Shown here piece by piece: positions 1-64,000 of a stretch of DNA of 64,000 nt. The stretch is from Candidatus Limnocylindrales bacterium (GTDB lineage: Bacteria; Chloroflexota; Limnocylindria; Limnocylindrales; CSP1-4): positions 18,461-82,460 of the forward strand of contig JBBRSJ010000007.1 in NCBI GenBank assembly GCA_038245515.1, written 5' to 3'. The notes below the pieces were generated by a model. That model saw only the letters and a list, made by a program, of their open reading frames with translations, searched no databases and was not told the DNA's origin. The stretch's first letter is position 1; every line of letters begins with the position of its first letter. The position numbers and the translations under genes were made by a program.

Positions 1-14
1 CTGGCCCGAATCCT

Positions 15-860
15 GTGACGTTCGTCCCGGACGTGACCGGCGCCGTGCGCGGCCCGCTCGTCCCAACCGATGAGGAGCCGGCGATCGAGGTCGAGAACCT
101 CGGGGTCCGCTACGACCTGCGGCTGACCCGGCGGACGACGATCAAGGGCTCGCTGTCGGGGATGTTCCGCGAGAAGCCGGCGGCCTCGACCCACTTCTGG
201 GCGCTCCGCCACCTGAGCTTCAAGGTCGCCCACGGCGAGTCGCTCGCGGTCCTCGGCCCGAACGGCGCTGGCAAGAGCACGCTCCTCCTGGCGCTGGCAG
301 GCATCCTCGACCCGTCCGAGGGCCTCGTCGACGTCCACGGCAGCGTCTCGACCTTGCTGACGCTCGGCGCCGGTTTCGAGATGGAGCTGACCGGTCGCGA
401 CAACATCGACCTCGCCGCGGCCTTCCTCGGGATCGACCATCGGCTGATGGCCGATCTGACGCCCGAAATCATCGCCTTCGCCGACATCGGCGCCTTCATC
501 GACGCGCCGGTGAAGACCTACTCGACCGGCATGCGGGCTCGCCTCGGGTTCGCGATCGCGACCTCGGTCACCCCCGACATCCTCCTCCTCGACGAGGTCC
601 TCGGGACGGGCGACCAGATCTTCCGGAATAAGAGCCAGAAGCGGATCCACGACCTCATGGATGGGGCGAAGGCGATCATCCTCGTGACCCACGATCTCAA
701 CACGGTCGCGGAGTACTGCAACCGGGCGATCCTCATCGAGCAGGGCACCTTGATCCACGTGGGGTCACCCCAGGAGACCGTGGACGTCTACCGCCATCGG
801 GCCGAGGAGCGGAAGCTGCTCGCCGATCAGGCCGGCGGCCGCTTCACCGGCGACGAGTAG
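15..860 (+). CDS. ABC transporter ATP-binding protein, polysaccharide/teichoic acid export (Wzt/TagH-like)
   Basis: Walker A GPNGAGKST, Wzt-type signature YSTGMRARLGFA, Walker B LLLDE, FWAL motif; no C-terminal carbohydrate-binding module. Confidence 0.9.
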   Translation: MTFVPDVTGAVRGPLVPTDEEPAIEVENLGVRYDLRLTRRTTIKGSLSGMFREKPAASTHFWALRHLSFKVAHGESLAVLGPNGAGKSTLLLALAGILDPSEGLVDVHGSVSTLLTLGAGFEMELTGRDNIDLAAAFLGIDHRLMADLTPEIIAFADIGAFIDAPVKTYSTGMRARLGFAIATSVTPDILLLDEVLGTGDQIFRNKSQKRIHDLMDGAKAIILVTHDLNTVAEYCNRAILIEQGTLIHVGSPQETVDVYRHRAEERKLLADQAGGRFTGDE

Positions 861-872
861 CCGCGCCCGACG

Positions 873-1970
873 CTACGGTGTCGTCGAGGTGTCGGCGGGA
901 GCCGGCGCGCGCCGCAGCAGGTACCCGCCGCGCCCCGACCGCTTCTCGGTGTTGAGCCGGCCGACCTCGCCCGCCATCCGTTCGACGTCCGCCGGCCCGT
1001 AGGCAGAAGCCGCCGGGTCGACGAACCACGAGCCTGGCTCGAAGGTCGCGAGGTCTCGGGCGATCTGTTCGCTGCCGATGATCTCGGCCGGCGAGGAGTC
1101 GTGGAAGGCCTTGAACACCTGGAGTCCGAGCCTGGCCGCGATCGCCTCCATGCCCCCGCTCGACAGGACCACCAGGTGGCGCGGTGCGTCGAGCTCCCAC
1201 CAGTCGGCCCCGAACCGCTCCCAGAACCAGGACCCTGCGATCGGGGTTCGGATCAGGATGCGGCCGCCGGGGCGGAGCAGCCTGCTCGCCGCGCCAAGGG
1301 TCGCCGCGGGGTCGCGGACGTGTTCGAACGAGTGATGAAACATGATCAGGTCGAAGGTGCCTTCGACGTCCTCCAGCTCGCGCTTCTGGACGCGAACCCC
1401 GTGGTGCACGAAGTCGCCGTCGACGAACGGGTCGGCCCCCAGCAGGTGTCGGAAGCCGAGCTGCCGCAGGCTGCACAGGCGCGCCGGGACGCGGCCACAC
1501 CCGACGTCGAGGATCCGATCGGAGAAGCTCCGGATCCCGAACCGCGGAATCAGTGGCTTGGCGATCGCGAGGTCCGGTGGATCGCCGACGAGCCGGGCGG
1601 CCAGCGAGCTGATCCGTCCACCCCGCCGGAACAGGACGGGTCGCAGGCGAGCCATCGTCAGCATCCGGCGAATCGCGTTGCCCGGGGCGGGGTGGGCGGC
1701 CGCGACGCGCGCGTAGTACCTGCTCGGGTAGAACGGGCTCAGGTCTGCCGGAGGATCAGCGAGCCAAAGGGTGGCGCACGCGCCGCACTCGCGATATGCG
1801 AACGGCTCGCGCGTGCCGAACATCATCTCGCGGGCAGGAATCTCGCCCGGCGCCGCCAGGGAGCCGCAGGCCGGACAGCGATTGCCCGACTCCGACTCGA
1901 CCCGCGCGCTCAGTGGCGCTGCCGAGATCAGGGCGAGCCCGCCAGGCCGCGGACGGTCCGGGCCAGCCAC
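873..1970 (-). CDS. Class I SAM-dependent methyltransferase with N-terminal Cys motifs
   Basis: ILDVGCG motif I, FHHSFEHVRDP, LRPGG, DAPRH; CPACG and CGACA at N-terminus; start uncertain. Confidence 0.85.
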   Translation of the reverse strand: MAGPDRPRPGGLALISAAPLSARVESESGNRCPACGSLAAPGEIPAREMMFGTREPFAYRECGACATLWLADPPADLSPFYPSRYYARVAAAHPAPGNAIRRMLTMARLRPVLFRRGGRISSLAARLVGDPPDLAIAKPLIPRFGIRSFSDRILDVGCGRVPARLCSLRQLGFRHLLGADPFVDGDFVHHGVRVQKRELEDVEGTFDLIMFHHSFEHVRDPAATLGAASRLLRPGGRILIRTPIAGSWFWERFGADWWELDAPRHLVVLSSGGMEAIAARLGLQVFKAFHDSSPAEIIGSEQIARDLATFEPGSWFVDPAASAYGPADVERMAGEVGRLNTEKRSGRGGYLLRRAPAPADTSTTP

Positions 1971-3304
1971 GGGACGACTGCGGCGGTCGCCTCGTCCCAG
2001 GTCGCCGGGAGGGCGACGTCACCCGGCGGGACCCGATCGCCCGCGACAAGCGCGACGGCTTCGCGGAGGCCCTCGACGAGTGCCTCCAGGGTTGGCGGCG
2101 CGCCCAGGATGCGCGGGGAGATCTCGCGGAGTGCCGTCTCGGTCTTCGCGCCGTACGTGTTCGTGACCACCAGGTTCCCGGCCGCCGCCATCTCGATCGG
2201 CGGGTAGCTCGTGTGGGGCGAGAGCATCAGCGACAGGAGCAGGTCGGATCCGCCGAGCAGGGTCGCGTAGTCGGCATAGCCGAGCCAGCCGGTGGGCCGA
2301 AGGACGTGACGATCGGACAGGGCCAGCTCCGGCACGTCCGAGCCGATCGCGCTGAACTCCCATGGCTCGTCGTCGAAGACACCCGACTGGGCCGCGATGC
2401 GGAGGGCCTTCAGCCCGAGGGCGAAGCAGTTCCGGTCGTTCCGGGGCCGGGCGTAGAAGAGAAGGCGGCGCGGCCGGGTGCCGTCGCCTGGCGGCGATGC
2501 CACTTCGGCGCCCGGCGTCGGACGCCGGAAGAGCCCCCGGTCGACGGCCGGATCGAATGCGATCGCGGCCGCCTCCGACGCGTCGGCCCCGAATCGGCCG
2601 ATGCTCGCGCTCGCGAAGTGGGCGCGCAGGAGCCGCTCGTTGAACACCGCACGGGCCGGGAAGTCGTACGTCGCGAGGGCCAGCGCATGGTTCGTCGACC
2701 ACGGGTAGAACCCGGGCTCGAAGTCCTGGATGAAGTAGACGAACTCGCCGACCTCCGTCGCGCCAAGGCCGTCGCGGGCCGCATAGGCCGTCGGCCACCA
2801 CGTCGCCATCAGGACCTCGTTGGCGGCGACCGGGATCGGCTCGTCGCCGGCGATCAGCTCGGCGGTCCGACCGGCGGCGGCCGATCCCGACAGGTCGGAG
2901 AGATGGGCGCGGATCGCGTCCTGGTCCGGGTCGAGCGGCCCGAACGTCGCGACGTAGCGCAGGTCGATCCCCTCGTCGGCCAGGCGTCCCGTGAGGTTGA
3001 GGATCGTGTTCGGGCCGCCCGTCATCCGGCTCAGCTGGAGATGGGGCATCAGGACGGTCAGCCGCGGCCGCTCGCGGGCCGGCACCGGCACGAACGCCGG
3101 CACCGCGACCAGGACCGGGGTGTCCAAGGCTGCGAATTCCGCCAGCCCGCCGCGGACCGGACCCGCCTGCCCGCCCGCCCCAGCCGGCCGCACGACGGTC
3201 GGCGCGGCTCGGCCGAGGACCCGGCGGGCCCGTGATGCGGCGCGTCGTGCCACGCGAAGGAGCCGCGCCTCGAGGTCGTCGGACGAAGGTCGGTCGGGCG
3301 CCAT
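1928..3304 (-). CDS. Glycosyltransferase, WsaF-like (putative rhamnosyltransferase)
   Basis: Motifs MATWWPTA, YFIQDFEPGFYP, LFYARP, SLMLSPHTSYPPIEMAAAG typical of the WsaF family; ATG at 3304 just after the upstream stop. Confidence 0.8.
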   Translation of the reverse strand: MAPDRPSSDDLEARLLRVARRAASRARRVLGRAAPTVVRPAGAGGQAGPVRGGLAEFAALDTPVLVAVPAFVPVPARERPRLTVLMPHLQLSRMTGGPNTILNLTGRLADEGIDLRYVATFGPLDPDQDAIRAHLSDLSGSAAAGRTAELIAGDEPIPVAANEVLMATWWPTAYAARDGLGATEVGEFVYFIQDFEPGFYPWSTNHALALATYDFPARAVFNERLLRAHFASASIGRFGADASEAAAIAFDPAVDRGLFRRPTPGAEVASPPGDGTRPRRLLFYARPRNDRNCFALGLKALRIAAQSGVFDDEPWEFSAIGSDVPELALSDRHVLRPTGWLGYADYATLLGGSDLLLSLMLSPHTSYPPIEMAAAGNLVVTNTYGAKTETALREISPRILGAPPTLEALVEGLREAVALVAGDRVPPGDVALPATWDEATAAVVPWLARTVRGLAGSP

Positions 3305-3306
3305 GG

Positions 3307-6300
3307 TCAGGCCAGCCTGGCCGGCATCGGCCCGTCGCTGATCGAGGCCGGCTGCTCGGCAAGGAGCCTCCTGGTCGAGTCGAGGATCGTCTCGGCGCGG
3401 TGCCCGAACGTGTGGCGCGCCAGGACCGCGGCTCGGCCGCGCCCCGCGACCGCACGCCGCGCCTCCGGATCGGCGAGGTAACGGTCCAGCTCGACGATGA
3501 GGTCGTCGCGGCGGCGGTAGGTCACGACCCCATCGTCGAACTCGCGGTCCATGCCGGGCACATCGTCGGACACGATGAATGCGCCGCTCGCGAGGGCGTC
3601 GTACAGCCGGTTCGAGAAGAAGCCCTCGTCGCGCATGTCCTGCCAGTGGTCGTTGAGGACGATCGCCGCCCCCGCGTAGTAGCGGCGCAGCTCGTCGTTC
3701 GGGATCCACTCGCCCTTGAGGTGCTTCGGGTCGATCAGCTCCGGCGTCCAGCTCCCGCCGTAGACCGAGAGGTCGAAGGGCGAGCCCGCCAGGTCGTCGA
3801 TGATCGGCCGCCGGACGCCGCGCGAGTTGCCGACGAACAGGAGCTCGTGCACGGGCCCGCCCGGCTCCGGGAAGAAGCGTTCGGGCTCGGTCGCCTGATG
3901 GAGCGGGACGAGCGGAACGTCGGTCCGCGCCTTGAGGTGCTCGAGAAACACGTCCGACGCCACGAAGATCACGTCGTAGCTCGCGCACAGCTCCGAGGTC
4001 ACCCGGTCGGGATGGCTGATCACCCACAGCAGATTGACCTGGCCCAGGCGCGTCTTCGGGGCGCGCACGCCGAAGATGTGGATCGAGGCGTCGCAGCGGG
4101 TGGCGACCGGGTCCGCCTGCTCCTGGAACACGAGCACGACCGATGGGTGGCCGCGCCGCTCGAGCTGACGCTGGACGTCGCGGGCGAACGGGAGGTCGCC
4201 CCAGTGCTCTGCGTCCTTCCAGGTCTGGGGCCCGATCTGAAGTCCGAACCGGCGCGCCTCCAGCCAGTCGTGGAGGCGGCTCCGGAACTCCTCGGCGCGC
4301 CGGGCGTAGGTGTGGCGCTCGAGGACGATGTCGCGATAGCGCTTCGCCAGCTCGGTTCGCCGCTCTTCGTCGCCGAGGAGGCGATCGACCTGGTCGACGA
4401 GGTCTTCGGGCGTCGACCACGTCGGGAAGTCCTCGTCGAACAGCTCACGGACGCCGAGCTCGTTGTCGGTGACGACGATCGTCCCGGCCGCGAGAGCGTC
4501 GAACAGGCGCGAGTTCACCGCGCCGTACGGCTTGGTCGGCGAGGCGGTGTCATCGACGGCGATCTTCGAGGAGGCGTACGCGGCGGGTACGTCTTCGTAG
4601 TCGAGCACGCCGCCCGATAGGTCGGCCATGCCCGGGTCGCGATCCCAGTTGCGGCCCCAGACCCGGACGATTCGACCGGACGCAGCGAGCGCCGGCAGGG
4701 CGCTTGCGACGCCGCGCTCCTCCCCCCAGTGGCTGCCGACGAAGACCGCGTCCGACGCCACGGCCGGATGAGCGACACCGGGCCGGAACCGGGCGGGGTT
4801 CGTCGCGAGGGGCATGAGGTGGGCCTGTTTGGTGCTACCGGCCTCGATCAGCTCCTTCGAGCGGGCGCTCGACGCGAGGACGATGTCGAAGTCGTTGAAC
4901 CACGGATGAGACAGCCAGCGATCGGTCCAGTTGCGGACCCACGCGATCGTGACGACGCCGCGCGGGATCCGGCTCAGGTCAAACAGGTCGAGCAGGGCGA
5001 TCACGACGTCGACCGATGCATCGAGTTCGTACCAGAGGTCCTGATAACGCTCGATGTACGAGATCCGCCAGCCGAGCGCGGCGAGGGCGTCGCCGAGCTC
5101 GTGGGCGGTGTACCAGTCCCCGTAGGGCGCCGCGTTGTCGTCCTTGGTCAGGGTGATCGCAACGTGGAGCGGATCGCCGGACCAGCTGCGCTCGGAGCCG
5201 AGCCGGTCCCGGAAGACCTCGCGGAAGAGGCGCGGGCCCCAGCGGTCGACGACGTCCTGCCATGGATCCTCGGCTGCGGCTGCGGCTGCGATCGCGGTGG
5301 CCGGCGCAACGACACCCGGGCGGGCCTGCTCGAGCTGCGGAGCGTGGTGCCACAGGACGGCCGATCCCTCATAGACCACCGGGCGCCGGGCGGCCCACAG
5401 GGCGAGGCAGAACTCGACGGTTGCGGCCAGCGGATCCGCGGCGGGCACCGCGACGAAGGCCTCGATCGCGTCGCGCGGAATGAGCAGGCAGCTGTCGACG
5501 ACCGCCGGGCGGGTCGTCCGCTCCGCCGCGACCGGCTCGAGCGGATCGTCGCCGCGGCCGATCAGCCGCGGCCTCGGCATCCCGCCGGTCATCGCGAAGT
5601 CGATGCCGCGGTGCTCGAGGGTCAGGTCTGCGGGCTCGTCGGCTGGGCCGGGCTTCGTCCGCGGGCCCGGGGAGGGTCGCCGGGCATGGATCAGGCGGGC
5701 CCCGACCGCGCCGGCGCCGCGGTCGCGCTGGGCCGCCACCAGCCGCGACAGCCAGCCCGGATCGATCGGCTCGACGTCGTCGTGGACGAAGGCGACGAAG
5801 CTCGCCTCGGACGCCGCCGCGGCGGCCTGCCGGCCGGAACCGATCGGGAGGTCGTCGGCCTGGCGGGTCGCGGTCCAGCCCGATCGGGCGGCCACGACGG
5901 CCAGCGCGCGATCGACGGCCGGGGCGTCCCCATCGTCGGCTCCGATCGCGCCCACGAGCACGATGTCCGCCCGCGGCCAGTTCGTCTGGCCGAGCGCGGC
6001 GAGGCAGCGGAGCAGGAGTGGGCCGCCATGGAGGACCGAGACCACGATGGTGACGAGCTCATTCCCGGGAGCCGGTGCGACGCCGATGCTCGAGCGGAGC
6101 GCGCCGAGCAGGGCCTGCTCCTCGCTCGCGCTCGCCTGCGTCCGACGACGGCTTCCCGAGGCACCGCCGCGCGTTCGTTCACGGACCGTGACACCGATCC
6201 CCTGCATCGCCCACCACGATCGGCGGGCGAGCGACAGGGGCCGCCGGATCAGCTTGCGGACCGCCAGGGCGATCCGGACCGCCCGGTTGGCGCGCAGCCG

Positions 6301-6594
6301 AGTGAGGTCCTGACCGACCTTCTCCAGGCGCTTCGAACGATTCTCGAGGAGGCGCCGGTGGCGGTCGAGCTCGACCTCGAAGCGGAGGCGCTCGCGGTTC
6401 GCGCGTTCGCGCACGGCCGCGATCTCGGACTGGGCGGACTCGAGGCGTCGCTCGAGCTCACCGATGCGGACCTGGAGCTCGGGCGGAGACGGATCCTGGG
6501 GCGCCGGCAAGGCCGCGGGAAGGGACGTCCCCGCGTCCGGGATCGCCGGGTCCGGGCTCTTGTCTGGGCCCGCGTCGGCGGGGCGATCCGTCAC
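3307..6594 (-). CDS. Multidomain glycosyltransferase: coiled coil + degenerate GT2-like region + two tandem CgeB/Glyco_trans_1_2-like modules
   Basis: 1095 aa; duplicated motifs NSRLFDALAAG/SNRLYDALASG and VLERHTYARRA/VLARHTFGHRA; TATCCT -10 box 7 nt before GTG. Confidence 0.8.
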   Translation of the reverse strand: MTDRPADAGPDKSPDPAIPDAGTSLPAALPAPQDPSPPELQVRIGELERRLESAQSEIAAVRERANRERLRFEVELDRHRRLLENRSKRLEKVGQDLTRLRANRAVRIALAVRKLIRRPLSLARRSWWAMQGIGVTVRERTRGGASGSRRRTQASASEEQALLGALRSSIGVAPAPGNELVTIVVSVLHGGPLLLRCLAALGQTNWPRADIVLVGAIGADDGDAPAVDRALAVVAARSGWTATRQADDLPIGSGRQAAAAASEASFVAFVHDDVEPIDPGWLSRLVAAQRDRGAGAVGARLIHARRPSPGPRTKPGPADEPADLTLEHRGIDFAMTGGMPRPRLIGRGDDPLEPVAAERTTRPAVVDSCLLIPRDAIEAFVAVPAADPLAATVEFCLALWAARRPVVYEGSAVLWHHAPQLEQARPGVVAPATAIAAAAAAEDPWQDVVDRWGPRLFREVFRDRLGSERSWSGDPLHVAITLTKDDNAAPYGDWYTAHELGDALAALGWRISYIERYQDLWYELDASVDVVIALLDLFDLSRIPRGVVTIAWVRNWTDRWLSHPWFNDFDIVLASSARSKELIEAGSTKQAHLMPLATNPARFRPGVAHPAVASDAVFVGSHWGEERGVASALPALAASGRIVRVWGRNWDRDPGMADLSGGVLDYEDVPAAYASSKIAVDDTASPTKPYGAVNSRLFDALAAGTIVVTDNELGVRELFDEDFPTWSTPEDLVDQVDRLLGDEERRTELAKRYRDIVLERHTYARRAEEFRSRLHDWLEARRFGLQIGPQTWKDAEHWGDLPFARDVQRQLERRGHPSVVLVFQEQADPVATRCDASIHIFGVRAPKTRLGQVNLLWVISHPDRVTSELCASYDVIFVASDVFLEHLKARTDVPLVPLHQATEPERFFPEPGGPVHELLFVGNSRGVRRPIIDDLAGSPFDLSVYGGSWTPELIDPKHLKGEWIPNDELRRYYAGAAIVLNDHWQDMRDEGFFSNRLYDALASGAFIVSDDVPGMDREFDDGVVTYRRRDDLIVELDRYLADPEARRAVAGRGRAAVLARHTFGHRAETILDSTRRLLAEQPASISDGPMPARLA

Positions 6595-6648
6595 GGACGG
6601 GAGGATAGCGCAATCCCTGTTCGACCGACCCCGAGGGGACGGGCCGGC

Positions 6649-8070
6649 TCAGGTCGGGGCGTCGGCTCGGCCGCTGGGATCCGCCGCCGTCGTCGCTCGC
6701 ACGAGGGCGCGGTATTCAGTGGCGGCGGCTGGCCACCCGAACCGCTCCCGGAACGTCTCCGCGATCCGGCGCCGCCACGAGCCGTCGTCGCGGGCCGCGC
6801 GGTCGAGGACGGCGGCGATCGCCGCGGCCAGGTCCACCGGAGCGAGCGATTCGGCGACCGCGCCGAGATCGTGGGCGACGATCAGCTCGGTCATCGCGTC
6901 GAGGCCCCGGACCGACACGACGGGCACCCCGACGGCCAGCGCCTCCCAGAACTTGTTCGGGGTGGCCTGGCGCTGATTCGCCGAGATCGGCGGCAGCGCC
7001 ACGAGCGCGGCGTCCGCGCCGGCGGTCCAGGCGAGGAGCTCATCCGGCGGCCGTGGCGGCAGGGTGACGTGGCGACCCCTGAGGCGCGCATCCGCGTCGC
7101 GGGCCAGGCTGGCTGCAAACCCGCGGCCGAACCCGAGCAGGACGAGCGCCGCATCGGGCACGAGCAGGATCGCCTTGGTCGCCTCGTCGAGCCCGAGCCC
7201 TCGTCCGATCCGGCCCTGGTGGAGCACCAGCCTGGTCGTGGCTGGCAGGCCGGCCGCGCGCCGGAGGAGATCGGGCGGGGCCGCGATGACCGCGGGATTC
7301 GGTGGCTCGGGCGCGTTCGGAACGACGACGATCGGCGCGCGCCTGTGCCAGGTGCGGGCAAGAGTCGCCGCGAGCGCGCCGTTGACCGTGACGATCGCGT
7401 CCGCCGACCGGGCCCACGCCGCCTCGCGCCGGGCGATGACGCCTCGCACCGGCGCCGGCATCCGGCCGACCTCGTTGCCGGCGGCGGCGTGGTCGATTGC
7501 GTCGTGGATCACACGCGCTCGCGATCCGGACGGCCCGACCGGATGTCGTCGGCGCGCCGCCAGGGCCGGCGCGATCGCGAGGGCGCCGCAGGCGTGGTAC
7601 ACGTCGGCGGGGGGAAGATCGGCCGCGAGGGTCGCCCACCAGCCGCGGACGACGTGGGGCCAGAAGAGCCAGCGGCGGAGGTCGAGAAGCGGGCCGGCCA
7701 GCCGGCGCGCGACGGCTCGGATGCGGCCGCCACCGGCGCCCGAACGAGCCCCACCCTGCGCGATCGTCGCCGCCTCGCTCGCCCCGATGATCGCCCACGG
7801 GCCGCGTGGCCGGTAGCGCCGGATCTCGATCGAACCGACCGCGGCCGGCTCTGGCTCGGGGTCGCCGGCGGCGCCGGGCCGGGCGGGTGCGACCGACTCG
7901 ACGGCGGGCAACCCGGGCGCGGCGATCGCGGCGATCTCGACCGCATATCCCTCGGCGGCAAGCGCCCGCGCGATCCGGATCGCCCGCGAATAGGGCGCCA
8001 CTGGGCCGCCGACGAGGACGACCGCGCGGCGCCGGACCGTCGCCGCCGGCGGCACGCTCGCGCCTACCAC
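6649..8070 (-). CDS. Glycosyltransferase family 4 protein
   Basis: LHQGRIGRGLGL and TPNKFWEALAVGVPVV GT-B motifs; paralogous to the next two genes. Confidence 0.85.
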   Translation of the reverse strand: MVGASVPPAATVRRRAVVLVGGPVAPYSRAIRIARALAAEGYAVEIAAIAAPGLPAVESVAPARPGAAGDPEPEPAAVGSIEIRRYRPRGPWAIIGASEAATIAQGGARSGAGGGRIRAVARRLAGPLLDLRRWLFWPHVVRGWWATLAADLPPADVYHACGALAIAPALAARRRHPVGPSGSRARVIHDAIDHAAAGNEVGRMPAPVRGVIARREAAWARSADAIVTVNGALAATLARTWHRRAPIVVVPNAPEPPNPAVIAAPPDLLRRAAGLPATTRLVLHQGRIGRGLGLDEATKAILLVPDAALVLLGFGRGFAASLARDADARLRGRHVTLPPRPPDELLAWTAGADAALVALPPISANQRQATPNKFWEALAVGVPVVSVRGLDAMTELIVAHDLGAVAESLAPVDLAAAIAAVLDRAARDDGSWRRRIAETFRERFGWPAAATEYRALVRATTAADPSGRADAPT

Positions 8071-9452
8071 GGCCGGCCCGTCAGTCGGCCGTATTCGGCG
8101 AGCAGGACCTCGACCTGGGCTTCCCAGCTGTACGTCTCATGGGCTGCCGCCAGGGCCCGGTCGCGATAGCCCGCCCGCTCGGCATCGGGCGCGTCAAGGA
8201 TCGTCCGGATGGCTGCGGCGATCGAAGCCGGGTCGGTCGGATCGCACAGGACGCCACAGCGGGTCTCGCGCACGATCCCGGCCATGCCCGGCAGGTCCGA
8301 AGCGACGACCGGCACACCGACGGCCATCGCCTCGAACAGCTTGTTCGGCGTCGTGAGCCGATGGTTGAGGGTCGTGGGCTGGATCGGCATCGCGACGACG
8401 TCCGCGGACCCGACCCAGTCGAGGAGCTCGGCCGGGGACACCGCGGGCAGGACGAACAGCCGGCCGGCGTGGTCCGCCAGCGCGGCGCGGGCCTCGAGCT
8501 CCGGGCGGAGCGAGCCGTACCCCAGCAGGACGAGGACGGCGTCCGCGGGCAGGAGCGTCAACGCGTCGATGAGCTGCTCGATCCCGCGGTCCCGCGAGAA
8601 GCCGCCCTGGTAGAGGACAACCCGCGTCGCCGGATCGAGGCCGAGTCGCTCGTGGAAGCGACGCAGGGTCGATGCCGGCGGCTCCCGACGGTAGGAGCAG
8701 TTCATCACGACCGCCGGACGGGCCACATCGAACCGTCGCTCCATGACCTCCGCGTACGGCACGTTGACCGTCATCACCCGGCCCGCGGCGCGGGCCCAGC
8801 GCCGCTCGGCCCGGCCCACAACGCGACGGACCGGGCCCGGCAGCCGGGCGAGGTTCGCGGCGTCGAGGTAGATGTCGCGCGCGTCATAAACGACCTTCGC
8901 GCCGTCGCGCCGGCCGAGATCCAGCCCGATCGGGATGCCCATGTACGCCATCGCGTGGACGAGGTCGGCCGGCGGGGCGGCGCGACGCGTCGCGAGCCGC
9001 TGGGAGCGGACCGTCAGGCCGATCGCGGCGAGCCGGACGATCCCCGCAATCGCGCGGCGGAGACGCCCGGTCCGGGCCGCCCCGGCGTCGATGACGTGGA
9101 ACGCGCCGTCCGCCACCACCACCGATGAGCGCCGCCGCCGGGCGGGGCGCGCGCGCGTCGCGATCACGCGCAGCGGCCGGGGCACGCCCGCGGACGCCGA
9201 GACGGGGACGCGGATCACGAGGTAGCCGCCTGGGTGCTCCTCGACCGCTGGGAGCCCGAACTCGAGGCGCGCCATGACCGTGACCGCGTGGCCGCGGGCG
9301 ACGAGCGCGGTCGCGATCCGCCACGCCCGCGAGTCGAACGCACCGCTCGACGGCAGGACGAGCGTGCACCGCTGTCGGACGATCGCGTCGGCCGGTCCGG
9401 CCATTCGCTCCGCCGACTGAACGACGACCGGTGTTGGAGCGACCGCGGTCAC
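8064..9452 (-). CDS. Glycosyltransferase family 4 protein
   Basis: VVYDARD, LYQGGFSRDRG, TPNKLFEAMAVGVPVVASDLPGM. Confidence 0.88.
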   Translation of the reverse strand: MTAVAPTPVVVQSAERMAGPADAIVRQRCTLVLPSSGAFDSRAWRIATALVARGHAVTVMARLEFGLPAVEEHPGGYLVIRVPVSASAGVPRPLRVIATRARPARRRRSSVVVADGAFHVIDAGAARTGRLRRAIAGIVRLAAIGLTVRSQRLATRRAAPPADLVHAMAYMGIPIGLDLGRRDGAKVVYDARDIYLDAANLARLPGPVRRVVGRAERRWARAAGRVMTVNVPYAEVMERRFDVARPAVVMNCSYRREPPASTLRRFHERLGLDPATRVVLYQGGFSRDRGIEQLIDALTLLPADAVLVLLGYGSLRPELEARAALADHAGRLFVLPAVSPAELLDWVGSADVVAMPIQPTTLNHRLTTPNKLFEAMAVGVPVVASDLPGMAGIVRETRCGVLCDPTDPASIAAAIRTILDAPDAERAGYRDRALAAAHETYSWEAQVEVLLAEYGRLTGRPW

Positions 9453-9453
9453 G

Positions 9454-10719
9454 TCAGGCCTCGAGGTCGCGGTAGAGCTCGATCAGGCGAGCGACCTCGG
9501 TCTCCCAGTTCCAGCGATCGCGGGCCGCAGCCCGGCAGCGCGCGACGAGCGCCGCGTGCTCGTCGGCGGAGAGCTCCAGGATCCGTCGGATCGCCGCTCC
9601 GATCGAGGCAGGCGAGACCGGATCGAACAATTCGCCCAGCGGCCCTTCCGGATTCTCCGCGACGATGCTCCGGAAGCCCGGGAAGTCGCTCCCGGCGACC
9701 GGCACCCCCGCCGCGAACGCCTCGAACATCTTGTTCGGGGTTGACAGCTCGTAGCTGTAGTTATGAGGCTGGATCGCCATTCCGGCCACGTCGACCGACG
9801 CGACCCAGCGGACGACGTCGAGCGGGGCAACCGGTGGCAGGAAGTGGATCCGGCCCCCGAATCGCTCGTCGGCGGCGAGTGCCTCCACCTCGGCCTTGAG
9901 CGGCCCGAACCCGAGGAACCCGAGATGGGTCCGCTCGAGACCCGGCTCGAGCATCGCGAACGCGAGCTCCCGCACCCCGCGGCCGGCCCGCAATCCACCG
10001 TGGTAGAGGACGATCGGGGCGCCCGCGGGAATGCCGGCGGTGGCGCGGACGAGATCGCTCCGCGGCGTGTCGGCGAGGGCCCGCGGCGGGCAGTTGTGGA
10101 CGACGACGACGCGCGCGATCCCGAGACGCGGCTCGAGGTGGTTGGCGTAGCCCCAGCTCACGGTGACGAGCGCGTCGGCGGTGGCCGCCCACTCGCGCTC
10201 CTTGCGGGCGAGCCACGACACCGCCCAGCGCGGCCGGCCGACCGTCGCGCCCGAATCGATGAAGAGCTCGTGGCTGTCGTAGACGAGCCGGGCGGCCGGA
10301 TTGTGCATCTGGCGGGCGAACACCGCGGCCGGCAGCCCCGTCAGGTCGTGGCCGTGGTAGACGTCAGCGGGCCCGGCTTCACGCGCCGCCGCCCGGGCCC
10401 AGCCGAGGTTCCCGAACCGCCACATCGCGAGCCAGTCGAGGCCGTCCATCCGGGCGCCCGGAGCACCGCTCCGGCGGCGGACGATCGACCAGAGTCGGGA
10501 CGGCGCGCGGAGCCAGCGCCACCACCGGCGCCAGCTGGGCAGCGCCACCCGGACGATCGCGAATCCGTCGCGCTCCTCGCGCTCGATTGCGTCGGCCATG
10601 CCGGGCCGGCTGATCCCGATGATCGTCACGTCGTGCCCCGCGGCGGTCAGAGATCCGGCCTCTTTGAGGACCCGGGCGTCGACGAGGACGTCGTTCCGGA
10701 CGAACATCGCGACTCTCAT
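9454..10719 (-). CDS. Glycosyltransferase family 4 protein
   Basis: MRVAMFVRNDVLVDARVLKEA start overlapping the upstream stop; YHGHDL, LVYDSHE, PNKMFEAFAAGVPV. Confidence 0.88.
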   Translation of the reverse strand: MRVAMFVRNDVLVDARVLKEAGSLTAAGHDVTIIGISRPGMADAIEREERDGFAIVRVALPSWRRWWRWLRAPSRLWSIVRRRSGAPGARMDGLDWLAMWRFGNLGWARAAAREAGPADVYHGHDLTGLPAAVFARQMHNPAARLVYDSHELFIDSGATVGRPRWAVSWLARKEREWAATADALVTVSWGYANHLEPRLGIARVVVVHNCPPRALADTPRSDLVRATAGIPAGAPIVLYHGGLRAGRGVRELAFAMLEPGLERTHLGFLGFGPLKAEVEALAADERFGGRIHFLPPVAPLDVVRWVASVDVAGMAIQPHNYSYELSTPNKMFEAFAAGVPVAGSDFPGFRSIVAENPEGPLGELFDPVSPASIGAAIRRILELSADEHAALVARCRAAARDRWNWETEVARLIELYRDLEA

Positions 10720-11825
10720 CGATTGCCTTCGAGGGCCGTGTCGAGGGCGGCGACGATCGCGTCCGCGGCACCCGCCGGGGCGATGTGCAGACCCCGCGTC
10801 CGCGAGGTGACGGCGGCGGGGCTGGCGGCTACCTCGGCCAGGGTGGCCACGGCCCGTGCCCGGTCGAGCCCGACGATAACGATCCGCCCACCCGATTCGG
10901 CCACCGCCTCCATCCACTCGGTCGTCGGACGAAGGATGAGGCACGGAACGCCGAGCCACGAAGCCTCGCGCTGGACGCCGCCGGAGTCGGTCAGGACGGC
11001 CGCAGCGTGGAGCTGGAGCGCGAGCGCCGTCCGGTAGCCCTGCGGCGCGATCACCCGGACGTCGTCCGAGAGGCGGATCCCCGCGGCATCGAGCGCAGCG
11101 GCGGTGCCGGGATGGAGGGCGAGGATGACCGGCCGGCCGGGGGCGGCGATCTCGGCGAGGAGCGACGTCCACGCGACCAGCGCGGCGGGCGTCCGGTTCT
11201 CGGCCCGATGAACCGTGGCAAAGAGGTAGCGCCCGGGCTCGACCACGAAGCCCAGGCCGAGCCCCGTCAGGGTAGCCGGATCGCGGACCTTGCCCGCGAC
11301 TCGCGCCGCGAGGTCCTGCATCAGGTCGCCGACCTGGACGACCCCGGCGACGATTCCCTCGGCCGCGAGGTTCGCGACTGCGGCCGGCGTCGGCGCGAAG
11401 AGCCAGCGCGCGAGATGGTCGGTCACGACCCGGTTGACCTCCTCGGGCATGGCCCGGTCAAAGGAGCGCAGTCCGGCCTCCACATGCGCGACCGGGATCC
11501 CGAGCTTTGCGGCGGCCAGCGCGCCGGCGACCGTCGAGTTCGTGTCGCCATAGACGAGGACTGCATCGGGCCGCTCGGCCAGCAGGACCGCCTCGACCGC
11601 CGGCAGCATCCGGCCGAGCTGTTCAGCCTGGGTCCCGCCGCCGATCCCGAGGGAATGCTCGGGCGGGGGCAGGCCGAGCTCCGCGAAGAACGCTCCGGCC
11701 ATCGCGTCGTCGTAGTGCTGGCCGGTGTCGACGAACACCTCGTCGTGGCGCGCTCGCAGGACTGGCAGCAGGGCGGCCGCCTTGATCAGCTGCGGCCGCG
11801 TCCCGACGACGCTGACGATCCGCAA
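10716..11825 (-). CDS. wecB: UDP-N-acetylglucosamine 2-epimerase (non-hydrolysing), WecB/WbpI-like
   Basis: VVGTRPQLIKAA, TGQHYD, VYGDTNST, HVEAGLRS, TDSGGVQREA. Confidence 0.93.
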   Translation of the reverse strand: MRIVSVVGTRPQLIKAAALLPVLRARHDEVFVDTGQHYDDAMAGAFFAELGLPPPEHSLGIGGGTQAEQLGRMLPAVEAVLLAERPDAVLVYGDTNSTVAGALAAAKLGIPVAHVEAGLRSFDRAMPEEVNRVVTDHLARWLFAPTPAAVANLAAEGIVAGVVQVGDLMQDLAARVAGKVRDPATLTGLGLGFVVEPGRYLFATVHRAENRTPAALVAWTSLLAEIAAPGRPVILALHPGTAAALDAAGIRLSDDVRVIAPQGYRTALALQLHAAAVLTDSGGVQREASWLGVPCLILRPTTEWMEAVAESGGRIVIVGLDRARAVATLAEVAASPAAVTSRTRGLHIAPAGAADAIVAALDTALEGNR

Positions 11826-11835
11826 CGACCGCGGC

Positions 11836-13269
11836 CTAGCGCGGTCGCTGAGCGGGAACCGCCCGGGGACGCGGCGGCACGCCGATTCCCCGGTAGGCGA
11901 CGCTCGGCGGGAGGGCCAGGTCGCGCAGCGAGTCGCGGCCGTCGAAGACGAGCTCGAGGTCGGGAAACCAGGCCGGGTCGAGGTTGCCGAAGAGCGGGTC
12001 CGCCGTCTGGGTCACGATCGCCCGGAATGGCGCGGGCTCGCCCCACGTCCATGGCGTTGCACAGCAGCGGGCGATCTCGTCGGGCGAGAGCAGCGGGTCG
12101 AACGCGGACACGACCGCGCCGGCGTGGGCGAGGCGCTCGATGAGCGGCAGTGCCCGAGAGTACGCGAGCTCGTGGACGCCATGACGGTAGGTCAGACCGA
12201 GCACGAGGACCGGCACGCCGGCAAGTCCCCCGATCTCCTTCTCGATCGAGCGGATCGCAACGCCGACCTGGCCGTCGTTCGTTCGTCGCGACAGCTCGAC
12301 GAGCTCGAGCTCCGGCGCCCGCGACAGGAGGAAATGCGGGTAGACCGGGATGCAGTGGCCGCCCACGCCGAGACCGGGCTGGTGGATGTGCGAGTACGGC
12401 TGCGAGTTCGCCGCCGCGATGACCTCGTGGACGTCGACGTTGACTCGCTCGGCGTAGCGCGCGAACTCGTTGGCGAGGGCGATGTTCACGTCGCGATACG
12501 TCGTGTCGGCGAGCTTGCTGAGCTCGGCCGCCTCGGCGTTGCTCATCGCCACGATCTCGGTATCGAGGACCGCGTCGTAGAAGGCGGCGGCACGCTCGGT
12601 CGAGGCCGGCCCGATGCCCCCGACGAGCTTCGGGTAGGTGGCGAGATTGCGGAGCGCCGCGCCGCTGTACAGCCGCTCGGGCGAGAAGGCGACGAAGAAA
12701 TCCTCGTCGGCACGGAGTCCGGAAGCGGCCTCGAGCCGGGGGGTGAAGCGGTCGCGGGTGTCGCCGACCGGCAGCGTCGTCTCGAAGATCACGAGGGACT
12801 GGGCGTGGACCCCGGGCGCGATCGCGGCGACCGCGGCATCCATCGAGCGGTAGTCGGGCTGCTGCTCGTCGTCGAGCATGACCGGCACGATCAGGACGAC
12901 GACATCGGCCTCGCGGGCGGCGGCGGCGCCGTCGGTCGTGGCCCGCAGGCGGCCACCCGCATGGGCCGCGGCTACGAGCCCGGGGAGGCCCGGCTCGTCG
13001 GCAACGTGGGAGCGGCCCTCATTGATCGCGTCGACCACGCCCTGCTGGACATCGACGGCGATCACGTGCCAGCCGTGGTCGGCGAACTGGGCCGCCAGCG
13101 GCAGACCCATCTTGCCGGCACCGACGACCGCGACCTTGCCGGCCGTGCCGGGCTCCGCGGTCCACGGCGAGACGTCGACGGCGGGCCCGTGGCCACAGGC
13201 GTGGACCGGCAGCTCGATCGATCCTCCGAGGAGGCTCGCGACCGACGACGGGCGCGTCACGATGGTCAT
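11836..13269 (-). CDS. Nucleotide-sugar dehydrogenase (WecC/WbpA-like)
   Basis: GAGKMG Rossmann, FSPER, catalytic GGHCIP; ATG overlaps the upstream stop (ATGA). Confidence 0.9.
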   Translation of the reverse strand: MTIVTRPSSVASLLGGSIELPVHACGHGPAVDVSPWTAEPGTAGKVAVVGAGKMGLPLAAQFADHGWHVIAVDVQQGVVDAINEGRSHVADEPGLPGLVAAAHAGGRLRATTDGAAAAREADVVVLIVPVMLDDEQQPDYRSMDAAVAAIAPGVHAQSLVIFETTLPVGDTRDRFTPRLEAASGLRADEDFFVAFSPERLYSGAALRNLATYPKLVGGIGPASTERAAAFYDAVLDTEIVAMSNAEAAELSKLADTTYRDVNIALANEFARYAERVNVDVHEVIAAANSQPYSHIHQPGLGVGGHCIPVYPHFLLSRAPELELVELSRRTNDGQVGVAIRSIEKEIGGLAGVPVLVLGLTYRHGVHELAYSRALPLIERLAHAGAVVSAFDPLLSPDEIARCCATPWTWGEPAPFRAIVTQTADPLFGNLDPAWFPDLELVFDGRDSLRDLALPPSVAYRGIGVPPRPRAVPAQRPR

Positions 13270-14321
13270 GATCGGGTCGCGAACCTCGAGGTCAGCGCGG
13301 TTAGGTCGACGGACGTGCCGGCCGCCGCGGCGGCGAGGAGGGAGGTCGCGATCGCGACGGCCCACAGCCCGTCCTCGGCGTCCACGACGGGTCGGCCACC
13401 GGTGCGGACGACTCCAAGGAATGCCGCGAGCTCTGATGCGAGCGGCTCGGCGGATGCGACGGCCAGCTCCACGACCTCGCCGATGAAGGTCGGGGCGTAG
13501 CCGCCGATCAGCCGCGGGTTCGTCGTGTCGGTCGCCCGGGTGAACGTCAGGTGCTGGGTCAGGTAGTCGAGCTCGAACATTCCCTCCTCGCCGACGACCA
13601 CGAGCTCGCGCCGCTTCGCCGGGGTCAGCCAGTTGACGTCCAGCATGCCGGTTGCCCCGGACGGGAAATGGAGGAGCCCGAAGAGGAGGTCTTCGTTCGT
13701 GGCGTGGATCCGCTGGGCCGTCTCGCCGTAGACCCGCGACGGCCGCTCCCCGGCGATCCAGCTCAGGATGTCGGCGTCGTGGGTGGCCAGGTCGACAGTC
13801 ACGCCGACATCGCGAATCCGGGCGGGGAACGGTCCCGCCCGGCGCGACGCGATCGAGTAGATCGACGACAGCCAGCCCGCCTCGATCAGCCGACCGAGCT
13901 CGAGGACCGCCGGATTGAACCGCTCCACGTGGCCGACCTGGACGGGCACTCCGCAGGCCCGGGCCGCGTCGACGATCCGCATCCCTTCCTCGACCGTTGC
14001 CGCGAGCGGCTTCTCAACGAGGACGGCCATGCCTCGTTCGATCGCCGCAAGCGCCAGCGGCACGTGGGCCGTCGTCGGGGCCGCGATCACGAGCGCATCG
14101 AGGTCGGCCTCGGCGATCATCGCGAGCGGCTCCGCGAAGCCCCGGGCCTTCGTCTCCGCAATGGCATGCGCGACAGCCGCGTCGACCGGGTCGGCGACCG
14201 CGGCCAGGACGATGTCGTCGCGCCCGGCCAGGATCCGGAGATGGTTTCGGCCCATCGAGCCGAGGCCGGCCAGTCCGACCCGCAGCTCGCGTTCCCCGGC
14301 CGGCCGCCAGGTCGACGTCAT
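13266..14321 (-). CDS. Gfo/Idh/MocA oxidoreductase (WbpB/WlbA-like)
   Basis: GLGSMG, VEKPLA, GHVERFNPAV, DLATHD. Confidence 0.88.
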   Translation of the reverse strand: MTSTWRPAGERELRVGLAGLGSMGRNHLRILAGRDDIVLAAVADPVDAAVAHAIAETKARGFAEPLAMIAEADLDALVIAAPTTAHVPLALAAIERGMAVLVEKPLAATVEEGMRIVDAARACGVPVQVGHVERFNPAVLELGRLIEAGWLSSIYSIASRRAGPFPARIRDVGVTVDLATHDADILSWIAGERPSRVYGETAQRIHATNEDLLFGLLHFPSGATGMLDVNWLTPAKRRELVVVGEEGMFELDYLTQHLTFTRATDTTNPRLIGGYAPTFIGEVVELAVASAEPLASELAAFLGVVRTGGRPVVDAEDGLWAVAIATSLLAAAAAGTSVDLTALTSRFATRS

Positions 14322-15469
14322 CGGGCGGCGGATCCCGCAATGGTCGAATCGATGACCTGACCGGCGGCTCGGTCGGCGCCGGCCCCGAGGTGGCGCTCGA
14401 CTGCGGCCGAGACCGCCCCGATCACCAGGTCCTGCTCCGCCTCGCTGAGCCCGGGGAACATCGGGAGGGCGAGCGTTCGGGCCGCGGCGCCGTCGGTCAC
14501 CGGCAGATCCGCGTGGAGGCCGCGCTCCATGATGTAACTCTGGCGATGAACCGGGATCGGGTAGTAGATGTCGGCCCCGACGCCCGCCTCCCGCAGGTCC
14601 GCGACGATCGCGTCGCGGACGCCGCCGACATCGAGCGTGTACTGGTGGAAGACGTGGGTCCGGCCGTCGGGCGTGATCGGCAGCCCGATCGGCAGCTCGC
14701 CGAACGCGGCGTCGTAGCGAGCGGCGATCGCCTGGCGGCGGGCGGTGTTGCGCGGCAGCTTCGCGAGCTGGACGAGGCCGATCGCCGCGGCGAGATCGGT
14801 CATCCGGAAGTTGTAGCCAAGCATCTCGAACTGGTAGCGGCTGCGCATCCCCTGGTTCCGGTAGAGCCGGAGCCAATCGGCGAAGGCGTCGTCGTTGGTC
14901 GTGACAAAGCCGCCCTCGGCCGTCGTCATGTTCTTCGTGGCGTAGAGGCTGAACGCGCCGTGGCCGAACGACCCGGCCATCCGGCCGCGGAATGTCGCGC
15001 CGTGGGCCTGGCAGGCGTCCTCGACGACGACAAGGCCGTGCCGATCCGCGATCGCCTGGATCATGTCCATGTCGGCGACGAGCCCGAACAGATGGACAGG
15101 GCAGATCGCCCGGGTCCGGGGCGTGATCGCGCGCTCGATCCGCTTCGCGTCGATCAAATAGGTGTCGGGCTCGATGTCGACGAAGACCGGGGTCGCACCG
15201 GTCGAGAGGATCGCGTTCGCGGTGGCGGCGAACGTGTGGCTGACGGTGATCACCTCGTCGCCCGGCTCGAGTCCGATTCCGGCGAAGATCGCCATCAGCG
15301 CGAGCGTCCCGTTGGCGGTCGCGACCGCATGCTTGACGCCAACGAACTCGGCCCACGCGTCCTCGAGCTCCTTGACCCGCTTGCCCTGCGCGAGCATCCC
15401 GCCCTGGAGCACCTCCGTCACGGCGGCGATCTCCTCGGGGCCGATGTCGGGGCGGGCGATCGGGATCAT
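14318..15469 (-). CDS. DegT/DnrJ/EryC1/StrS aminotransferase (WbpE/WlbC-like)
   Basis: MIPIARP start, EDACQAHGA, SLYATKN (PLP lysine), GYNFRMTD. Confidence 0.93.
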   Translation of the reverse strand: MIPIARPDIGPEEIAAVTEVLQGGMLAQGKRVKELEDAWAEFVGVKHAVATANGTLALMAIFAGIGLEPGDEVITVSHTFAATANAILSTGATPVFVDIEPDTYLIDAKRIERAITPRTRAICPVHLFGLVADMDMIQAIADRHGLVVVEDACQAHGATFRGRMAGSFGHGAFSLYATKNMTTAEGGFVTTNDDAFADWLRLYRNQGMRSRYQFEMLGYNFRMTDLAAAIGLVQLAKLPRNTARRQAIAARYDAAFGELPIGLPITPDGRTHVFHQYTLDVGGVRDAIVADLREAGVGADIYYPIPVHRQSYIMERGLHADLPVTDGAAARTLALPMFPGLSEAEQDLVIGAVSAAVERHLGAGADRAAGQVIDSTIAGSAAR

Positions 15470-16194
15470 GCGGGGGCACCTTGACGCGGTCCGGACCGTT
15501 CCTCGAGGGTCTCGGCCTCCTTGAGGTAGGCATACGTCCGGCCGCACACCGGGCAGATGAGCTCCTGGTGGGCGGCGTAGCGGCCGGGTACTGCCGCCAT
15601 CGGGTCGCCGTTGCTGTCGACGAGCCGGGCGCCGCAGGCGCAGACCCAGCCGATCCGGTGGGCCGGGCTGCCGACGACGAGGGCGTGGTTCGGGACGTCG
15701 CGGGTGACGACCGCTCCGGCGCCGACGGTCGCGAACCGGCCGACCGTGATGCCGGCGACGACGACGGCGCCCGCCCCGATCGAGCAACCGTCCTCGAGCT
15801 CGATTGGGCTGACCTGCCAGTCGGCGGCGGTCGCCAGCTCGCCGGTCGAGGTGATCGCGCGCGGGTAGCGATCGTTGGTGAGGATCGCCCCGGGCCCGAT
15901 GAAGACGCCGTTGCCGACGATGACGCCGTGGTAGAGCAGGGCCGCGTTCTGGATCTTGACCTTGTCGCCGATGACGACCCCTTCATCGATGAAGACGTCG
16001 CGGCCGACGACGCAGTCCTCGCCGAGCCGAGCGCCGGTCCGGAGCTGGGCCCGATGCCAGATGCTGGACCCCGACCCGACGCTGACATCGGGCTCGAGGT
16101 CCGCGGTCGCGTGGACGCGCGCGGAGGGGTCGATCACGGGTCGGTCGGTGGCTCCATGTGGGTGGCCGTCGGCGGGCGGCCCGGGTCGGATCAC
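15466..16194 (-). CDS. Hexapeptide-repeat N-acetyltransferase (WbpD/WlbB-like) with C-terminal Cys-rich tail
   Basis: Left-handed beta-helix repeats, KIQN, TNDRYPRA, IGWVCACG...CPVCG; start GTG at 16194 or 16137. Confidence 0.88.
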   Translation of the reverse strand: MIRPGPPADGHPHGATDRPVIDPSARVHATADLEPDVSVGSGSSIWHRAQLRTGARLGEDCVVGRDVFIDEGVVIGDKVKIQNAALLYHGVIVGNGVFIGPGAILTNDRYPRAITSTGELATAADWQVSPIELEDGCSIGAGAVVVAGITVGRFATVGAGAVVTRDVPNHALVVGSPAHRIGWVCACGARLVDSNGDPMAAVPGRYAAHQELICPVCGRTYAYLKEAETLEERSGPRQGAPA

Positions 16195-16236
16195 GTTCGG
16201 ATCGGCGTCCCGCCGGGAGCGCGGGCCGAGGTTCGG

Positions 16237-16242
16237 AGTATA
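16237..16242 (-). promoter_or_regulatory. Putative -10 box TATACT for the wbp-like operon
   Basis: Exact TATACT ~40 nt upstream of the first gene of a tightly coupled operon. Confidence 0.5.
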
Positions 16243-16589
16243 GCCGAGCCCCGATCGCGGACCCGCGGGCCGCAGGCCTGATTTCAAGCTGCTCAGGCGC
16301 CAATTTCCTGTCAACCCGGGTCCGACCGCGAAGTTTTGGCGTTTAGGCGAGGCTCTCCTGGTACGGAAGCCGACGCCCGGAATTCCTGGCTCCGTAGGCG
16401 ACACGTTCCGACGTGGACCCGGCGCAGAAGCTGCCCACGCCTGGGCCACCACGCAGGCACGCCGACGCTCGCGCAACAGGAGGCTCTCGCCGATCGGGCA
16501 GAAATTTCGCCCGAAATGGGGCGACCGGCAGGCGGAAATCGCCGACGACGAGGGGCGGGCGACGACCGCGGCCGGGTGGCAGACCGCGA

Positions 16590-17309
16590 TCAGCGGCGGC
16601 GGGCCCGGCGGAACAGGCCGCTGACGACGCCGAGCGCCGCACCGAACGCGAGGGCGCCGCGCCAGTCGAGCAGCGCCTTGACGTTGCCGTCGACGCGTCG
16701 CGCGATCAGGAACAGGACGCCGGTCGTCCGCTCGATGTGGACCTGGTTTGCGATGATCACCCGCACGGCCGACTGCTCGATCCGCGCATCTCGGGCGACG
16801 ATCGTGTTGGCGGCGCCCTGGGTGATCGTCAGCTCGCCGGTCAGCGCGGCACCGATGCCCCCGAGCTCGACCGACACGCGGTCCGCCCGGGCCGTGCCGA
16901 TTCCGCCCTGCGACACCGCGATGTCCGTCGCCCGGGCGCGGCCGATCCCGCCCTGGCGCAGGTCGATGTTCCTCGCGGTTGCGCTGTCGATCCCGCGCTG
17001 GCTGATCGTGAGGGTGTCCCCGGTCACGCTCCGCGGCGGTTCGACGGGGAGTGTCGGAGCGGCCGCTGCGGGCTCTGTCGGCGCGGCCGCCGGCCGATTC
17101 GAGGAACGCGGAGACGTCTTGGTCGAGGCATCGGCAGCGTTCGCTTTCGTCGTCGTCGACGATGACGACGCGGAACGCTTGCTGCTCGTGCGGGAGCGCG
17201 GCGTCACAACCGTTGGCGCCGCCTCGGCGGCGGCTTCGCGGGCGGCCTCGGCCTCGGCGCCGGCCAGCTCGTCGGCGACGGTCGGGTCGGAGGACTCGCG
17301 TTCGGCCAT
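16590..17309 (-). CDS. Hypothetical protein with ~15-aa QGGIG repeats and a C-terminal membrane anchor
   Basis: GGGAGA RBS; low-complexity N-terminus, repeats IDLRQGGIG/IAVSQGGIG/VSVELGGIG, hydrophobic tail plus RRARRR. Confidence 0.75.
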   Translation of the reverse strand: MAERESSDPTVADELAGAEAEAAREAAAEAAPTVVTPRSRTSSKRSASSSSTTTKANAADASTKTSPRSSNRPAAAPTEPAAAAPTLPVEPPRSVTGDTLTISQRGIDSATARNIDLRQGGIGRARATDIAVSQGGIGTARADRVSVELGGIGAALTGELTITQGAANTIVARDARIEQSAVRVIIANQVHIERTTGVLFLIARRVDGNVKALLDWRGALAFGAALGVVSGLFRRARRR

Positions 17310-17592
17310 GTCGTTCTCCCGGTCGTGGTCCCAGTTGGGACGGTGGGACGTGGGTCCTCAGCCTACCCCGGCGGGCCGCGAGCGTCACGAATACGCGCGG
17401 CACATGTGCGCGAGCACCGTCACGAACCTCGGGGACGACGCGTCGACATGCCGGACGACGCCGGGACAGCGTATTCTGCGCCCGGATGTCGTCGCCCAGG
17501 CCCAGGGCGTCGGCCCGTCCACCTACGCCGCGTCACCGGCGCCGCCGCTCGAAGGGGCCGCAATCCATGAACCGTCACCTGGTCTCCGCTCC

Positions 17593-18807
17593 ATGAATCG
17601 CGCTGTCGTGATGGCGCTCGGCGTGCTCGCCGTCCTCGGCGGCCTCGGCCTTGGCATGCTCGTCGCGTTGACCTCGGGCAGCGCGGGCTCGCCGCCGCCT
17701 GGATCGGGCCTCGTGGCCGGGCTCGGCAGCACCCCGCCGTCGGCAGGGCCGATCGCGAGCCCGTCGCCCACGCCGACCGCGAGCCCGTCGCCTACGCCAT
17801 CCCCAACCCCGGTACCGACTCCGGTCCTCGTTCCGGCGCCGCTGACCGGTCGACTCGTGAGCCCGGAGGCGGCGGCCCGCCACCCGATCGCCGTGATGAT
17901 CGACGACCTTGCACCCGCCCGGCCGCAGTCCGGCTTCACTGCCGCCTCGATCGTGTGGCAGGCACCCGCCGAGGGCGGCATTCCGCGCTACATGATGGTC
18001 TTCCAGGAGAACATCCCGACCGATGTCGGCCCGGTCCGGAGCTCACGCTACTACTACATCGCGTGGGCCTCCGAGTTGAGGGCGCTGTACGCCCACTCCG
18101 GCGGCTCGCCGCAGGCGCTCGCGACGCTCCGCCTGAAGGGCAACGGCCAGCTCGTCTGGAATGCCGACGAGTTCCGCTGGGGCAACTCGTTCCATCGGAT
18201 CTCGACGCGGTTCTCGCCGCACAACCTGTATACGACCGGCAAGGCCCTGCGCGGCATCGCGAAGACCGTCGGCGCCAAGGACGGCCCGATCAAGTGGCCG
18301 TGGACGTTCGCGCCCGACGCGCCGCTCGAGCTCCGGCCGGTGGGTGGCGCGATCGACGTCACGTACGGCAACGTCAACGCGATCCATTACGTGTACGACC
18401 GGACGACGAATACGTACCTCCGGTCGGTCACCGGCGAGAAGCGCCAGATCGACGCCGCGACGAAGAAGCGAGTCGCCCCGAAGAACGTGATCGTCATGGT
18501 CGTCCGCTTCGGGCCGCTGAACGACGGCAGCACCAAGCATCGCCTCGAGGGCGAGGTGATCGGCAGCGGCCCCGCCTGGATATCGACGAACGGGATCACG
18601 ATCAAGGGCACCTGGAAGAAGGCGTCGTTGACCGCGCCAACTCGGTTCTTCGACAAGGGCGGCCATGCGGTGACGCTGACGATCGGCCAGACGTTCATCC
18701 AGGTGATGAAGACGACCGACTACGAGAAGTTCACCCCCGGCAAACCGGTACCGCCCATTGTCAGCCAGTCGCCCGCGGCCAGCCCATCGCCAGTTGCAAC
18801 CCCGTAG
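17593..18807 (+). CDS. DUF3048 domain-containing membrane-anchored protein
   Basis: N-terminal TM, Pro/Ser/Thr linker, PLTG, AVMIDD, ARPQSG, EGGIPRY, GPVRSSR, PHNLYT. Confidence 0.88.
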   Translation: MNRAVVMALGVLAVLGGLGLGMLVALTSGSAGSPPPGSGLVAGLGSTPPSAGPIASPSPTPTASPSPTPSPTPVPTPVLVPAPLTGRLVSPEAAARHPIAVMIDDLAPARPQSGFTAASIVWQAPAEGGIPRYMMVFQENIPTDVGPVRSSRYYYIAWASELRALYAHSGGSPQALATLRLKGNGQLVWNADEFRWGNSFHRISTRFSPHNLYTTGKALRGIAKTVGAKDGPIKWPWTFAPDAPLELRPVGGAIDVTYGNVNAIHYVYDRTTNTYLRSVTGEKRQIDAATKKRVAPKNVIVMVVRFGPLNDGSTKHRLEGEVIGSGPAWISTNGITIKGTWKKASLTAPTRFFDKGGHAVTLTIGQTFIQVMKTTDYEKFTPGKPVPPIVSQSPAASPSPVATP

Positions 18808-19100
18808 CAAGCGGCTTCGTCGTCTGAACCTTCGGCGACGTCCGGTGGACGACTTCCGAAGTCCGCGACCGAGGTGGCGTTGCGCCGGCGACCACAAGCA
18901 ATCTCCGACGACTTGTCAAGCACTCCGCCGACACCGATCGGCGCCTGGATGTTGTCGTCCGGTCCACAACCGTCGAGGAAGAGAGCTGGGCTCGAACTTC
19001 GCTCGTCACTTGTGGTGCGGACGGAAACAGGATCGACCGAAGCGGAAGTGGAACCGTCCGGGGACCGAGCCCGCGCAGCAACGCGTCCAGGATCGTCAAG

Positions 19101-20432
19101 CTACCGGGCTCGTTCCTGCGGGTTGACGATACCGACGTCGGCATAGACGCGACGCGTATCGGCGGCCACATCGGACCAGGTCCGGCGATCCGTCTCGGCC
19201 CGTTCGCGGGCGATTGCGGCCAAGCCGGCGTGGACGCGATCGTCGGTCCACACGGTTGCGAGGGCGGAGGCGAGTCGCTCGGGCTCGCGCGTCGGCACCA
19301 GGATTCCCGCTGCACCGACGATCTCCGGCAGCGCGCCGACGGCCGAGGCGACGACCGGCGTCCCGCAGGCGATCGCCTCGAGGGCGGGCAGGCCGGTCGC
19401 GTCCGATAGCGCGGGCAGGATCGCCGCTCGCGCGCCGCGGACCAGCGCCGCGAGGCGGTCGTCCGGCAGGCGCGGGGCGTAAGCCAGCGCGTCGCCGACG
19501 TCGACCTTCGCCGCGGCCTTCGCCAGCGACGCGCGGTCCTCGGGCGATGTCCCCACCAGCAGGACGCGCGGCGGCCAGGTCATCTCCTCGGTGAGACCGG
19601 CCGGTCGCCCGGCCGCGGCGAGCTGTTCGATGGCCCGGAGCAGGGTTGCGAGGTCCTGCCGGGCGTCGTAGCGGCCGGAGTAGACGAGATAGCGCTCCGG
19701 CAGGCCGAGTCGCTCCCGCTCGGCGCGTCCGTCGAGGGTGGCTCTCGCCGGGCCGGCCGCCGAGGCGCCCGCACTAGCTGCGTCCGTCGGCCAGAAGGCG
19801 AACGCGGGCCGGACGGCGAACGGGACGACCCGGAGGCGTTCGCGTCGCAGGTGGAGCAGCCGCCGCGCCGCGCTCGCCACGGCCTCGCTGCCGACGATCA
19901 CCGCCGCGGCGTCGCGGAGGAGCCGGCCGCGAAGGCGCTGCCCGAACCGGCTCGCGAGGCTCCGCTGGTACGCGGTCGGCAGCTCCCATGGGGCGAGGTC
20001 CAGGAGGGTCACGACGAGCGGCAGCCGGACCGCCAGCGGGACGACGCCCCCGACCGCGTGATACACCGCGCCGGCGGCGCCTCCGGCATCCGCCCGCCAC
20101 GCCGCCCCGACGCTCGCGCCGCTGAGCACGAACGGGTCGATCGTCAGCGCGGCCGAGCGCAGGAGGTGGGTCGGCGGCAGCATCCGCCGACCGATCACGT
20201 CGAGATGGGTGAGGCGGGTCGTCGGATCGTCGAGATCGGAGCGGAGGAGCAGCGCGAACGACTCGCCCGCGAGCGGCTCCGCGTCGAATGCCCCAAGCAA
20301 TCCCTCGAGATAGCCCGCGGTCAAGGGCGCCCGATCCGGCTCCTGAAGCGGCCGCGCGTCGAGGACGACCCGGACCCCACGCGGCGGCTCGACCTCGGCC
20401 GTCGAGCCGAGACGGGCCCCCGCCGGGCTCAC
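19101..20432 (-). CDS. Glycosyltransferase family 4 (mannosyltransferase-like)
   Basis: GLPALEAIACGTPVVAS, ALPEIVG; coupled to the upstream gene (GTGA overlap). Confidence 0.82.
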   Translation of the reverse strand: MSPAGARLGSTAEVEPPRGVRVVLDARPLQEPDRAPLTAGYLEGLLGAFDAEPLAGESFALLLRSDLDDPTTRLTHLDVIGRRMLPPTHLLRSAALTIDPFVLSGASVGAAWRADAGGAAGAVYHAVGGVVPLAVRLPLVVTLLDLAPWELPTAYQRSLASRFGQRLRGRLLRDAAAVIVGSEAVASAARRLLHLRRERLRVVPFAVRPAFAFWPTDAASAGASAAGPARATLDGRAERERLGLPERYLVYSGRYDARQDLATLLRAIEQLAAAGRPAGLTEEMTWPPRVLLVGTSPEDRASLAKAAAKVDVGDALAYAPRLPDDRLAALVRGARAAILPALSDATGLPALEAIACGTPVVASAVGALPEIVGAAGILVPTREPERLASALATVWTDDRVHAGLAAIARERAETDRRTWSDVAADTRRVYADVGIVNPQERAR

Positions 20433-21346
20433 GATGGGTCGGGGCCGGGCAGCGAGCCGGAGCCCGGGACGGGCGCCGGGTCGAGGGCGGCGTCCCGCGC
20501 GAGGGCGGGATCACGAGCGAGAGATGCGCCGTCGGCGGCGATCGGCGGGTCCTGGCTCCGGACCCCGGCCACCGTTCCGGGCGCCGAGCGCCCGCGCAAC
20601 CGGGCCCACAACTCCTCGACCCGGAGCTGGACGACGACGACGAGCGCCTCGATGACGATCCGGCGGCTCATCTTCGACTGGCCGACGCGCCGGTCGCGGA
20701 ACGTGATCGGGATCTCGGCGATGCGCGCCCCGAGGCGGCTCGCCCGGAATGTCATCTCGATCTGGAAGACATAGCCCCCGGCGTGGACCCCATCGAACGG
20801 GATCGTCGCGAGTGTCGACGCGCGCCACGCCTTGAAGCCGCCCGTCAGATCGTGCGGGCCGAGGCGGAGGACGAGCCGGGCGAACAGGCTCCCGCCGCGC
20901 GAGATCAGGCGCCGGCCGACGCCCCAGTCGACGACCCCGCCGCCGGCCGTGTAGCGCGACCCGATGACGAGGTCCGCGTCATCGCCGACGACCGGCCCGA
21001 TCAGTGCCGGCACGCTCGCCGGATCGTGCGACCAGTCGGCGTCCATCTGGACGACGATCCGGGCGCCGCCGGCGAGAGCGACGCCGAACCCGTCGAGATA
21101 GGCCCGGCCGAGGCCCTGCTTGGCCGGCCGGTGGCGGACCCGGATCCGGGCGTCGGCGCCGGCGAGGTCGTCCGCCAGCCGCCCCGTGCCATCGGGCGAG
21201 CCGTCGTCGACGACGAGGAGGGTCGCGGCGGGCAGGTGATCGAGGATCGCGGCGGCGATCCCGGCAAGGTTGTCGGCCTCGTTGTAGGTCGGCAGGATCA
21301 CCCAGGTGCCGCTGCCGGTGATCGCGCGGTCAGCCGAGGTGGTCAT
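20429..21346 (-). CDS. Polyprenol monophosphomannose synthase (GT2, Ppm1/DPM1-like)
   Basis: ILPTYNEADN, VVDDGSPDGTG, QMDADWSH, IGSRY, DLTGGFK, GYVFQIE. Confidence 0.92.
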   Translation of the reverse strand: MTTSADRAITGSGTWVILPTYNEADNLAGIAAAILDHLPAATLLVVDDGSPDGTGRLADDLAGADARIRVRHRPAKQGLGRAYLDGFGVALAGGARIVVQMDADWSHDPASVPALIGPVVGDDADLVIGSRYTAGGGVVDWGVGRRLISRGGSLFARLVLRLGPHDLTGGFKAWRASTLATIPFDGVHAGGYVFQIEMTFRASRLGARIAEIPITFRDRRVGQSKMSRRIVIEALVVVVQLRVEELWARLRGRSAPGTVAGVRSQDPPIAADGASLARDPALARDAALDPAPVPGSGSLPGPDPS

Positions 21347-21367
21347 CGGCCTGAGTGTATCGACCGG

Positions 21368-24300
21368 TCACCGGATCGTGACCGAGGTCCTCGATACGTT
21401 CGCGCCACCAGCGGAATCCCACGCGGCGATCCGGATCGCGGCCGTGCCGGCGGGACCGGTCGCGACGGCGAAGGAGACGCGGAACTTCCCACCACCGAGG
21501 GACGTGGCCGTCTTCGTGACGGCGACCCGGCCGGGCTGGGTGAACGTCACGCTCGGCGCCGTCCGGAGTGCCTCGATCGTTGTCAGGTTGAGAGTGAATG
21601 TCTGGCCGCCTGCGACGCTCGAGGCGGAGCGACCGATCGCGAAGGCGTCGACGCGGACGTCGCGGCTGATCGTCGTCGTGCCGAGTCCGGTCCTCGCCGT
21701 CATCCGCGCCGTGTAGGTGCCCGGCGTGACGAACGCACCCGCGGCAGTCCGGCCGTCCCAGCGCCAGCCGGCCACGCCGGCCGGGATCACCAGGTTCGTC
21801 CAGACCGTCCGGATCAGCGTCGAGCCCGCGTAGATCCCGAGCGACACCGTCGCCGGTCGGCTGAGGCCGAAGGTGAAGTTCGCGTCGCGCGCGAGGCTGT
21901 CGCCGTCCTGCGGGTAGAACGAGCGGCTCCAGCGAACGGCCGCGAGCGTCCGGTCGACCATGATCGAGGTGCTCGCGCCGGCGAGGTTGCCCGCCGGGTC
22001 GCGACCGGCGACCTTGAACTGATAGGCGCCGTCGGGCATCGCCCGGCCGGCGGCGTCGGTGCCGTTCCAGGTGACAGCGCCCGCGACTGAGCCGCTGACG
22101 GCCCACGTCCGCACGAGCGTCGTGCCGCGGTAGACCCTGGCGTAGCCGGTGATCGGCTCCGCGGTCGACCAGGCGAGGCGGATCGTGTCGGAGTCGCCGT
22201 CGCCGTTCGGCGAGAAGCGGGTCGGAGTCGGCGCCAGGGCCGGGACCGCCGGTGTCGTGTCGACCCGGACGAGCCACGCCCGCGCGACCGGGTTGCCGGC
22301 CGGATCGAAGGCGGTCAGGACGAGCTTGTAGACGCCATCGGCGACGTCCGCGCCGGCGGTCGCCCGGCCGTTCCAGCTCACTGCCGGGCTGCTGCCGATG
22401 CCGGAGCGGGTCGTGACGGCCCCTCCGACCGTCGAGCCGCTGACCCGGGCGGCGCTGAACGTCCAGGTCCACGCCCCGGGCGCGGTCATCCCGATGCCGA
22501 CGGTGTCGAGGATGCCGTCGCCGTTGGGCGAGACCAGCGTGCCGGTCCTCGTGGTCGCGGTGACCACGGGCGCGACGGTATCGATCGTGATTCCGAAGGT
22601 CGCGAGAGCAGCCGCCGAGAAGACAGGCACGGGGCTGTAGAACGTGGCGCCGCCCGACTTGCCGAGGACGACGCCGAGGTAGCGGCCATTGGGCAGGAGC
22701 GTTCCGCCGATCCGGCCGTCCCAGCTGACGCGTCGAGCGCCGGCCGCGACCGGCAGCGGGACGGCCCCGGCGAAGCTGCCGTCGGACCGGAACACGCGCA
22801 GAGCGAGCGTGTCGAACGCGCGATCGTTCGTCCAGTCGAGGACGAGGCCGTCGAGCGAGCCGTCGCCATTGGGCGAGAAGGACCGGTGGCCGGCCGACGT
22901 CGGGCTCGTGCCGATGCTCGCGCCACCGGCGGCGCCGAAGGCGAGGCCGCCGACCGCAGCCCCGATCGCGGTGCCATTGGGCGGCTTGGCGGGCGCGACC
23001 ATCGAGGCGCCGGCGCCGCTGGTGGCGACCCAGGCCGCGCCGCGCGTCGCGGACACGGCGCCCCATTCGGCCAGTGGCCCGACCACCTGGAACCAGGTGA
23101 AGCCGTCCGCGGTCCGCGGCCCGCCGACGATCGCGAGGATGTTGCCGCGCCCGTAGGTCCCGACGAGGGTGGCGGCCGTGGTGGGGGCCGAGCGGATCGA
23201 CAGCCCGTCGATCAGGACGACGCCGAACCCGCCGACCGCGAGGCTCGGCGTCGCGCTCGGCCTGCTCGCCGCCACGTTCCAGACGCTGAGGTTGCCCTTG
23301 GGATCGCGCGCCCGGACGCGGAACGCGTAGCCGTGACCGTCCAGGCCGACCCACAGCGCGGACGGCGCGGTGGTCGCGTTCAACCACGGCGTCCACGGGC
23401 CGCCGTCGGCGGAGGCCTGCACGTCGTAGCTCTGTACGGCCACGTCATCGCGGCCGGTCCAGGTGACGAGGAAGCCGGGATTGAGCTCGCGAGCAGGGAG
23501 CGTGTTGATGCCAGCGACCGGCGCCGTGGTATCGGTCACGAACTTGCGCTGGATCGCGCCCCACAGCTCGGGCCGCGTTCCGTCGTAGCCGAGCGCCCAG
23601 ATCCCGGCGCCGCGCAGGCCGTAGGCGTTGACGAGGTCGTACTTGGCGGCGAGGGCGGCGGCGTCGTCGATGTAGATCTGGCGCCACGAGGTCACGCAGC
23701 CGTAGCTCGTCGTGCAGTTCTGGCGCTGGTAGGCCGTCCAGGCCACCTGCTCGACGGGATCGTAATGGCGGCCGTACTGGGCGAGATAACCCGCGGCGGT
23801 GTCGTAGATGACGGTCGTTGAATCGCCGGTCTTCGTGCCGCTCGTGTTCGCTGCGTTGAGGGCGCTGCTGCTCGTCGACCAGGCCCGACCGTAGTAGGGC
23901 ACGCCGAGGATCAGCTTCGAGGCAGGCACCTTCGCGGTGTAGGCCACGATTGTGTCGCGGATGTCGTAGCCGGTCCGGCTGTACGGCGCGACCGAGCCGA
24001 CGGGGCTCGAGCCGGCCGACCGGTAGTCGTAGCCCATGATGAAGACCGCGTCCGCACCGCCCGCTGCGGTCGCTGCAGCGATCGGATAGTTGCCGATCGA
24101 GCCGGTCGTGTCGAAGGTGATCTGGTAGCCGGCATGGATCCGGTTCAGCTCCGCCCGGATCGTCCGGACGAGGGCGGTGAACCCGGCTTCGGCGCCGGTT
24201 GCGAGGGGCTCGAAGTCGAGGTTCACGCCGTCGGCGCCGCGGTCGCGGACGGCACCGGCAATCTGGCGGGCGAGGTTGAGGCGGGCTGTCGACGACGCGA

Positions 24301-25366
24301 GGAGCGCCTTCTGGCGAGCGAGCCCGGTGGCGTTCCAGCCGAAGCTCTGGACCGTCAGGACCACCCGGGTGTGATTGGCGTGGGCGGTCGAGATGATGCT
24401 GCTCATCTTCGTGCTGGCCCAGCCGCTCCAGCCAACGGTCGGCGTCCCATCGGGGTTCTTCTTCTGGAGATAGCCCGCAGCATCCGCACCGACGCCGAAG
24501 TAGGCGATGGTGGAGATCTTGGTGTAGTCGAGCCGGAGGCTGCTCGAGTTGACCTCCCAGTACGGGAGGAAACCGAAGATCTCGCGGCGCAGGCCGTTGG
24601 GAGTGACCGGCGCCTCGGGTGAGGGCGGAGTGGCTGCGGCAGCACCGAGGCCGGCGCTGAAGGATGCGCTCGTGGCCGGGATCGAGGCCGTGCTGGCGCT
24701 GCCGCCGGGCAGGTCGATTGTCGGGTCGGGGGTCAGCTGGGTGCGGGTGACGGCCGGCCGCGTCCCCTGGACGCGGATGGCGCCACCGTCGAGCCGGCCG
24801 GCGGGAAGCGCGGTCGGCGTGGTGCCGCCGACGGACCAGTGATCTCCGGGGCGGGGGGCGAAGCCGAGCGCGACGCGGGCGCCGGGGGTGAAGGCGATCT
24901 TGTCCGCGGCGTGGCGGACGGCTTCCTCGTACTGGATCGACGGCTGGAGGCCGGCCGATCCGATGGCCGCATCGCCCGCGGCTGCGGCTGCCGCCGCGGC
25001 ATCGGCTGCGGCGGCGTCGGTCTGGGCCGCGACGGCGTCGAACGAAGCCAGGTTGGCAGCCTGGAGACCCGCGTCGACGACCGCGAGGCGCGTCGTATGG
25101 CCATAGCCGCTCGTCGCGGGCGCGCGCGACGTCCGCTGGGCTGCGACGGCCCCGCCGATGTCGGTGGCCGCGCGTCCGGCGGCGCTCGAGGCGGCGTCGA
25201 GGCCGCCCTGGCCGGCGAGGACGATCGCGACGACAGCGGCGATGGTGCGACCACCGTGTCGAACGAGGGAGCGGCGGAATCCGGTTGCCACGATGGTCCT
25301 CACGAACAGTCTCGCGTCACCATCCGGTGACGGCTCCTCGACGGTGCGGGGCGCGCGGCCAAGCAC
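21368..25366 (-). CDS. Secreted GH18 glycoside hydrolase with FN3/SH3-like and multiple FlgD-type Ig domains
   Basis: FGFLPYW, DGVNLDFE, FIMGYDY, KLILGVPYYG, GAGIWALGYD; four SPNGDG-like motifs; start uncertain. Confidence 0.85.
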   Translation of the reverse strand: MLGRAPRTVEEPSPDGDARLFVRTIVATGFRRSLVRHGGRTIAAVVAIVLAGQGGLDAASSAAGRAATDIGGAVAAQRTSRAPATSGYGHTTRLAVVDAGLQAANLASFDAVAAQTDAAAADAAAAAAAAGDAAIGSAGLQPSIQYEEAVRHAADKIAFTPGARVALGFAPRPGDHWSVGGTTPTALPAGRLDGGAIRVQGTRPAVTRTQLTPDPTIDLPGGSASTASIPATSASFSAGLGAAAATPPSPEAPVTPNGLRREIFGFLPYWEVNSSSLRLDYTKISTIAYFGVGADAAGYLQKKNPDGTPTVGWSGWASTKMSSIISTAHANHTRVVLTVQSFGWNATGLARQKALLASSTARLNLARQIAGAVRDRGADGVNLDFEPLATGAEAGFTALVRTIRAELNRIHAGYQITFDTTGSIGNYPIAAATAAGGADAVFIMGYDYRSAGSSPVGSVAPYSRTGYDIRDTIVAYTAKVPASKLILGVPYYGRAWSTSSSALNAANTSGTKTGDSTTVIYDTAAGYLAQYGRHYDPVEQVAWTAYQRQNCTTSYGCVTSWRQIYIDDAAALAAKYDLVNAYGLRGAGIWALGYDGTRPELWGAIQRKFVTDTTAPVAGINTLPARELNPGFLVTWTGRDDVAVQSYDVQASADGGPWTPWLNATTAPSALWVGLDGHGYAFRVRARDPKGNLSVWNVAASRPSATPSLAVGGFGVVLIDGLSIRSAPTTAATLVGTYGRGNILAIVGGPRTADGFTWFQVVGPLAEWGAVSATRGAAWVATSGAGASMVAPAKPPNGTAIGAAVGGLAFGAAGGASIGTSPTSAGHRSFSPNGDGSLDGLVLDWTNDRAFDTLALRVFRSDGSFAGAVPLPVAAGARRVSWDGRIGGTLLPNGRYLGVVLGKSGGATFYSPVPVFSAAALATFGITIDTVAPVVTATTRTGTLVSPNGDGILDTVGIGMTAPGAWTWTFSAARVSGSTVGGAVTTRSGIGSSPAVSWNGRATAGADVADGVYKLVLTAFDPAGNPVARAWLVRVDTTPAVPALAPTPTRFSPNGDGDSDTIRLAWSTAEPITGYARVYRGTTLVRTWAVSGSVAGAVTWNGTDAAGRAMPDGAYQFKVAGRDPAGNLAGASTSIMVDRTLAAVRWSRSFYPQDGDSLARDANFTFGLSRPATVSLGIYAGSTLIRTVWTNLVIPAGVAGWRWDGRTAAGAFVTPGTYTARMTARTGLGTTTISRDVRVDAFAIGRSASSVAGGQTFTLNLTTIEALRTAPSVTFTQPGRVAVTKTATSLGGGKFRVSFAVATGPAGTAAIRIAAWDSAGGANVSRTSVTIR

Positions 25367-25491
25367 CGGACTGGTTCGAACCTTAGGGCAGCGGCGGGGC
25401 GTCCGGACAGTCGGTCGAAGGTCCTGTGTCGGTGCAGTACGGTGGGGTCGGCTGGAGTCCGGAGTGGACGCTGCGCCGCGACGGCGACCGG

Positions 25492-27228
25492 CTACCTGGT
25501 CCTCAGGACGAGCATCGATGTCATTGCCCGGACCGGCCGCTGGACGGCAGGGCCGTCGTTTCCGGTCTTGTCACGGGCCCGGAAGTGGAGGACATAGACG
25601 CCACCCGGGACGTAGGCGCCGGTCGCGGACTTGCCATCCCACGTCACCGTGTTGGCACCCGCGACCGCGGCAACGGCGAAGGTCCGGATGGTGGCGCCGG
25701 CCGCGTTCGTGACGGTCGCTGCGATCGTTCCCGGCTCCGCGATCGTGACGATGGTCGGGATCGTGTCGGTCACGCCGTCGCCGTTCGGGCTGAAGACGGT
25801 GGTGACGCCGGCGTCCGGGCTGAGCCCCGTGACGACAGGCCCGGTGGTGTCGACCACCATCGGACCGCCGCCGGTCGCCGTCCCGTTCTGCCACGCGTCG
25901 GTGCCGCGCACGGTCCAGGAGTACGTGCCGTCGGGTACGGCCACTCCGTTGAACAAGCCATCCCACGTGACCTTGAACGCGGAGGCGGTGCCCGTGGTGC
26001 TGTTGATGACCGTGCCGTTCGCCTTCTTGAACTCGACGGTCCAGGCGACGCTCTCCGAGAAGATCCCGCTGACCGCCTGCTCGTCGACACGCCCGTCGCC
26101 GTTCGGCGACAACCGGCCGAGGCCCGAGTCCAGGGCGACCAGAACCGGGGCGCGGCTGTCGCGCGGGGCGAGGTCGGCGGCGGAGATGACGCCGGCGATG
26201 GTCGGATCGTCGAGCCCCTGGACCTGGATCAGGGCCGGTTGGGTCGCAGTCGCCGGGACGGCGGTGGCAACGGTCCGTACGCGGGTTCCGAGTGGGAGCG
26301 CGACCGGGGTCGCCATGGCCATGGTGTTTGTGGCGGGCTGGAGCTGGGCATCGGGGGCATCGACGATCGCCCGGCCCGGGAAGACGAGGCTCGCGGGATC
26401 GACTCCCGTATCGCCCACCGCGTTCGTCGCCGCGGTCGTCGTCAGGCCCGGCATCACCACGAGCGAGCGGTAGTAGCCGCGTCCCACGTAGTCGGAGTCG
26501 GAGTAGTCGATGTAGCCCGGGGTGCGGCTCGATACGAACGACGAGGCGTGACCGTTGAAGCTCGGGGCCGTCCGCCACATGTTGAAGATCGTCTGGCCGG
26601 TCGTGAACAGCGCCCGGAGATACGGCTCCAGGCCCATGTGGCCCTCCGCCAGGACTGCCCGTGCGCCGCCCTTCAGGAAGCCGGCCGCGTAGTTGTCGAT
26701 CCGATGGCGAGCGACCGAGACGGTCGGCTCCGGCGTCACGCCCGACTCGTTGTTGCCCGACGCGTAGCAGAGGTGGTTGAGCATCACGATCGCGTTCGGC
26801 GCGAGGTGGAGCTGGGCCATGTACGGCTCGCCGTAGTACTTGTTCTCGTAGTCCGACAGCTTGCCGTCGCCGTTGAGGTCGGCGTTGAGGCCCATCCCGT
26901 CCTTGGTCGAGTACGTCGGGTCGTTCGGGTACGGGCTCGGCCAGCCATTGCCGTGTCCGAAGTAGATGAGGATGTTCGCGTTGAAGGCGGCCGCCTTGAC
27001 CCGTGTCCACGTCGCGTTCGGGCTGTAGACCTTGATGACGTTCGGGGTGTACTTGATCGCCTCCGCGTACGCAGAGTCGGCGTCGGCCCGGTAGCTCGCG
27101 GTAGCGCTGTGGGTCGCGCCGACGACGATCACGATCTTCGTCGTGCTCGTCTGGGCTGCCGCGGCCGGGCTCGCGACCCCGAGGGCCGTGAGGAGGGCGA
27201 TGGCGAGGGCGGCGGCGAGGTTGCGCAA
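25492..27228 (-). CDS. Secreted protein with N-terminal putative His-Cys peptidase-like domain and FlgD-type Ig domains
   Basis: Signal peptide ending AAAAQ; YFGHG...NHLCYASG; two SPNGDG motifs; TWDG repeats; GGAG RBS before TTG. Confidence 0.8.
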   Translation of the reverse strand: MRNLAAALAIALLTALGVASPAAAAQTSTTKIVIVVGATHSATASYRADADSAYAEAIKYTPNVIKVYSPNATWTRVKAAAFNANILIYFGHGNGWPSPYPNDPTYSTKDGMGLNADLNGDGKLSDYENKYYGEPYMAQLHLAPNAIVMLNHLCYASGNNESGVTPEPTVSVARHRIDNYAAGFLKGGARAVLAEGHMGLEPYLRALFTTGQTIFNMWRTAPSFNGHASSFVSSRTPGYIDYSDSDYVGRGYYRSLVVMPGLTTTAATNAVGDTGVDPASLVFPGRAIVDAPDAQLQPATNTMAMATPVALPLGTRVRTVATAVPATATQPALIQVQGLDDPTIAGVISAADLAPRDSRAPVLVALDSGLGRLSPNGDGRVDEQAVSGIFSESVAWTVEFKKANGTVINSTTGTASAFKVTWDGLFNGVAVPDGTYSWTVRGTDAWQNGTATGGGPMVVDTTGPVVTGLSPDAGVTTVFSPNGDGVTDTIPTIVTIAEPGTIAATVTNAAGATIRTFAVAAVAGANTVTWDGKSATGAYVPGGVYVLHFRARDKTGNDGPAVQRPVRAMTSMLVLRTR

Positions 27229-27712
27229 TGCCGGCTCCAGAGCGAAAGAGGGCCGCCGCGGGCGTGAGCTGCCCTGGGCGTGGATGAATGCCTCTGAAGG
27301 GTCTGCTGCGCGGCGCGCCGAACCAATCGCGGGATGGTCCCGACGGCCATGGTCCGATCGGTCGCGGGCCGGTACGGCGCGGGGCAGTCAAGTGGGGTCG
27401 GGTGCTCACGAGTCCCATCGGGCGGTGTCCGATGGCACCGACATGGCTCGCCCGTGGTGGGACCTCGTGTCCGGTCCCGCCATCCACCTTCGGGCGCAGT
27501 GCGTGTCCGCGACGGCGCAGAGGATTCCCGCCCGGCACCGTCCCGCGTGTGGCTGGCACCAGATCGGGCCAAGAGCGGGCGGTATTCGACCGGTTCAGAG
27601 CGGGACCCGGGCCGAGACCCGGACTCTCACCACGGGCCGGCGTGAATGGCGAACCCGGGCCGCGGCACGGGGGCGGCGCGGGCGCAGATGCGAGGCGCGG
27701 GATGTTGCCGCG

Positions 27713-28297
27713 TCAGTCGCGGAGGCTGGCCACCAGCTCGGCGAGGGTCGGGTTCGAGCGGTCCCGATCCGACAGGATCGGCCGCCCATCCGGGGTCGCG
27801 ACCGCGGGCCACGGCACCCCGACCGCGGGATCGTCCCATGCAAATCCGAGCTCGTCGCTACCGTCGTACTCGTTCGTCACGAGGTAAAGGAGCTCGAGCG
27901 GCTCGAGCGCAAGGAACCCGTGGGCGACTCCATTCGGGATGACGATCCAGTTGTCGGCGGGCAGCTCGCGCGTCTCAACAAAGGCAGGCCCGCGTCCCTC
28001 CACGACCGGTCGGACGTCGACGACGGCCACGAGCGCCCGGCCCGACGCGACCACCCAGTAGTCGAGCTGGCGGCGGTGGTAGTGGAGGCCGCGCAGGACT
28101 CCCGCGGCCGAGGTCGACAGGTTGGCCTGGACGAACCGCGGCTTGGAGCCCCCCGGCGCGCCGGCGTCGGCGGTGGTCAGGGTCGGGAAGGACGACTCGC
28201 GCCACAACTCGCGGAACGCGCCACGGGAGTCCCCGTGGCGGGCGATCGCGCCGTAGCGGACGCCCGACAGGTTCGACGGCGGTCGTTCGAGGCTCAT
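27713..28297 (-). CDS. rmlC: dTDP-4-dehydrorhamnose 3,5-epimerase
   Basis: DSRGAFRE, FVQANLS, GVLRGLHY, GVAHGF, LSDRD. Confidence 0.93.
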   Translation of the reverse strand: MSLERPPSNLSGVRYGAIARHGDSRGAFRELWRESSFPTLTTADAGAPGGSKPRFVQANLSTSAAGVLRGLHYHRRQLDYWVVASGRALVAVVDVRPVVEGRGPAFVETRELPADNWIVIPNGVAHGFLALEPLELLYLVTNEYDGSDELGFAWDDPAVGVPWPAVATPDGRPILSDRDRSNPTLAELVASLRD

Positions 28298-29232
28298 CGG
28301 CCGGCCCCGGTTTTGGTGCGCACGCGATCCCGCAGGAGTGTCGGCATGTAGTCGGCGAGGGCCGCCTGCCACGGCCGGAGGGGCTCGCCGCCGGGCAGCG
28401 GAGTCGGCTCGAGGACGGCCCAGGCCGGCGGCGTCGAAGCGCGCGGCCAGGTCGCGGCCGGGACGTCCTCGGTCTCGGCGCCGACCCCCGCCTGGCGAAG
28501 CAGCTCGCGGGCCCACTCGGCTCGGCTCGTCCGGCCGCCATTGACCAAGTGATGTGTCCCGACGACGGCGGCCGACCCGATCAGCTCGGCGATCGCCTCG
28601 GCGATGTCGTGGGTGTAGCTCGGCGAGCCGACCTCGTCGGCGACGAGCCGGAGGGGTTCGCCGGTCGCCACGGAACGCTCGGCGGCGGCGAGGATCTTGG
28701 CCGGAAAGTCGCTGCCGGGCGGGCCGTACAGCCAGGCGGTCCGGGCAATCCCGAGTGCCGCCCGATCGGCGCCGGTACCGACGCCGGGGCTGGCATAGGC
28801 GGTCCGCGCGGCGTCCTCCCCCGCCAGCTTCGACGCTCCGTACGGATTGATCGGGTTCGTGGGGTCGTCCGGCCCGTAGCCCAGCCCGTCGGTCCGGCGG
28901 CCGTCGAACACCTCGTTCGTGGACAGGACGATCAGGTCGATCCCGCGCTCCGCGGCGGCCTGGGCGAGTACCCCGGTCGCGGTCCCGTTGCGGGCGATCG
29001 CGAGCTCCGGATTGCGCGCGCAGCCATCGACGTCGGTCCAGGCGGCGCAGTGAACGACCACCTCCGGCCGGTCGCGATCGAGCAGGGCGCCCGCCGTCCC
29101 GGGCGTGTCGAGGTCGAAGATCGCACGACTCCAGGCGATCGGCCCGAATGGACCGGTGAACGGCGCCTCTTCGAGTGCCGCAACCACGGCCCGGCCCAGT
29201 CGGCCGCCGGCGCCGGTTACCGCAACGCGCAA
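28294..29232 (-). CDS. rmlD: dTDP-4-dehydrorhamnose reductase
   Basis: VTGAGGRLG, HCAAWTDVD, STNEVFDG, YGASK; TTG start. Confidence 0.92.
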   Translation of the reverse strand: MRVAVTGAGGRLGRAVVAALEEAPFTGPFGPIAWSRAIFDLDTPGTAGALLDRDRPEVVVHCAAWTDVDGCARNPELAIARNGTATGVLAQAAAERGIDLIVLSTNEVFDGRRTDGLGYGPDDPTNPINPYGASKLAGEDAARTAYASPGVGTGADRAALGIARTAWLYGPPGSDFPAKILAAAERSVATGEPLRLVADEVGSPSYTHDIAEAIAELIGSAAVVGTHHLVNGGRTSRAEWARELLRQAGVGAETEDVPAATWPRASTPPAWAVLEPTPLPGGEPLRPWQAALADYMPTLLRDRVRTKTGAGR

Positions 29233-29234
29233 GG

Positions 29235-30359
29235 TCAGGCGTCCCTGGTGGCGGCGACCTGCGGGACGGCCGTGCCGCTCGCGAGCCGAGCCCCGTACTG
29301 GCGCTGGTAGTAAGCGTCCCAGTCGCCCGACTTGGCCGCACGCCACCAGGCCTCGTTGGCCCGGAACCAGTTGACCGTGAGAGCGAGGCCGTCGCCGAAC
29401 GTGGTCCGGTTGTGCCAGCCGAGCGCCCGCAGCTTCGATCCGTCGAGCGCGTACCGTCGGTCGTGGCCCGGCCGGTCCGGGACCGTCCGGACGAGCGTCC
29501 ACGGCTTGCCGAGCCGCTCGAGCAGCGCCGCGATGACGTCGCGGTTGACCATCTCGGCGGAGCCCGGGACGTTGTAGGTCTCGCCGGCCGCGCCGTGGCG
29601 CAAGACATGGTCGATCGCGCCGGCATGATCCGACACGAACAGCCAGTCGCGCTGCTGCAGGCCGTCGCCGTACATCGGCAGCGGCTGGTCGTCGATCGCG
29701 TTCGTCACGAACAAGGGGATCAGCTTCTCCGGGTGGTGGAACGGTCCATACGTGTTCGAGCCGCGCGTGACCACCGCGTCGACGCCGTGGGTCACCACGT
29801 AGCTCTGGACGAGGAGCTCGCCGGCCGCCTTGGCGGCCGAGTACGGGGACCGAGGGTCGAGCCGGTCGGTCTCGACGGAGCGGCCCTCGGCGACCGAGCC
29901 GTAGACCTCGTCGGTCGAGACCTGGAGGTAGCGAACGGGTGGGAGACCACCCGCCTCGCGCTCTGCCGACGCGGTGCGGACGGCCTCGAGCAGAACGTGG
30001 ACGCCGATCACGCCGGTCCGGAGGAACGCCGCCGGATCGAGGATGCTCCGGTCGACGTGCGACTCGGCGGCGAAGTTGACGACGGCATCCGCGTCGCCGA
30101 CGAGATGGTCGACGACCTCAGGATCGGCGATGTCGCCCTGGACGAAGCGGAAGCGGTCGGCCTGCTCGAGATCGGCCTCGACCGCCGCAAGGTTGGCGCG
30201 GTTTCCTGCGTAGGTCAGCTTGTCGAGGACCGTGATCCGGGCACCGTCGCGCCGGCCGAGGACGTCGCGGACGTAGGCGCTGCCGATGAATCCTGCGCCG
30301 CCGGTGACGAGGATCCGTGCATCGGCCGCAATCCGGGGCGAGCTCGACTCCGGGCCCAT
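29235..30359 (-). CDS. rmlB: dTDP-glucose 4,6-dehydratase
   Basis: VTGGAGFIGS, DKLTYAGN, FAAESHVDRSI, STDEVYG, DRPGHDRRYA. Confidence 0.96.
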   Translation of the reverse strand: MGPESSSPRIAADARILVTGGAGFIGSAYVRDVLGRRDGARITVLDKLTYAGNRANLAAVEADLEQADRFRFVQGDIADPEVVDHLVGDADAVVNFAAESHVDRSILDPAAFLRTGVIGVHVLLEAVRTASAEREAGGLPPVRYLQVSTDEVYGSVAEGRSVETDRLDPRSPYSAAKAAGELLVQSYVVTHGVDAVVTRGSNTYGPFHHPEKLIPLFVTNAIDDQPLPMYGDGLQQRDWLFVSDHAGAIDHVLRHGAAGETYNVPGSAEMVNRDVIAALLERLGKPWTLVRTVPDRPGHDRRYALDGSKLRALGWHNRTTFGDGLALTVNWFRANEAWWRAAKSGDWDAYYQRQYGARLASGTAVPQVAATRDA

Positions 30360-30362
30360 GCC

Positions 30363-31124
30363 CTAGCCGACCGGCCGTTCGACCGGCGGAGCGAGCCGGC
30401 CCGCATCGTCGTCCTCGCGGGCGAGCTCGGCCGCCCGGAGCAGCGACGGCACCGTCCCGGCGTCGGCCCAGTGGCCCTCGTAGACCCTGCTGTAGAGCCG
30501 GCCGTCGGGGATGTAGGCATTGAGGACGTCGGTGATCTCGAACTCGCCGCGGCCCGACGGAGCGAGGTGGTCGATGACCCGGAACGCGTCGGCGCGCAGG
30601 AAGTAGACGCCGATCGGGATCAGGTCGCTCTTCGGCTGCTCGGGCTTCTCCTCGAAACCGACGATCCGGCCGGCCGCGTCGAGCTCGGCGACACCGAACC
30701 GCTGCGGGTCGGGGACCCGGTAGAGGAGCGACCCGGCACCCCAGGTCCCGGCCTCGAACTCGGCCGCCGTGTCGGCGAGGGCCGGGCCGCGCAGGATGTT
30801 GTCGCCGAGGATGCAGCAGAACGCCTCATCCCCGACGAAGTCACGGGCGAGCCCGATGGCGTGGGCGATGCCGAGGGCGCCGCGCTGGTAGCGGTACGTC
30901 AGGTCGAGCCCGAAATGGGAGCCGTCGGCGAGCAGCTCGACGACGTCGCCGACGCTCTTGCCACCCACGATCACCATGACCTCTCGGATGCCCATCCCGG
31001 CCAGCGTCTCGATCGGGTAATAGATCATTGGGCGGTCGTAGATCGGCAGCAGGTGCTTGTTCGTGACGATCGTGAGCGGGAACAGGCGGGTTGCAGTCCC
31101 GCCGGCAAGGACGATTCCTTTCAC
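30363..31124 (-). CDS. rmlA: Glucose-1-phosphate thymidylyltransferase (SpsI-like short form)
   Basis: KGIVLAGGTATRLFPLT, NKHLLPIYDRPMI, LGDN, EEKP, RGEFEITD. Confidence 0.92.
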   Translation of the reverse strand: MKGIVLAGGTATRLFPLTIVTNKHLLPIYDRPMIYYPIETLAGMGIREVMVIVGGKSVGDVVELLADGSHFGLDLTYRYQRGALGIAHAIGLARDFVGDEAFCCILGDNILRGPALADTAAEFEAGTWGAGSLLYRVPDPQRFGVAELDAAGRIVGFEEKPEQPKSDLIPIGVYFLRADAFRVIDHLAPSGRGEFEITDVLNAYIPDGRLYSRVYEGHWADAGTVPSLLRAAELAREDDDAGRLAPPVERPVG

Positions 31125-31128
31125 GCCG

Positions 31129-32100
31129 TCACGGTACCAGAGGGCTCGCGGCCGGGGCGCTGCTCGGCTGGATGCACGGCTGCTCGCCCGGGGGCAATGC
31201 CTTGCCCGCACCCGTCTGGCTGCAGTCGATCGGGGTGTCGTCCGGGCCCGGCAGGCCGCCGATATAGTCGAGGATGACGAGGACGTAGGACAGGTTGTCG
31301 AGGTCCGCGGTCGGCAGCAGGTAGAGAGTCTGGACGACAGCGTTGGCGTCGCGCTTGACGTCGGTGATCTCGCCGATCAGGAGGCCCTTCGGGTAGGGCG
31401 AGCGGACGCCGCCGGCCAGCTCGATGCCGGCGGTCAGGACCTGCTCGCCGGGATTGACCTTCACGGTCGAATCGACGTTCTGCATGATCAGGGCGCCGCC
31501 GAGCTGGCCCACCACGTCGCCCTTGGCGCCGCTCGTCTCGGTCTGGCCGATGACCGTCGAGCTGCGGTCGCTGATCTCGGTGACGATTGCGAAGTCCGGC
31601 CCGACCGACGTGACCCGGCCGACCAGCGCGCCGCCCTCGGCGACGACGACATCGCCCTTGACGATCGTGGCGTCGGTCCCCTTCGAGATCGTGATGGTCC
31701 GGCGCGCCTCGCTCGATTCGCGGGCGATGACCTCGGCAGCGGCGGTCGAATACTTGAGCGAGCTGCGGGTCTGGAGGAGGGCCGTCATCCGCTCGTTGTC
31801 CTGCTCGATCGCCTTCGCCCGGAGGTTCTCCGCCGTGAGCCGGTCGTTCTCGCGCCGGAGCGCGGCATTGTCGGAGTGGAGCCGGTCGATCTCGCCGATC
31901 GCGCTCACCGCGCCGGCGACCGAATCGGCGACGCCGTGGAGGGCGCCCTGGATCGGCCGCAGGGCGTAAGCCATCGCGTTCTGGAACTCGGTCACACCGG
32001 GGCTCGACGAGATCGCCATGAGGACGAGGGTGATCGAGAGGAGGACGGTGAAGGCCACCGCCCGGCGCCGGCTGGCGCGGGTGGCGAACATCGTGGTCAT
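31129..32100 (-). CDS. mreC: Rod shape-determining protein MreC
   Basis: N-terminal TM, coiled coil, GALVGRV, YPKGLLIG; directly downstream of mreB. Confidence 0.9.
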   Translation of the reverse strand: MTTMFATRASRRRAVAFTVLLSITLVLMAISSSPGVTEFQNAMAYALRPIQGALHGVADSVAGAVSAIGEIDRLHSDNAALRRENDRLTAENLRAKAIEQDNERMTALLQTRSSLKYSTAAAEVIARESSEARRTITISKGTDATIVKGDVVVAEGGALVGRVTSVGPDFAIVTEISDRSSTVIGQTETSGAKGDVVGQLGGALIMQNVDSTVKVNPGEQVLTAGIELAGGVRSPYPKGLLIGEITDVKRDANAVVQTLYLLPTADLDNLSYVLVILDYIGGLPGPDDTPIDCSQTGAGKALPPGEQPCIQPSSAPAASPLVP

Positions 32101-32132
32101 CGGCTGAGTCTCCGCGGGGCGACGGGCACGAG

Positions 32133-33185
32133 CTAGCGCGGGGCGCGGGCGTAGGTGTCGGAGACGAGGACGCGATCCATCTTCTCGAGCTCCTGGAGCA
32201 CGACGCCGGTGCCGCGCGCGACGCAGGTCAGCGGATCGTCGGCCACATGGACCGGCATCTGGGTGGCGTCGGCCACGCGCCGGTCGAGGCCCGACAGGAG
32301 GGCGCCGCCGCCGGCCAGGACGATCCCCTGGTCCATGATGTCGGCGACGAGCTCGGGTGGGGTTTCCTCGATCGTGTCCTTGATCGTGTCGACGATCTGG
32401 GCGACCGACGGCTCGATGGCCTCGCGGATCTGGTCGGCGCCAACCTCGACGCTGCGCGGCAGCCCGGTCAGGAGGTCGCGGCCGCGGAGCGAGACGCGCT
32501 GGCTGTCCCAGTCGCCAGGATAGGCCGACGCGATCGCGATCTTGATGTCCTCGGCGGTCCGCTCGCCGAGGAACAGGTTGTACTCGCGGCGGGCGAACGC
32601 GACGATGTCCTGGTCCATCTCGTCGCCGCCGATCCGGATGCTCCGGGACACGACGATCCCACCGAGGCTGATGACCGCGACCTCGGTCGTGCCGCCGCCG
32701 ATGTCGACGATGAGGCTGCCCGACGGCTCGCTCACCGGCAGGCCGGCGCCGATCGCGGCGGCCATCGGCTCTTCGATCAGGCGGGCCCAGCGAGCGCCAG
32801 CGTTGAGGGCGGCGTCGCGGACGGCCCGTTTCTCGACCTCGGTCACGCCGGACGGGATGCCGAGCAGCATCCGCGGCCGCGGGATCAGGCCGACCCGGTC
32901 GTGGACCTTGTGGACGAAGTACTTGATCATCTGCTCGGTCACGTCGAAGTCGCTGATGACCCCGTCGCGGAGCGGGCGGATCGCGATGATGCTCGCGGGG
33001 GTCCGGCCGACCATCCGCTTCGCCTCTGCGCCGATCGCGAGGACCCGCTTGGTCTTGGCGTCGATCGCGACCACGGACGGCTCGCTCATGACGATCCCCC
33101 GATCGCGGACGTGGACCAGGGTGTTCGCGGTGCCGAGGTCGATCCCGATGTCGCGGGAGAAGAGGCCGAGGAAGCGGTCGAGCAT
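32133..33185 (-). CDS. mreB: Rod shape-determining protein MreB
   Basis: IGIDLGTANT, RPLRDGVI, IEEPMAAAIGAG, VDIGGGTTEVA, ETPPEL; amphipathic N-terminus MLDRFLGLFS. Confidence 0.98.
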   Translation of the reverse strand: MLDRFLGLFSRDIGIDLGTANTLVHVRDRGIVMSEPSVVAIDAKTKRVLAIGAEAKRMVGRTPASIIAIRPLRDGVISDFDVTEQMIKYFVHKVHDRVGLIPRPRMLLGIPSGVTEVEKRAVRDAALNAGARWARLIEEPMAAAIGAGLPVSEPSGSLIVDIGGGTTEVAVISLGGIVVSRSIRIGGDEMDQDIVAFARREYNLFLGERTAEDIKIAIASAYPGDWDSQRVSLRGRDLLTGLPRSVEVGADQIREAIEPSVAQIVDTIKDTIEETPPELVADIMDQGIVLAGGGALLSGLDRRVADATQMPVHVADDPLTCVARGTGVVLQELEKMDRVLVSDTYARAPR

Positions 33186-33297
33186 GACGGCGGGCAGGTC
33201 CTTCGCGCTGGTGGACGGGCGAGGTTCGGGTCGCCGCGGCTCCGCGGCAAAGCCGGGCGGATCGCGCGCTCGAGTGCCGGGCGGGAGAGCCCGTGCA

Positions 33298-33303
33298 GTA
33301 TAC
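33298..33303 (-). promoter_or_regulatory. Putative -10 box TATACT for mreBC
   Basis: Exact TATACT ~110 nt upstream of the mreB ATG. Confidence 0.5.
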
Positions 33304-33439
33304 CCGGGTCACCCGGACGCGCCGGGAGGGGGCTCGATGGCCAATTCCCCGCTCCCGCGGCGGGCCAGCCGTCCCGCGGCGGCCCGGGGCCTCCCGGGCG
33401 GTCGCGGCGGCGTAGGCTGACGGGCAAGGAGGTCCAACC

Positions 33440-33646
33440 ATGCTCGACAGGATCAAGAGGGCGATCCAGGGCGGACCCGGATCGGACGCGGATCCCGCCT
33501 CGCGCCACGACCGACGCGAAGCCGGCCGGGAGCGACACCGCGAGACCGGCGAGCCCGCCTGGGAGGAGAGCGATCGGATCGAGGATCCGAAGGGCGCGGG
33601 CAAGAAGAACCCGGATGCTGCCCCGGAGATCCTCGGCGGAGATTGA
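33440..33646 (+). CDS. Small hydrophilic hypothetical protein (68 aa)
   Basis: TAGGCT -10-like box, strong AAGGAGG RBS, fills the gap between mreB and radC. Confidence 0.65.
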   Translation: MLDRIKRAIQGGPGSDADPASRHDRREAGRERHRETGEPAWEESDRIEDPKGAGKKNPDAAPEILGGD

Positions 33647-33683
33647 TCGACCGATCGTCACGGACGCTCGGCCGTTCGTTCGC

Positions 33684-34394
33684 TCAGCCGGCGCGGCGCT
33701 CCGGCCGGTCGAAGCTCACGCCGCGGTCGCGGAGGGAGACGTATGCGTCGTGACCGACGACGAGGTGGTCGAGCAGGTCGATGTCGAGGAGCCGGCCGGC
33801 GGCGAGCGCCTCCGCAGTGAGGTGGAGGTCGTCGGGCGACGGGGTGGGGTCGCCGCTCGGGTGGTTATGCACCAGGATCAGACCGGTCGCGTTGAGCCGG
33901 ACCGCGTCCCGGAACAGCTCGCCGACCCGGACCAGCGACGACGACACGTTGCCCTGATACACGATCGCGACCCGCAGGACCACGTTCTTCGTGTTGAGCA
34001 GGACGACCCGCAGCTCCTCGCGCTCGAGCCGGCCCATCTGGAGCATCAGCCGGTCCGCGACGTCGCGCGGCGATCGGATCGTCCAGCGCCCGGCCGGCCA
34101 GTCGGCAAGGAGCCGCCGCCCGAGTTCGAAGGCCGCCGTCAGCTGAGCGGCCTTGGCCGCGCCGACGCCCGGCAGCGCCTCGAGCTCGAGCTCGCCGGCC
34201 CGAGCCAGGCCCGTCAGGCCGTCGTGCCGGGCGAGGGCATCCTCCGCGAGGTCGACCGCCGACCGGCCGCGCGACCTGGATCCCCACAGGAGCGCGATCA
34301 GCTCGGCGGCTGACAGCCCTGCCGCGCCGCGCGTCGCCAGGCGCTCACGCGGCCGCTCCGCTGCGGGAAGCTCCCGGATCGCGCGTCCGCTCAT
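33684..34394 (-). CDS. radC: RadC/JAB-domain protein
   Basis: ERPRERL, HhH GVGAAKA, HNHPSGDPTPSPDD, LLDHLVVG. Confidence 0.95.
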   Translation of the reverse strand: MSGRAIRELPAAERPRERLATRGAAGLSAAELIALLWGSRSRGRSAVDLAEDALARHDGLTGLARAGELELEALPGVGAAKAAQLTAAFELGRRLLADWPAGRWTIRSPRDVADRLMLQMGRLEREELRVVLLNTKNVVLRVAIVYQGNVSSSLVRVGELFRDAVRLNATGLILVHNHPSGDPTPSPDDLHLTAEALAAGRLLDIDLLDHLVVGHDAYVSLRDRGVSFDRPERRAG

Positions 34395-34577
34395 CGTCTG
34401 CCTCGTCGTTTCCAGTCGTAGATCAGGAGTCCCCGGACCCGAACGACGAAAGCCCGCCGATTCCTTCCGCCATCCGGATCCGGGAACACGACGCACCCTA
34501 TCGGGCGACGCTCACCCCGCGATCTATCCGACCTTCACTGCGGCTCCACGGCACTGAGGTGGGCCGCCGCCCTGCGA

Positions 34578-35594
34578 TCAGCCAGCGGCGCCCACCGCAT
34601 GCGCGACCTCGGCCAGGATGAGGAGCGTTCCGTTGAACGCCGCATGGAGCCCGACCGAGGCCCACAGGGAGCGCCGCGTCGCGAAGAGCCAGCCAAGTGC
34701 CAGGGCGACCGGGACGCGTGTCGCGAACGCCACGAAGGCAAGGGCCAGTGCCGTGGACGGATCGCTGCCGCCGACCTGGAGGACGTGGACGATCGCGAAG
34801 AACAGCCCGCCCTGGAGGATCGCCCTGGAAGGACCGTAGATCCGCAGCCAGGCGGTCGTCGCGACGCCCCGGAACAGCAGCTCCTCGCCGAGCGGAACGA
34901 GGACCGCCCCGCCGAGCAGGTTGAGGATCAGGCCACTTGCCGTGCCGGTCGGCGGCAGCGGCGACTCGGGGACCGCGGTCACAAACTGCGAGACGACCGC
35001 CGCGACGATCAGCGTCAGGCCGATGACTGGCAACGCGAACATCGCGCCCCACGCCAGGTCCGCGACGATCCGCCGAGGCTCGGTCCGGACGCCCATGTCG
35101 GCCCACGACAAGGCGTTGGTCCCGACGACGAGCATCCGGATCAGCCCGACGTAGGTGAGCTGGATGATCGCGAGGAGCACGAAGGTCGTCAGCGGGCTCT
35201 CCGGGTCGCCGCCGAGCAGCCGGATCGCCAGTCCGGCGAGGGCACCGAGCACCGACGAGACCGCGACCGCCGTGGCGAGCAACAGGAACGGCGACGGTCC
35301 CGTGTACGTCGTCACGCCGTGCGCACGCCGCTCGATCGCCTGCGATCCGGCGGCCGCCACAAGCCCGATCGAGAGCACGGTGAGCCCGAGCAGGATGAGG
35401 AGGCTCGCCGCCGGGGAACGCGCGGCCTGGAACGCGATGACGAGGATCCCGCCGCCGAGGATCGTGGCGAGCCAGCCGACGACGAACAGGCCGGGGGCGG
35501 CACGGCCCTCGATCGTGAAGGTCGTCAGACCGGGTCGAATCGGGCCGGCCGCATCGGACACGAGAGGCGCGTCAGGATCGTCTTCGGACGTCAC
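34578..35594 (-). CDS. CPBP family (CAAX/Abi) intramembrane metalloprotease
   Basis: EELLFRG, FAIVH, HAAFN motifs; multiple TM helices. Confidence 0.9.
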   Translation of the reverse strand: MTSEDDPDAPLVSDAAGPIRPGLTTFTIEGRAAPGLFVVGWLATILGGGILVIAFQAARSPAASLLILLGLTVLSIGLVAAAGSQAIERRAHGVTTYTGPSPFLLLATAVAVSSVLGALAGLAIRLLGGDPESPLTTFVLLAIIQLTYVGLIRMLVVGTNALSWADMGVRTEPRRIVADLAWGAMFALPVIGLTLIVAAVVSQFVTAVPESPLPPTGTASGLILNLLGGAVLVPLGEELLFRGVATTAWLRIYGPSRAILQGGLFFAIVHVLQVGGSDPSTALALAFVAFATRVPVALALGWLFATRRSLWASVGLHAAFNGTLLILAEVAHAVGAAG

Positions 35595-35667
35595 GGCTGC
35601 TCGTTCTGTGCTTCCTGCGGCCGTCTCGCGATGGCCCCGACGAGATTCTCGCCATCAGCCTGCGGCG

Positions 35668-36348
35668 TCAGCCTTCGGGCAGGACGTCCGGTGCGGTCCG
35701 CGGCGACGACGACCGTGGCGAGCTGCTTCGTGCTTGTGGCATCGACTGCGAGATCGCGGGTCGTTCCTGGTCGATGTCGGCCGGGGGACGCCCGATCCGC
35801 CCCGTCTCGTCCCCGGACGGAAGCGTCGAGATCGGAGCCGGTCGGCCGGCTGACGCGCTCAAGGCCGCGGCCGGCCGCTCGAAGTCCTTGCCGCACCACG
35901 CGCAGAGCGACCAGTCGAGGCCCACCAGCCGGCTGCAGTTCGGGCAGACCCGGTTGAGGCGCGTTCGGCAGGTCGGACAGATGATCCACTCATCCATGAC
36001 GCGGCGGGCGCAGGTCGGACAGCTCTTGATCGATTCGACCTCGGCGAGGAGGGCCTCCTCGGCCAGGTTCCGCTCGTACACCTCGCCGATCTTCTCGTGT
36101 GGCCGGATGATCTTGTAGACGAAGATCGCGAACGGGAACACCGGCAGGAACACGATGACGAGGCTCGCCGCGAGGTACGGCAGGATCGCGTTCTCGGTCC
36201 GCTGCTGCATGTCGCGGAAGACCCAGTAGGCGCTGGCCAGCCACAGCACGACGAGGTAGACGAGGATCGAATAGATGACGAACTGGACGACAGGGCTTCC
36301 GAAGAAGCCCGCCAGCGCCTTGCCGATCTCGCCGAGGATCTGGTCCAT
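35668..36348 (-). CDS. Membrane protein with double zinc ribbon
   Basis: Two TM helices then CPTC, CPTC, CPNC, CAWC; GGAGG RBS. Confidence 0.85.
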   Translation of the reverse strand: MDQILGEIGKALAGFFGSPVVQFVIYSILVYLVVLWLASAYWVFRDMQQRTENAILPYLAASLVIVFLPVFPFAIFVYKIIRPHEKIGEVYERNLAEEALLAEVESIKSCPTCARRVMDEWIICPTCRTRLNRVCPNCSRLVGLDWSLCAWCGKDFERPAAALSASAGRPAPISTLPSGDETGRIGRPPADIDQERPAISQSMPQARSSSPRSSSPRTAPDVLPEG

Positions 36349-36471
36349 GCGGCTGGGTGCTTGCCTCCGATGGGATCGCGACTGAGCGTGCGACGGCGGG
36401 CTGGGCCTCGCCCGGCGTCCGGGCCCGGCGTCGGCCGCAGTGTAGCAGGGGTCCGATCGGGGCCCGGTGCG

Positions 36472-37578
36472 CTAAGCGGAGACGATTGGCTCCGCCGAAT
36501 TTGAGCGCTCGCGCCGCTCGAGGGCGCCGCCGACGATCAGCACGATCGCGCCAACGAGGACGAGCCAGATCCCGATCGCGCGGCCCCCCGCCGCGGCGAT
36601 ATACGGCCACGCCAGTCCGAGCAGGAAGGCGCCCGCGACGATCGCCGGCAGCCCGATGGGCAACGCGGCCGGTCGACCGGACGACCAAGCGATCGCGGCG
36701 AGGATGCCCAGCCCGAGAGCGACGAGCCAGAGGCCCCCTCCGGCGAGGCCCCAACGGTCGAGGTAGCCGTCCAGAAACGACCCGCCGGGCAGGCTGTTGA
36801 CCCACGGCAGGAGGAAAGCGAGCATGCCGAGGGCGGCTCCGACCCCGATCGTGCGGCGCACCGAATCGGCGCCCAGCTCCAGGGGTCCGACGAGGGCGCC
36901 GAGGTCCGGAAGCCGGCGCGCGGACGGCAGTGCCGCGGCCGAGGCCGACGCGCGCGCCGCGCCGTCCGCGTCGAGAGTCGGAAGGGATGCCGACGGCGAA
37001 AGGTAGCTGCCGGCCGGTGTCCGCGGCTCGGGCACGGAAAGCACGGCGCCACCGTCAGCCGGCGACCAGGTTGCGTCCGCCGGGGCGGATGCCGAGCCGG
37101 GACCAGCGTCCGAATCCAGGGACCGGGAAGCCGGGGGCTCCGCGGGGACGTCGTCGATCGGGTGAAGCACCGATGGCGGCTCCGGCGGGGCGGTCACCTC
37201 GTCCGGAACGATCGCCGCTGCTTCCGCCGACGCAAGCGGGGCGTCGTCGTCGATCTGGCCGGTCGGCTCGAAGGCGGCAGGATCTGCGGCGGCGGCGGGA
37301 TCGGCGGCCGCGCCGGTGGCAGCGTGCGAGGCCGCCGGTGGGTCGTCGTGGAGTGACGCGGACGACAACGCGTCGGCTTCCGTGGCAACCATCGAGGCCC
37401 GAAGCGTCACGTCGCCGGGACCGGCTGCGGCCGGGACGGGAGTCGCCTCGCCGCCGGCCACCGTCGCCCACGGCCGCGGCCCAACCGCGGCAAGCAGGGC
37501 ACCGCATTCGGCACAGGCGTATCGGCCGGGAGCCGCGGCCGAACCGCATTCCGGGCAGACGACCGTCTTCGTCGCCAT
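36472..37578 (-). CDS. Hypothetical protein: N-terminal zinc ribbon, disordered linker, C-terminal 4-TM domain
   Basis: CPECG...CAECG; Ala/Pro-rich linker; hydrophobic C-terminus; GAGGTGG RBS. Confidence 0.75.
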   Translation of the reverse strand: MATKTVVCPECGSAAAPGRYACAECGALLAAVGPRPWATVAGGEATPVPAAAGPGDVTLRASMVATEADALSSASLHDDPPAASHAATGAAADPAAAADPAAFEPTGQIDDDAPLASAEAAAIVPDEVTAPPEPPSVLHPIDDVPAEPPASRSLDSDAGPGSASAPADATWSPADGGAVLSVPEPRTPAGSYLSPSASLPTLDADGAARASASAAALPSARRLPDLGALVGPLELGADSVRRTIGVGAALGMLAFLLPWVNSLPGGSFLDGYLDRWGLAGGGLWLVALGLGILAAIAWSSGRPAALPIGLPAIVAGAFLLGLAWPYIAAAGGRAIGIWLVLVGAIVLIVGGALERRERSNSAEPIVSA

Positions 37579-37623
37579 GACCACCTCGCTGTGTCGAACC
37601 GGTTCCGGACCGGCGTCCGGGCT

Positions 37624-38706
37624 CTACAGGCTGCCACCCCGGTCGTCGGCCGACCAGTCCCCCGGACGGCGGACCGGGGTTACCCCGATTGTCCCGCCCC
37701 CGGGTGACCCGCGATCGGTCGGACCGCCGTCGCCCGGGTAGGGGCCTGCGGTGCCGCGGAGACGGACCGCGAGGCGGGCCAGCTCGACCTCGAACGTCAT
37801 TGCGACGCTCCGCCACGCCGCGATCAGCCCGGTCACGAGGAGGGCCAGGCACCATGCGGCTCCGAAGGTCGCGAGCGCGAGAACCGTGGCGACAGGCGAG
37901 TCGAGCGGGTCAACGAGCCGCGAGCGGAGCTCGGTCCAGACGATCGCGACCGCCGCCAGCGCCGCGGCCAGGTCGAGCACCAGGAGCGCCGTCGTTGCGA
38001 GAGGCGCGAGAAGCGCTGCGGCCGGCCGCCGGAAGAGATCTGCCGTCGCGCTCGCGAGTGCCGCGCCGACCGAATCGCCGCCGACGATCCGCCGGACGGC
38101 CCGCCCGCCGACGATCTCGCCGACGACCCACGTCGCGACGATGACCGCCACCGGGACGGTCGCCCGGCTGACGATGCGCAGGACCAGCGACCCGTCGTCC
38201 GACGGGTTCGTCAGCTCGAGGTAGGCGACGCCGACGATCCGGATCGATCCGAGCCCGAGGACGACCGCGAACGGCACGAGCGCCAGGAGGTGGGCGAGCG
38301 CCGCCCGGCCGGTGACGAAGCGGGACATGCGCGACGGGTCGGCGATCGGCATGCCTTCGTCGGCGCCGGCCCGGAGCGATACGCGGATCAACGCGACCTC
38401 CGTGGCGGCCGCGAACCAACCGCCGACGACCAGCCACCCGACCACGAGCGCGACCGCGCCGACGATCGCGGTCACCGTCGTTGCCTCGAGGCGGCCCAGG
38501 TACAGCGGCGTGACGATCGGGCCGAGAGCAGTAGAGATCGCGAGGGGCGAGGGCAGCATCACGATCGCGACGAGGAAGGCGACGATCCCGCCGCGAACGA
38601 GGAACCCGGCGAGGGCCAGGATCCACCACGAAGGACGACCGAGGGCCGCCAGGAGCGCGGCAACTGACACGCCCCGCGTCGTGACGGCGTGCCGGTCGGC
38701 GGTCAT
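37624..38706 (-). CDS. Hypothetical integral membrane protein
   Basis: Multiple hydrophobic helices; co-oriented with neighbours. Confidence 0.7.
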   Translation of the reverse strand: MTADRHAVTTRGVSVAALLAALGRPSWWILALAGFLVRGGIVAFLVAIVMLPSPLAISTALGPIVTPLYLGRLEATTVTAIVGAVALVVGWLVVGGWFAAATEVALIRVSLRAGADEGMPIADPSRMSRFVTGRAALAHLLALVPFAVVLGLGSIRIVGVAYLELTNPSDDGSLVLRIVSRATVPVAVIVATWVVGEIVGGRAVRRIVGGDSVGAALASATADLFRRPAAALLAPLATTALLVLDLAAALAAVAIVWTELRSRLVDPLDSPVATVLALATFGAAWCLALLVTGLIAAWRSVAMTFEVELARLAVRLRGTAGPYPGDGGPTDRGSPGGGTIGVTPVRRPGDWSADDRGGSL

Positions 38707-38737
38707 CCGTCGGCCCTGGGTCAGGCGCTGTCGGCCG

Positions 38738-41700
38738 TCATGGGGCGGCGCTCGGGGCCGGGCTCGGCCCGGCGCTGGAGGACAGACTCGGCGCCGGCGC
38801 AGGCGAGGAGCTCCCGCCGGTCAGGTTGTCAAGCTGGGCGAGGGCCTGCTTGACGAGCTCGATCTCCATTCCGTACCGCGCGAAGTCGCCGTTGCGGAGT
38901 GCCGTCTGGGCGAGCTCGAAGTGCTGGTTGGCATAGGTGACGAGTTGGGCGACATCGCCCGACGGCGGCTGCTGCGAGCCACCCGGACCCGGCGTCGGCG
39001 TGGCGGTCGGGCCCGGGGTCTGCCCCGGCGAGGGCGACGGAACCGGTTCACCGCCGGCCTCTCTGGCAAGGAGCAGGTTGAGGGCCTCCGTGAGGGTCGT
39101 GCCCCACACGATGTTCCGCGGCGATGCCACGACGATCCGCTGGAACGCCGGGAACTTGGCGCTGGCCGACTGGAGGTAGACGGGCTGGAGGTAGATCAAC
39201 GAGCCGCCGACCGGGACGACGATCAGGTTGCCCCGGACGACCGTGCTGCCGGACTGGTCCCAGAGCGTGACCTGGGCGCTGATCACCGGGTCCGAATCGA
39301 TCTGGGCCTCGACCTGGGCCGGTCCGAAGATCGAGCTCTCACTCGGGAAGCGGAAGACGGTCGTCTTGCCGCGCACGCCCGGGTCGTTCTGGGCGGCGAC
39401 CCACGCGATCATGTTCGGACGGTCCTTCGGGATCATCGGCTGGAGCAGGAGGAACTCGGCCTTTGCGGCGCCCGGCATGCGCATGACGACGTAGTAGGCC
39501 TCGTTCGGCAGGCTCTGCTTGCTGCTTGCGGCAGCGGGGACCGTCCACAGGTCGTTCTGGGTGTAGAACGTCGCGGGGTCCGTCACGTGGTAGCGGCCGT
39601 ACATCCGGGTCTGGACGTCGAACAGCTCCTCGGGCACCCGGAGGTGCGGCACGAGATCAGCCGGGAGCTCCGAGAGCGGGTGGAACAGCGTCGGGAAGAT
39701 GCCCTGCCAGGCGCGGATCAGCGGGTCGGTGTCGTCGGACACGTAGAAGGTCATCGACCCGTCGTACGCGTCCATGACGATCTTCACGCTGTTCCGCAGG
39801 TAGTTGATCGGCGTGTCGCCGAGACCGGTTGCACCGAGCTCGGCGGCCGGATTGAACGACTGGGCGTGGGGGAACGCGTCGCTCGTCGTGAACGCGTCCT
39901 GGATGTACTTCAGGCGGCCGCTCCCGTCGACGACCAGGTACGGATCCTTGTCGTACTTCAGGAACGGTGCGATCAGCGGCAGCCGCTCGCCCAGTGTCCG
40001 ATGGAACAGGAGCTGGCTGTTGTTCGTGACCTGGTCGCTGATCAGCAGGTCGAAGTCTCGGAAGCGCATGGCGAACAGCAGCCGGTTGAGGGTCGTGTCG
40101 AGCGGGATCCCGGTGGTGCCCGACCACGAAGTCGTCACCGCGTCCGAATCGCCGGCGGTGCTCGTCGCGTCGGCCACGCCGCGCGGGTAGTCGAACTCGG
40201 GCTGGCGGGCGTCGACGACGATGTAGTCGCTCGGACGCTCGCCGAAGTAGATCCGGAACTGCTTGACCGGCGGCGCGCCCTCGGTCGAGACCGGTGGCAG
40301 GTTCGAGATGATGAGATGGGGCTGGCCCTGCGAGGCGACCTCGTTGACCGGGACCATCGCGGCGCCCACGCCGTGGGTGTAGACGATCCGTTGGTTGACC
40401 CAGCCGGTCGCGCTCGGGTTCTTGTCGAGTGCGAGCTCACGGCCGGACAGCATGACCTGGCGAAGCTGGCCGTTGAGCAGGTAGCGGTCCGTGTCGACGT
40501 CGACGAAGTCGTAGTACTGGCGAACGGTCTGGAGCTGGCCGAGCGTGTCGCCGAGCGGGCGGTAGTCCCACAGCCGGGCGTTGGCGAAGGTGTCGGCGTC
40601 CGCCGCGACGACGGCCGAGGTGAGCGGAGCGCTCCCTTGGTACGGCTGGTCGGTCCATTGGTCGAGCCCGAACGCCAGCCTCGTCATCTTGATGTTGTTC
40701 GCGATGTACTGCTGCTCCTGGGCCTGCTGGTTCGGCACGACGACCAGCCGCTGGACGACCTCCGGGTAGATCCGGCCGATCGCGATCGAGGCGATGAACC
40801 AGACGGCGACGGTCAGGGTGACCGGCCAGAGGACGCGGGCGAAGGCGCCGCCGACGAGGAGCGCTGCGGCGATCGCCGAAAGGGCGGTCAGGACGTCGTA
40901 CGCCAGGAACTGGGCATGCTCGTCGGTGAAGCTGACGCCGGTCGCGATCCCTCGGTCGCTATGGACGAGCTCGAACTTGTCGAGCTGGTAGCCGAGGGCG
41001 ATCGACATCAGGAACAGCCCGGCCAGGATGCCGAGATGGACGCGGACCGGGGTCCCGAACACCGCTCCGCCATTCATCGCCGAGAGGAAGTAGCGCGCTC
41101 CGGCCACGAGCAAGGCGGCCACGAGCAGCCCGTTGACGAGGGTCTGCAGGAGCCGCAGGAACGGCAGATCGAACAGGAAGAACGAGATGTCCCGGCCGAA
41201 CACCGGATCGACGACCGGGGTCCCGGTCGGGCTGAAGGGAACTTGATGCTGCCAGAGGAGGATCGTCGCCCAGCTGCCGGCCACCGAACCGGCGACGCCG
41301 ATGGCCGCGAGGACCGCGATGACGACGATCACGACCCGACCGACCGGCACTGGGTCCGGCAGGTCCATGGCCCCGACGGTCGTCGGCTCGGACTCGCCCG
41401 GGCGTCCCCACTGGCTTCGCCCGGAGCGGGATTGCTCCGCGTTTGCGGCGGCCTCGTTGAGACGGTCGAGCCAGCTGCGGAGCGTCCCGCCCGACGCGCC
41501 GGGATCGCCGCCGGACGGGGCCAGTCGGCCGGCCAGCCACAGATTCCCGAGGAGGATCACGAGGGCCCCGACGAGGCCGAGCAGGAAAAGGCCTCCCTGC
41601 GCGCCGAGGCGGGTGAAGAAGACCTGGTCGAAGCCGACGCTCCGATACCACAGGATATCGGTCCAGAGCTGGATCCCGAACGTGAACATGACGATGAGGA

Positions 41701-42088
41701 ACACGACGACGAGGACGGCGACGACTGTCGTCAGACGCGAGCGGATGGAGACGCCGCCGTCGCGCGGCCCACCCGGGCTCGTGGCGGTCCGCCGCGGGGG
41801 ACGTGGCGGAGGCGGGCTGCCAGCACTTGAGCGACCGTCGAGCGGGACACCTGGGCCGCGCCGCCGGACCGGCGGTGGCCGGAGCGGGATGGGCTGTGGC
41901 TCGTCGGATCCGGCGTCGTCGTCGGCGGCGGTTTCGTCCCCGTCGGACCCCTCCGGGCGGACGTCGTCGTCGTCCCCGGCGGCGCCATCCGCCTCGTCCT
42001 GGGCGTGGTCGTCGGGCGCGGGTCGGCCGCCTGCCTGGGCCTGCCGGCGCCGCAGTTCCTTCATGAATTCATCGAAGAGATCGCCCAC
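38738..42088 (-). CDS. UPF0182 family membrane protein
   Basis: DPVFGRDISFFLF, NIKMTRLAFGL, RLWDYRPL, YTHGVG, NYLRNSVK, RGNLIVVP. Confidence 0.95.
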   Translation of the reverse strand: MGDLFDEFMKELRRRQAQAGGRPAPDDHAQDEADGAAGDDDDVRPEGSDGDETAADDDAGSDEPQPIPLRPPPVRRRGPGVPLDGRSSAGSPPPPRPPRRTATSPGGPRDGGVSIRSRLTTVVAVLVVVFLIVMFTFGIQLWTDILWYRSVGFDQVFFTRLGAQGGLFLLGLVGALVILLGNLWLAGRLAPSGGDPGASGGTLRSWLDRLNEAAANAEQSRSGRSQWGRPGESEPTTVGAMDLPDPVPVGRVVIVVIAVLAAIGVAGSVAGSWATILLWQHQVPFSPTGTPVVDPVFGRDISFFLFDLPFLRLLQTLVNGLLVAALLVAGARYFLSAMNGGAVFGTPVRVHLGILAGLFLMSIALGYQLDKFELVHSDRGIATGVSFTDEHAQFLAYDVLTALSAIAAALLVGGAFARVLWPVTLTVAVWFIASIAIGRIYPEVVQRLVVVPNQQAQEQQYIANNIKMTRLAFGLDQWTDQPYQGSAPLTSAVVAADADTFANARLWDYRPLGDTLGQLQTVRQYYDFVDVDTDRYLLNGQLRQVMLSGRELALDKNPSATGWVNQRIVYTHGVGAAMVPVNEVASQGQPHLIISNLPPVSTEGAPPVKQFRIYFGERPSDYIVVDARQPEFDYPRGVADATSTAGDSDAVTTSWSGTTGIPLDTTLNRLLFAMRFRDFDLLISDQVTNNSQLLFHRTLGERLPLIAPFLKYDKDPYLVVDGSGRLKYIQDAFTTSDAFPHAQSFNPAAELGATGLGDTPINYLRNSVKIVMDAYDGSMTFYVSDDTDPLIRAWQGIFPTLFHPLSELPADLVPHLRVPEELFDVQTRMYGRYHVTDPATFYTQNDLWTVPAAASSKQSLPNEAYYVVMRMPGAAKAEFLLLQPMIPKDRPNMIAWVAAQNDPGVRGKTTVFRFPSESSIFGPAQVEAQIDSDPVISAQVTLWDQSGSTVVRGNLIVVPVGGSLIYLQPVYLQSASAKFPAFQRIVVASPRNIVWGTTLTEALNLLLAREAGGEPVPSPSPGQTPGPTATPTPGPGGSQQPPSGDVAQLVTYANQHFELAQTALRNGDFARYGMEIELVKQALAQLDNLTGGSSSPAPAPSLSSSAGPSPAPSAAP

Positions 42089-42107
42089 TCAGCTGCGAGT
42101 CTAGACG

Positions 42108-42569
42108 CTACGGCCGCGACAGGCCTTCGAGGGACCGACGGAACGCGCTCAAGACGGTCTCGGAGAGCTCGTTCGGGCGCATCGCCGCCGCTCGCATCGG
42201 CTCCCAGCGGAACGCGGCCCGGATCGCCGCGGGCACCCGCCACGGGCGGGTCGGGTCGTCCGCGGGCACGACGGTCGCGATTCGGATGCACAGCCGCCCG
42301 GCGTCCTCGAGGATCATTCCGCTCAGGGCCCCGGCCAAAGACGGGCCGAGCCGGACGAGGGGCGGATCTGGCCGCGGGCCAGCCGCCGGGGCGAGGTCGA
42401 CGAAGGACACGACGCCCTCGTCATCGGCCGTCCAGACGATCGCGAGCCACCAGCCGTCGTCGGTCGTGGTGGGCTGGCTCATCCCGAGGCGGAACCGGCG
42501 ACCGTTGCTCGTCTCGAGCGCCTGCTCGCGGAGGAATGACGGACCGGGTGGTGGCAGGCGATCGGGCAC
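42108..42569 (-). CDS. Hypothetical protein
   Basis: Non-shadow-like composition, TATCGT -10 box 6 nt upstream of GTG. Confidence 0.7.
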   Translation of the reverse strand: MPDRLPPPGPSFLREQALETSNGRRFRLGMSQPTTTDDGWWLAIVWTADDEGVVSFVDLAPAAGPRPDPPLVRLGPSLAGALSGMILEDAGRLCIRIATVVPADDPTRPWRVPAAIRAAFRWEPMRAAAMRPNELSETVLSAFRRSLEGLSRP

Positions 42570-42602
42570 GGCCGAACGATAGTCGAGGGGCGAAACCCGG
42601 GT

Positions 42603-43145
42603 TCAGGCGGGCGGCGCCTCGTCGTGGCCGTCGGCCGATTCGGCTGCGGTGGCGGCGACGGGTGTCTCGGGCGCGCTTTCGGCCTCCTCCGTCACGCTCT
42701 CGTCGGCCGCAGCTTCCGCTGGACCTGCGGCGGTCGGCTCAAGCGATCGGCCTTCCTCGACCGCGGCGTCGGCCGCCATGGCCTCGACCTCGGCCTGGGC
42801 GTTGGCGACCTGGGCCTCGAGCTCGAGGCGGAGCATCTCGCGGCGGACGGCCGCCGGGGGCGGAGCGAGGGAGCCGGGCGCCGCAGTCGCGGCCCCGCCG
42901 TCTTCGTAGTCCCCGCTGATCCAGCCAAGGAGCCGGCTGCGCGGCTTGGCCTTGGCAGCCCGCGCGTTTCGCAGGATCGCCTCGGCGTCGATCGCGGTCA
43001 GCCCCGGAAGGGACGTGTCGCCGTCGCCGAGCAGCGTCGCGCCGCACGACGGACAGGTGACCTCGTGGTCCGACGGCAGAGGCGCCGAGCACCAGTTGCA
43101 GTGTGGCGTGGGCATGGACCCCCCGGCCGTTGCTTCGTCCAGCAT
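42603..43145 (-). CDS. Hypothetical zinc-ribbon protein with coiled-coil, acidic tail
   Basis: CNWC...CPSCG; TACAGT 6 nt upstream of ATG 43145 (alternative start 43115). Confidence 0.72.
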   Translation of the reverse strand: MLDEATAGGSMPTPHCNWCSAPLPSDHEVTCPSCGATLLGDGDTSLPGLTAIDAEAILRNARAAKAKPRSRLLGWISGDYEDGGAATAAPGSLAPPPAAVRREMLRLELEAQVANAQAEVEAMAADAAVEEGRSLEPTAAGPAEAAADESVTEEAESAPETPVAATAAESADGHDEAPPA

Positions 43146-43224
43146 GCCGTCACTGTAACGCCTGCCGCAGCGCCTTGAACCACCCGATCGGGCTAGGACG
43201 GTCGCAGCTGATCGCGTGCCAGCC

Positions 43225-45030
43225 TCATTCCCACTCAATCGTGGCCGGCGGCTTGGAGCTGATGTCATAGACGACCCGGTTGACGCCGGGGACTTCGTTG
43301 ACGATCCGTGAGCTGATCTTGCCGAGGACGTCGTAGGGCAGCTTCGCCCAGTCCGCGGTCATCCCGTCCTCGGACGTGACGGCGCGGATCGCGACGACGT
43401 TCGCGTACGTCCGGCCGTCGCCCATGACCCCGACCGAACGGACGGGCGTGAGGATCGCGAACGATTGCCACAGCGACCGGTAGAGGCCCGCCGCCTTGAT
43501 CTCGTCGATGACGATCCAGTCGGCCTCGCGGAGGGTGTCGAGCCGCTCGGCAGTGACCTCGCCGAGGATCCGGATCGCGAGCCCCGGCCCCGGGAACGGC
43601 TGGCGGAGGACCATCGCCTCGGGCAGGCCCATCTCGAGACCGACGGCCCGGACCTCGTCCTTGAACAGGTAGCGCAGCGGCTCGATCAGCTGGAAGCTGA
43701 GGTCGGCCGGCAGCCCGCCGACGTTGTGATGCGTCTTGATCTTCTGGGCGGCCTTCGTCTCCGAGGTCGCGCTCTCGATCACGTCCGGGTAGAGCGTGCC
43801 CTGGGTCAGGAAGTCGATCCGGCCGGCATCGCCCTTGATCCGCTCGGCCTCCTCCTCGAACACCCGGATGAACTCGTCGCCGATGATCTTCCGCTTCTGC
43901 TCGGGGTCCTCGACGCCGGCGAGCCGGGCGAGGAAGCGCTCGCGGGCGTCGACCATCACGAGGTTCATCCCGAGGTCCCGCTCGAAGGTGACCCGGAGCA
44001 GCTCCGATTCCTTCTTCCGCATCAGGCCGTGGTCGACGTAGATGCACGTCAGGCGATCCCCCACCGCGCGATGGACGAGGGCCGCGGCGACCGCCGAATC
44101 GACCCCGCCGGACAGGGCGCAGATCACCCGGCCGTCGGAGCCCGCCGCGGCCGCGTGGGCGTCGACCCGCTCGCGGATCCCGGCGACCGTCTGGTCGATG
44201 AAGTTCGCCGGCGTCCACGTCTGGGAGGCCCCGGCGATCCCGACGACGAAGTTGCGCAGGACGTCGCGGCCCTTCGGAGTGTGGACGACCTCGGGGTGGA
44301 ACTGGATGCCGTATAGGTTGCGGTCCGGTGCCTGGAGTCCGGCGAACGCCGTCGAATCGGTCTGGGCCGTGGCGGTGAATCCGTCAGGCAGCCTGGTGAT
44401 CGAGTCGCCGTGGCTCATCCAGACCGGCTGGTCGCGATCGAGGCCCGCGAACAGGCCGTCACCGTTGGTGATGGTCACGTTCGCCGGGCCGTACTCGCGC
44501 TTGCTCGTGGCGACCACGTCGCCGCCGAGCTCGCGGGCCATCAGCTGGGCGCCGTAGCAGATACCGAGGACGGGGATCCGTCCCGACCAGATGCCGGCGT
44601 CGGCCATCGGAGCGCCCTCGTCATAGACGGACATCGGGCCGCCCGACAAAATGATCGCCTTGGGGTTGCGCCGCTCGATCTCGGCCCACGGCGTGTCGTG
44701 CGGAATCAGCTCGGAGTAGACGTTCAGCTCGCGCACCCGCCGGGCGATCAGCTGGGCGAACTGGCTGCCGAAATCCAGGACGACGACCGAGTCGGGCTCG
44801 GCGGTGTCGGGCCGGTCGGCCGGTGTCCGGGTCGGCGCCGGAGCGTTGAGAGCGGTCTCGAGGTAGGCCTCGACCTCGGCGTCGTCCGGGGCGAGGACCC
44901 GATGCCCCGCGTTGGCGGGTTCGCCGTGGACGGTCTTGCCACGGTCGGCGGGCGGTGCCGACGGCGGCCCTGAGGGGCCCGCCGCGTCGATCGATGGATC
45001 CTGCTGTGCCTCGGCCACGCCGTCCGCCAA
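43225..45030 (-). CDS. guaA: GMP synthase (glutamine-hydrolysing)
   Basis: [48 protein letters not shown]; long N-terminal extension. Confidence 0.98.
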
Positions 45031-45111
45031 TGGTCACCCTCCGCCGCCCGCTCCGCCTCGCCCAAGTCTACCCGCCACCGGGTGGCCGGTCGCATCCGGG
45101 AGGGATACGAG

Positions 45112-45492
45112 TCATTCGCGGTTGCGCATCGCCTCGGCGGCCATGTCGATATAGGCGAGGAGACGCTCCGCGACGGCCGCCGGCGGATCCGACCAGGCGA
45201 TCGCCTCGCGCATCAGGCGCAGCCAGGCGTCACGCTCGGCCGGACCGATGGCGAACGGCACATGGCGCATCCTGAGGCGGGGATGGCCGCGTTCCGCGTC
45301 GTACGTCCGCGGGCCGCCCCAGTACTGGGCGAAGAACAGCGTCAGCCGGTGGCGGGCGCCCTCGAGGTCTGCCGGCGGATAGAGCGGCCCGAGGACCGGA
45401 TCCGCGGCGACACCGTCATAGAAGCGGCCGATCAACATTTCGAAGAACGGCATCCCGCCAGCGGCGTCGTAGAGCGTCCGTTGCTCGATCAC
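45112..45492 (-). CDS. Group II truncated haemoglobin (trHbO-like)
   Basis: LYDAAGG, FYDGV, QYWGGP, RGHPRLRMRH, ERDAWL; TAGAAT 7 nt upstream of GTG. Confidence 0.92.
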   Translation of the reverse strand: MIEQRTLYDAAGGMPFFEMLIGRFYDGVAADPVLGPLYPPADLEGARHRLTLFFAQYWGGPRTYDAERGHPRLRMRHVPFAIGPAERDAWLRLMREAIAWSDPPAAVAERLLAYIDMAAEAMRNRE

Positions 45493-45784
45493 GAGTCCGA
45501 TTCTACGGGCGACGCGTTAACGGGCACGGGAGTCGCGTCAACGGGCGATGCCGGCGAAGCTCGGGCCGAACACGACGCGGCGGCGCTCGATCGGGCTCAG
45601 TCGGGCGAGCACCGGAACCCGCCCGGCGGCGATCCCGAGGACGGTATGGACCGCCGCGGCCCCCACGACGAAACCGGGACCCGCGGAGGCATCGGCGCCG
45701 ATGGGCCGCCCGCCGGTCGGGAGCGCGACTGCGCCGAGGATCGCGAGACCGCCGCACCAGATGCCCGGATCAGGTCGCATGAAT

Positions 45785-45822
45785 CGAGACGACCGGCCCG
45801 CATGCTGCGGTCGGTCGTCTCG
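45785..45822 (-). terminator. Strong GC hairpin downstream of the 70-aa ORF (possible terminator)
   Basis: Arms CGAGACGACCG / CGGTCGTCTCG; no clear U-tract. Confidence 0.45.
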
Positions 45823-45834
45823 GGGAGCGGCGTA

Positions 45835-45886
45835 TTCGGTTGTTCTTCAGTTGTTGGACGCGTCTTCGATTGTTCTTCGGTTGTCT
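45835..45886. repeat. 11-bp-period direct repeats (TTCRRTTGTTC), two 22-mers 30 bp apart
   Basis: ttcggttgttc-ttcagttgttg and ttcgattgttc-ttcggttgtct; same unit recurs at 47318-47350. Confidence 0.8.
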
Positions 45887-45906
45887 GGCAGTCGTCTGAG
45901 ATCGGG

Positions 45907-46119
45907 TCAGGCGACCGTTTGAACGAAGGTCGGGATTCGCCAGTCCTGGTCCGGGGCGATCCGCCGGTCGGCGGTCTCGCCGTGGTCCTGGGCCAACGCG
46001 GCGAAGAAGGCGGTGCGACGCCGGGAGACGATCCGGGCGTCCTTGCATGGACAACCCTCGACGAGGCACCCGCGACGGCCACGGTCCCCGTGCTGGCGGA
46101 TGACCTGCTGGCTGTCCAT
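45907..46119 (-). CDS. Small hypothetical protein (70 aa) with H..CxxxxCxC motif
   Basis: MDSQQVIRQHGDRGRRGCLVEGCPCKD...; AGGAG/GGAG RBS upstream. Confidence 0.65.
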   Translation of the reverse strand: MDSQQVIRQHGDRGRRGCLVEGCPCKDARIVSRRRTAFFAALAQDHGETADRRIAPDQDWRIPTFVQTVA

Positions 46120-46336
46120 GGTGCGACTCCGTTTCTCCTGGCTGCGGGCCCGAATATCCCGGACCTCGATGCTCGACACTGTGCGTCCTGGCCGATTTCA
46201 GCGGCATGGGCTCGTGCCGCTGCCGCATTACGACCGATGTCGTACTTGTCATCGGTCAAGACGGGCGGCGCCGGCGGTTGTGACCGGTATGTCGCGCGGC
46301 CGACAAGCCGCGTTCACGCACGAAGGAGTTCGCTCG

Positions 46337-47230
46337 ATGACCTATTCGATCGTGGCGCGCGACCCGGCGAGCGGTCGGTTCGGGATCGCGATCCAGACTT
46401 GCTGGCCGTTCGTCGGTGCGGGGTGCCCGTGGGTCGAATCCGGGGTCGGCGCAGTCGTGACCCAGTCGTTCACGGAGGTCGCCCACGGCCCGAACGGGCT
46501 CGAGCTGCTGCGCAGCGGCACGCCGGCGGCCGACGCGCTCGCGACGCTCCTGGCCACGGACCCGGGGGCTGCCGTCCGCCAGGTCGGGATCGTCGACGCC
46601 GCGGGGCGATCCGCCGCCCACACCGGAGATCGCTGCGTCGAGGCGGCCGGGCACGTCACGGCGGACGGCGTGTCGATCCAGGCCAACATGATGGAACGGG
46701 CGGCGGTCTGGCCGGCGATGCTCGCGGCGTGGCAGGCCAGCGCCGCCGCCGACCTCGTCGATCGGCTGTTCGCGGCGCTCCGGGCGGCCGAAGGCGAGGG
46801 CGGCGACATCCGCGGTCGCCAGTCCGCGGTGCTGATCGTCTCGGGGGCGCCCGGCGACCCTCCGTGGAAGCGGGACGTGGATCTCCGGGTCGACGACCAT
46901 TCCGCCCCGCTCGACGAGCTCGAACGGCTCATCCGGCTCCATCGCGGCTTCGAAGCGCTCGATCTGGCCGAGGAGCGCGGCCGCACCGGCGATCTCGACG
47001 GGGCGCAAGCAGCCGGCGCGGAGGCGACCCGGCTCGCGCCCGGCGACGGCCAGGTCCTGGTGTGGCAGGCGCTCGAGATGACCGCCGCGGGCCTGATCGA
47101 GCCGGCCCGCGAGCTGCTCGCCAGCGCGACCGCGCAGAACCCGCGCTGGCCCGAGTTCGTCCGGCGGTTCGCGGCATCCGGCGCCCAGCCGGAGCTCGTC
47201 GATCCGGCACGGACGCTCGTTGGCGACTGA
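46337..47230 (+). CDS. DUF1028 domain protein (Ntn-hydrolase-like) with TPR-like C-terminus
   Basis: MTYSIVARD start, RQVGIVD, AAHTG, GGDIRGRQSA, DLRVDDH; AAGGAG RBS. Confidence 0.9.
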   Translation: MTYSIVARDPASGRFGIAIQTCWPFVGAGCPWVESGVGAVVTQSFTEVAHGPNGLELLRSGTPAADALATLLATDPGAAVRQVGIVDAAGRSAAHTGDRCVEAAGHVTADGVSIQANMMERAAVWPAMLAAWQASAAADLVDRLFAALRAAEGEGGDIRGRQSAVLIVSGAPGDPPWKRDVDLRVDDHSAPLDELERLIRLHRGFEALDLAEERGRTGDLDGAQAAGAEATRLAPGDGQVLVWQALEMTAAGLIEPARELLASATAQNPRWPEFVRRFAASGAQPELVDPARTLVGD

Positions 47231-47317
47231 GACAAACCGGCCGCTGAGCGCCGGAACGCCAAACGACCGTAGGCGGTGGGGCACCACCGGCTCCGGTCGC
47301 AGGCTGCTGCAACGCTC

Positions 47318-47350
47318 TTCGATTGTTCCTCGGTTGTTCTTCAGTTGGTC
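47318..47350. repeat. Three tandem 11-bp units TTCGATTGTTC-CTCGGTTGTTC-TTCAGTTGGTC
   Basis: Seen directly; near-identical to the units at 45835-45886. Confidence 0.8.
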
Positions 47351-47420
47351 GGGGGGCGACGACGCACGCCCTGCGAGGGGCGATATCCCTAGGTTGGGCC
47401 GCGCGCTTCCAGCGAACCAC

Positions 47421-47617
47421 CGTCATTCGCCGCGAACGGCGTATGGCGAATGACGTAGACGGAGTCCAGACGGCGGAAACGCCGAACCGGCGCCGGTTTG
47501 GAGGAGACGGCGCCGCTTCGGCTTGGAGTGGCGACGACCGAAGGGAGGAGGAGGGAGGCCAGCGGTCGTCGCCGCGATTCAGTTTTCGATGACCGCCCGG
47601 GAGAGGCGGCTGGAGGT
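47421..47617. ncRNA. Candidate multi-hairpin sRNA with CCUCC-rich (minus) or GGAGG-rich (plus) loops
   Basis: Stems at 47421-47455, 47471-47484, 47488-47515, 47530-47573, 47593-47609; minus-strand loops include CCUCCCUCCUCCUCCC, UCUCCUCC, UCUCCC. Confidence 0.5.
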
Positions 47618-47740
47618 TCAGCGGGTGCGACTGGCCCGGGTGCGGGGTCGCGGCCGCCGCGGTCCGCCGAGCTTGAGCGCGGCGAGATCCAGGACGATCA
47701 GCGTTCCCAGAGACACGAGAAGGGTCCCGAGCGGGTCCAT
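47618..47740 (-). CDS. Microprotein (40 aa): single TM helix plus Arg-rich tail; absent from ORF track
   Basis: MDPLGTLLVSLGTLIVLDLAALKLGGPRRPRPRTRASRTR*; alternative in-frame ATG at 47764. Confidence 0.6.
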   Translation of the reverse strand: MDPLGTLLVSLGTLIVLDLAALKLGGPRRPRPRTRASRTR

Positions 47741-47932
47741 TTCGGTCCATCCATTGGTGGCCATCGGCAAGCGCCGTGTCGAAAGAGTGCGCGTCGTCCC
47801 GTTGCGTCGCCATCGTCCGAAGGTCGGGGATGGGGTGCGACGGATGACGTATTGCTCGCAGCTTCGACGTTTGATCGGGCTGGCCGTGACTCCCGCGTCG
47901 CGGGCGCGGCGGGCTGCGTTCTGATCCGCTCG

Positions 47933-48268
47933 TCAGCCGGCGTCGATCGGTCGGATCGCGAAGATCGGTCCGCTGCCGAGGCCCTCCGACGGGGTCCCGA
48001 AGCGAAGGATCAGCTCCCGAACGGCACGTCCCCGGCGCGGGTCGCGGTCGTCGAGGAGCTGGGCCTCACCGCGGAAGGCGCGGCTGAAGAGCTCGACGTC
48101 CACCGCCGGATCGGCGAGCAGATTCCGGCTCCACGCGCTGTTGGGTCCACCGGCGGCGACCAGGATCGACCCGTCGGGCTCCTCGACATAGCCGACGGTG
48201 ACCGCGCGCCACTCGCCACTGTGCCGGCCGCGGGTCCGAAGGCGCGCGAATCGCGTGTCGTCGGCCAT
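47933..48268 (-). CDS. Deazaflavin (F420)-dependent nitroreductase family protein (Ddn-like)
   Basis: LRTRGRHSGEWR, SAWSRNLLADP; start uncertain. Confidence 0.8.
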   Translation of the reverse strand: MADDTRFARLRTRGRHSGEWRAVTVGYVEEPDGSILVAAGGPNSAWSRNLLADPAVDVELFSRAFRGEAQLLDDRDPRRGRAVRELILRFGTPSEGLGSGPIFAIRPIDAG

Positions 48269-48357
48269 CGCGTCGTCGAGGTCCGGGATGCGCTCCGTGC
48301 CGCGGCCGGCCCCAGCCGGCCCGGCCGGCGGCGGTCGACGGTCGTCCTCGGGATCCG

Positions 48358-49545
48358 TCAGCGGCTCCGCTGCCAGGACTTGCCCTCGGTCGCAATCGAC
48401 GGCGCGTAGACCATCTCGACCCGCTGCATGTCCGCGATCGTCCGGGCGCCGAGCGCCGCCATCGACTGGCGCAGCGCGCCGACGAGGTTTTGCGACCCGT
48501 CGGTCACATGGGCCGGACCGAGCAGGATCTTCTCGAGCGACCCGACCGTTCCGACCTTGATCCGGGTCCCGCGCGGGAGGGTCGGCGACGGCGCCGCCAT
48601 GCCCCAGTTCATTCCATGCCCCGGCGCCTCCTCCGCGCGGGCGAGCGGCGAGCCGATCATCAGGACATCGGCGCCGGCCGCCAGCGCCTTGGCCAGCTCG
48701 CCGCCGCGACGCATCCCGCCATCGGCGACGACCGGGACGTACCGGCCGGTCTCCGCGAGGAACGCGTCCCGAGCAGCGGCCACATCGCTGATCGCGGTGA
48801 CCTGGGGGACGCCGATGCCGAGGACCTCGCGGGTCGTGCAGGCGGCGCCCGGACCGACCCCGACAAAGACCGCCGCGGCACCCTGCTCCATCAGCGCGAA
48901 GGCGGCCTCGCTGTTCGTGGTGTTGCCGACGGCGACCGGGATCGGCATGAACCGGGTGAACTCCTCGAGCGAGAGCGGATCGTAGCCCGACGCGAGGTGG
49001 CGGGCGCTGCTGACCTGGCTCTGGACGAGGAACAGGTCCGCGCCATGCTCGGCGCAGAACGGGCCGAAGCGGCGAGCGGCGGCCGGTGTCGCCGACACCG
49101 CGGCCTTCGAGCCGGCGGCATGGATCTCGTCGAGGCGGCGGGCGATCAGCTCCTCGCGGATCGGCGTTGCGTAGACCTCGGCGAGCAGGTCCTGGACCTC
49201 GCCATCGGCCGCGGCCGCGATCCGGGCCAGGATCTGGTCGGGATCGTCGTAGCGGGTCTGGACGCCCTCGAGGTTGAGGATCGCGAGCCCGCCCAGCGCG
49301 GCGATGGCGCCCGCGAACCGGGGATCGACGACGGCGTCCATCGCGGACGCGATGATCGGGATCCCGAGTGCGATGCCGCAGAACTCCTGGCCGAGCTCGA
49401 CGTCAGCCGGCTCGATCGTGTCCGTGCCCGGTGCCAGCGAGACGTCCTCGAAGCCATACGTCGGACGCAGGTCGTCGACCTTCGAGCGGAAGACGCGGCG
49501 ATTGGCCGAGCTGCTTGCGAGTGCGCTGGCGGACTGGTCGAGCAC
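48358..49545 (-). CDS. GuaB3-family IMP dehydrogenase-related protein
   Basis: YGFEDVSLAP, IIASAMD, LNLEGVQTRY, GVGPGAACTTR, WGMAAPSPTLPRGTRI; AGGAGG RBS. Confidence 0.92.
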   Translation of the reverse strand: MLDQSASALASSSANRRVFRSKVDDLRPTYGFEDVSLAPGTDTIEPADVELGQEFCGIALGIPIIASAMDAVVDPRFAGAIAALGGLAILNLEGVQTRYDDPDQILARIAAAADGEVQDLLAEVYATPIREELIARRLDEIHAAGSKAAVSATPAAARRFGPFCAEHGADLFLVQSQVSSARHLASGYDPLSLEEFTRFMPIPVAVGNTTNSEAAFALMEQGAAAVFVGVGPGAACTTREVLGIGVPQVTAISDVAAARDAFLAETGRYVPVVADGGMRRGGELAKALAAGADVLMIGSPLARAEEAPGHGMNWGMAAPSPTLPRGTRIKVGTVGSLEKILLGPAHVTDGSQNLVGALRQSMAALGARTIADMQRVEMVYAPSIATEGKSWQRSR

Positions 49546-49660
49546 GGGCGGCCTCCTGGGCGGCGATGGCCGTGATTCTATCCGACGGCGTGCCTCTCCT
49601 CCGGTGGCGCGACGGTTGTGACGGATGGCGCGCCGTCCGGCGCCCGGCCCGACACCCGCG

Positions 49661-50908
49661 TCAGCGGTGGCCGCTGGCCATCTTCGTCGCGTCGGGCCGG
49701 CTCCGGAGCCGGATCATTGCCAGGATCCCGACGACCGGTCCCGCTGCGAGCACGATCCACGCGAGCCGCCAGCCGTCGCCGCCGGCCGGATCGATCAGAC
49801 CGACGCCGAGGATGGTGAAGCTCGTCAGTGTGAACCCGATCGCGGTCTGGACCGACAAGGCCGAGCCGGCCGTACCGGGCGGAGCCAGCTCTGACACGGC
49901 CGACGAGAACTGCGCCGAATCGGCCACGACCGACGCGCCCCAGACGAGGGCGACGATCGTGATGATGGGGACCGGGGCGCCGAACAGCACCCCTGCGGTG
50001 ACCGCGGTCGTTGCGGACACCGCCATTGCCGCGATGGTCGTCGTCGTCCTCCCGATCCGGTCGGCCACCGCGCCCGCGACCGCCGAGGCCACCCCACCCA
50101 CGGCGACGACCCCGAAGGCGACAAGGGACGCGATCGCCGCGTTCGTCTGGCCGGCGACCGTGAAGCTCGCGATCAAGAAGATCGGGATCCACGTCCACAT
50201 TGCGAACAACTCCCACATGTGGCCGAAGTACCCGATCGCCGCCAGGCGGACGGACGGCACCCGAAACGCCGCCGCGGCGATCGCGGGCGAGAATCGCGGC
50301 GCCGCCACCTCCAGCGGCCCCGGACGGCCGAGGCTGCCGACGATCAGGGCGCCCATGATCGCCGCCACGCTGGCGCTCACGACGACCGGCCGCCAGTCGA
50401 CGCCGGCGTACGCCCCGATGGCGCGGAACAGGAGCGGCAGGGCCACCCCGACCGTGAGCGCCCCGTTGACCACCCCGATCGCGAGGCCACGCCCCCGCCG
50501 GAACCAGCCGGCAGCGAGCTTCATCGCCACGGGATAAACCGCGGCGAGCGCCATCCCCGTGACGAACCGGAACGGCAGCGCAGACGCGGGGTCGGAGGCG
50601 ACGAGCGCGAACCCGAGGTTGGCGATAGCCGCGACGATGGCCCCGCCGGCGAACAGGCGCGGACCAGGGATCACGTCAGGCGCGCCGATCGCCGCCAGCC
50701 CGAGCGCTCCGACCGCGAACCCGAGCTGCGTCACGACGGTCAGCCACGGCAGGTCGAGCGGGCCGACCACCCACTGCGTCCGGAGGATCGGGGCGACGGC
50801 CGACGCGCTGAAGGACGGCGCCATCGCGAGGAGCGTGCCGATCCCGAGGATCGCGAGCTGCGGCCAGCGGCCCGCGGGCTCCGCGGTGGTGGCCGAAGGC
50901 GGGTGCAT
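49661..50908 (-). CDS. MFS transporter
   Basis: ~12 TM helices, YFGHMWELFAMW, VADRIGR, VADSAQFS. Confidence 0.9.
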   Translation of the reverse strand: MHPPSATTAEPAGRWPQLAILGIGTLLAMAPSFSASAVAPILRTQWVVGPLDLPWLTVVTQLGFAVGALGLAAIGAPDVIPGPRLFAGGAIVAAIANLGFALVASDPASALPFRFVTGMALAAVYPVAMKLAAGWFRRGRGLAIGVVNGALTVGVALPLLFRAIGAYAGVDWRPVVVSASVAAIMGALIVGSLGRPGPLEVAAPRFSPAIAAAAFRVPSVRLAAIGYFGHMWELFAMWTWIPIFLIASFTVAGQTNAAIASLVAFGVVAVGGVASAVAGAVADRIGRTTTTIAAMAVSATTAVTAGVLFGAPVPIITIVALVWGASVVADSAQFSSAVSELAPPGTAGSALSVQTAIGFTLTSFTILGVGLIDPAGGDGWRLAWIVLAAGPVVGILAMIRLRSRPDATKMASGHR

Positions 50909-50952
50909 GGCGGCGGTCGTCGAGAGGACGGCGCTCGAGGGACCCGGGTTCG

Positions 50953-51282
50953 TCAGATCCGCTCGAATCGCTCGACGGGGAGGACGAAGACCGTTGCCCC
51001 GCCTACCTCGACCTCGAGCGGGTAGGGCATGAAGAACTCGCCCGGCTCCATGATCGGCGGCATCGGGTTCACGACCTGCGTCCGCGAATGGCACGTCTCG
51101 CGGACGATCTCCATCACCTCATCGACGGAGTCGTCCTCGACGCCGAGAATGACGGTCGCGTTGGACTGCTTGAGGAACCCGCCGGAGCTCGACAGGCGGG
51201 TCGCCCGGAACTCGCGATCGAGCAACGCGTCGACGAGGGCCCCGGCGTCCTCGTGGTGGACGATCGCGACGACGAGCTTCAC
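50953..51282 (-). CDS. darA: Cyclic-di-AMP receptor, PII-like (DarA/PstA/YaaQ)
   Basis: VKLVVAIVHHED, ATRLSSSGGFLK, VGGATVFVLPVERFE; 109 aa; TATACT 6 nt upstream of GTG. Confidence 0.92.
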   Translation of the reverse strand: MKLVVAIVHHEDAGALVDALLDREFRATRLSSSGGFLKQSNATVILGVEDDSVDEVMEIVRETCHSRTQVVNPMPPIMEPGEFFMPYPLEVEVGGATVFVLPVERFERI

Positions 51283-51480
51283 GCGGCGAGTATAGGCAGC
51301 CGGGCGGGCGTCGGGCGACGAATCTCGGTGGTGGTGCCGAAGCCGAATCGCTGTACTTTGCGCCGATCCTGCCTGGGCACGGTCGGATGGGGCCTCGGTG
51401 CGGTGTACGATCCGATGGCCGCGCCGATGCGACGGTCCGCCGCCGGTCGACCGGCTCGAGCCGCCTCCCAGGAGACCCCC

Positions 51481-52461
51481 GTGCCAGACCAGACCGACCG
51501 ACCTGCTCCGCTCGACGCCCTCGCCGCGGGCGTCGCGGCGGCCGTCCACGGCACGGATCTCGACGATGGGATCGGCATGCTCGTCGGGGCAGCGATCGCG
51601 GCGCTCGGCGCAACGAGCGCGATGGTCAGCCTCCAGGACCCCGATCGACCGGACCCCGAGCTGACCTTGACGATCGGGCTCGACGAGGCGGCCCAGGCCG
51701 CGGCGGTCACTGCCGTCGTCGACCCGCGCCATCCGCTGACGACCGCCGGTCGCGATCGGACCGAGACGCGGAACGGAACGACGATCGCAGTGCCGTTGAT
51801 CGTGACCCGCGGCGGAGTCGAGGAAGCGCTCGGGGCGCTCGCCGTGACGTTCGCCACCGACGCCGACGCAGACGCCGCCGACCTCGTGTACCTTCGACTG
51901 ACGGCCGACCTCGCGTCGCTGGCGGTGGATCGGGCGCGCCTGGCGTCGACGGTCGCCGAGCGGTCGGAGTGGTTCGAGCGCCTGGCCCACACGGATCCGC
52001 TGACGGGTCTCGCCAACCTCCGGACGGTCTCCCGGGTCCTCGAGCTCGAGCTCGCCCGCGCCGGCCGCCAGGGCAGCGAGGTGTCGGTCGCGATCTTCGA
52101 TATCGACGACTTCGGCGCGGTGAACGAGGCCGACGGTCGCGATGCCGGCGACGACGTGCTCCGTTCGGTCGCGGCGATCCTCGCGGGGTCCGTCCGTCTC
52201 GTCGACACGGTCGCGCGGTTCGGAGCGGACGAGTTCCTCCTCGTGGCGCCGGGCTCAGCCGGGGCCACCGTCGCCCAGCGGGTCCTCGACGGGGTCGCCG
52301 AGCTTCCCGGGACCGACGGACGGGCGATCTCCGTCACCGCGGGCGTGGCGCGCTTCCCGACCGACGGAACCGATGCCGAGAGCGTGATCGCCGCGGCGAA
52401 GGCGGCCCTCGAGCGGGCACGTTCCGAGGGCCGCGGCACGGTCGAGACGACCGAAGCCTGA
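51481..52461 (+). CDS. GAF-like + GGDEF domain protein (putative diguanylate cyclase, GADEF variant)
   Basis: TDPLTGLAN, DIDDF, AGDDVL, RLVD I-site, RFGADEF; AGGAGA RBS before GTG. Confidence 0.88.
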   Translation: MPDQTDRPAPLDALAAGVAAAVHGTDLDDGIGMLVGAAIAALGATSAMVSLQDPDRPDPELTLTIGLDEAAQAAAVTAVVDPRHPLTTAGRDRTETRNGTTIAVPLIVTRGGVEEALGALAVTFATDADADAADLVYLRLTADLASLAVDRARLASTVAERSEWFERLAHTDPLTGLANLRTVSRVLELELARAGRQGSEVSVAIFDIDDFGAVNEADGRDAGDDVLRSVAAILAGSVRLVDTVARFGADEFLLVAPGSAGATVAQRVLDGVAELPGTDGRAISVTAGVARFPTDGTDAESVIAAAKAALERARSEGRGTVETTEA

Positions 52462-52595
52462 CGGCGGACGAACACCGGCACGACGCGGTGGCGAGGCGGC
52501 CGAGTCCAGGGCGACCCAGTTTGGCGTGGTGCCAGCGCGGACCCGGGCCCGGATCGTCAGAACTGCGCGAATGCCACGCTCACTCCGTCTCGAAA

Positions 52596-52613
52596 TGAGT
52601 CCCGAGGGACTCA
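52596..52613. terminator. Hairpin between convergent GGDEF and anti-sigma genes
   Basis: TGAGTCC-cgag-GGACTCA. Confidence 0.35.
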
Positions 52614-52627
52614 GGCCGCCGGCTTGA

Positions 52628-53485
52628 TCAGCTCGTCGCGCCAGCCGGTCCGAGCGGGGCGCCGGCGCTCACGACCGGGCCCAGCGGGGCGGTGTTGCCC
52701 GGATTCGGCTCGAGCGTCAGTGCGATGACGGCGCCCGCCGGTGCGTCGGCCGCGCGCGTCGTGAACGCCGCGGTGCCGTTCGCGTCCGCGGTGAACCCGC
52801 CGACCGCGACGGGCTTCTGGCCGACGATCACCCACGCCTCGTAGACCTGGCTGCCGGTGGTCGGCGCGAGGCCGCGCATCGCGAGGACGACCCTCCCGTC
52901 CGGCCCGACAGCGCCGATGCCGGTTGCGCTCGCGCCCGCGGCCGGAGCCAGGACCACGGTGCGCGCGCCGGGCTGAGCGGCCGACTGCAGGACCGTCGCG
53001 ACGGCCGTATCGAATGTGCGGGCGGTGTCGAGCTGGCGCTGCAGCCCGATGCCCCAGGCGCCGACGGCGACGATCGCGATGACCGCCGCGATCCGCATCG
53101 CCCAGTCCAGGCGGGTCGCCCGCTGGCTCAGGCGGCGCGTCTCGCGCTCGTCTGCGCTCGGAAACGGGAGTGGCGCAGATGCCGTCGCAGGCGCAGCTGA
53201 GGCCGGAGCCGCCTCCGCTGCCCTTCGCGGATGCGCGCCGAGGTCGGCGGCCGCGGCCGCCATGATCCGCGGCCCGAGCGACACCGGCGGCTCGACCAGC
53301 TCGAGGTCGCCGAGCTCGAGCAACGACGGAACGACCTCGCCGAGAGCCGCGAACTCGGGATGCCGCTCGGGGCACGTGGCGAGGTGCGCGCGGACGGCGA
53401 CCTCCTCGTTCCGGTCGAGCGCGTCGAGAACGTAGCCCGGCGCCAGGTCGCGTGCCCGCTCGCAAGTCATCGGCGCGTCGGTCAC
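52628..53485 (-). CDS. Anti-sigma factor, RskA-like (zf-HC2-type N-terminus, TM, RskA C-domain)
   Basis: YVLDAL...HLATC, single TM, QVYEAW, ALTLEP. Confidence 0.9.
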   Translation of the reverse strand: MTDAPMTCERARDLAPGYVLDALDRNEEVAVRAHLATCPERHPEFAALGEVVPSLLELGDLELVEPPVSLGPRIMAAAAADLGAHPRRAAEAAPASAAPATASAPLPFPSADERETRRLSQRATRLDWAMRIAAVIAIVAVGAWGIGLQRQLDTARTFDTAVATVLQSAAQPGARTVVLAPAAGASATGIGAVGPDGRVVLAMRGLAPTTGSQVYEAWVIVGQKPVAVGGFTADANGTAAFTTRAADAPAGAVIALTLEPNPGNTAPLGPVVSAGAPLGPAGATS

Positions 53486-54114
53486 GTGCCACCGTCCCCG
53501 GCGAGGCGCTCGGCCAGGCCGTCGTCGTCGCCGCCCAGGGCACGGCGGAGTGCGAGCAGGCCGAGCCGGACCCGGCTCTTGACGGTGCCGAGCGGCGTCC
53601 CTGTCCGCTCGGCGATCTCCTGCTGGGTCAGGCCGCCCCAGTAAGCGAGCTCGATCGCCTCGCGCTGGACGTCCGACAGGGTCGCCATCGCGACCGCGAT
53701 CTCCTCGCGGTCCAGCCCGGCGGCCACGTCGTGCCAGATGTCGGGCAGCTGCAGAGCAGGCGGCGGGACGGATTCGACCTCGGGCAGCTCGATCGTCGGC
53801 TTGCGCCGTCGGACGGCATCGACCGCGCGGTGATGGACGATCGACAGGAGCCAGGTCTTGACGCTGCCGCGGCCGTCGACGTACCGGCCAGCGTTGCGCC
53901 AGACGCCGAGAAAGGCGTCCTGAACCACATCCTCGGCAAGCGAGGAATCGGAGGTGATCCGGAGTGCGATCGAGTAAGCCATGGTCTTGTACCGGTCGTA
54001 GAGATCCTGGAGGGCATCGAGCTGCCCGGCCGTGACGAGCGCGAGGACGGCCTGATCAGCGTCGTCTGCGGACGATGCCGTGCGTCCCCGCTGGGCGGGC
54101 TGACCTTCACTCAT
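53482..54114 (-). CDS. ECF RNA polymerase sigma factor (SigK-like)
   Basis: AEDVVQDAF, RGSVKTWL, QREAIELAYWGGLTQQEIA, PLGTVKSR. Confidence 0.93.
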   Translation of the reverse strand: MSEGQPAQRGRTASSADDADQAVLALVTAGQLDALQDLYDRYKTMAYSIALRITSDSSLAEDVVQDAFLGVWRNAGRYVDGRGSVKTWLLSIVHHRAVDAVRRRKPTIELPEVESVPPPALQLPDIWHDVAAGLDREEIAVAMATLSDVQREAIELAYWGGLTQQEIAERTGTPLGTVKSRVRLGLLALRRALGGDDDGLAERLAGDGGT

Positions 54115-54809
54115 CGGGTACTGCGCACGACCGGCCGGTTTGGTTCACCGGCCGGCCTGGGTCGGTCCGCGAAGAGATGATCGACCGCGCGGAGCACCCG
54201 CTCGCCGACCGCGTCCTCGGTCGCGGTCGCGTCGATCAGCTTGAACCGGCCAGGCTCTGCAACCGCCATCGCAAGGAATCCGTTGCGGACCCGGCGATGG
54301 AAGGCAAGGTCGAAGCCGTTCTCGAACCGGGTCTGGTCCTCGGGTGCCTTGCGCCCGAGTCCGGTCTCCACCGGCAGGTCGAGGAGGATCGTCAGGTCCG
54401 GCTGGAGGCCGTTGGTCGCGATCTCCTCGAGCCGCGTGAGGGACTCGAGCGCGGTGCCGCTGCCGTAGCCCTGGTAGGCGCGGGTCGAGTCGGCGAACCG
54501 GGTGCAGATGACCGTCGCGCCCGCAGCGAGGCTCGGCTCGATGACCTCCTCCACGAGCTGGCGGCGGGCCGCGTTGAAGAGCAGGGCGTCGGCGATCGGA
54601 TCGATCGGGCTCGTCGTCGGTGCGAGCAGGATCTCGCGGATCCGCTCCCCGAGGCCGGTCCCACCGGGCTCGCGCGTGCCACGGACCGCCGTGCCGCGCG
54701 CTCGCAGCGTGGCTTCGAGGCGCGCCGCCTGGGTCGTCTTGCCGGCACCCTCGGGCCCCTCGATCGTGATGAACCGACCGCGCACGGCTGCCGGGACAGG
54801 GTGTGTCAC
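54111..54809 (-). CDS. tmk: Thymidylate kinase
   Basis: FITIEGPEGAGKTTQ, TREPGGT, RFADSTRAYQG, PDLTILLD; TACACT 6 nt upstream of GTG. Confidence 0.95.
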   Translation of the reverse strand: MTHPVPAAVRGRFITIEGPEGAGKTTQAARLEATLRARGTAVRGTREPGGTGLGERIREILLAPTTSPIDPIADALLFNAARRQLVEEVIEPSLAAGATVICTRFADSTRAYQGYGSGTALESLTRLEEIATNGLQPDLTILLDLPVETGLGRKAPEDQTRFENGFDLAFHRRVRNGFLAMAVAEPGRFKLIDATATEDAVGERVLRAVDHLFADRPRPAGEPNRPVVRSTR

Positions 54810-54907
54810 AGGCCGAGTGTACGGTGCGATCAAGGCGATCGCGCCGCATCGCCAACCCGGGATCTCACGGTCATCCGCGGGCGGCCCTCGGGCGTACTCT
54901 CGGCGAC

Positions 54908-56551
54908 ATGGGACGTCGCTCCTTCCTTCGCTTGCTTGCTGCCGCCATCGCCGTCGGGGCGTCGGCGTTGTTGCCCGCCACGGCGGCCGCCCATCCGCTC
55001 GGAAACTTCACGATCAACCACTACGTCGGGCTGACGCTCGCGACCGACCACGTCGTCCTCGATGTCGTGATCGATATGGCCGAGATCCCGGCCTTCCAGG
55101 AACGCCAGACGATGGACACCGACGGCGACGGGGTGGTCAGCGACGAGGAGGTCGCGACACGGGCCGCCGGCGCATGCCGGGCGGTTGTGGGCGACATACA
55201 CCTCGAGCGCGACGGGGTCCGTGTGCCGATCGTCGCCGGGTCGTCGAGCGGAGAGTTCCTCCCCGGCGCCGGTGGCCTCTCGACGCTCAGGCTGACGTGT
55301 GGCCTATCGGCCGTCCTGGCCCCGGTCGTGACGAGCCCGGCGACCCTGACCTACCAGGACGACTCCTATCCGGGGAGGCTCGGCTGGCGCGAGATCGTTG
55401 CAACGGGAAACGGAACGATCATCGATGCGCACGGCCTGCCCACGATCAGCCCGAGCCAGCGCCTGACCGCGTACCCGAAGGACATGATCGCGCTCCCGCT
55501 CGACGTCAAATCCGCCACGATCGACGTCCGCCCGGATCCGGCCGCGGCGGGCGTCAATGCGATCGCGGCGCCGCCCGCCGCGGGCACCGCGGGCAGCGCG
55601 GGCGGGAACGTCGGTGCCGTGCCGGGCGGCGTCGCCGGCGAGCTGCCCGACATCTTCCTGACGCGCGATCTGACGCCGTTGGTGGTCCTCGCTGCCCTCG
55701 CGACGGCGGCCTTCATCGGCGCCCTCCACGCCGTGACACCCGGCCACGGCAAGACCCTGATGGCGGCGTATCTCGTCGGGACCCGCGGAACCTCGATCCA
55801 TGCGGTCGGGCTCGGCCTGTCGGTGGCCGTCTCGCACACCCTCGGGATCCTGGCCCTCGCCCTGGTCATCGTGGGTGCCGGGAGCGTCCTGCCGCCGGAC
55901 GTCGTCTATCGGGTGACGCCGGTCATCGCAGGCATCTCGATCGTCGTGATCGGAGGCTGGATGCTCGTCGGCGAGGTGCGCCGGCGGCGGCGATCGGCCG
56001 CGCGGGCTGCCGCGGCTGCGGCCGCGGCCGTGCCCGACCGGCACGCACACGCAGCAGGCATCGAGTGTGAGCAGGATCACCCACATGAGCACGAGCACGA
56101 CGCCGCCGCGCACGACCACCCGCATGAGCATGAGCACGAGCGCGGGCGTGTTGACGAGGAGATCCCGGGCGAGCACAGCCACGGCGGCGTGCACCACAGC
56201 CACCTTCCGCAGGCCGGCTCGACCCTGACCTGGCGCGGGCTCTTCTTCCTCGGCCTCGCGGGCGGCCTGATCCCGTCGACATCGGCCCTGATCATCCTGC
56301 TCGGGTCGATCGCCGCTGGTCGGCCTGCCTTCGGGCTCGTGCTCGTGGTCGCGTTCGGGATCGGCATGGCAGCGGTGATGACTGGCGTCGGCCTGGCGAT
56401 GATCTTCGCGCGGACGCGCCTCGACCGCATGCCGAGCCGGTCCAGCCTCGGCCGGCTCGCGACCGCGGCTCCGCTGGTGGCCTCCGTCGCCGTTCTTGGC
56501 CTCGGCCTCATCCTGACCTGGCAGGCTGTCGCCGGAGCCCCCGTCCTTTGA
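54908..56551 (+). CDS. Nickel/cobalt transporter (NicO/RcnA-like) fused to an extracytoplasmic HPLGNF domain
   Basis: Signal peptide then HPLGNFTINHY; ALHAVTPGHGK, SHT, His-rich loop; TACTCT 7 nt upstream of ATG. Confidence 0.9.
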   Translation: MGRRSFLRLLAAAIAVGASALLPATAAAHPLGNFTINHYVGLTLATDHVVLDVVIDMAEIPAFQERQTMDTDGDGVVSDEEVATRAAGACRAVVGDIHLERDGVRVPIVAGSSSGEFLPGAGGLSTLRLTCGLSAVLAPVVTSPATLTYQDDSYPGRLGWREIVATGNGTIIDAHGLPTISPSQRLTAYPKDMIALPLDVKSATIDVRPDPAAAGVNAIAAPPAAGTAGSAGGNVGAVPGGVAGELPDIFLTRDLTPLVVLAALATAAFIGALHAVTPGHGKTLMAAYLVGTRGTSIHAVGLGLSVAVSHTLGILALALVIVGAGSVLPPDVVYRVTPVIAGISIVVIGGWMLVGEVRRRRRSAARAAAAAAAAVPDRHAHAAGIECEQDHPHEHEHDAAAHDHPHEHEHERGRVDEEIPGEHSHGGVHHSHLPQAGSTLTWRGLFFLGLAGGLIPSTSALIILLGSIAAGRPAFGLVLVVAFGIGMAAVMTGVGLAMIFARTRLDRMPSRSSLGRLATAAPLVASVAVLGLGLILTWQAVAGAPVL

Positions 56552-56844
56552 CCGAACTGCCTCCACTCAGTTGAGGCGTATTCCGAGTCAGTCGAGGCCA
56601 ACCAGCGCGAGTTCACCCGCTCGATTCGTTTCGGCCGCGGCCGGGTGAGATTCGATCTTCAGAAGCCGGCCGCGGGCACCCACTCGCCGCGCGCAAGAGT
56701 GGCGCGGCCGAGCTCCAGCGGGCCGCGGGCGGGTCGGACCCGGGAGGATCATGCCGGGCAGGCCTCCCGTGCGCGCGTGGCGGCGGAATAGGGCATTCAC
56801 CCGAGAGCGGGCGACACCCCTGCCTCTGCTACCGTTCCGCCCCG

Positions 56845-58296
56845 ATGCGTGACGTGAGCGACCGCTCCCTCGATACGGCCGTCCACCTCGGCGCGACCTA
56901 CGCCGACGTCCGCGTCGTCCGTCGCCGCGACGAGTCGATCGCCGTCAAGAGCGGCCGGGTCGAGGGCGTCGCCGCGGGCGAGAGCCAGGGGTTCGGCGTC
57001 CGCGTCCTCGTCGACGGCGCATGGGGCTTCGCGAGTTCGAGCCAGCTGACCGCCGACGAGGCCGACCGGGTGGCCGGCGAGGCCGTCCGGATCGCCAGGG
57101 CGAGCGCGACCGCCCTCCGCGATCGGGTCCGGCTCGACGACCGGCCGCCCGCCCATGGCACGTACGAGACCCCGATCGAGGAGGACCCGTTCGCCGTCCC
57201 GCTGGAGGAGAAGATCGGCCATCTCCTCGCTGCCGACGAGGCCGCCCGGTCCGTCGATGGTGTGGCATTCGTCGAGACTCGCTACGACGCCCAACGCGAG
57301 ACGCGGACCTTTGGCGCGACCGACGGCAGCTGGACGGAGCAGACGTTCACCCATGTCGGCGCCGGGATCGAGGCCAACGCGATCGAGGGCGATGAGCACC
57401 AGCGTCGGAGCTACCCCGACGCCGACGGCGGCCCGTTCCGGGCGTCCGGGTACGAGTTCGTCCGGGGTCTCGACCTGACAGGCCACGCCGGACCGCTCGC
57501 CGAGGAGGCCGTCGCGCTGCTGACCGCGCCGCAATGCCCGTCGGGCCGGTTCACGATCGTCCTCGACCCCTCCCAGCTCTATCTCCAGATCCACGAGAGC
57601 TGCGGCCACCCGACCGAGCTCGACCGGGTCTACGGCACCGAGGCGAGCTACGCCGGCACGAGCTTCCTGACGACCGACAAGCTCGACGAGGGCTTCCGCT
57701 ACGGCAGCGACCTCGTCGACATCGTGGCCGACGCGACCGCGCCCGGCGGGATGGGCACCTTCGGCTGGGACGACGAGGGTGTGGCGGCCCAGCAGGTCCC
57801 GCTCATCAAGGACGGCATCTTCGTCGGCTATCTCTCGAGCCGGGAGACCGCGCCGCGGATCGGCCGCCAGTCCGGCGGGGCGATGCGCGCCGACGGCTGG
57901 AACCGGATCCCGCTCATCCGGATGACCAATGTCAATCTCCTCCCCAAGCCCGGGATGAGCCTCGACGAGATCGTCGCCGACACCGACGACGGGCTGTACC
58001 TCGCCTCGAACCGGTCGTGGTCGATCGACGACCGCCGCCTGAACTTCCAGTTCGCGACGGAGGTTGCCTACGAGATCAAGGGCGGCAAGAAGGGTCGGCT
58101 GTTCAAGAATCCGACGTACACCGGGATCACGTACGAGTTCTGGCGGTCGCTCGACGCAATCGGCGACGACTCGAGCTACGTGATGCTCGGGACCCCGAAC
58201 TGCGGCAAGGGCGAGCCGGGCCAGGGCGGGCACGTGGGACACGGGTGTTCGGGCGCCCGGTTCCGCGACGTCCAGGTCGGGGTCGGCAAGTGGTGA
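56845..58296 (+). CDS. tldD: TldD family metalloprotease
   Basis: GFGVRV..GAWGFAS, IHESCGH (HExxGH), GWDDEG, IRMTN, CGKG. Confidence 0.93.
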   Translation: MRDVSDRSLDTAVHLGATYADVRVVRRRDESIAVKSGRVEGVAAGESQGFGVRVLVDGAWGFASSSQLTADEADRVAGEAVRIARASATALRDRVRLDDRPPAHGTYETPIEEDPFAVPLEEKIGHLLAADEAARSVDGVAFVETRYDAQRETRTFGATDGSWTEQTFTHVGAGIEANAIEGDEHQRRSYPDADGGPFRASGYEFVRGLDLTGHAGPLAEEAVALLTAPQCPSGRFTIVLDPSQLYLQIHESCGHPTELDRVYGTEASYAGTSFLTTDKLDEGFRYGSDLVDIVADATAPGGMGTFGWDDEGVAAQQVPLIKDGIFVGYLSSRETAPRIGRQSGGAMRADGWNRIPLIRMTNVNLLPKPGMSLDEIVADTDDGLYLASNRSWSIDDRRLNFQFATEVAYEIKGGKKGRLFKNPTYTGITYEFWRSLDAIGDDSSYVMLGTPNCGKGEPGQGGHVGHGCSGARFRDVQVGVGKW

Positions 58297-58312
58297 TCCG
58301 AGTGATGAGATC

Positions 58313-59665
58313 GTGACCGAGGTTGCGGCCATCGACGGTCTGGCCGTCGCGCAACGGGTCATCAGGCTGGCCCGATCCGCCGGCGCAACGGAGGCCGAGG
58401 CCCTCGTATCGCTCGAGCAGGCCCGGCTCACGCGATTCGCGAACAGCGAGATCCACCAGAACGTGGCCGAGACGAACGGCAGCTTGAACCTCCGCGTCGC
58501 GATCGGAAAGCGTGTCGGCGTCGCCTCGTCGAACCGCCTCGACGAGGAGGGCCTGCGGTGGCTGGCGGAGACCGCGACGGCGATCGCGCGGAACTCGGCC
58601 GAACTCGAGGACTGGGGTGGCCTGCCCGAGCCCACGCCCGTCCCTGAGCTGCCCGCGGCTTGGTCAGAGGCGACAGCGGGTGCCACGCCGGAGCTGCGGG
58701 CCGCGGGCGTCCGGGAGGTGATCGCGGCGGCCGATGCAGCAGGCGTCCGGGCCTTCGGGTCGTTCTCGACGAGCGCCGAGCACCTGGCGGTCGCGAACTC
58801 GAAGGGCACCGCGGCCGCCCAGCGCCGGACGGCCGCCCAGCTCCTGACCGTCACGATGGCCGCCGACGGCGGCTCGGGCTACGCCGAGCAAGCCTCGGTC
58901 GACGTGACGGCGATCGACGCGGCCGCGATCGGGCGCGAAGCCGCCGACAAGGCCCGGACGACCGCCAACCCGGTCACGGTCGACCCCGGCGACTGGTCGG
59001 TCGTGCTCGAGGAGTATGCCGTCGTCGATCTCCTCTCGATGCTCGCCTACATGGGGTTCAGCGCGCTCGCCGTCCAGGAGGAGCGCTCGTTTGCGGAGCC
59101 GGGCAAGGTCATCGGCAGCGAGCTCGTGACGATCGTCGACGACGCGACCGAGCCTGGCGCGATGCCGATGGCGTTCGATTACGAGGGCGTGGCCAAGCAG
59201 AAGGTGGTCCTCGTCGAGCGAGGCGTCTGTCGCGACGTCGTGTACGACGCTCAGACCGCGGCCCGCGGTGGCGTTCGCTCGACCGGTCACGGACTGCCCG
59301 CGCCGAATACGTACGGTCCGTTTCCGCTGAACATGGTCATGGCCGCCGGGTCGACCGACCGGGCGGCGCTCGTCGGCGACATGGAGCGCGGGCTGCTCGT
59401 CACCCGGTTCCACTACACGAACCCGGTCCACCCGAAGCTCGCGATCGTCACGGGGATGACCCGCGACGGGACGTTCCTCGTCGAGGACGGGAAGATCATC
59501 GGGCCGGTCCGGAACCTTCGCTTCACCCAGAGCTACCTGGCCGCGCTCGCGGGCACGGTCGCGGTCGGCCGCGAGCGGCGGACGCTCCGCGGCGACTTCG
59601 GCGGGGTGCTCGTGCCGGCGGTCCGCATCGACGGCTGGACGTTCACGGGCACGACCGAGCACTGA
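58313..59665 (+). CDS. TldE/PmbA family protein
   Basis: TRFANSEIHQN, FDYEG, STGH, GLLVTRFHY, TGMTRDG; partner of tldD. Confidence 0.92.
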   Translation: MTEVAAIDGLAVAQRVIRLARSAGATEAEALVSLEQARLTRFANSEIHQNVAETNGSLNLRVAIGKRVGVASSNRLDEEGLRWLAETATAIARNSAELEDWGGLPEPTPVPELPAAWSEATAGATPELRAAGVREVIAAADAAGVRAFGSFSTSAEHLAVANSKGTAAAQRRTAAQLLTVTMAADGGSGYAEQASVDVTAIDAAAIGREAADKARTTANPVTVDPGDWSVVLEEYAVVDLLSMLAYMGFSALAVQEERSFAEPGKVIGSELVTIVDDATEPGAMPMAFDYEGVAKQKVVLVERGVCRDVVYDAQTAARGGVRSTGHGLPAPNTYGPFPLNMVMAAGSTDRAALVGDMERGLLVTRFHYTNPVHPKLAIVTGMTRDGTFLVEDGKIIGPVRNLRFTQSYLAALAGTVAVGRERRTLRGDFGGVLVPAVRIDGWTFTGTTEH

Positions 59666-59897
59666 CCGTCGACAGCTGCCGCGGCGCGCGCAGAAGTTGT
59701 CAAGCGCATCTCGGGCGATCGTTAGTCGGACACTTCCGACAAGAGGGTCGTCTTCGCGATCAAATGACAAATTCGCGGCGAACTCCACGCTCAGACGCGG
59801 AGCGCCGGGCTCTCAACATTCCGCGAACGAACCGCCTCAGATTCGTTCCACAAGAACGGACCGCGTCGCCGCGTCGCCCGACCGATACGATGCCGGC

Positions 59898-60341
59898 ATG
59901 GATACCATCCAGGCGCGGCTCGGACGAGGTTTCGATCCCGCTCAGCTGCGCCGGATCAAGCGGCTCTGGGTCCGCCATTCCATCGCCGAGGACCGCCGCG
60001 ACATCGACGGCCTGATCGCGACCCTCGCGCCGACGAGCGTGTACGAGCTGATTCCGACCGGGCAGCGCTGGGAGGGCCACGCCGGCGCCCGCGCCTTCTA
60101 CACCGAGCTCTTCGCCGCGTTCCCCGACAACCGTTTCGCCCTGACCGAGATCGTCGTCGGGCCGCAGGGTGTGTTCGAGGTCGCAACTCTCACCGGCACG
60201 AACGAAGGCCCGTGGGGCGGTGCCCCGGCGAGCGGCCTGCCCGTTTCGCTCGAGGTCCTGATCCTCTTCCCGTGGGACCCCGCCACGGAGCGGTTCCTCG
60301 GGGAGCGGATCTGGTTCGACCGCGGCACGCTCGCCAGCTGA
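59898..60341 (+). CDS. SnoaL-like/NTF2-fold ester cyclase family protein
   Basis: HSIAED, FYTELFAAFPD, GTNEGPW, GERIWFD; TACGAT 6 nt upstream of ATG. Confidence 0.85.
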   Translation: MDTIQARLGRGFDPAQLRRIKRLWVRHSIAEDRRDIDGLIATLAPTSVYELIPTGQRWEGHAGARAFYTELFAAFPDNRFALTEIVVGPQGVFEVATLTGTNEGPWGGAPASGLPVSLEVLILFPWDPATERFLGERIWFDRGTLAS

Positions 60342-60379
60342 GGCAACTCCCGGATTCGTCCCACCACGGTGGTCAGCCG

Positions 60380-63229
60380 TCACCAAGCGGCGAGCGACCA
60401 GATCCCGGGATCGAGCTCCGCCGCACCCTCGCCGATCTCCGCGAAGAGCGCGGCGGCACGCTTGAGATGCGCCATCGCCTCCTCCTCCCGTCCGGCATCG
60501 TGCAGCAGGTCGGCGAGGTGGTTCTCGACGGCCGCCTCGAGGTGGCGGTCACCGATCCTGCGACAAGCCTCAATGGCGGTCGCCGCCGTCGCCACGGCCT
60601 CATCGACCGAGCCGTCCGAGGCGAGCGTCAGGGCCAGCGCGGTCGCTGCCGCGATCGCAGCCGTGGGATCGGGATCGTCGGCAGCGAGGGCGAGGCTGGT
60701 GGTCAGTGCCGTTCGGGCTCCAGCCGCGTCTCCGCCCGCCTGCGCGACGAGTCCGACGAGTCGCTCGGCGACGCCGACGCCATGTGGATCGCCCGCGAGG
60801 ACGGCCGCCTCACTGGCATCCCGGGCCGAGGTTGCGGCGGCGGCGAGATCCCCGGATTGAAGCGCGACCACGCTGCGCTCGACGAGGGCACGCGCCCGGA
60901 GCGCGGGCGGCAGCCCGGGAGACGCGAGCGCTGACGAGAGGTGACTCGCTGCGGCCAGCAGGTCGCCCCGCCGCCGGTGGACACGACCGAGAGCCACCTC
61001 GATCCCCGGCAGGGCGACGGGCTCCGCGAGCGCGGCCGCGGTCTCGAGTGCGGCCACCGCGGCCGGGTACTCGCCCAAGCGCGCCCGAAGCTCGCCGATC
61101 CGGAGGTGGGTCGCCGCTTGATCGGGCAACCCCAGCGCCAGTGCCGCCTCGAGGTGCTCGATCGCCTCGTGGTTCGCGTACACCGCCTCCGCCCGCACCG
61201 CGGCCTCGCAATAGGCTGCCGCCGCCTCGACGGGTCGGCCGGCCTCGCGCTCGTGGAATGCCGTCAGCGCGAAGTGGGCGACGTCGTCGCGACCGGCCCC
61301 GGCTCCCTCGTCACGGAGTGCCTCCGCGGTTCGGCGATGGAGCAGGCGGCGCCGGGCGAGGCTCGTGGCGTCATACGCGGTCTCGCGCAACCGGTCGTGG
61401 CGGAAGTCGTAGCGGATCGAGGCGCCGACCGCATCGGGCTGCTCGCGGACGAGGCCGCGGCGCACCAGCTCCTCGAGCGCGGCGATGGTCTCCTCCTCGG
61501 TCCGGCCGCTGGCGTGACGAACCGTCGACAAGTCGAACGAGCGCCCGATGACAGCCGCGGCCGAGAGGACCTGGCCGGCCGTCTCGCCGATGGATGCGAT
61601 CCGCTCGCGCAGGATCGCCTGGACGTTGCGTGGCATCGCTCCGCCCGGGCTGGCCTCGCTCGCAAGGGCCTCGACGATGTAAAGCGGGAGGCCCTCCGAC
61701 TCGGAAGCGAGACGGTCGACGAGGGCATCGGTCGTGGCCGTGTCCGCGATCGCGGGCCTCGCCACGCCGACGATCGCCGCGATGTCAGTCCGGTCGAGGC
61801 GAGCGAGCGAGACGACGGTGGCTGCAGGCCGGCCGATCAGGTCGTCGGCCATCGCCAATCCCTCTCGCGAGAGATCCTCACGACGCCAGGCCAGGAGGAC
61901 GAGCATCGGACGAGCGACCAGCCGGCGGGCCAGGTAGATGACGGCCTCACGGCTCGGTCCGTCAGCGAGGTGGAGGTCGTCGATCCAGACGATCCCCGGC
62001 GCCGGCCCAGCCGCGAGCGCGGTGAGGGACTCCGCGATGGCATCGAGCAGCCGGACCCGGGCGCTCGGGCGATCCGTTGAGTCCGAGGCCGCCACGCGAA
62101 GCGATGACGGGAGATCCACGAGCCGACCGATCTCGATCCGCGCGATCTCGTCGAGCGATCCGAGTCGGTCCGCGCCGCCGGGAAGGGCGAGGCCAGCTCG
62201 GAGCAGCTCGGCGATCGGGCCGTAGGCGATGGCGGACTCGCCCGTGTAGCCGCGACTGGCAAGCACTGTTCCGCCGAGTCCTCGCACGGCCGCGGAGACC
62301 GCTTCCCCGAGCCGGGTCTTGCCGATCCCGGCCTCGCCCTCGATGACCGCCAGCCGACCGTTCGCCGCGGCCGAGCGCCACGCGTCGAGAATCGCGGCAA
62401 GGTCGCCGTCGCGACCGACATGCGGCAGAACGACCGGGACCGTCGAGCTGCGAGCCGCGTCACCGGTCGCGGTCGGCCGCCCCGCCGGTGTCGCGCCGAG
62501 CGCTCCGTCCCGGATCGCGTCGTACAGCTCCGTGGTCTCGCGCAGGGGTGGCACGCCGAGCTCCCGTTTGAACAGCGCGACCAGGTTTCGGTACTGCTCG
62601 ATGGCCCCGGTCCGATCCCCGGACCGAGCCAGGACCTCGATCAGCCGCCGCTGCCCGGCCTCGTCGAGCTCGTCGATCGCGACTCGCCGCCGGGCGGCAT
62701 CGACGGCACCGACGCGATCGCCGCCGGTCAGGCGGATGACCGCAACGCGGTCGAGCAGCTGGCCGACGATCCCCTCGACGCGCGTGGAGAGCGTCGCCTG
62801 CCAATCGTCGAAGGGCGGGCTGTCGCGAACCGCGAATCCGGCCAGGAATGGGCCCCGTGCGAGGCGCGCGGCCGCTTCGAGATCCCGGGCCGATCGCGAG
62901 GCGGCCAGCCGCTGGAGCTCGACGAGGTCGACCCACGCGGTATCGGGCTGCAGGAGGACCCGGCTTCGCTCAATCCGCAACCCGGCACTCGCGACTGCGG
63001 TCCGCAGCGTCGACAGCGTCCTGCGCAGCGCGTTCCGGGCGGCCTCGTCGGAAGCGTCCGGCCAGAACATCGCGGCCAGCTCGTCGCGGGCTACCGGCCG
63101 CCCCTCGGCCGCGACGAGGGCGACGATCGCGAGCGCCTTCCGGGTGTCGACGACGATCGGACGGCCCTCGACCATGACCTCGATCGGGCCGAGCAGGCGA
63201 ATCCGGATCGGCGGCTGCGGGCGGGACAC
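60380..63229 (-). CDS. SARP/AfsR-like regulator (wHTH-BTAD + AAA ATPase + TPR)
   Basis: IRLLGP, RDELAAMFWP, GPFLAGF, ELGVPP, GEAGIGKTRL, IDDLHLAD, GLPLYIVE, FRHD. Confidence 0.92.
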   Translation of the reverse strand: MSRPQPPIRIRLLGPIEVMVEGRPIVVDTRKALAIVALVAAEGRPVARDELAAMFWPDASDEAARNALRRTLSTLRTAVASAGLRIERSRVLLQPDTAWVDLVELQRLAASRSARDLEAAARLARGPFLAGFAVRDSPPFDDWQATLSTRVEGIVGQLLDRVAVIRLTGGDRVGAVDAARRRVAIDELDEAGQRRLIEVLARSGDRTGAIEQYRNLVALFKRELGVPPLRETTELYDAIRDGALGATPAGRPTATGDAARSSTVPVVLPHVGRDGDLAAILDAWRSAAANGRLAVIEGEAGIGKTRLGEAVSAAVRGLGGTVLASRGYTGESAIAYGPIAELLRAGLALPGGADRLGSLDEIARIEIGRLVDLPSSLRVAASDSTDRPSARVRLLDAIAESLTALAAGPAPGIVWIDDLHLADGPSREAVIYLARRLVARPMLVLLAWRREDLSREGLAMADDLIGRPAATVVSLARLDRTDIAAIVGVARPAIADTATTDALVDRLASESEGLPLYIVEALASEASPGGAMPRNVQAILRERIASIGETAGQVLSAAAVIGRSFDLSTVRHASGRTEEETIAALEELVRRGLVREQPDAVGASIRYDFRHDRLRETAYDATSLARRRLLHRRTAEALRDEGAGAGRDDVAHFALTAFHEREAGRPVEAAAAYCEAAVRAEAVYANHEAIEHLEAALALGLPDQAATHLRIGELRARLGEYPAAVAALETAAALAEPVALPGIEVALGRVHRRRGDLLAAASHLSSALASPGLPPALRARALVERSVVALQSGDLAAAATSARDASEAAVLAGDPHGVGVAERLVGLVAQAGGDAAGARTALTTSLALAADDPDPTAAIAAATALALTLASDGSVDEAVATAATAIEACRRIGDRHLEAAVENHLADLLHDAGREEEAMAHLKRAAALFAEIGEGAAELDPGIWSLAAW

Positions 63230-63234
63230 CGCGC

Positions 63235-63270
63235 AACGGTACGCCTGCAGCGTACCGTTCCGTAACGTTC
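63235..63270. promoter_or_regulatory. Palindrome carrying back-to-back TACCGT -10 boxes plus a CGTAMCGTTC direct repeat
   Basis: AACGGTACGC-ctgca-GCGTACCGTT; cgtaccgttc/cgtaacgttc. Confidence 0.55.
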
Positions 63271-63299
63271 TCGGGACGCTGGAGGTCCAGGATCACCGG

Positions 63300-64000
63300 G
63301 TGAACAGATCCGCGCTGAACCGAGGCCGACCCGCGACCAGCGCGATCGGCGTGTGGCTGGGGACGCTCGCGTTCGGCGTCAGTGCGACGGTACTCGTGGT
63401 CCTCGGTCTCTCGGTCAAGGTCGCGACGGCCTGGGGGTTCCCCGGGTTCGGGGTCCTGATGGCGGTCACATTCGGCACGATCGGGCTGCTCATCAGCGTG
63501 CGCGTCCCAGGCAATCGCATCGGCCAGCTGTTCGCGGCGATCGGTCTCGGGTCCGCGCTCCAGGAGCTCATCGCCGCCTATGTCGTCTACGGCGGCCTGG
63601 TCGCTCCGGGCACGCTCCCGTGGGTCCAGCAGGTCGCCTGGTTCGAGACCTGGGACTGGATCCCGATCGCCGGCGCGGCGACGACCTTCCTCCTGTTGCT
63701 CTTCCCCGACGGTAGGCTCCCGGCGGCGCGCTGGCGACTCGTGGCGTGGCTTTCGGTCGGCGCGATCGTCGTCGCCGGAGTCATCCAGAGTATCCAGCCG
63801 GGCCCGATCGACAGCGCCGAGTTCATCGAGAACCCCCTCGGGATCGCCGTCGCCGAGCCGCTCATCGGGCTGCTGGGAGGCATCGGGTTCAGCGGGCTCG
63901 TTCTTGCGGTGCTCCTGTCCGCAGTCTCAATGGTCGTCCGCTTCCGGCGATCGCGCGGCGCCGAGCGCCAGCAGCTCAAGTGGTTCGCCAGCGCGGCCGT
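63300..64000 (+). CDS. Multi-TM membrane protein of the type found N-terminal to sensor kinases (partial, runs off window; not in ORF track)
   Basis: GGAGG then GTG at 63300; open to the window end; motifs PGNRIG, LLLLFPDGRL, ENPLG, RFRRSRGAERQQLKW. Confidence 0.85.
   Translation, partial: MNRSALNRGRPATSAIGVWLGTLAFGVSATVLVVLGLSVKVATAWGFPGFGVLMAVTFGTIGLLISVRVPGNRIGQLFAAIGLGSALQELIAAYVVYGGLVAPGTLPWVQQVAWFETWDWIPIAGAATTFLLLLFPDGRLPAARWRLVAWLSVGAIVVAGVIQSIQPGPIDSAEFIENPLGIAVAEPLIGLLGGIGFSGLVLAVLLSAVSMVVRFRRSRGAERQQLKWFASAA

Follow-up and report, generated by a model that had tools for sequence, protein, structure and literature searches.

The stretch of DNA analysed here (the window) comprises 64,000 nucleotides of one contig of a Candidatus Limnocylindrales genome, a window position being the position on contig C7 minus 18460. 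A gap of 700 nt in it, flanked by a DUF1028 gene (plus strand) and a convergent F420H2-quinone-reductase-like gene (minus strand), contains a series of hairpins, and the question that it raises is whether these belong to an RNA, on which strand such an RNA would lie, and what it would do. An earlier note had placed five stems directly behind the stop codon of a 40-aa open reading frame, and all five were present in the minus-strand sequence. The reading frame, encoding the microprotein MDPLGTLLVSLGTLIVLDLAALKLGGPRRPRPRTRASRTR, occupies 47618..47740 (minus) with its ATG at 47740 and its stop codon at 47620-47618. Just past the stop codon lies HP1 (47593..47609, minus; stem CCGCC/GGCGG, loop UCUCCCG), followed by a single-stranded A/U-rich motif, AAAACUGAAUCG (47575..47586, minus; CAACYGAAUA in the family consensus), and by HP2 (47530..47573, minus; 44 nt), in which an 11-bp stem GGCGACGACCG/CGGUCGUCGCC closes a 22-nt loop CUGGCCUCCCUCCUCCUCCCUU. 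The terminator-like HP3 (47481..47522, minus; 42 nt) has a GC-rich stem GCCGAAGCGGCGCCG/CGGCGCCGGUUCGGC with a 12-nt loop UCUCCUCCAAAC, its inner 8-bp stem being nested in a longer stem of 15 positions. A trivial small stem on the same strand lies between HP3 and HP4 (47421..47455, minus), which is an 11-bp inverted repeat CGUCAUUCGCC/GGCGAAUGACG. The minus strand (226 nt) folded at -103.6 kcal/mol (z = -5.26) and none of 200 shuffled sequences folded as well, the plus-strand fold being less distinct (z = -3.77).

BLAST of positions 47400-47800 recovered the locus in 22 of 24 genomes of the same genus, and among the relatives only HP2, HP3 and the single-stranded motif before HP2 were conserved, together forming an RNA of about 110 nt. 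When 20 same-genus cores were aligned with MAFFT, an alignment not fitted to structure, 87.6% of the cells were paired in the two-helix structure and 13 of the 24 pairs changed on both sides, with 8 of the 11 pairs of HP2 being compensatory; none of 500 shuffles scored as high and structures slid along the alignment reached 29-62%. Both helices were recovered independently from these 20 cores by RNAalifold. A covariance model built from the 20 same-genus copies (R1), a check that the earlier note had proposed, matched the window at 47477..47585 on the minus strand (93.9 bits, E = 4.2e-28), which delimits the conserved core. In an alignment of 57 copies to R1, where pair counts lean towards the structure since the alignment is fitted to the model, 91.1% of the cells were paired, 20 of 24 pairs were compensatory and the covariation score was 0.374 versus 0.114 after shuffling. 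All 11 pairs of HP2 were compensatory in these 57 copies, with 81% of cells paired, and for HP3 the corresponding values were 9 of 13 pairs and 98.8% of cells, the sequence of the HP3 stem being nearly fixed among copies. The GAAU of the single-stranded motif was invariant or nearly so in both alignments. Minimum-energy folds of 115 distinct copies gave two hairpins in 103 and three in 12.

The tandem hairpins had been regarded as one RNA, and this holds for HP2 and HP3 but not for HP1 and HP4, which lie outside the conserved part. Most same-genus copies have a hairpin in the place of HP1, but its stem and loop sequences are unrelated from copy to copy, and 5 of 20 copies lack it (the group G022, G004, G005, G009 and G012). 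HP4 is kept within the genus only, through the motif TACGTCATTCGNCGTA; it lies downstream of the window copy (copy A) in many same-genus loci, does not belong to the family core and is absent from the copies linked to gene X, the gene described below. The sequence TACGTCAT(T/C)CG was observed both in HP4 (47421-47455, minus) and at 47845-47858 (minus), about 110 nt upstream of the 40-aa reading frame, and a second genome of the genus (L025) has the same pair of sites. It may act as an operator or be associated with a promoter, the 8-mer TACGTCAT being uninformative alone since it is common in coding DNA (48 sites). Downstream of HP4, a further conserved element occupies 47225-47400 (minus), with a TANNNT-like box at about 47383-47391, then CAACUGAAGAACAACCGAGGAACAAUCGAAGAGCG and, at 47254-47237, a hairpin that resembles a terminator and has a U tail. 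Of 18 other same-genus genomes, 9 have the element in the corresponding place, and its SAH-riboswitch-like match reached 14 bits against a cut-off of 37.

Every one of the 57 model-found copies contains CCUCCUCC, 36 of them two or more times, and the conservation of the loop motif, on which the earlier proposal hinged, was thus confirmed, the loops keeping CCUCCUCC while the stems drift. In the window copy the HP2 loop contains CCUCCCUCCUCCUCCC, which includes the exact 9-mer CCUCCUCCC of the alphaproteobacterial cuckoo RNAs, and the HP3 loop holds CUCCUCC only. The exact 9-mer was present in 49 of the 57 model-found copies (twice in 16, once in 33) and absent from 8. Minimum-energy folds displayed CCUCC in both loops in 90 of the 115 distinct copies, a set on which counts for the HP3 loop are biased because 74 of the copies were gathered by a pattern requiring CCTCC in that loop. 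Given that CCTCCTCC occurs only 365 times on both strands of the 3.25-Mb assembly, two loop copies in one 110-nt stretch are not an effect of composition. The 3' end of the 16S rRNA in a genome of the same genus reads GGAUCACCUCCUUUCU and the loops therefore copy the anti-Shine-Dalgarno (anti-SD) sequence, in agreement with what had been read from the pyrimidine loops.

R1 matched in 112 of 151 genomes of the family (58 of 81 high-quality genomes), representing 38 of 49 genera, so the structure is conserved far beyond the genus, and with 1-4 matches per genome the RNA is multi-copy. These tallies, those of the class sample below and that of gene X include the unpublished genomes G120, G177 and G233, which are excluded from the alignments. 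A phylum-wide sample contributed 147 genomes from other families, none of which R1 matched at E<=1e-4. Matches outside the family in a sample of the class were weak (18-32 bits) and were rejected as members, six of the seven inspected being mostly GC-rich terminator hairpins without CCUCC loops; one weak match outside the family (L198) has a CCUCCUCC loop and was not counted as a member. A pattern scan with one genome per species returned at least 120 stretches, and the carriers were almost all Chloroflexota MAGs assigned to Candidatus Limnocylindrales or Limnocylindria, which indicates that the host is not an actinobacterium. Among 80 of the pattern-scan loci, 77 matched R1 at 34 bits or more. 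An Embleya locus matched at HP3 only, a Gemmatimonadaceae locus matched weakly (26 bits), and an Actinacidiphila locus gave no R1 match at E<=1e-6. The 77 include full-length, high-scoring copies (51-104 bits) on MAG contigs labelled Verrucomicrobiia (L097, L136) and Saccharimonadales (L082), one of them with gene X, and these contigs are probably mis-binned Limnocylindria.

A gene ending just upstream on the same strand was recognisable in 103 of the 115 distinct copies. The upstream context was gene X in 71, a variant of gene X in 7, the 40-aa reading frame in 25, a structured element in 8, and other or unclear in 4. Gene X (e.g. L046:1236-1487, and 67 other loci) encodes about 85 aa with the core TYRxLLxRGLAPDEAANLTAF..GI.VG...W.L.QVNQLLFLRE..R.GRFG and was found in 71 of the 151 family genomes. 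An R1 match lay at most 250 nt downstream on the same strand for 64 of the 69 best gene X matches (one pair coming from an unpublished genome), and the gene X stop codon was located -3 to 55 nt from the CAACYGAAUA motif. The gene X product is not hydrophobic, and basic segments are found in the small proteins upstream of the RNA. Its AlphaFold model (mean pLDDT 72) consists of three to four helices and gave no Foldseek match in the PDB at E<=0.001 and no recognised RNA-binding fold. No Pfam or NCBIfam family was found for either gene X or the 40-aa reading frame, the best match being SoPB_HTH at E = 0.028, below the cut-off.

The product of the 40-aa reading frame has the look of a membrane peptide, with one hydrophobic helix and an Arg/Pro-rich tail, and an SD-like GGAUGGA precedes its ATG by 5-11 nt. 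By tblastn it was found at 20 same-genus loci with 67-100% identity and the same length, single-copy and syntenic, and pairwise differences at the three codon positions among 16 full-length copies were 0.204/0.080/0.281, which is the pattern of a translated gene. The microprotein gene postulated earlier is thus real, and the RNA lies directly behind it. By a six-frame search, 12 genomes of the 151 in the family have this reading frame (6 of 49 genera). It was directly upstream of an R1 match in the window's genus and, in other genera, in four genomes (G050, G164, G125 and G047). The main home of the RNA, and probably the older one, is gene X and not the 40-aa reading frame with which the earlier note had linked it. 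Both the 40-aa peptide gene and gene X emerge from this analysis as real conserved genes that are unannotated.

Both homes are found in the genome from which the window is taken, where gene X lies on contig C24:713-955 (minus) and a second copy of the RNA (copy B) follows it at about 505-678 (minus). An additional hairpin, which likewise displays CCUCCUCC, interrupts the HP3 of copy B, and because of this insertion the copy scored only 15.4 bits with R1; it was missed by nhmmer and found through gene X. A third home is a conserved element, CGCAAGUACC-NGG...CCN-GGUCAUCG, located approximately 40-130 nt upstream of the RNA (loci L049, L064, L069, L071, L077, L080, L120 and L146). The short stem between CGCAAGUACC and GGUCAUCG shows compensatory changes between genomes, and the element has no Rfam match.

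How the RNA would be made can be judged from its flanks. A scan of 47100-48100 found no sigma-70-like promoter, and no A/T-rich -10-like signal was seen in the 60 nt upstream of the CAACYGAAUA motif in 91 anchored copies, which argues for co-transcription with the upstream gene. The motif, the sole A/U-rich stretch in a context of 70% GC, stands just before a hairpin, and the mature RNA may begin or be processed there. The window's genome encodes RNase Y and RNase J, and RNase E/G and Hfq were not found in this assembly, which is 87% complete; chaperone-assisted pairing as in Proteobacteria can therefore not be assumed. At the other end the strong stem of HP3 is followed by a short U stretch, GUUUCC (47475-47480), for which a simple scan for consensus terminators made no call. 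Other copies end in GGGGUUUC, GAUUCU or CGUUUU, and the 12 nt after the HP3 stem hold 2-4 U in 99 of the 115 distinct copies. The possibility that HP3 is a generic repeated terminator was rejected, as only three other GCGGCGCC...GGCGCCGC hairpins are present in the assembly and none of them has a CUCC loop.

A version of the single-stranded motif, CAACUGAAKA, occurs elsewhere in the same genome, where it directly borders the 5' side of a SAM riboswitch (69.9 bits) and of a TPP riboswitch (65.5 bits), at C5:35217-35226 and C23:17727-17736 of the assembly (G000). In both leaders it lies 6-7 nt after a TANNNT box. Three further occurrences were observed in the leader of a membrane-protein reading frame at 45830-45885 of the window (minus). 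A role of the motif as a -10 box was discarded, as both riboswitch leaders carry it against or overlapping the aptamer, with TANNNT ahead of it. CAACUGAAKA looks like a lineage-specific signal of 5' leaders, and CAACYGAAUA may mark favoured 5' ends.

Taken with the loop sequences, these observations suggest a mode of action. The RNA would be transcribed from the minus strand as the last part of an mRNA for a small protein, would probably end at HP3 and would possibly be cut at its 5' side at the CAACYGAAUA motif. In the most likely mechanism, the one known for cuckoo/alpha-r14 and other C-rich-loop sRNAs, GGAGG-type sites for ribosome binding on other mRNAs, and extended GGAGGAGG sites best of all, would pair with the exposed loops, so that ribosomes could not load. 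By this analogy the RNA probably blocks translation of messages with strong ribosome-binding sites. In the window's genome, 71 sites with at least 9 nt of perfect complementarity to the two loops were located 2-17 nt before a start codon. The 20 best predicted sites (ATG start, at least 150 aa) preceded genes for 8 solute-binding proteins and 2 TOBE-domain reading frames, and the assembly holds about 21 main binding-protein genes in all (11 SBP_bac_1, about 7 SBP_bac_5 and 3 Peripla_BP_6). The extended GGAGGAGG sites mostly precede genes for substrate-binding proteins of ABC transporters. The best predicted targets are enriched in ABC-transporter binding-protein genes, an enrichment that is inseparable from the very strong SD sequences of such genes. 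We favour the interpretation that copy A belongs to an uncatalogued sRNA family of one Candidatus Limnocylindrales family that masks ribosome-binding sites, and action in trans on these sites is somewhat more likely than not.

The alternative that retains most weight, albeit an unlikely one in our judgement, is a purely cis-acting 3' UTR that would serve in termination or in protecting or tuning the mRNA of the upstream small protein, for instance through a fold-back onto the ribosome-binding site of that mRNA. The position of the RNA directly 3' of a same-strand gene, the terminator-like HP3 and the absence of a promoter signal before the RNA are all as expected from such a function, but the RNA follows three unrelated elements (gene X, the 40-aa reading frame and the structured non-coding element), which a self-contained module fits better, and its loops are constant while the rest drifts, a constancy that a terminator does not need. 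The SD region was also unpaired with the loops in the minimum-energy folds of six mRNAs of the 40-aa reading frame, although this is a weak test.

Less probable again is that the RNA serves as a decoy or platform for a protein binding C-rich loops, possibly the product of the upstream gene. A precedent is CcaF1, an Arg-rich protein of 71 aa that binds the CcsR RNAs of its own 3' UTR and affects their maturation (PMC8034643), and the tight linkage of the RNA to small proteins with basic segments is in line with this. Gene X, on the other hand, has no recognised RNA-binding fold, no PDB match at E<=0.001 and no Pfam or NCBIfam family, and the 40-aa product resembles a membrane peptide, and pairing between RNAs is the simpler account of the identity between the loops and the anti-SD sequence.

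Many type I toxins consist of one transmembrane helix and a charged tail, and the 40-aa product is shaped in the same way, which brings up a type I toxin-antitoxin-like arrangement in which translation of a hydrophobic toxin would be checked by the downstream hairpins or by an antisense RNA. This we regard as very improbable, given that the majority of RNA copies stand behind gene X, whose product is not hydrophobic, that no fold-back on the SD was seen in the folds and no conserved antisense feature was observed, and that the 40-aa reading frame is single-copy, syntenic and under purifying selection.

All of these explanations place the RNA on the minus strand, and the strand itself was examined from the alignments and from the genome. 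When read on the minus strand, the wobble cells of the same-genus alignment comprised 19 G-U versus 8 A-C. R1 matches in the sense direction scored 45-104 bits versus 21-32 bits for antisense ones, a difference favoured by construction as the model was built on the sense strand. The U-containing tail after HP3 also lies on the minus strand. The G-U cells and the orientation of the genes speak for the minus strand, as does the scarcity of CsrA: no match to PF02599 was found in the window's genome, and CsrA was present in 9 of 101 family genomes and in none of 4 of the window's genus. CsrA binds GGA-rich loops, and a functional plus strand acting through GGAGG-rich loops as a CsrA sponge, an alternative raised in the earlier note, or as a ribosome decoy is hardly credible even though the plus strand also folds well (z = -3.77), because CsrA is not found in the window's genome and is rare in a family in which 112 of 151 genomes have the RNA, because of the 19 G-U versus 8 A-C cells, and because the U-containing tail and the upstream genes belong to the minus strand. 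The region is almost certainly a conserved structured RNA of the minus strand.

The likeness to known RNA families had been noted early, and it does not extend to membership. Rfam 15 gave no match at gathering level in the window or in 14 other loci holding copies. The best models below threshold were the cuckoo models ar14, ar7 and CcsR1 (RF02344, RF02342 and RF02791), with 14.0 bits against a cut-off of 58.8, 16.0 against 60 and 13 against 65.3, and these scores were driven by the loop motif. The 6C RNA is a stand-alone gene and not a 3' UTR. A relationship with it (RF01066) found no support from the covariance model, which gave no match at E<=10 in 47200-47950 and none at E<=1 in the genome, a weak test since control genomes never reached the cut-off. 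The RNA is real, conserved and uncatalogued. Full-text literature searches for small RNAs of Limnocylindria, or for RNAs of this kind in Chloroflexota, returned no paper, and no regulatory small RNA seems so far to have been described for Limnocylindria. It would be a well-supported new RNA family, given its presence in more than 100 species, its strong covariation and its clear sequence signature.

Several systems offer comparisons. The 6C sRNA of Actinobacteria is likewise a small RNA with two hairpins and C-rich loops, which pair with G-rich stretches of mRNAs independently of a chaperone, as reported (PMC6486639), but the loops of the Limnocylindria RNA carry CCUCC repeats and not runs of C. 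Unpaired C/U-rich loop motifs that pair with the SD region are also found in AbcR1/2 of Alphaproteobacteria, the AbcR RNAs controlling ABC systems for nutrient uptake (PMC10746234, PMC4615179), and in RNAIII and the UCCC-loop sRNAs of Staphylococcus; their sequences and hosts are unrelated to the Limnocylindria RNA and the likeness carries no claim of homology.

The closest resemblance is to the cuckoo RNAs (alpha-r14/alpha-r7/CcsR1-4/NfeR1). The definition behind the cuckoo thermodynamic matcher asks for 2-4 hairpins next to each other, each 24-50 nt long with a loop of 9-27 nt, and allows no multiloop (PMC4615179), a geometry that HP2 (44 nt, 22-nt loop) and HP3 (42 nt, 12-nt loop) share. 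It also places CCUCCUCCC or a listed variant in every hairpin loop, and the same study reports cuckoo RNAs only in 78 alphaproteobacteria in a 2015 screen of 2,680 genomes (PMC4615179). The cuckoo/CcsR-like architecture recognised in the earlier note, with loop hairpins behind a small-protein gene, is borne out. Adjacent hairpins with variable stems and loops that mimic the anti-SD sequence (in cuckoo RNAs two to four, each with CCUCCUCCC), and several copies per genome in few conserved neighbourhoods, are common to both. The position behind a small-protein gene recalls the CcsR RNAs, which are cut from the 3' UTR of such a gene (PMC8034643). The prediction of ABC-transport mRNAs as targets recalls NfeR1, whose three anti-SD motifs act redundantly on translation initiation regions and whose predicted targets are mostly ABC-transport mRNAs, two of them confirmed (PMC10746234).

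Unlike the cuckoo RNAs, the Limnocylindria RNA is found in Chloroflexota and not in Alphaproteobacteria, has no CIN1 neighbourhood, follows upstream genes that are not DUF1127 and have no Pfam family, and shows a conserved CAACYGAAUA leader and a nearly fixed HP3 stem; the CcsR RNAs are acted on by RNase E and Hfq, neither of which was found in the window's genome. The different phylum, partner genes and nucleases point to convergence, which is most likely the origin of the likeness, and by analogy the RNA would work like a cuckoo RNA but is not a member of that family. A more far-reaching scenario, which we put forward tentatively and consider rather doubtful as a whole, is that a mobile two-hairpin anti-SD module evolved independently in uncultured soil Chloroflexota and settles in the tails of small-protein mRNAs (gene X and the 40-aa membrane peptide) and behind the third, non-coding element, would be released by an RNase Y-type cut at CAACYGAAUA, and would throttle nutrient-uptake genes with GGAGGAGG sites, the co-encoded small proteins being dedicated partners of the RNA as CcaF1 is for CcsR. 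If this were true, a small protein together with an anti-SD RNA would be a recurrent, convergent regulatory unit across phyla. If the simpler reading of an sRNA that masks ribosome-binding sites is true, a distant phylum of the Gram-positive type, whose RNA-decay machinery is different, evolved the anti-SD hairpin design of Alphaproteobacteria anew, with the design again tied to small-protein genes and, by prediction, to the mRNAs of ABC transporters.
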